From NCBI GenBank assembly GCA_049999805.1, contig JBNGIO010006220.1, positions 142,975-162,974 of the forward strand: DNA of 20,000 nucleotides, in the 5' to 3' direction. Below the pieces are notes generated by a model. The model did not search any database. It saw only the letters and a program-made list of their open reading frames with translations, and was not told the origin of the DNA. The translations under genes were made by a program, and so were the position numbers. How positions within the stretch are numbered: the first letter of the stretch is position 1; each line of letters starts with the position of its first letter. Below, in pieces: positions 1 through 20,000 of the stretch. The stretch comes from Folioceros fuciformis. Taxonomy: Eukaryota.

Positions 1-3000
1 ATGGTCAAGATGCTATCGCCTCTAAGCTCAAGCGCTTTTTCAGTGATCCGGAAAGATTCCCTGCTGACCAGTTGCTTGAGATGCAGAGCTTACCAGGTAA
101 CTCTTGTATGCAATCACACCTTCTGATACCGTAGTACGTAACTTATCTCCATAGCTACGGGTGGAGTTCAAGTTGGATAAGGTTGGCATGTGGATAGGTC
201 TGGATACACAGATGCTCTATGATGCGAAGGAGGCAGCCCTGGAGCGTGCTGCGGTCTCTGACTATGAACTGCGCCTTGCACGAGAAGATCTTAGAAGCTT
301 ACAGGATAAATTGGAGAAGCAGGCAGAAAAACTATCGATCCGCTCAACTCCTAGTGAGCGTAGTCTCTTGCAATGCTTTCAGTACTGTCGTGTTGCATTT
401 TGTTGAAGAATCTGAATTTCCACCTGCATGGCCCCCAAAGTCTAGTAACTGGGTAGCTGGGATGATTTGGTTTACTCTTACCGTCCTCTGTCCTGGCTCG
501 CAGAATCTGCGCCTGCAACTATAGCAGAAGCTGTGACAAACACAAACCGCCTGATTCTGCCAGGTCCACTGTTGGAAAACGAAAGACGGGATCTGAATTG
601 CGCAGTTAAGGAGTATCTCGTGACTTGTGGGTACAAGGTCACAGCAATGACATTTCTGGAAGAGGTATTGCCTGTTGCAACAATTGTATGCAGATTGGGT
701 TGCACCCAGCAGAGAACGTGTAAGACTGTTTGTGGCTATGAACAGGTTGAAGATCAAGATCTTGATGCATGGCAGAATCAGGTTGCACATGTGCCTGATG
801 CGCTTCGAAGATATTACTTGCAGTTCCTAAGTACTGGCACCGATCAGATTGAGGTATACTGCTACTATTTTCCGCTCTTGTGCCCCTAGTCTGGCTTGAA
901 CTGTTCTACATTTGCGACTTGTAGTTCAGTTTCTGTTCAACAGGGGTGCTGTCTTGGAAGCATGTTCTGTAACACACCCACTGCTGTTTAACTTCCAGCG
1001 TTGGGGTCCGGCAGAAAATGGGATTTCTGCAGGAGCAAAATGCAGCTTTGTCTTTAGGAAAGGAGGTTTTAGAGAAGGAGATGTCCTCTTTGAGTAAGCA
1101 GCTAGAAGCTTCAAAGAAAGAGTTCAAAGGGAAAGAGCAGCAGTCGAAGGAGAAAGATCAGCAGGCAAGGAACTGATTTGTGTTAGTGTGTCAGTGCAAG
1201 CTATAATGCGGTGACTCATCAGCCGTCTTGCTTACGCAGATACTGCACCTAACAGACTCTTTAGAACGTGCTATTCATGAAGTAAATGATCTCAGATTGG
1301 AAGTGACATCACTGAAGCTTGATCTTGAAAGGTCAAGATCAAGTCAAGCAAATGCAAGCCATGTTACTCCAACGCAAACGGAAGTTGAGGATGATGTCTC
1401 TCCGGCCAATAAAGCTGCGCTAAGACAAGAAATGCCTACCGAAGTGGAACAAGCCATCATGGGAAACCCTGCCCTTGACACACTTTCTGACAGTCCTATT
1501 CAGGAAATAGTGGAGCCAAAATGTCAGCAATGCACTGAGAAGCAAGCCGTGGTAAGCTCTGTTTGTTAAAACTGGCACCATCATCAAGCCCATCCTGGTG
1601 TTCATGATTGTCACTCAAGTTGGCATCTGATTTGTGTAGGAATTGGAGACGGTACAGATTCTTGCTGAAGCTTTACCCAAGATAGTGCCCTATGTGCTGA
1701 TCAACCATCGTGAGGTAATTGGAGGTTCTTTCGTTTGGTTGTGTGGCAAAGTCTTTGGATGTAGTACTCCAATCTTATCTTGATACCTGACGTTTGGCTG
1801 CAGGAGCTCCTTCCCCTTATGATGTGTGCTATTGAACGCCATCCTGATAGCATAGTCCGTGACTCTCTTACCCACCACCTCTTCAATTTAATCAAGCGTC
1901 CGGATGAGCTGCAGAGACGGATCATCATGGATGTAAGGCTATTTTTTGTTTGGAATGGTTTCCATGAGGGTCCAGTCTGTGTGAGAAAGGAAGAGAGGAT
2001 ATCAGATTTTGTTGCACAGAAAATTAATCATTTGTTGCTGAAATCACGCAAAACGTGTCCTGTGTTTGACAGGCTTGTGTTTCTTTGTCCAAGAGTCTTG
2101 GTGAGATGCGAACTGAAACAGAGTTGCTTCCTCAATGCTGGGAGCAGGTAATTGGTTATCTACACCTGAGGAGTACGTTATTCTTGCAATCTAGAGTATG
2201 TTGGCAGTCTACACTATTCTTGAATAGACCTCCTATGTGCCTGCGGGGCTACTTGCCAAAATGTTTGACACATCTCCCTGTCATGGTTAGATAAATCACA
2301 AGAATGAAGAACGGAGACTGCTTGTGGCACAATCCTGTGGGGAGCTTGGACAGTTTGTCAGGCCAGAGATGCGAACGTCATTAATTCTGTCCATTGTACA
2401 TCAACTTGTCGAGGATTCAGCTCCAATTGTCCGAGAAGCAGCAGCGAACAATCTGGCTCTTCTACTTCCACTTTTCTCCAACATGGAGAAGTATTTCAAG
2501 GTCAGCACTGCTAAGATATGCTGGGGAGCAAACATGGCGCAGGATATCTGACTCCAAAGATGGTTACAAAAGTAAGCACCTAGTGCTATGTAGAGTAGAT
2601 TGTTAGGATTCTGGGTCCCCCTAAGCTCAGGTTTGTAATCTAGTTAAATCATTGCATACCTCATGCGAGTCTCTGTGGGTTGCAGGTGGAAGAGCTCTTA
2701 TTTCAGCTGGTCTCTGATCCATCAGCGATTGTTGTGGAGACTACCCTCAAGAAACTTCTTCCTGCTGTATTAACATGGATGGAGTCCGGAAGAAAACCCC
2801 TACTGCCCCTACTCCGATCCCTTCTTGTGCACCTCTTAGGTCATGCGAAGGTGAGCTTTGTGGGGGTGGCGACCTCCCAAGGTTTTGGAAAGTATCACAA
2901 ACTTTGTCATGAGAGTTTTGTCTGACGTATGGAGTCTGAGATCACTGTTTCCTATGTTGGATGGCAGAGATGCCCTCCTGTATCAGGTGTAGAGAAATCT

Positions 3001-5235
3001 GCAGAAGCCCACCTACGAGTGTTGGGAGAGAAGGAGCGGTGGAGTATCGACGTTTTGTTGCAGATGTTGACTCAACTTTTGCCAGCCATACGAGACGCTG
3101 CTTTAACTAGCTCTCCCTTCAAGGATGCTGTACAGGAGGGCTCTCATGAATCTGGTTTTTCGGATGACCTTGTCAGATTGTTTGCTGAGTAAGTGGTGAT
3201 GTGTGGCGAAAACGTTTTGCTATATTTCCTCCGGCATCTGATGACGGCTCTTATCTCAGGACGGAGGTTGACTGGGTTATCCTTGATTGGATGTTTGAGG
3301 ACTGCTTTCCAGCTTTGCTGCAACTTGCTTGCATGTTACCAGCCAGGGAAGAGATTCTTCGCACACGACTTTGCAAGGTATGCCTGGTGTGCCAATTGAC
3401 CACTTAAAACGCGTTCATGGGGTTGTGTGGACTTTGTGCTCAATTGTTAAGAAGTTCCTTTGTTGGACCAGGTGCTAATTTCCATCGATTCATGTTTTGG
3501 AGGCTGCTATCATTCCACTATAGTTGTGCCGATTTTTCTTGCTGCCGTTGGTGATGATGTGGAGCCAAAGCATCTGTCGCCCAAGCTCGTCAGTCGAATC
3601 ACTGGTAAACACTGTTTTTTGTGGTGCTTGAAGACGATGCAGCCCAAGCTTCTTGATTCTGAATCGCCAAATACGTGCAGGCCTGAGACCGAGAACAGCA
3701 GCAGAAGAGCAGTTGGCTGGAATGTGTGTTCTTCCTTTGCTGCTAGCTGGAGTGCTCAGTGCGTCGAGTGTGCATCCGGAGTTCTTTGCCGTATACCTGA
3801 GAAATCTGATTTTGCAATCCACATTCAAGCATGGGGCTTGGAGAAGTTCACACTCTCCAGATCTTGTCGATGCTGTTAGATTTCTCTGGTAATTCCTGGT
3901 CTCTCTTTGTCGAACTGATACCAGGAATAATGACTTTGCTTGCTGCCACACGTACTAGCGTATGAATATGTGATGGAAAGGGGTATGACACCGGAACTCT
4001 TTACAGTTCTTTCAAGGATCAACATGGAGCTATAATGGGAGTTCTTTGGGACCTAGTTGTCAATGCAAATGCTCCTGTGAAGGTCACCGCCACAGTTATA
4101 TCAAGGGCATTGGTACGTGGATTGAGTGAGCCTCTCGGGATATGGACATGGAGAACTTCGATTCTGAGTGCTGCTTCTGAAATTCGGTGAATGACTCAGG
4201 TTGGGTATGCGGATCTGAAGCTGGTGACTCAGCAATTGTTGCCAGCGTTGGTGACTCTTGCTTCTGACCCAAACGTCGAAGTTAAGCATTCCAGTATCGA
4301 AGCGTTTGGATCTGTTGCTCAACATTTCAAGGAAGAGGCGGTATTGCAGGATGACTAACTATTCTAGATTTCCCGTTAAGCTTGTTGGCCTCTAGATTGA
4401 GTTTAACTCAGGTGGCTAGATGCAGGTGTTCAAAGTATTTACGGATCTTGCTGCTGAGCAGCGGTTTTGTTGGTATAAACTGCAGGTGGTCGACAAAATA
4501 CGTGTCCAGATGGATGCATTTCTGGAGGATGGATCACACGAAGCTGTTATCAAAGTAGTCCGAACATTTGCTGCCATTTTGCCCGTCTCGGCATCCAATC
4601 TGCGGGACTATATCCTTTTAAGCTTGGTTTTTTATTTGTCCAGCATCTCCTTTCAACTTTTGCGATGCCTATGGGTGAGGGTATTGTCCTTGACTGCGAG
4701 CACATCTGCTGCAGAAACTGCTTGTGTTGTCTTCTGCTGGAACACAGGCAGCATCGCTCATGCGACGCCGTGAAAGAGCTGATGCCTTCAGTGAAGCCAT
4801 TCGTGCACTCGATGCCACAGGTCCGTTGAAAATCTCTGCACACCTGTTGCAGTTGCGCAGAGCGTCGGATATGGCTGCTGACGAATATGCCGTGATTCAG
4901 ATCTTTCCCCCACCAGTGTCAAAGAGCTTCTCCTTCCCACAGTTCAGAATCTTCTTAAGGATTCTGATTCTCTGGATCCAGCACACAAAGAAGCTCTGGA
5001 GGTAATCTTGAAGGAAAGAACTGTGAACAGACTGGAATCCATCAGCAAAGTCATGACCATGGGAAGCCTATTTGGAGAAGGTGGATTTTTGAGCAAGAAA
5101 GAGCTTGGTGATGATACGCCCAGCCCAAACAGCCCGACACCCCCACAAGAGGCAGGCATGCTGAAGCGGATAATAAGAAACAACTACGGCGGAAATTTGT
5201 TCAGCAGGGCGAGTAGCACGACACCTGACCATTGA
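1..5235 (+). CDS. RELCH: RAB11-binding LisH/coiled-coil/HEAT-repeat protein (RELCH/KIAA1468 homologue), 5'-truncated, 20 exons in window
   Basis: Exons by manual splicing: <1-96, 198-353, 504-664, 746-853, 1015-1164, 1240-1551, 1640-1714, 1804-1932, 2073-2147, 2291-2500, 2686-2850, 2968-3188, 3260-3377, 3472-3604, 3681-3888, 4007-4112, 4200-4340, 4486-4609, 4704-4820, 4901-5235 (TGA). Phases are consistent and give about 1045 aa. Motifs characteristic of plant RELCH: KRFFSDPERFP, LisH-like ERRDLNCAVKEYLVTCGYKVTAMTF, LPKIVPYVLINHREELLPLMMCAIERHP, LFNLIKRPDELQRRIIMD, ELLPQCWEQINH, ERRLLVAQSCGEL, RRRERADAFSEAIRALDAT, LDPAHKEALE. Confidence 0.93.
1165..1239 (+). other. Probable GC-AG intron of RELCH gene
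   Basis: The coiled-coil exon reads ...KEKDQQ and then CAG|GCAAGG. An in-frame TGA follows 9 nt later with no GT before it. The phase-0 acceptor TTACGCAG|ATA resumes ILHLTDSLE. Confidence 0.65.
4610..4703 (+). other. U12-type (minor spliceosome) AT-AC intron in RELCH gene
   Basis: 5' site ATATCCTTT at 4610, branch site TCCTTGAC at 4687-4694, 3' site CAC| at 4703. Removal restores the frame LRD-Y-LLQKLLVLSS...RRRERADAF. Confidence 0.93.
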
Positions 5236-5520
5236 AATCATTTTGCACCAGCTCTGAATGATTTTTCATTAGCGGATAACGATTTTGGTGAACGTCTTTT
5301 GTATGCTATGGCCCCCTGCTGTTTATAGTATTGGTTAGTGAAGGTGCTTCCAGCACATTGCAGGTCAAAGTGACGTCTGGTGTCCCCGCGCGTCAACAAG
5401 TGGCCAGGGCTGTTGGCTACGCCGGCGAATAGTTACACCTCGCTTGTTACTAGCTCCTAACCACGTTCACGATTTGGGCATCCAAATTCTAGGATGGATA
5501 GTCACCTTGATTCTCTCAGC

Positions 5521-5635
5521 ATTAATAACATGTTCAAACTCAATAGAATATAAGTTCATGAATATGTTTAAAATAAATAGAATATAAGTTCATTATACTA
5601 TAACTCTAGTGTTTATAGGAGGGAAAAAAAAAAAG
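5521..5635. repeat. Dispersed AT-rich repeat, copy A (partial)
   Basis: Shares CAATAGAATATAAGTTCAT and TTATAC(T/A)ATAACTCTAGTGTT...GAGGGA with 7261-7390. Confidence 0.65.
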
Positions 5636-5722
5636 TAAAGTATATCCCTTGGCTTTTGCTCTCTATACGTACTTGTGGAGTTGTTCTTGTTGTCTCTCTC
5701 TATCATCCATTTAGCACTTTGT

Positions 5723-5926
5723 CCCATCGACGAGCACAGCATTGCCACCCATCGACGAGCACAGCATTGCCACCCATCGATGAGCACTACATTGCCACCC
5801 ATCGACGACCACTACATTGTCACCCATGGTGCAATCTAAGATGTTCTCCCATCAAAGCACACCACATTGCTACCCATGAAGGCACCACATTGCTACCCAT
5901 GAAGGCACCACATTGCTACCCATGAA
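5723..5926. repeat. Minisatellite: 4 x 25 bp (CCCATCGACGAGCACAGCATTGCCA) then 3 x 23 bp (GGCACCACATTGCTACCCATGAA)
   Basis: Directly visible tandem copies. Both unit types share a CATTGCYACCCAT core. Confidence 0.9.
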
Positions 5927-6030
5927 TGAAGCGGTCCAAGATGTTGGGACAACACTACACATAAGGCATGGGACAACACTGCACATAAGAGGGCACTGCA
6001 TTGTCACGCATGCCGCAGTCCATGGCTAGG

Positions 6031-6201
6031 AAATATAGGCTCCTTCTGTATAGGGAGAATCCATATACTTTGTGCTCCAAGATGTCATGTTNNNNNNNNN
6101 NTCTGTATAGGGAGAATCCATATACTTTGTGCTCCAAGATGTCATGTTCTCAATGGTTAGAAAATATAGGCTCTCTGTATAGGGAGAATCCATATACTTT
6201 G
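6031..6201. repeat. ~72 bp tandem repeat spanning an assembly gap
   Basis: TCTGTATAGGGAGAATCCATATACTTTG occurs at 6045, 6102 and 6174. AAATATAGGCTC occurs at 6031 and 6162. Confidence 0.85.
6092..6101. other. Assembly gap (10 N)
   Basis: Run of 10 N. Confidence 1.
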
Positions 6202-6529
6202 AGCAACAGGTTTCACTTAAAGCCAGCTTTTTATCACTAAGGGGAAATAAGTTTGTGTTGTTGATGTAGTTATGATGGATGTTATTACGAATTCAATTTG
6301 CAATCACATCATCATCAACCTCACTAGATAGATGATGGAGGGTCGTACGAATGCCAAAGTCCATAATAAGGAACATTCTCCCTATCAAACGAGCATACTT
6401 TCATCCCCCTTGCTCTTAAACCCATGGGGCTGGGCAAGGAGCTGGGCAAGGACTTTTCAAGCTTCATTAAGGAGTGCAAAAAAGTATATCATAGTCATAG
6501 AAATGGGGTTCTTCCTCTTTCCTCAGTGA

Positions 6530-6721
6530 TGGCCTTCTTTTGACAACATGTATCTATTGCTTTGCAAAGAGCATTAGTGGCCTTCTTTTGACAATCTGTA
6601 TCTATTGCTTTGCAAAGGGCATTGGTGGCCTTCTTTTGACAATCTGTATCTATTGCTTTGCAAAGGGCATTGGTAGCCTTCTTTTGACAACATGTATCTA
6701 TTGCTTTGCAAAGAGCATTGG
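6530..6721. repeat. Minisatellite, 4 x 48 bp
   Basis: Unit TGGCCTTCTTTTGACAA(CA/TC)TGTATCTATTGCTTTGCAAAG(A/G)GCATT(A/G)G, four near-identical copies. Confidence 0.95.
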
Positions 6722-7171
6722 CTAATGAGGTCTCTAGAATAGCAACAAGTGTAGGTCAAGCAGCTTCTTGGTTCTGCTAGTAGGTAGACCTCTTGTTATT
6801 CCGCATCACAACATTTTTGGACTAGTAAATAGTTTTGTGAATAATGTTTGAAGAGGCTAGAACCTCATTTACCCTTTGGCCCTACTCGAGTTGTTCCTCT
6901 TAAGGATCTTTGGAGTAGATGGGACTTTCCATCTCTTTTTCTATAATAGAAAATAATTGATCAATTGAATGTAGAGGTATTCAAGGTCAATAATGTCCTC
7001 TATATTACTCTTGCACTTGTAAAGATCATTATTGTAACAAAATATATAAGAGAAAATTTGAGTGAATGGAGTACAATAGTAGGTTTCTTAACAATGCCAT
7101 CACAAATTGCGAGCATACTAGATCACGGCCACTTTTCAAAAAGTTGTATAAACTAGTCCATATGGGTGATT

Positions 7172-7390
7172 TCTTTTCTTTTTTGCTTTCAAAACCCATG
7201 AATAATGTCATGGATGTTATCATGAAGTAAATAAACCATGCATTTAAGAGAATCAATGATATCAATAATATATTAACAATCAATAGAATATAAGTTCATT
7301 GTACAATAACTATTACATATTTTGTTCAATAATGTATGGTGCACTAAGTTTATTATACAATAACTCTAGTGTTCTTATGAGGGAGAAAAA
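7172..7390. repeat. Dispersed AT-rich repeat, copy B (longest)
   Basis: The left part aligns by eye with 9645-9810 and the right part with 5521-5635. Confidence 0.7.
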
Positions 7391-7818
7391 TTCCATAGTA
7401 TAGAGTAAGTGCTTTGCAACCATTATCTAAAAAAAATTTCACCTCAAAATGTACATTACATCTCAATGTCAAAGGTTACAGCAATGTTTGGAGTTGTGGT
7501 AAGGAAGTGTTTTGAGGTAGAAACATTAAAATGTTTGAGGCAATGACTTGTGCTGTTTGAAACAATGTTTTTACCATCCTTTGGGTACAACATGGTTTGC
7601 AAGTCATATTCTCTTGATTTGCTATCGTAATTTGGTCCACCCCACGGAGGCCCAAGAAAAATAACATTTGCCTTCATATTAGGAGCGAGTTTGAAAAAAT
7701 CTCCAACCATAAATTCAATCCGATGTTCTACTCCATAAACTTTTGCATTATGCATTGCAATCCAATTTTTCTTGGGTTGATGTCGATTACAATAACTTCA
7801 TGACCTTGCATTGCAAAT
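7353..7818 (-). pseudogene. TGS1: Trimethylguanosine synthase (RNA cap hypermethylase) pseudogene fragment, C-terminal catalytic half
   Basis: Minus strand reads FAMQGHEVIVIDINPRKI, frameshift, AMHNAKVYGVEHRIEFMVGDFFKLAPNMKANVIFLGPPWGGPNY...YDLQTMLYPKDG, frameshift, KTLFQTAQVIASNILMFLPQN...QL, stop at 7476-7478, then FEVKFFLDNGCKALTLYYG. These match TGS1 motifs HNA.VYGV, FLSPPWGGP.Y, FLPRN and KA.T.Y.G. Two frameshifts, one premature stop, no introns. Confidence 0.88.
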
Positions 7819-8140
7819 CCTAAACCCTAAGCCCTAAGCAATATGGCCAAACACTAAGGCTCTTTTATCGGACTCATCCATCCCCAAGTCTTGTCATGCT
7901 TGTTTTCACTCTTATTCAAGTAAAGGAATGTTCTCTTGGGTTTTGGCTCAACCTTTCATTTAAGCATTTTTAATTGTACTAGTAACTTTCACCACTGTGA
8001 TGAGATTTCACTTTGCTTTGGCCACTACTACATTTTGGGTTCATTTATGACAATTTTTGTAACATGATTGTGACAACTTTCGGTAATTTATGATGCAAGT
8101 CCATTACCAAGAATTGTGATATGCATGTGATAAAAATATT

Positions 8141-8467
8141 GTACTCCGGTTAGGAATGACAAGTGTTAGACCTGTTCCCCATTAGTCATACTTAGATTAG
8201 GAATGACAATTGTTAGACCCATTCCCTATTAGTCGTACTCAGGTTAGGAATGTCAATGGTTAGACATGTTCCCCATTAGTCGTACTCATATTAGGAATGA
8301 CAATTATTAGACCTATTCCCCATTACTTGTACTCAGATTAGGAATGACAATTGTTAGACCCATTCCCCATTAGTCGTACTCAGATTAGGAGTGACAATTG
8401 TTAGACCCATTCCCCACTAGTGGTACTCAGATTAGGAATGACAATTGTTAAACCCATTCCTCATTAG
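8141..8467. repeat. Minisatellite, 7 x 47 bp
   Basis: Unit GTACTCAGATTAGGAATGACAATTGTTAGACCCATTCCCCATTAGTC, with copies starting at 8141, 8188, 8235, 8282, 8329, 8376 and 8423. Confidence 0.95.
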
Positions 8468-9644
8468 AGGAAATAGGGACAACATCTGTTCCTTCTCGTT
8501 GAATGGAACAAAGACAATGTTCATCAACATTTCCCATCCTGCTCGACCTCGGCATTGGATCGATGCGTACTGACTAAAAACCTTGGGCCCAATGCCATGA
8601 TTGTAGGGACGCCAATTGACATATGTGTCCATATGAGGCCCAATGCCATGAGTACATAGATGACCATTGATACCCATGCCTATTTTAAATCCACTTGAGA
8701 CTTTCCATCTATAATAGTGTTTTAAAAAAAATATTATCATTATAAAGATTAAAAATAAATAAATAAAATTATTTAGTTATAATAAATAAATTTTAATTAT
8801 GAGAATATATGACTAAAAAAATTATGGATTATACTTTATCTGCTATGAAATTAAAAAAGCCCATCAACTCCACCCTAAATCACCCTAACCACCACTAATT
8901 CACTAGTGGTTAGCAGCTTCAATCTTAGCTTTCTATAACTCGTAATTAAAATCGGGAAACCCTCGTAGTTAGTGGTAGTTAGTGCTAGGTCCACTTCTAA
9001 TTTCATATATTTCATCCTCAGTCTATGATCCTCTCTCGAACAACCTTTGTTACCTTTGCTGCAAGAGTGCTCTGCTCAAACTTATGCTTCTTGATGGTGG
9101 TGTTCATTGAAACTCAGGGCACTTCCAAATTTGCTTCAAATTCAAAAGTAGCCTTTATTGCATAACAACTTGCCTTCAACGCAACTTTTAGTAGTGGCTC
9201 CTTCCTCTAGGTAGGGCGCCATCCCCTTAATGCACTAAACACAACTCAACCACATTCATGAAGAGGACTAAACAATGTAACAAAGAAGTAGTTGAGAACA
9301 AGAGACTAACTTGAACATTTAAGCCAGACATAGTAAGTCCATAGCAGTTTTGTAGAATAAAAAAGTGTGTAGAACAAAGATGACATTGTCCACCATAGAT
9401 ATGATCAGTCAATCTTAGGCTCATAAATCTTGATAGCTTTCCTAATATTTTCTACCATAAAAAAATTCCTCCAAAATGATCAATAACCAGACAATTGTTG
9501 AGTCTCGCAATTGAAGACAAGAGATTTGAAAGCATTGCTACCTAGAGGGCTGAGTTGCACCAGTTGCCACAGATTCCCTAAGCCTTGTGTTAATAAACAA
9601 GCTGGGTTATTCAAACACTCTTTATTGATCTAGGTGAGCAAGAA

Positions 9645-9810
9645 CATTTCTTTTTCTTTTCAAAACTAATGAATGTCATCATGGATGTTATCATAAGGTA
9701 AAGAAACCATACCTTTAGAATAAATGATATTAATGACATATTAAAAATCAATAGAATAAAATTTCACTACACAATAACTATTAAATATATTTTCAATAAT
9801 ATATGGTACA
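9645..9810. repeat. Dispersed AT-rich repeat, copy C
   Basis: TTTCAAAAC...CATGGATGTTATCAT...AAACCAT...ATCAATAGAATA...ACAATAACTATTA...TTCAATAAT.TATGGT is collinear with 7172-7340. Confidence 0.7.
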
Positions 9811-10092
9811 GTATATAAATATTTAAATTAATAAATTTAAATATAGAATAATAAATTTATTTATATTTCTTTTTTTAAAAGGTATGGTAATGATGCTCAT
9901 GGTAACTGCGAACCATTCAGGCCGCTTTGAAGAAATGAGTCTTATGATACTTTCAGAAAGGTCGTCTTCAATTCTCACAAACTATTGTGAAATACGTTCT
10001 CCATAGGCTAAACTCAAGACCACCATTTGCTAAGAGAACCGAAGTAGCTCTAGGAGTAGCTGGAGATGATGAATTGACCTGCAACAGTTCAT

Positions 10093-10737
10093 GTGAGGCC
10101 TAGGAGTAGACACAGCTAGTTCGATGGTGAGGCCCAGCCGTAGACACACTAGTTCGATGGTGAAGCCTAGGAGTAGACACAGCTAGTTCGATGGTGAGGC
10201 CTAGGAGTAGACAAAGCTAGTTCGATGGTGAGGCCTAATAGTAGACACACCTAGTTCCATGGTGAGGCCTAGGAGTAGACATACCTGGTTAGATGGTGAG
10301 GCCTAGTAGTAGACATAACTAGTTCCATGGTGAGGCCTAGCAGTAGACACAGCTAGTTCGATGGTGAGGCCTAGCAGTAGACACAGCTAGTTCGATGGTA
10401 AGGCCTAGCAGTAGACACAGCTAGTTCGATGGTAAGGCCTAGCAGTAGACACAGCTAGTTCGATGGTGAGGCCTAGCAGTAGACACAGCTAGTTCAATGG
10501 TGAGGCCTAGCAGTAGACACAGCTAGTTCGATGGTAAGGCCTAGCAGTAGACACAGTTAGTTCGATGGTGAGGCCTAGCAGTAGACACAGCTAGTTCGAT
10601 GGTGAGGCCTAGCAGTAGACACAGCTAGTTCAATGGTGAGGCCTAGCAGTAGACACAGCTAGTTCAATGGTGAGGCCTAGCAGTAGACACAGCTAGTTCG
10701 ATGGTGAGGCCTAGCAATGGACACAGCTAATTCTATG
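10093..10737. repeat. Minisatellite, 19 x 34 bp
   Basis: Unit GTGAGGCCTAGCAGTAGACACAGCTAGTTCGATG, head-to-tail with no spacers. One copy is 33 bp. Confidence 0.97.
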
Positions 10738-11188
10738 GTAAGCAAGGTTGCAGTGGTTGAGCTAGGGCATGTCATATATATGGCCTTGTTCTTAGGAGGT
10801 TGAAGCCTCTCTTCATATACAATCCAAAAACTTATTAAACCCCTTTCTAATTTTTGCTCGTTCACTTGCATCACATATGATCCAAAGATTTGGCCCTTCA
10901 GCTCTTACACACTGAAATCCAACATTTATCTTCTAGTTAAATGACCCATAAAACCCAAATTCTAATTTTCCTCTTCTTCACATGTATTACAAATTAAAAT
11001 ATCTATACAAAATTATTCCTAGTAAGACTCCACGACAAAGTTGGAGTTTGAAATCAATTTGTTAAATCCATATTTTCCTCTAGACCATCTTATATCATGG
11101 CCCTTCACCATTGGGAGACTAAAAATTGGTAGGTCAAACTATTTTGTGAACATCAAATCAAGGTTCAAAGGTTAAGTATTATAATGTT

Positions 11189-11193
<5 letters not shown>

Positions 11194-11223
<30 letters not shown>
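11194..11223. repeat. (AT)15 microsatellite
   Basis: Perfect AT dinucleotide run. Confidence 0.95.
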
Positions 11224-11225
<2 letters not shown>

Positions 11226-11645
11226 TGAATTAAAGTAAAACTTAGCATGCATAAGTTTTATAGGAGATAATCCTTATCCTAGAGATCTAGTGTATATACA
11301 TCAAGAAATATATATATGTTAAATTACATAAATAATTTATAAATGTATAAATATATGATATAAGAGTTAAGAAAATTTAATGATGAAGTTATAATATTAA
11401 AACAACATATCCTAATAACGTTCTTGGTATTACATGCAGACAGACGTACAGTCTCCACCATAAGTAAACAAGCAAATTGACACGCCAGAGATTAGTGTAC
11501 AATGGTTCAACGTACCCGTGTGGAACTGGGCTGCCTACTTTAGCTTCCTAAGTCACAGGGCAAAGAATTGTTGAATTTGTTCCAGGGGTTGGGTGAGGAG
11601 CCTGAAGTTGAGCTTGACCGTAATTGCAGTCCCCGAATCCTTTGG

Positions 11646-14600
11646 TCAGTAGGCAGCAATGACTTCACCTTTCATGCCGAGTGCAAGTGCCCCCAATTCC
11701 GCACTGTCCTCCATCTTCAAGCCGGGTAACAGTAACGCCCTAGAACCGACGTAGCAGCTCTGTCCGATCTCGCTGGCTTTGAATCCAACTTTTCCTCCTT
11801 CATACAGATGTCCGAAGACGAGAGCATTTCTGCCCACAGCAGTGCCAGCTCTGACTGTCAGCAGATCAGGGTTGAGAGTCAGAAGGGTGTCCATGTAGGC
11901 CACTCTTCCTGCAGAGTCCCCAATGTTTGCTCCAAGTAATTGTAGGTAGATTGAGCCAAGGAGAGAGCCTTTGCCGAGCTCTAGGAAGCTGTTGGACAGG
12001 AGCAGGTTGATTGCTTGCCATGTTGTGTCCCGTAGGGATGTGAAGCCCCACAGTGCGCTGGAACTGCCATCTCTGGTTCTTCCTACCAAGGCCCAACGGG
12101 AGGCGACACTGAATCCTGTGAAGAGGAGGCCGGACAGAAGATATGCTACAGGGAGCAGAGACAGCATCCAGGAAGGTCCTGCTCTTGCTCCGACGAAGGA
12201 GAGTGCGAGTAGTGAGGGATAGTAGGCAAGAGCAAACAGCGTGATGGGAATGAAAAGCTGGAGAAGAGGTTGCATCCAACGACATAGAGCTTGGTTCAGG
12301 ACTTTGCCAAGAGTCAGCACTTCCTGATCTGACGTCTGTTGTTCCATGTCGTGTGGTTTCTTCAAGCCGTCGGTTGGTCCGGCCCGGTCATGGGGTTCCG
12401 CGGTGCGTGTTAGAGCTGGCATCTGCTGGTACCTGCTGGGAGATATTTCAAGGTTCCCTCCCGACACTGCTGGACAAGCAGCGCCTCTCGATTGTTTCCG
12501 TTCTTGCTCCCGCGCCTCTGGAAGTTGCAGCATGACATCAGCTTGCTTAAGTAGCCTCTCCCAAGATGGAGGCAGCGGCTGTCCTGTTCGAAGATATTGA
12601 GCAATGCTATATGCCAGGGAGCGACCATGGTCAATAGAAGCATTTTCCAACGCTGTCTTAGCTGTGACCATATCAATGCTTCTTGTGCCATTTATGGGGT
12701 TGAATCGAAGACGCTCAGTAACCTCTCCATCCAAAATCTCAGTCAGGTGTACCATGCCCACGTCTGTATAATGGTAGGCAGCTTCGTCCCAAGGTTTGGT
12801 GCAGTCAAGCGCATCTTCATTCTCAGTCATGTCTTCTGAGACAGGACGCAGCTGAAGCTGGAAGACGTACTTCACTCCATCCGCAGACAGCAACCTCTTT
12901 CGAAAGTCGTCTGCCAAGAACCGGGGCGGACGAGTATCACTGGGACTTCGAGGAATTGCTCCGGTTTCGGGTGGAATGAAATCGAATGCCTCCACTTTTC
13001 CTTCGTCTTCGCCGAAACGCTCATCTGCTGGACGCATCCTGAACTTGACAAAGTACTCCTGCGAGCTTCCAGACACGCGAAAGAGCCTGGCCACATTGGA
13101 GTAGTAGTGCAGCTCAGCATAGGAATTAGGTAGTCGAAGAGAGTCCCATGATGCGATGCCAGACCGCGGATTCTTCTGCACAAAGGCCACCCTCTGCTCG
13201 TGGCTTTTCATCATGTAGTTGACGAAGTCCACCATGTTCCTGCAATTGAAAGCTCTCCCTGACTTCATTGTCAGATCAAGCATGCTCTGCTCAGCATCTG
13301 ATTCTGACCCGGGTCTCAGAAGTCTCAACGACGCTCCCCGTCCATCGCTTCTGGCATCGTCATCCCCACTCAGACTGTTGCTGTGGCGGATAATGACTCC
13401 ATAGGTCTTGCCAGGAGCGAAGACGTCATGCGCCTGGATGGTATCCGGAAGGTTGCTCAATATGGTCAAGGTGCCCTTTCCTGCCACTCCCAGACGGTGG
13501 AAGAATCTTGCATCCACGGACAGCGTCGTCTTGGCGATGTTCGCAGCTAGGTTCGCAACCAATTTCTTGTAGAGGGGATCCATCTCTCGGATTCGGAGGT
13601 CTTCATCGTTCACCTCTTGCTGTTTCTTGGATTTGGATGGTGCGTTGCCATCTGCAGCATTCTGGTATATCATCACGGGGTTTTCCACACCAACGTACAC
13701 GCCTCCTGCTTTCAGGACAGAGCCAGTAACTGCCACTGAATTTGCTCCGAGGAGAGCCCTGTCCTCCAGCTTCACTCCTGGCAAAAGAACACCCTGTGCC
13801 CCCACAATACATTTCGAACCCACCTCCACCCTGCCAAAATGCATAGAGTGCTTATATTTCGCCTGCTTCACAACAGTCTGGGTCACGGTGCTGGTGATGA
13901 TCTTTGCGAAGTCCCCAAGATGGGATTCATCTCCCAGCGTTAGCAGGTCAGGATCAAGCAAGGCATTGATTCCACGGATGGATGCCATGTTGCCTACCCT
14001 GGCCCCTAAGCTGCGCAGGTAGCACACCAGTGTTTGCGTCCCGGACAAGAACATGGTGAACTTCATGTGTGCAGCAGTTAGCAGGCGGTGCACCAGCCAG
14101 ACTCTGAAGCCCAGGTCCGAATTTACGGGCAGAGCTCCATCCTTGCTCGTTCTCTGGGAAATAGCATTGCCTACGAGGTGCCACTTGAACAGGCAGGTGA
14201 TGGCGCCCAGAGTGAAGCCGTAGACCAAGTAAGCAGCCCCTGAGCAAGCAACTATTAGCAAGGCATCCCTGGAGTTGGCAAACCTGTAGAGGAAGTTGAA
14301 GATGAGCTCGGAGTTCTGGAAAGCTAGGAGAGGTGACAGTCCCGCCATCGCCCATGGCAGAGTTGCTGCAACAGGAAAGCAGAAGAAACCAATCCGAACA
14401 GTGGAGGCAAGTCCTTTGAGTGGACTGCTGTCCTGTATGACCAAGAGCCTGGAGGTGAGCCAGAGAAAGGAGATGTAGGACACGATGGCGGAGACTGTGG
14501 ACACCAGTCCCACAACATACAATCCCCACAGATGCCTCAGCGCTATATGGTACTGGCCCCCCTTTTCAATTTTCACTCCCTGCATCATCAACGTTCAAGC

Positions 14601-17600
14601 AAATTTCAGATCATGGTGTGCTGTGTTCTGTGATCTAGCATCAAGATGGATGATACATACCGGTGTATTGGCAGCAACGTTAACCTGGTCGCCGCGATGC
14701 TTCTTGGCCACCTTTTCACCGATCTCTGTCCTTCCCAAGGCGGGAATGCTTGCTCCAGCGTCTAGGATGGTGCCCTGCTGCACCACTGCGTAAGGTCCGA
14801 CGACGGAACCAGTGCCGATTCGTATAGGTCGGAATCTGACGACCCCTCCCCGCACGTCATGGCTTTGGACGGTCGCACCCTCGCTGACGACAGCACCATT
14901 GCCAACATAGAGCAGGGAGGGATCTGTGATATCCGTACTGTCCAGAAATACATGCTTCCCAATCTGAGCTCCAAGCAGCCGGTACCAGCAGGAGAGGAAG
15001 ACGGTTCCTCGGAGATGGATTCCCACGACATGGTTGGAGGCGAAATCACAGAGACGATAGAGCACCCACCACTGCACATAATCCAAGGACCAGAGGGGAA
15101 TGGCTGTCTGGATGGAGTAGTTCGGCCTGAGCAAAGTGGTGGCGAAGAAGGAGATGCTGAGGGCAGTCAAGGCAAGGTAAGCAATCCAGGCCACAGGCAA
15201 GAGCAGTATGGAGATGAGGAGGGAGGAAAGCCGAGGCAAAGCTGCGTCTTCAGCAGTACCAGGGGTGTAGAGCAGCTTAGCGAGCTGCCCGTAAACGACG
15301 AAGGCCGGAAAGATGATCACAGATGCAATATACAGCAGGCCCAGGACCTGAAGGCACGTAATGACCAGCTTCCGTCTGGAAGAAGGCTCCAGTGCGGATG
15401 CCAGATCGGCATCCGGAATAAGCTCTGTCTCAATCTCCTCCTCAACCAGCCCTCTATCATACCCATCATGATCCAGAGCAGGAGCGTGTACGGCCACTAC
15501 AGGCACATGGGAGATGTGACCTTTGCTTGCTGCGGGAGTGATGGAGGCCTTGTTGAGCAGGGAGAGGGCCATGCTGCTGAGCTCGGAGATGGAACCCGCA
15601 GTGTAGACATCGATGGCCGCAATGTGGACTCCTAGAAACTCCGAAAGCTTCTGCGCTGCCCACACCACCCCAACAGAATCGATCCCGAACGACGTAAGAG
15701 CATCCGTGGTGGAAATCTCGTGGGTCTCCAATCCGGTCCTCTCTCCCACGAGAGTCACAAGATAATCTCGGATTTCCCTCTCGCTCTTCATCCGCCCAGA
15801 GGCTGCAGCTACTTCCACGGCAAGGGAGTTCACAGCCTTCCCATACCCACGCTCTCCGATAGCGACGCTCCCCTGTTCCCTGGGCTCCGGTTTCCCCTTC
15901 GAGCACGCCTCCTTGGCCAGGAGGCCATCGGCCATGTCCGCGAGCTCGGCGATGCATCCCGCGGTGTAGATGTCGATGGCCGCAATGTGGAGCCCCAGGA
16001 AATCCGATAGCTTGGACGCCGCCCACACTACGGCCACCGAATCGATGTTGTAGCTTGTGAAGCTGTGCGTCTCAGAGATTTCCGGTGCAGCAATCCCGGT
16101 CTTCTGTGCCAGAATCTCGCGCAAGAACGCTGTGATATCCGCCCTGCTGGGCCTTCCACGCCCATGCTCGCGGGCAGGTGCAGTCGCGGCATCGCTGGAA
16201 TCCAAAGCGTGGGTCCCGCGGCCAGCACCGGGGAGAGAGGAAACCTGCATGTTGATCGGGGCAGAGTCGCTTCTCCTCATCATCCTCGTCCTGCTCCTTG
16301 CTCTGGGACTCACCAGCACATTCGGCTTCGCAGTGACGAGAGTCCCGTTCAGGAATCTCTGGAGACATTCCAGACGCCGTATCTTCCCGGACGTGGTCTT
16401 GGCGATGGTTCTGGGCTTCACCAGATTGACGTGTGCCACCTCCACGCCGTGCTCTGCTGCCACAGCCGACTTGATCTTCCCGACCAGCTCCGGGTCGACG
16501 TACTTGTCATCCCGCACCTCCGTCACCACGACGATCCCCACATCGTCCGGGCCGGATCCCGCGGCGTCGCCGACGTTGAGAATCCTGTGCAGGGCCGACA
16601 CAGGAGCCCCGAAGGCGGCGCTGCAGCCGGGGCGGATCCCCGTGGTGCAGTTCTCCACCGTCTTCTCGATGTCTGAGGGGTAGATGTTGCGCCCGGCCAC
16701 GATGATGAGGTCCTTGATGCGTCCCGTGAGGAAGAGCATGTCACCAACCAGGCGACCGAGATCACCGGTGCGGAGAAACGTGCGCCCTGCTTGGCCCGCA
16801 GCGCTGCCGGCCACGGGTGGATGACTGCTCTTGACGACATTGTGGAACACCTCCTTGCTCAGCTCCTCCAGCCCCCAGTACCCTATCCCGGAGCTGGGGC
16901 TGCTCACCCAGATTTCCCCTTCCTTCCCCTCCGCCACTTCCTCCCCGGTTTCGGGATTCACAACCCTGATGTCCATGTCCTGGTCCCCCCGCTCCACGTA
17001 CCCGCAGCATACCCTGTTCTCCCAGTCCAGGTAAATCGGCCGCTGCTGCCCGTACGCGACGCAGACGAAGACGCTGTTCTCCGCAAGCCCGTATCCAGGA
17101 GCCACGACCTGCACGCACCATTCCAATTCAGGTGTCGGAATTCACAACTGCTGCTGCGGCAATGAAAATGGGGATTCCCGCCTTAGAGGTTCACCTGCTC
17201 TCGTAGGCCGGAAGGTCGGAATATGTCCAAGAATCGGGACACGGTCTGGTGGCGGACGGGCTCGGCAGAGATCATGATGAAGCGGAGGGAGGAGAGGTCG
17301 AAGGTGGGCACGGGCCGGCCGCTGCTTCTCAGCATTTCCATCCTTCGGATGGTGAGCTCGAAGGCAAAGTTGGGGCCGGCAGTGTGCGTGCCGCGGTAGG
17401 TGCTGAGGGCCTCCATCCACAATAAGGGCCTCTTGATGAAGGTGACGGGGGAGAAGAGGAGCGCCGTCCCTCCCGACACGAGGGCGGTGAAGAGGCCGCC
17501 GATGAGGCCCATATCATGGTACTGCGGGAGCCAGCTGACGAGAACCGTCCTGGAGCTGCTCTTGTAGTGCCGCCGCATGAGCTTCACGTTGTGGATGAGG

Positions 17601-20000
17601 CCTGCGTGGGTGATCATGACGCCCTTGGACTCCCCTGTGGATCCCGAAGTGAACTGGAGGAAGCATACATCTGCGGGATGCGGGGCCTCGAATTCGAACG
17701 TCTCTGCGGACTCCGACGAGGACTCAGAGCTGGAGTAGCCGTTGTCTCTGTCTCTGGGGCTGGTGCTCAGGCCTGGCTCGTCCAGGCTGCTGCTGCTGCC
17801 GCCTTCGCTACCGGACCTGAAGCTGCCGGAGCGGACCGAGTCGGAATTGAAGCTAGAGTTCCTTTTGGGCGAAGGCGGGGGCCGCAGAAACCTGAGGGAC
17901 CTGGGCGACATAGCCTGGGAGTCGGCGTCCGCCGGGAAAGAGGACCTGGTGCTGATCTGCCCGGGGCTGAGCTTGTCCAGGAGCCAGTTGGTCCACCTGG
18001 GCGCGGCCGTGCCGGAGCGCGCATTCCTGGTCCACATGTCTGTGTGATACCACGGCAGGTCCGGCCAGTGCGGGTCCTGGGAGCCCACCAGGCCCGAGGA
18101 CGTGATGCGGCTCTTGAGCATGCCTGCCTTGACGCCGATGTGGTAAGTGGATGTGGACAGAATGGCCTTAGCGGCGCAGGATTTGGCCACATTCTGCACC
18201 TTGAGCAGAGCCTGGGCGCTGCCCGTCGTCCCGGGGTCGGGCGGGATGAGCGGCACTGGTAACACCTGCGGCACCCACAGCACGAATTGGCCACGGAGTC
18301 AGGAGTGTGAGATTCAAGCTGGCTTCCACATTGTTGGAAGCAGGCAGGGCAGGCAGCTGGGGGTGAAGCGTCCATTACTCGAGCGCGGAGACAGCCGAAG
18401 AAGGCGTCCACGAAATCCAGGCCGGGCGGGTGCAGGAGCAAGACGCGGTCCCCGTACTTGAGCTTGGACCTGCTGGTGAGCAGGCGGTGCGCTACGATGG
18501 AGGCTCGCAGATTCAAGTCGGCGTAGGTTCTGGCGTCGGATTCCTTGCCCTGATCATCCAGCCACGTGTAGAGCACCTTATCCTTGGTCACTTCGTGTTT
18601 GGCAAAGAAATTGAGGTAAGCGTCCAGGGTGGGCAGGTCTGGGAACGTGATCCCAGGAGCTTCACTCAGCTCCTCGACAGCGTAGGCTGTGCCTGTGCGT
18701 GCCAAAATCCCACTGCGCCTCCCGCTCTCCACCTCAGGCTCACGCTCAGGTACTTGGATTAGCCTCTGCAAGAAGGAGCTGAAAAGAATGAGTAAAAATT
18801 GGTGCGAGGCGGCAGCCCAGACAGCCTTGGCTACAGCCCCAGCCTTGCCCAGACCACCACGCCCTGTCCTTTGTGTGTGGAAAGCAAAGGATCACCTTGA
18901 CATAGGGCAGAGTGAGGTGTGTAGAGCCGAAGTGTTGCGCGACTAAGCTGATGGAGAAGGCAGCATTTCTCTCGGTGAGCTCAAAAGCTAACAAGCCTCC
19001 AACGTAGTAGGTGTTATTCTGGCCTTGCAATCTGGTCATGTCGTCGTAGAAGCCAGCTTTCATATCTGCATCGGCATTGGGATTGGGATTGGCATTGGCA
19101 TTGGCCCAGTACCAGAATTCGGTTAGAACTTTGAAGTGGGAAGTGGCAAGCGAGGAGGAGATGCCGGCACCGTACTTGTACCCACCTTCACTCTGTACAT
19201 GCGGGAAGTAATTCCACTTGCGTTGCAAAATAAACTCTTCGACGGTGCCTCCGATTTTCTGCACATCTTCGTATACCAAGGCGGTGACTGTGTCCTGCAG
19301 GATTTGTGCATTCCCGTAGGACCAAAACAGGAAAACGTCTGTATCGGGGAAAAATCTTTGCATGGCCACAGGGTGGCCTATCGTGTCGGGGTCGCGGATG
19401 TATTGTTTGAAATGATAAAAGCCAGCTGGAAGGTGCTCTAGACCTTGGATTCTAACCACCGTCGTGTAGTACTCCACTGTGCGCACCTTGGAGAAGCAGA
19501 TGCGTTCTGCTAGCGTCCATCGCAGCAATGGCTCGGCACCGGCTGACGCTGTTTCTGTTTCGGCTGCTGCATCCACATGGTCCGTCCGGCGGGGAGGAAA
19601 TGCCGTCACTCATTCAGTCTGAGACCTCGCTGTCGTTTGGACAGAAGTGCAATGCAAACGCAAATGCAAGCAGCCATCAGCGAATAGGGAGCAGGGAGAA
19701 AGGGATCACTCACTCGCAGACGGCGGCGAGGTCGGGGATCGATATGTGGGATTGGTGCGGAACGGGAGAGCCCCGGTGACGATGATCTTGTCGAACTCCA
19801 GGTCCAGCAGCGACGATTCCCCGGCTTCGGCTTCGGCGGGGGCGACCAGGACGGTAACAGGGCCGGTGTCCGGTCGGCAGATGCGGGTCACCCTGGTGTT
19901 GCAACGGACATCGGAGAGCGAGGCTGCCAGCTTGCGCCACAAGCTGGTGTAGCCGCCTTTCACCCGCGCGATCCTGCCGAGCACCGAGCTCCGATTGAAT
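11646..20000 (-). CDS. Multidomain NRPS-like lipid enzyme: FAD oxidoreductase/fatty-acid-isomerase-like + FAAL-like adenylation + 2 ACP + TM/beta-helix repeats + catalase-related AOS-like haem domain (5'-truncated)
   Basis: Exons on minus strand: >20000-19714, ~19566-19186 (acceptor uncertain, several in-phase CAGs), 19065-18896, 18765-18379, 18265-17195, 17108-14685, 14579-11646 (TGA). All introns are GT-AG with consistent phases, giving about 2550 aa in the window. This joins ORFs 19706-19984, 18746-19609, 17767-18771, 17183-18283, 14595-17126 and 11646-14591. Confidence 0.9.
12590..13515 (-). other. Domain: catalase-related haem enzyme (allene oxide synthase / hydroperoxide lyase-like)
   Basis: RFFHRLG (distal His 13497-13499), IIRHSN...DDDARSDGRGASLR, LR.P.SY.EL.YYS, FQLQL, PWDE, FNP, RSLAY (proximal Tyr 12609-12611). 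Confidence 0.88.
15557..16149 (-). other. Domains: two tandem phosphopantetheine carrier (ACP/PCP) domains
   Basis: SFTSYNIDSVAVV (Ser codon 16038-16040) and ALTSFGIDSVGVV (Ser codon 15675-15677), each followed by KLS.FLG.HIAAID.YTAG.I.EL. Confidence 0.88.
16345..18645 (-). other. Domain: fatty acyl-AMP ligase-like adenylation domain
   Basis: GDRVLLLHPPGLDFVDAFFGCL, FLQFTSGSTGESKG (P-loop), SWLPQYHDMGLIGG, GPNFAFEL, AEPV, PGYGLAE, FLRTGDLG, GRIKDLII, KTTSGKIRR. Confidence 0.93.
18896..20000 (-). other. Domain: FAD-dependent oxidoreductase, C-terminal part (amine-oxidase fold, PUFA-isomerase-like)
   Basis: KGGYTSLWRKLA, FDKIIVTG, QRKWNYFPHVQSE|DMKAGFYDDMTRLQGQNNTYYVGGLLAFEL. Confidence 0.8.

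Follow-up and report, generated by a model that had tools for sequence, protein, structure and literature searches.

The window, a stretch of 20,000 nucleotides of Folioceros fuciformis DNA, contains a single gene on the minus strand at positions 11646–20000, which extends past the window edge at 20000 (Table 1). The window portion consists of seven exons, and the exon model yields 2558 amino acids without a stop codon, in line with the first-pass annotation, which had expected more than 2500 amino acids after splicing. Comparison with homologues places about 195 further N-terminal residues, which hold the FAD-binding Rossmann part, upstream of the window edge. The full multidomain protein of about 2750 amino acids is made from one gene and one spliced mRNA. 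The earlier proposal that six open reading frames form one protein was right about the single spliced protein but not about the number of pieces, which is seven exons. Intron 2 had been concealed within the open reading frame 18746..19609 because it is in frame and contains no stop; it appears as a 39-residue gap against both the Selaginella homologue P0005 and the polyunsaturated-fatty-acid isomerase PAI (PDB 2b9w). An AT/GC hexamer microsatellite is included in this intron.

Table 1. Features of the gene in the window, listed in the direction of transcription.
Feature	Position	Strand	Basis
Exon 1 (partial), middle of PAI-like FAD (amine-oxidase family) domain	19714..20000	-	Pfam Amino_oxidase E 1.7e-4; tblastn to P0001 and P0005; X1 contig piece
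Intron 1, 147 nt, GT..AG	19567..19713	-	Predicted; spliced out in X1 contig
Exon 2, FAD domain (continuation)	19186..19566	-	Alignment to homologues; X1 contig
Intron 2, 120 nt, in frame, stop-free	19066..19185	-	Absent from X1 contig
Exon 3, C-terminal end of PAI-like FAD domain	18896..19065	-	Matches 2b9w residues 377-423; X1 contig
Intron 3, 130 nt	18766..18895	-	Spliced out in X1 and X2 contigs
Exon 4, linker and FAAL N-terminal start	18379..18765	-	Pfam AMP-binding and NCBIfam FAAL matches
Intron 4, 113 nt	18266..18378	-	Predicted; spliced out in X1 contig
Exon 5, FAAL N-terminal domain core with P-loop motif	17195..18265	-	AMP-binding E 4e-33; FAALs are top PDB matches
Ser-rich insert, 92 aa, lineage-specific, within exon 5	17720-17995	-	Retained in mRNA: contig continuous here
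Intron 5, 86 nt	17109..17194	-	Predicted; spliced out in X1 contig
Exon 6	14661..17108	-	FadD32 family E 9e-47; PP-binding E 8e-18; TIGR02353 E 1e-20; Hexapep; TM-like segments
FAAL C-terminal part, exon 6	to ~16329	-	
ACP1, exon 6	~15933-16127	-	
ACP2, exon 6	~15567-15782	-	
Two TM helices and LbH unit 1, exon 6	LbH unit 1 ~14679-15386	-	
Intron 6, 81 nt, in frame	14580..14660	-	Spliced out in X1 contig and in relative's X2 contig
TM cluster and LbH unit 2, exon 7 start	13653..14555	-	Hexapep and acetyltransferase-family matches; AF2 helices then beta-helix; unit HMM
Catalase-fold haem domain, cAOS-like, exon-7 residues ~326-690	12510..13604	-	phmmer and Foldseek vs 1u5u
Two TM helices and LbH unit 3, exon 7 end	11649..12290	-	TIGR02353 stretch 751-980 of ORF; TM segments; AF2; unit HMM
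Stop codon	11646-11648	-	
3′ untranslated region	11377..11645	-	X1 contig record 1, spanning 11377-12513

The evidence for one mRNA consists of assembled contigs, not single long reads. A 7540-nt contig assembled from the public run X1 showed 0 mismatches to the window, spanned 12484..20000 and about 700 nt further, and carried splice junctions exactly at all six predicted introns, leaving the reading frame continuous, as the proposal of a single polypeptide and transcript demands. The 3′ end was covered by another X1 contig. In a relative represented in run X2, the 81-nt and 130-nt introns were likewise spliced. The in-frame TGA (14595–14597), which had divided the two largest open reading frames, sits within intron 6 and is removed with it in contigs of both runs. 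There is also evidence for purifying selection on the coding frame: 29 of the 40 differences listed from the X2 relative fall at third codon positions (p = 5e-7). That the gene is an annotation artefact, consisting of two or more separate genes (e.g. with the 14595 stop closing one of them) or of a decaying pseudogene, is very improbable, since the genomic stop, the many short C-terminal-only gene models in angiosperm annotations, the loose end at 12484 and a depth figure of the 3′ contig differing from that of the long contig are set against splicing in two runs, one contig across all six introns, a stop-free spliced frame, the third-position bias and full-length orthologues annotated in dozens of plants.

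The domain order is PAI-like FAD domain, FAAL, two ACPs, a unit of two transmembrane (TM) helices plus left-handed beta-helix (LbH), a TM cluster plus LbH, a cAOS-like haem domain and a last unit of two TM helices plus LbH. As had been noted from the sequence, no condensation or ketosynthase family was detected in a Pfam search at E <= 0.01. Domain E-values reached down to 1e-47 and 76 full-length relatives were found (E <= 2.3e-85); the arrangement is therefore not a chance pattern. Orthologues of about 2300 amino acids occur from lycophytes to angiosperms and bear out the earlier expectation of similar uncharacterised proteins in land plants. This family has been conserved throughout the vascular land plants. 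The architecture itself is not new, as a 2021 eLife paper printed this layout for the same protein family ("FAAL between HemY and catalase, function unknown"; PMC8460268). The text passages of that paper mention neither the Pls-type TM plus hexapeptide module nor the likeness of the catalase domain to cAOS nor any bacterial protein sharing this domain set, all of which are noted here. Literature searches found no biochemical data on any family member.

The FAD domain had been described as isomerase-like, and its match to PAI of Propionibacterium acnes agrees with this. Residues 16–440 of Selaginella P0005 align with residues 2–422 of 2b9w (E 2.5e-25), so that the family FAD domain matches PAI end to end; no other flavoprotein occurs among the best 60 of 116 PDB matches to P0005. 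The part encoded in the window matches the C-terminal third of PAI (E 1.2e-7), while the N-terminal third lies beyond the window. The likeness is one of overall alignment. PAI is a free-standing, soluble enzyme acting on free linoleic acid, whereas the plant domain is fused to a FAAL–ACP machine.

The adenylation domain is of the FAAL type, as first read: FAALs such as FadD32, FadD28, FadD23, 7r7e, 3kxw and 3pbk lead its matches in NCBIfam and the PDB. The two expected carrier domains were recovered as two PP-binding stretches (Pfam), each with a DS motif.

The C-terminal module is homologous to that of epsilon-poly-L-lysine synthetase and the Pls/PosA family (TIGR02353; E 4e-39 and 1e-20). 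Common to both are adenylation and carrier domains followed by three tandem units of a TM pair and a left-handed beta-helix, and both are without a condensation or thioesterase domain. An HMM of the unit, built from the window, found three units in all 11 bacterial Pls-family proteins examined and in four of five plant proteins; the fifth protein is split. The Pls-type layout proposed earlier thus holds as regards homology of the three units, but the plant proteins score 130–187 bits with TIGR02353, below its curated cut-off of 423, and no one-to-one orthology emerged between the three plant units and Pls units 1–3. The loader is an amino-acid A domain in Pls/PosA and a FAAL with two ACPs in the plant protein, which further differs by its N-terminal FAD domain and by a 365-amino-acid haem domain that separates unit 2 from the TM pair of unit 3.

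Coral AOS (cAOS; 1u5u) was the top match of this haem domain both by sequence (phmmer E 1.1e-23) and by fold (Foldseek E 4.7e-18, TM 0.76), so the domain is AOS-like by relationship, as had been suggested. The Pfam Catalase score of 23.2 lies under the gathering score of 25. At about 25% identity to cAOS, the plant domain keeps the proximal Tyr, the Arg349 equivalent, three haem-coordinating Arg and the distal His. R358, H361, R398, R653, Y657 and R664 are invariant in 49 plant sequences, as are the equivalents of cAOS R64, H67, R102, Y353 and R360 (49/49). From the published list of seven cAOS active-site residues (PMC5617202), five are kept, while Thr66 is replaced by Phe and Asn137 by Lys. 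Both replacements are invariant in plants, and the distal pocket differs from those of cAOS and catalase; bacterial relatives have Thr at the Asn137 position. The reaction may therefore differ from that of cAOS, and judging from these residues AOS or HPL chemistry should not be taken for granted. The coral domain is fused to a lipoxygenase, whereas the plant polypeptide has none and embeds its haem domain in a membrane module.

Bacterial proteins (for example from Archangium gephyra, Lentzea and Kutzneria; representatives P0131, P0139, P0148) unite the same four families, FAD, FAAL, ACP and haem, in a single polypeptide. For every plant domain, the counterpart in these proteins is the nearest relative outside plants: between P0005 and P0131, identities are 32% for FAD (2e-61), 37% for FAAL (6e-106) and 33% for haem (1.5e-47). 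The FAD, FAAL and haem domains of the plant family each bear a specific relationship to their bacterial counterparts. The bacterial order is FAAL, haem, FAD, ACP, against FAD, FAAL, ACP ... haem in plants; the bacterial proteins are soluble by composition and have a thioesterase, hydrolase or reductase for release where plants have TM+LbH units. Loci whose single protein product combines FAAL, catalase-like, amine-oxidase, ACP and TE domains were found in Archangium, Lentzea, Kutzneria, Amycolatopsis and Streptomyces, and literature searches returned no publications on such proteins. Some bacterial relatives contain a P450 alongside or replacing the catalase-like domain. Among 45 catalase-like relatives scanned, 32 contained Amino_oxidase, in each case directly adjoining the catalase-like domain, four Lipoxygenase and one animal haem peroxidase plus PLAT.

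The best explanation of this architecture, to which we give an even chance, is fatty-acid loading, modification by paired FAD and haem domains and Pls-type off-loading at the membrane; such an assembly line is plausible. As proposed earlier, it might be independent of the CYP74 route. The FAAL would adenylate a long-chain, probably unsaturated, fatty acid and load it as a thioester onto the ACPs in cis, without passing through CoA. The double-bond system of this acyl chain would then be the joint target of the FAD and haem domains. PAI abstracts a bis-allylic hydride from linoleate; the flavin domain might take the place of the lipoxygenase in coral AOS–LOX fusions and supply the haem domain with an activated or peroxidic intermediate. 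This "LOX-equivalent" role is an analogy only, because PAI uses fatty acid in free form and generates no peroxide. Finally, the Pls-type module, in place of the bacterial thioesterase, would off-load the modified acyl chain by transferring it to an acceptor amine or hydroxyl group.

Alternatively, with loading and off-loading unchanged, the FAD domain could be a true oxidase or desaturase, re-oxidised by O2 with release of H2O2, which the catalase-fold domain would remove or use as a peroxidase or peroxygenase without hydroperoxide isomerisation. We consider this rather unlikely. Members of the amine-oxidase family, to which the FAD domain belongs, commonly produce H2O2, and the frequent adjacency of the two domains, the two changed distal positions and a structural match to the small catalase-related Mycobacterium protein 3e4w would suit such a pair. 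However, the FAD domain has its closest solved relative in an isomerase, which carries out no net redox reaction; true catalases score far lower by sequence (E 0.1), and cAOS, the nearest relative of the haem domain, is unable to scavenge H2O2 (PMC5617202, Introduction).

It is less probable still that the substrate is not a fatty acid, with the protein acting as a Pls-like poly(amino acid) or other small-acid ligase, the FAAL likeness being superficial and the redox domains tailoring an amine-containing monomer. Homology of the off-loading module to that of amino-acid polymerases and the "amine oxidase" Pfam family of the N-terminal domain point this way, but P0005 reached only 154.5 bits with the amino-acid adenylation model TIGR01733 (cut-off 317) against about 300–330 bits with FAAL models, the top PDB matches are all FAALs, and the FAD and haem domains are both nearest to polyunsaturated-fatty-acid enzymes.

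The bacterial proteins give the family a new context, in which the catalase-like domain is joined to an FAD domain where corals join it to a lipoxygenase.

The gene model for the minus strand was built from stop-to-stop ORFs, Pfam and NCBIfam scans, tblastn with full-length homologues and enumeration of splice donors and acceptors. Domain scans of this strand revealed an amine-oxidase-type FAD piece, AMP-binding/FAAL pieces, two PP-binding stretches, a weak Catalase match and, at three places, hexapeptide and TIGR02353 matches, the latter being the model of the epsilon-poly-L-lysine-synthetase-type (Pls/PosA) family. Joining seven exons gives a frame open over 2558 codons, and approximately 195 N-terminal residues of the homologues fall beyond the window end. 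The first-pass annotation had joined six separately listed ORFs into one multidomain protein, and this observation was confirmed overall with two corrections to the exon structure. Its ORF 18746..19609 hides a stop-free, in-frame intron of 120 nt (19066-19185). The TGA at 14595-14597 that separated two of its ORFs is real, but lies inside an in-frame intron of 81 nt (14580-14660).

Exons of the megaenzyme gene within the window
Feature	Coordinates	Strand	Evidence
Exon 1	20000..19714	-	tblastn and splice-site enumeration
Exon 2	19566..19186	-	tblastn and splice-site enumeration
Exon 3	19065..18896	-	tblastn and splice-site enumeration
Exon 4	18765..18379	-	tblastn and splice-site enumeration
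Exon 5	18265..17195	-	tblastn and splice-site enumeration
Exon 6	17108..14661	-	tblastn and splice-site enumeration
Exon 7	14579..11649, stop 11646-11648	-	tblastn and splice-site enumeration

Assembled contigs from two public sequencing runs, X1 and X2, whose labelling as RNA is itself a guess, were aligned to positions 11000-20000. An X1 contig of 7540 nt matches the window with 0 mismatches, spans 12484 to 20000 and extends approximately 700 nt beyond. This contig skips exactly the six predicted introns, which measure 81, 86, 113, 130, 120 and 147 nt and each have GT..AG ends in the coding orientation, and the 81-nt and 130-nt introns are also skipped in run X2, which stems from a relative. 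Being spliced, the contigs of both runs cannot derive from the genomic locus. The earlier proposal of one polypeptide encoded by one transcript therefore holds at the level of an assembled contig, as the X1 contig bridges the six window introns. A second X1 contig spans 11377-12513, which places the 3′ UTR at approximately 270 nt. An insert of 92 Ser/Pro-rich residues (17720-17995) just before the FAAL P-loop motif is kept in the long X1 contig and hence is coding; it is probably disordered, and at least 7 of the 9 homologues examined for it lack it. In 11676-12258 the X2 relative shows 40 listed base differences from the window, of which 29 are at third codon positions (p = 5e-7), indicating that the last left-handed beta-helix (LbH) unit is under purifying selection. 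The depth figure of the 3′ contig in X1 is 82 vs 18 for the long contig, and a loose end of another contig lies at 12484. A variant or paralogue could account for this, as could a shorter transcript from the 3′ end that shares the last LbH unit; contig depths cannot rank these explanations.

Elsewhere in the window, a further gene of several exons occupies 1-5300 of the plus strand; it is unrelated to the megaenzyme gene and has a LisH motif in an ORF piece at 449-889 and a HEAT repeat at 2291-2551; we take it to resemble RELCH-type LisH/HEAT-repeat proteins. On the minus strand, an isolated ORF of 113 aa (7456-7797) in an AT-rich stretch (33% GC) matches the RNA cap guanine-N2 methyltransferase family PF09445 (E 4e-16); it may represent a single exon from a TGS1-like gene, or else a fragment. 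Intergenic tandem arrays are found at 5723-5926, 6530-6721, 8141-8467 and 10086-10739 (periods 25, 23, 48 and 47; a 34-bp unit occurs 19 times), and a short N run near 6040 marks an assembly gap.

The part of the FAD domain inside the window matches the polyunsaturated fatty acid (PUFA) isomerase of Propionibacterium acnes, PAI (PDB 2b9w), with E 1.2e-7. The complete FAD domain of the full-length Selaginella homologue P0005 (residues 16-440) aligns end to end with 2b9w (2-422; E 2.5e-25), the sole flavoprotein among the best 60 of the 116 PDB matches of P0005. Upstream of the window lies the GxGxxG Rossmann motif, which is seen in the consensus of 48 homologues and as NAD_binding_8 in the homologues.

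For the adenylation domain, the top NCBIfam families were FadD32 and FAAL models. All top PDB chains were FAALs, with E values down to 1.5e-91 for P0005, and CoA ligases began at approximately 1e-20. By these comparisons the domain resembles FAALs more than it does acyl-CoA ligases or NRPS A domains. P0005 scored 154.5 bits against the amino-acid adenylation model TIGR01733 (cut-off 317.4) and approximately 300-330 bits against the FAAL models. It missed the bacterial FAAL cut-offs (PRK05850, 329 bits vs 775; FadD32, 299 vs 975), which belong to equivalog or subfamily models of bacterial proteins. The FAAL-specific insertion/helix and a blocked CoA pocket have been reported for plant FAAL-like domains (Patil et al., 2021, PMC8460268). 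Directly downstream of the FAAL, on the same polypeptide, are two PP-binding domains, both with the Ser of the DS motif. Selaginella and Cryptomeria homologues likewise have two carrier domains, those of Adiantum and Malus one.

The best sequence match of the haem domain (exon-7 residues approximately 326-690) was coral allene oxide synthase, cAOS (PDB 1u5u; E 1.1e-23). With an AlphaFold (AF2) model, Foldseek again placed 1u5u at the top (E 4.7e-18, TM 0.76), followed by many catalases, so that the domain is predicted to adopt the catalase core fold. The Pfam Catalase model PF00199 gave 23.2 bits for the window vs a gathering score of 25, and 24.2-36.7 bits for homologues. The Introduction of PMC5617202 lists Arg64, Thr66, His67, Arg102, Asn137, Tyr353 and Arg360 as cAOS residues. 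R64, R102, R360, H67 and Y353 correspond to R358, R398, R664, H361 and Y657 in exon-7 numbering, and these five are invariant in the window and all 48 plant homologues compared (49/49 sequences). Since the proximal Tyr, the haem-coordinating Arg residues and the distal His are kept, haem binding and a distal base are very likely. In contrast, F360 and K439 stand in place of the distal T66 and N137 of cAOS without variation across the 49 plant sequences, and the reaction need not be that of an allene oxide synthase. A second difference concerns the partner domain: coral cAOS is fused with a lipoxygenase, whereas the Pfam scan gave no Lipoxygenase match for the window protein or for the plant homologues. 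When short homologues were sought with the haem domain alone, only plant fragments and short models were recovered, and no free-standing relatives. Many angiosperm models of 375-607 aa (P0078-P0099) comprise just the catalase-like part, in some cases together with the last LbH unit, and some are automatically named 'linolenate 9R-lipoxygenase-like' or 'y4iK-like'. Truncated annotation or genuine short isoforms may explain them.

Hydrophobic segments resembling transmembrane (TM) helices form three clusters, one before each beta-helix region, and Hexapep and TIGR02353 matches occur on all three TM+LbH units. In the AF2 model of exon 7 (mean pLDDT 78), helices are followed by a predicted beta-helix, the catalase-like domain, a disordered linker, two long helices and a second beta-helix. 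The arrangement of a carrier domain and then three tandem, TM-flanked LbH units is that of Pls/PosA proteins, and as in these the window protein contains neither Condensation nor Thioesterase families in the Pfam scan. It differs from them in that, judged by the TIGR01733 score of P0005, an amino-acid-type adenylation domain is missing. The curated TIGR02353 cut-off of 423.1 bits was not reached by the window pieces (134.5 and 73.6) or by the full-length plant proteins P0005 (129.6) and P0001 (186.7), compared with 583.9 bits for the bacterial control P0181. An HMM made from the three units of the window detected three units in all 11 bacterial Pls-family proteins searched (approximately 1300-1430 aa) and in four of five homologues from plants; the remaining one is split. 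Motifs are common to the TM+LbH units; a catalytic His kept across all LbH units was not seen among those compared. A one-to-one correspondence of plant LbH units 1-3 with Pls units 1-3 was also considered, and mean BLAST scores gave no such pattern: bacterial unit 1 was the best-scoring partner for all plant units.

A search for longer relatives, in which the 7999 best word-sharing candidates were scored, gave 77 proteins, 76 of them at E <= 2.3e-85 and most of 1800-2560 aa. Wherever the source is named, it is a land plant (ferns, Selaginella, Cryptomeria, Amborella, many eudicots, Typha and Dioscorea), and the proteins are called 'uncharacterized' or 'Carrier domain-containing'. Poplar, Medicago and tomato are examples of transformable species with the gene. 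Plant homologues share 39-49% identity with exon 7. The ESM Atlas yielded the family's own streptophyte cluster (score 0.98) and otherwise weak leads. No Brassicaceae or Poaceae occur among the named matches despite heavy sequencing of these families; with 7999 candidates scored, this proves nothing and hints only weakly at lineage loss or split annotation. A 2026 survey (PMC12820801) mentions NRPS-like FAAL clusters of Populus and Selaginella on bioinformatic grounds only. Full-text literature searches found no functional work on the plant family or on its bacterial relatives, and the supplements and figures of PMC8460268 and PMC12820801 may list members. The layout itself, with the FAAL between HemY and catalase, had already been published as an orphan (Patil et al., 2021, PMC8460268), so that what is new is the link to bacteria and the question of function.

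With exon 7 as query, exhaustive HMMER searching yielded 1387 matches at E <= 1e-3, and 45 catalase-like matches (14 at E <= 1e-5, 31 at E <= 1e-10) were scanned with Pfam. In 32 of the 45, Amino_oxidase adjoins the catalase-like domain, usually together with ACP and a thioesterase (TE) or other release domain and often with an N-terminal FAAL; the typical order in these proteins is FAAL, haem, FAD, ACP, TE (approximately 2300 aa). Lipoxygenase was the partner in four proteins of coral or cyanobacterial type, and animal haem peroxidase plus PLAT in one. Neither partner was present in the remaining eight (three with AMP-binding only, one with Catalase only, four with no family). When 13 large proteins were aligned to named bacterial genomes, 265 of 282 candidate stretches were confirmed. 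The best 80 of these lie in Archangium, Lentzea, Kutzneria, Amycolatopsis, Streptomyces, Micromonospora and others, with up to 93% identity across the whole protein in Archangium. Comparison of P0005 with P0131, a bacterial protein of this type, gave 32% identity for the FAD domain (2e-61), 37% for the FAAL (6e-106) and 33% for the haem domain (1.5e-47), each match being much stronger than that to PAI or cAOS. These separate strong matches, together with the recurring domain sets, indicate that FAAL, haem, FAD and ACP form a recurrent unit. The two groups differ in release: bacterial relatives carry a thioesterase where the plant proteins have the Pls-type membrane module.

Variants of the set were also observed. 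At locus L040 (9704-13036) of Kutzneria buriramensis the order is FAD-ACP-TE-P450, with a C-terminal P450 instead of the N-terminal catalase-like domain, and protein P0199 has both haem domains, catalase-like and P450. The neighbourhoods of two bacterial loci, L003 and L040, contain P450 and neither a lipoxygenase nor an informative partner. A distant metagenomic relative of 3108 aa (P0077) has similar parts in a different order: catalase-like, FAD, condensation domain, FAD amine-oxidase, carrier domain and hexapeptide units.

The first-pass annotation had interpreted the protein as a self-contained, membrane-bound pathway for a modified fatty acid, which our data support in part. The architecture, the single mRNA, the conservation of the family and the kept haem ligands stand as observations. 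In the mechanism we propose, the FAAL would load a fatty acid onto the ACPs, the flavin and haem domains would act as a pair on an unsaturated acyl chain, and the TM+LbH module would transfer this chain at a membrane. In bacteria, as here, the haem domain is joined to a PAI-like flavin domain where corals join it to lipoxygenase, and by analogy this suggests that the flavin domain supplies the substrate of the haem domain. Read jointly, these features might describe a lipoxygenase-independent, carrier-bound oxylipin pathway of land plants in one membrane enzyme. The PAI-like domain would replace lipoxygenase and feed an activated or peroxidic PUFA chain to the cAOS-type haem domain, a pairing also kept in bacteria, which would be the probable source of the domain set. 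The Pls-type module would polymerise or transfer oxygenated acyl units across or at the membrane, to give a lipid polyester, a polyamide or an acylated acceptor. Taken in all its parts, this reading is improbable; if true, it would reveal a way of making an extracellular lipid polymer or signal that has hitherto gone unrecognised.

The main competing explanation keeps the two domains as partners: the flavin domain would be an H2O2-producing oxidase and the haem domain would handle the peroxide. A non-lipid substrate is unlikely, given an adenylation domain whose nearest structures are FAALs, and a split-gene artefact is likewise unlikely with all six window introns bridged by a single spliced contig.

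The proposed acyl-processing enzyme is among the largest conserved land-plant enzymes without a known product. It unites three chemistries characterised only elsewhere, namely bacterial FAAL loading, Pls-type off-loading at a membrane and the chemistry of a coral-type catalase-fold haem domain and a bacterial PUFA-isomerase-type flavin domain. The present analysis adds a verified gene model, evidence for a single spliced mRNA, the status of the haem active site and the link to bacteria. By virtue of this link, 'function unknown' becomes a set of assayable questions: fatty-acid loading, haem/flavin turnover of PUFA or hydroperoxides, and the acceptor. Should the product be a new oxylipin or lipid polymer, a pathway would be added to plant lipid biology; if not, the family is a well-defined orphan.

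What the first reader, a model, noticed from the sequence alone, without database searches (positions are those of the whole stretch)
12590..13515. Catalase-related AOS/HPL-like domain with altered distal pocket (Asn->Lys, Thr->Phe)
Seen: the domain follows the coral/cyanobacterial allene oxide synthase pattern along its length (RHSN..DDD..DGRG; LR.P..Y.EL.YYS; R...Y). It keeps the distal His and proximal Tyr. The residue before the His is Phe (RFFH; coral AOS has RATH) and the distal-Asn motif reads TMKSG (Lys codon 13263-13265; coral AOS has VMNTG). Known: characterised plant AOS/HPL enzymes are CYP74 P450s, not catalase-fold. Inference: this is a second, non-P450 hydroperoxide-metabolising activity in a plant, probably with different chemistry (lyase, isomerase, or acting on an ACP-tethered substrate) and not an H2O2 catalase.
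Basis: partly seen in the sequence, partly recalled or inferred. Interest (0 to 1): 0.78.

Follow-up and report, generated by a model that had tools for sequence, protein, structure and literature searches.

The report
Haem domain in plant fatty-acid megaenzyme
This is a coral-type haem enzyme domain with a rebuilt active site, built into a large, uncharacterised enzyme conserved across land plants that appears to load, modify and hand on fatty acids, pointing to a plant lipid pathway whose product is unknown.

Summary
The minus-strand domain is a catalase-related haemoprotein of the coral allene oxide synthase (AOS) fold. It keeps the distal His, proximal Arg/Tyr and three haem arginines, and has Phe at Thr66 and Lys at Asn137. 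It is not a free-standing oxylipin enzyme. It is one domain of a single spliced gene whose orthologues are about 2,300-2,600 aa: PUFA-isomerase (PAI)-like flavoprotein, fatty acyl-AMP ligase (FAAL), two ACPs, and a Pls/PosA-type membrane domain into which the haem domain is inserted. Lys is invariant in 54 of 54 full-length plant homologues that have the domain. Phe-His is shared with bacterial FAAL–haem–PAI–ACP proteins. Legume paralogues have deleted exactly this domain, and a liverwort clade swaps the proximal Tyr for His. The HemY–FAAL–catalase architecture was noted in 2021, function unknown; I found no characterisation. Best reading: a peroxide-dependent tailoring domain acting on the assembly line's own fatty acyl chain, not a classical AOS/HPL. 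Chemistry, substrate and haem binding are all inferred.

The parts
11646..20000 (-). Multidomain gene, running off the window's 3' edge at its 5' end. Exons 20000-19714, 19566-19186, 19065-18896, 18765-18379, 18265-17195, 17108-14661, 14579-11646; 2558 codons in the window with no internal stop.
   Evidence: Six GT-AG introns. All six are skipped in one 7540-nt contig of run X1 that spans 20000-12484 without mismatch. A first five-intron model was 51% identical to the Selaginella moellendorffii orthologues.
18900..20000 (-). C-terminal part of a flavoprotein domain related to Propionibacterium acnes PUFA isomerase (PAI); the 'HemY'/amine-oxidase domain of annotations
   Evidence: The only PDB hit of this stretch is 2b9w, E 1.4e-7. 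The orthologue P0110 matches 2b9w over residues 16-440, E 2.5e-25. That 2b9w is PAI is recalled; the tool names it 'putative aminooxidase'.
16330..18680 (-). Fatty acyl-AMP ligase (FAAL) domain with a Ser-rich insertion at about 18000-17690
   Evidence: Top NCBIfam hits are FAAL models (FadD32, E 8.8e-47; below curated cut-offs); Pfam AMP-binding; P-loop, GRIKD hinge and KTTSGKIRR motifs intact.
15933..16127 (-). ACP 1 (IDSV motif at 16046)
   Evidence: PF00550, two stretches, E 8.4e-18; coordinates
15549..15794 (-). ACP 2 (IDSV motif at 15683)
   Evidence: Some orthologues have only one ACP.
14736..15400 (-). Pls/PosA-type repeat 1: hydrophobic helix pair plus left-handed beta-helix, conserved QxH motif at 14867-14853
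   Evidence: TIGR02353 E 1.1e-20; hydropathy; conservation
13650..14579 (-). Pls/PosA-type repeat 2: helix pair plus beta-helix
   Evidence: 30% identical to repeat 3
12570..13601 (-). Catalase-related, AOS-fold haem domain inserted between repeats 2 and 3 (the finding)
   Evidence: position in the orthologue model
13497..13508 (-). RFFH: haem Arg (R64), Phe at Thr66, distal His (H67)
13368..13388 (-). RHSNSLS: haem Arg (R102), Ser at the catalase RFS position (AOS has Ala104), Ser at AOS Lys107
   Evidence: The K107 pairing has a one-residue gap beside it.
13263..13265 (-). Lys at the distal Asn position (N137)
   Evidence: 54 of 54
12588..12623 (-). Proximal helix: Arg (R349), Tyr ligand (Y353), Arg (R360)
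11646..12344 (-). Pls/PosA-type repeat 3 with FGHLYE (11816-11799) and the terminal GALALGMKGE motif
   Evidence: TIGR02353 E 4.2e-39, below cut-off. The orthologue P0007 aligns to the QTHLFE and GALSLLMKGE motifs of a Streptomyces Pls/PosA protein.

Best explanation
The domain is a Tyr-ligated haem tailoring domain of a membrane-anchored, NRPS-like fatty-acid assembly line. Step 1 (well supported by homology): the FAAL adenylates a fatty acid and loads it on the ACPs. Step 2 (inferred): the PAI-like flavoprotein alters the double bonds of a polyunsaturated chain, by isomerising it to a conjugated system or by oxidising it and releasing H2O2. Step 3 (inferred): the haem domain uses a peroxide, either that H2O2 or a hydroperoxide on the chain, to oxygenate the line's own acyl chain. 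With Thr gone, the catalase-type Ser restored and a cationic Lys over the haem, two-electron (peroxidase/peroxygenase-like) O-O cleavage is more likely than AOS/HPL radical rearrangement. Step 4 (inferred from Pls/PosA): the three beta-helix repeats transfer the finished acyl group to a hydroxyl or amine acceptor at the membrane, possibly repeatedly. My odds: binds haem about 0.85; acts on the line's own fatty acyl chain about 0.65; by two-electron peroxide chemistry, given that, about 0.6.
For: One spliced transcript carries the flavoprotein, FAAL, ACPs, Pls repeats and haem domain. All haem ligands and arginines are kept: His 54/54, R343 54/54, R64 and R102 equivalents 54/54, Tyr 48/54. The same module recurs in other proteins as FAAL–haem domain–PAI-like–ACP with an exchangeable release domain (thioesterase, reductase, condensation, acyltransferase). 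Of 25 long relatives scanned, 21 carry the amine-oxidase-fold domain; clusters and loci are named as myxobacteria and cyanobacteria; one tested flavoprotein has 2b9w as best PDB hit, E 1.5e-36. The plant domains (7 rows) group with the non-plant Phe-His assembly-line domains (40 rows, 38 assembly-line, SH-like 96), apart from most lipoxygenase-fused ones. With His intact, 43 of 49 assembly-line domains lack a hydroxyl residue before it, while 17 of 18 lipoxygenase-fused ones have Thr/Ser. Lys107, the proposed anchor of the free carboxylate (PMC5617202, passages), is Ser in 107/109 and 54/54. Seven legume proteins delete just this domain and keep the rest, as an optional tailoring domain would. 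The orthologue model puts it after a beta-helix and before the third helix pair, so on the ACP side of the membrane (inferred).
Against: No biochemistry exists. The link between residue type and architecture is phylogenetically confounded: only 2 independent pairs. Six assembly-line relatives keep Thr-His and several have lost the His itself, so the module does not need one fixed pocket. Asn137 changes affect rate rather than chemistry in coral AOS (passage and reference title in PMC5617202), so Lys need not mean new chemistry. Most seed-plant homologues keep Lys at the K60 position, the other proposed carboxylate contact (85/109). PAI works on free fatty acids and is not an oxidase (recalled), so the peroxide source is a guess. 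The tree is FastTree only.
Confidence: 0.42

Rival explanations
1. One reading: an AOS/HPL/isomerase-type enzyme that rearranges fatty acid hydroperoxides supplied in trans by plant lipoxygenases, before or after the FAAL loads the product.
For: The closest solved structure by far is coral AOS. The His/Tyr/Arg core is intact. Fg-cat is a fungal catalase that reacts with 13S-hydroperoxides (PMC11719350, passage). The relatives include Thr-His, lipoxygenase-fused proteins near the assembly-line clade (P0124, P0126).
Against: Thr before His is absent in all 54; a review title calls this Thr-His link a hallmark of hydroperoxide reaction (seen only in reference lists). K107 is lost. No lipoxygenase is fused in the plant proteins, and none was hit among 41 hand-picked ORFs around 7 of 8 bacterial loci.
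Confidence: 0.22
2. A peroxide sink: the domain destroys H2O2 made by the flavin domain (catalatic or peroxidase action) and does not touch the acyl chain.
For: Hydrophobic residue before His and Ser in RxS are catalase-type. AOS-fold enzymes can break down H2O2 (C. imbricata AOS kcat 303 per s, PMC5617202 table). The domain is dispensable in legume paralogues.
Against: It lacks the extra catalase regions (TM 0.5 by target length). An invariant Lys in place of Asn is not a catalase feature. Residues around the substrate entrance are strongly conserved, more than a simple sink seems to need.
Confidence: 0.2
3. A non-catalytic or regulatory module: Lys and Phe close the distal pocket (Lys possibly a sixth haem ligand), and the domain binds haem or lipid as a sensor or scaffold.
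For: Phe and Lys are both bulkier than Thr and Asn. Lys persists where the proximal Tyr is replaced by His (6 of 54). Some non-plant relatives lack the distal His. The domain can be deleted.
Against: The distal His is 54/54 in plants, and the domain is as conserved as the beta-helix repeats or more (43-56% per 100 residues).
Confidence: 0.12

Closest known systems
Coral catalase-related allene oxide synthase / hydroperoxide lyase (Plexaura homomalla 1u5u, 3dy5; Capnella cHPL)
   Same: Fold (Z 39.9), about 25% identity, His67, Tyr353, Arg64/102/349/360
   Different: Phe for Thr66, Lys for Asn137, Ser for Ala104 and for Lys107; fused to a FAAL-ACP line instead of a lipoxygenase
Plant FAAL-like proteins 'between HemY and catalase domains' (Patil et al. 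2021, PMC8460268; NRPS-like plant FAALs in PMC12820801)
   Same: The same protein family; reported as conserved and of unknown function
   Different: The passages I read do not identify the haem domain as AOS-type, the flavoprotein as PAI-like or the C-terminus as Pls-type, and do not discuss active sites
Pls/PosA homopolyamino-acid synthetases (TIGR02353)
   Same: Adenylation domain, carrier protein, then three helix pairs each followed by a left-handed beta-helix; QxH/xGH and terminal MKGE motifs
   Different: FAAL instead of an amino-acid adenylation domain; added flavoprotein; haem domain inserted between repeats 2 and 3; far below the curated cut-off
Propionibacterium acnes PUFA isomerase (2b9w)
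   Same: Best PDB match to the N-terminal flavoprotein of plant and bacterial members
   Different: Fused in an assembly line; F168 aligns to Ser in both plant and bacterial members; activity untested
Small catalase-related peroxidases (3e4w) and typical catalases
   Same: Core fold, His/Tyr, RxS serine, hydrophobic residue before His
   Different: Clearly more distant (Z 27-28); Asn replaced by Lys; no catalase extensions

Membership tests
Catalase-related (AOS-fold) haemoproteins | Compact catalase core fold | tested here: met
   TM 0.81, Z 39.9 to 1u5u
Catalase-related (AOS-fold) haemoproteins | Distal His, proximal Arg/Tyr, haem-binding Arg64/102/360 | tested here: met
Catalase-related (AOS-fold) haemoproteins | Binds haem | not testable with these tools
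   Inferred from residues only
Catalase-type AOS/HPL enzymes | Thr directly before the distal His | tested here: not met
   Phe here; Phe 48, Ile 6 of 54
Catalase-type AOS/HPL enzymes | Distal Asn137 | tested here: not met
   Lys, 54 of 54; by sequence alignment, not by measured geometry
Catalase-type AOS/HPL enzymes | Fused lipoxygenase or dioxygenase | tested here: not met
   None in the window's gene parts or the full-length orthologue P0110
Catalase-type AOS/HPL enzymes | Turns over fatty acid hydroperoxides | not testable with these tools
   Needs assay
Typical monofunctional catalases | About 480+ residue subunit with extra regions, distal Asn, Pfam score above cut-off | tested here: not met
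   PF00199 23.2 bits against cut-off 25; TM 0.5 by target; Lys at Asn
CYP74 plant AOS/HPL | P450 fold | tested here: not met
   The model is catalase-fold
Plant HemY-FAAL-catalase proteins (Patil 2021) | Flavoprotein, FAAL and catalase-like domain in one chain | tested here: met
FAAL | Closest to FAAL rather than CoA-ligase models, with adjacent ACP | tested here: met
FAAL | FAAL-specific insertion and blocked CoA pocket | not tested
   Not examined residue by residue
Pls/PosA synthetases | Three helix pairs with three left-handed beta-helices after the carrier protein | tested here: met
   Secondary structure of the Perilla orthologue model; description in PMC10522769
Pls/PosA synthetases | Amino-acid adenylation domain and TIGR02353 score above 423 bits | tested here: not met
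   FAAL-type domain; 135-152 bits
PAI-type PUFA isomerases | Full-length homology to 2b9w | tested here: met
   In the orthologue; only the C-terminal part could be read in this genome
PAI-type PUFA isomerases | Conserved substrate-channel residues and isomerase activity | tested here: inconclusive
   F168 aligns to Ser; the R88 region did not align; the roles of these residues are recalled

The most novel reading that the evidence does not exclude
Land plants share with myxobacteria and cyanobacteria a lipoxygenase-independent oxylipin assembly line. A PAI-like flavoprotein generates a conjugated acyl chain and H2O2, a His/Lys catalase-fold peroxygenase oxygenates the ACP-bound chain, and in plants a Pls-type membrane domain links the oxygenated chains into an undescribed lipid oligomer or conjugate. 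This would be new chemistry for the catalase fold and an NRPS-like polymerase in plants.
Probability: 0.22. Interest if true: 0.9.

Novelty: new variant of a known kind. Interest (0 to 1): 0.7.

Why it matters
A gene of this size is kept from liverworts and lycophytes to conifers, grasses and eudicots, with a nearly invariant remodelled haem pocket, yet has no known substrate or product. Identifying its domains as PAI-like, FAAL-ACP, AOS-fold and Pls-type turns 'unknown function' into a testable fatty-acid pathway. Nature supplies controls: legume paralogues without the haem domain, liverwort paralogues with His for Tyr, and soluble bacterial versions ending in a thioesterase. It also bears on how far the catalase fold's chemistry extends beyond AOS and HPL.

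Tried and rejected
Degenerate or lineage-specific pseudo-domain: rejected, since the substitutions are family-wide and the frame is open and spliced. Separate genes for the domains: rejected by the single spliced contig. Paralogues in this genome: only one match (a lower bound). Conserved bacterial gene neighbourhood: none seen among 41 hand-picked ORFs around 7 of 8 loci, not an exhaustive scan. Independent correlation of pocket residue with architecture: Fisher p 5e-10 on raw counts collapses to 2 independent pairs, so it is not used as independent evidence. An IQ-TREE run did not finish; FastTree was used on 129 of 151 rows. A fold search with the three-repeat model returned only AOS and catalases among the listed rows, and the 60 rows shown for a Pls protein matched only its adenylation/carrier half, so the Pls-type fold has no solved reference here. 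ESM Atlas gave an unnamed bacterial cluster and catalase clusters with a recognition score below threshold: a lead only. Plasmids: 6 weak hits, including the Nostoc PCC 7120 catalase-lipoxygenase. No RNA holder is listed on record; run X1 is 'RNA?' but shows six spliced junctions. Earlier scan findings: none. Literature: searches found no functional study; one search was too loose to inform. The Thr-His review (Mashhadi 2016) is not held and could mention these proteins.

Full report
Observation. A PDB search ranks coral allene oxide synthase 1u5u first (E 3.2e-24) and true catalases far behind. The alignment pairs Phe with Thr66, His with His67, Lys with Asn137 and Arg/Tyr with Arg349/Tyr353 (residue roles from passages of PMC5617202). 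An AlphaFold2 model built on 100 sequences (pLDDT 93.5) superposes on 1u5u at Z 39.9, rmsd 2.4 over 323 residues, against Z 27-28 for catalases and the mycobacterial small catalase-related protein. I could not measure active-site geometry, so the Lys/Asn equivalence is by sequence.

The gene. The domain is not a gene of its own. Upstream on the same strand lie two ACPs, a FAAL and part of a flavoprotein; around it lie three hexapeptide-repeat regions. Six GT-AG introns join these into 2558 codons without a stop. One 7540-nt contig of public run X1 skips all six and matches without mismatch from 20000 to 12484; two other runs skip the last intron too. The run is flagged 'RNA?' only, but the spliced form argues for a transcript. 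The start of the gene lies outside the window and could not be read, so the N-terminus is described from orthologues (about 51% identical in Selaginella moellendorffii). One copy was found in this genome.

The other domains. The flavoprotein's best PDB match is 2b9w, over its whole length in the orthologue (E 2.5e-25); I recall 2b9w as the P. acnes PUFA isomerase PAI. The C-terminal region matches TIGR02353, the Pls/PosA terminal domain, below its cut-off. A model of this region from the Perilla orthologue (pLDDT 85) shows three units of two long helices followed by a beta-helix, as described for PosA (passages of PMC10522769). The haem domain is inserted after the second beta-helix. The third unit keeps the His-x-x-Glu and terminal MKGE motifs of a Streptomyces Pls/PosA protein.

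Conservation in plants. Among 109 homologues of 637-2000 aa, the Phe position is Phe in 105, the His in 104, the Lys in 106 and the Tyr in 108; the rest are gaps or misaligned partial proteins. Among 61 long homologues from liverworts, Selaginella and flowering plants, 54 have the domain. His, the RxS Ser, Lys and the proximal Arg are 54 of 54; 48 have Phe and Tyr, and 6 liverwort rows (two are models of one Marchantia gene) have Ile-His and His for the proximal Tyr. The other 7, all legumes, lack the domain through an in-frame deletion of about 350 residues at a similar junction, while the flanks stay 61-83% identical to the full Phaseolus form. Phaseolus has both forms.

Relatives outside plants. 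The 150 best representatives at 50% clustering fall into classes by fused domains (probes cut from fetched proteins, many rows unnamed or partial). 61 rows, plants included, carry PAI-like, FAAL, ACP or Pls parts; 20 carry a lipoxygenase. Long non-plant members read FAAL–haem domain–flavoprotein–ACP–release domain; named ones are Archangium and other myxobacteria, and cyanobacteria. With His intact, 43 of 49 assembly-line rows have a non-hydroxyl residue before it (33 Phe), whereas 17 of 18 lipoxygenase fusions have Thr or Ser. On a FastTree of 129 of 151 rows with the trait columns removed, the 7 plant rows form a clade inside a 40-row group of mostly Phe-His assembly-line domains (SH-like 96). 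So Phe appears to predate plants and Lys is confined to the plant clade among rows on the tree. The association amounts to only 2 independent pairs. Six assembly-line rows keep Thr-His, and a few lack the His.

Mechanism. Shown: fold, residues, fusion and conservation. Inferred: everything chemical. The recurring FAAL, ACP, PAI-like and haem module with swappable release domains argues that the haem domain works on the line's own fatty acyl chain. Loss of Lys107, the proposed free-carboxylate anchor, fits weakly; Lys60 is mostly kept in seed plants. The pocket changes move toward the catalase hydrogen-bond pattern (hydrophobic residue before His, RxS Ser) and add a cation where peroxidases have an Arg (general knowledge), so I favour two-electron peroxide activation and oxygen transfer (0.42 overall). 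Against it: Asn137 is reported to affect rate more than chemistry, and a Thr-containing coral AOS still breaks down H2O2 at 303 per s (PMC5617202), so these residues are not clean switches. The rivals are classical hydroperoxide rearrangement (0.22), a peroxide sink (0.20) and a non-catalytic module (0.12).

What is known. Patil et al. 2021 (PMC8460268; passages and one supplementary row read, four supplementary files not searched) report plant FAAL-like domains between HemY and catalase domains, function unknown. PMC12820801 (passages) lists plant FAALs as NRPS-like clusters, Selaginella included. PMC11719350, PMC10864609 and PMC10813956 were read as passages. Mashhadi 2016 and Gao 2008 were seen only as reference titles. 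Searches found no paper that characterises the protein or notes the AOS-type pocket, PAI-like domain, Pls-type terminus or the bacterial module; most subscription journals are not covered.

Verdict. The feature is real and the family is known but unexplained. It fails the membership tests for catalase-type AOS/HPL and for typical catalase, and passes those for the AOS fold. It is best filed as a new variant of the catalase-related haemoproteins, embedded in a conserved plant fatty-acid assembly line. Interest 0.70.

Noticed in passing
Legume proteins P0310, P0324, P0328, P0334, P0335, P0341, P0346, P0395, P0396: Paralogues with an in-frame deletion of the whole haem domain; Phaseolus vulgaris has both forms.
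   Followed up: partly
Liverwort proteins P0112/P0261, P0288-P0291: Paralogue clade with Ile-His, Lys kept, and His in place of the proximal Tyr: possibly a His-ligated haem in a catalase fold.
   Followed up: partly
L003:6246-13061, L008:6252-11627, L010:1944-7391; proteins P0119, P0127, P0128, P0144, P0209: Uncharacterised bacterial megaenzymes FAAL–haem–PAI-like–ACP ending in thioesterase, acyltransferase, reductase or condensation domains.
   Followed up: partly
P0114: Protein with two tandem AOS-fold domains before the PAI-like domain and ACP.
   Followed up: no
window 17690-18000: Ser/Pro-rich insertion of about 100 residues inside the FAAL, retained in the spliced contig and absent from most homologues.
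   Followed up: no
window 19066-19185: 120-nt intron that is in frame and stop-free, holds a GCATTG repeat, and would be missed by ORF reading; shown by the spliced contig.
   Followed up: yes
window 10086-10739: Tandem array of a 34-bp unit, 19.3 copies, 92% matches, downstream of the gene; smaller arrays at 6530-6721 (48 bp) and 8141-8467 (47 bp).
   Followed up: no
window 155-5240, + strand: Multi-exon gene with LisH-like and HEAT-like stretches, resembling RELCH/KIAA1468 (recalled from the translation, not searched).
   Followed up: no
window 7456-7797, + strand: Short ORF resembling a TGS1-type RNA cap methyltransferase fragment (recalled, not searched).
   Followed up: no
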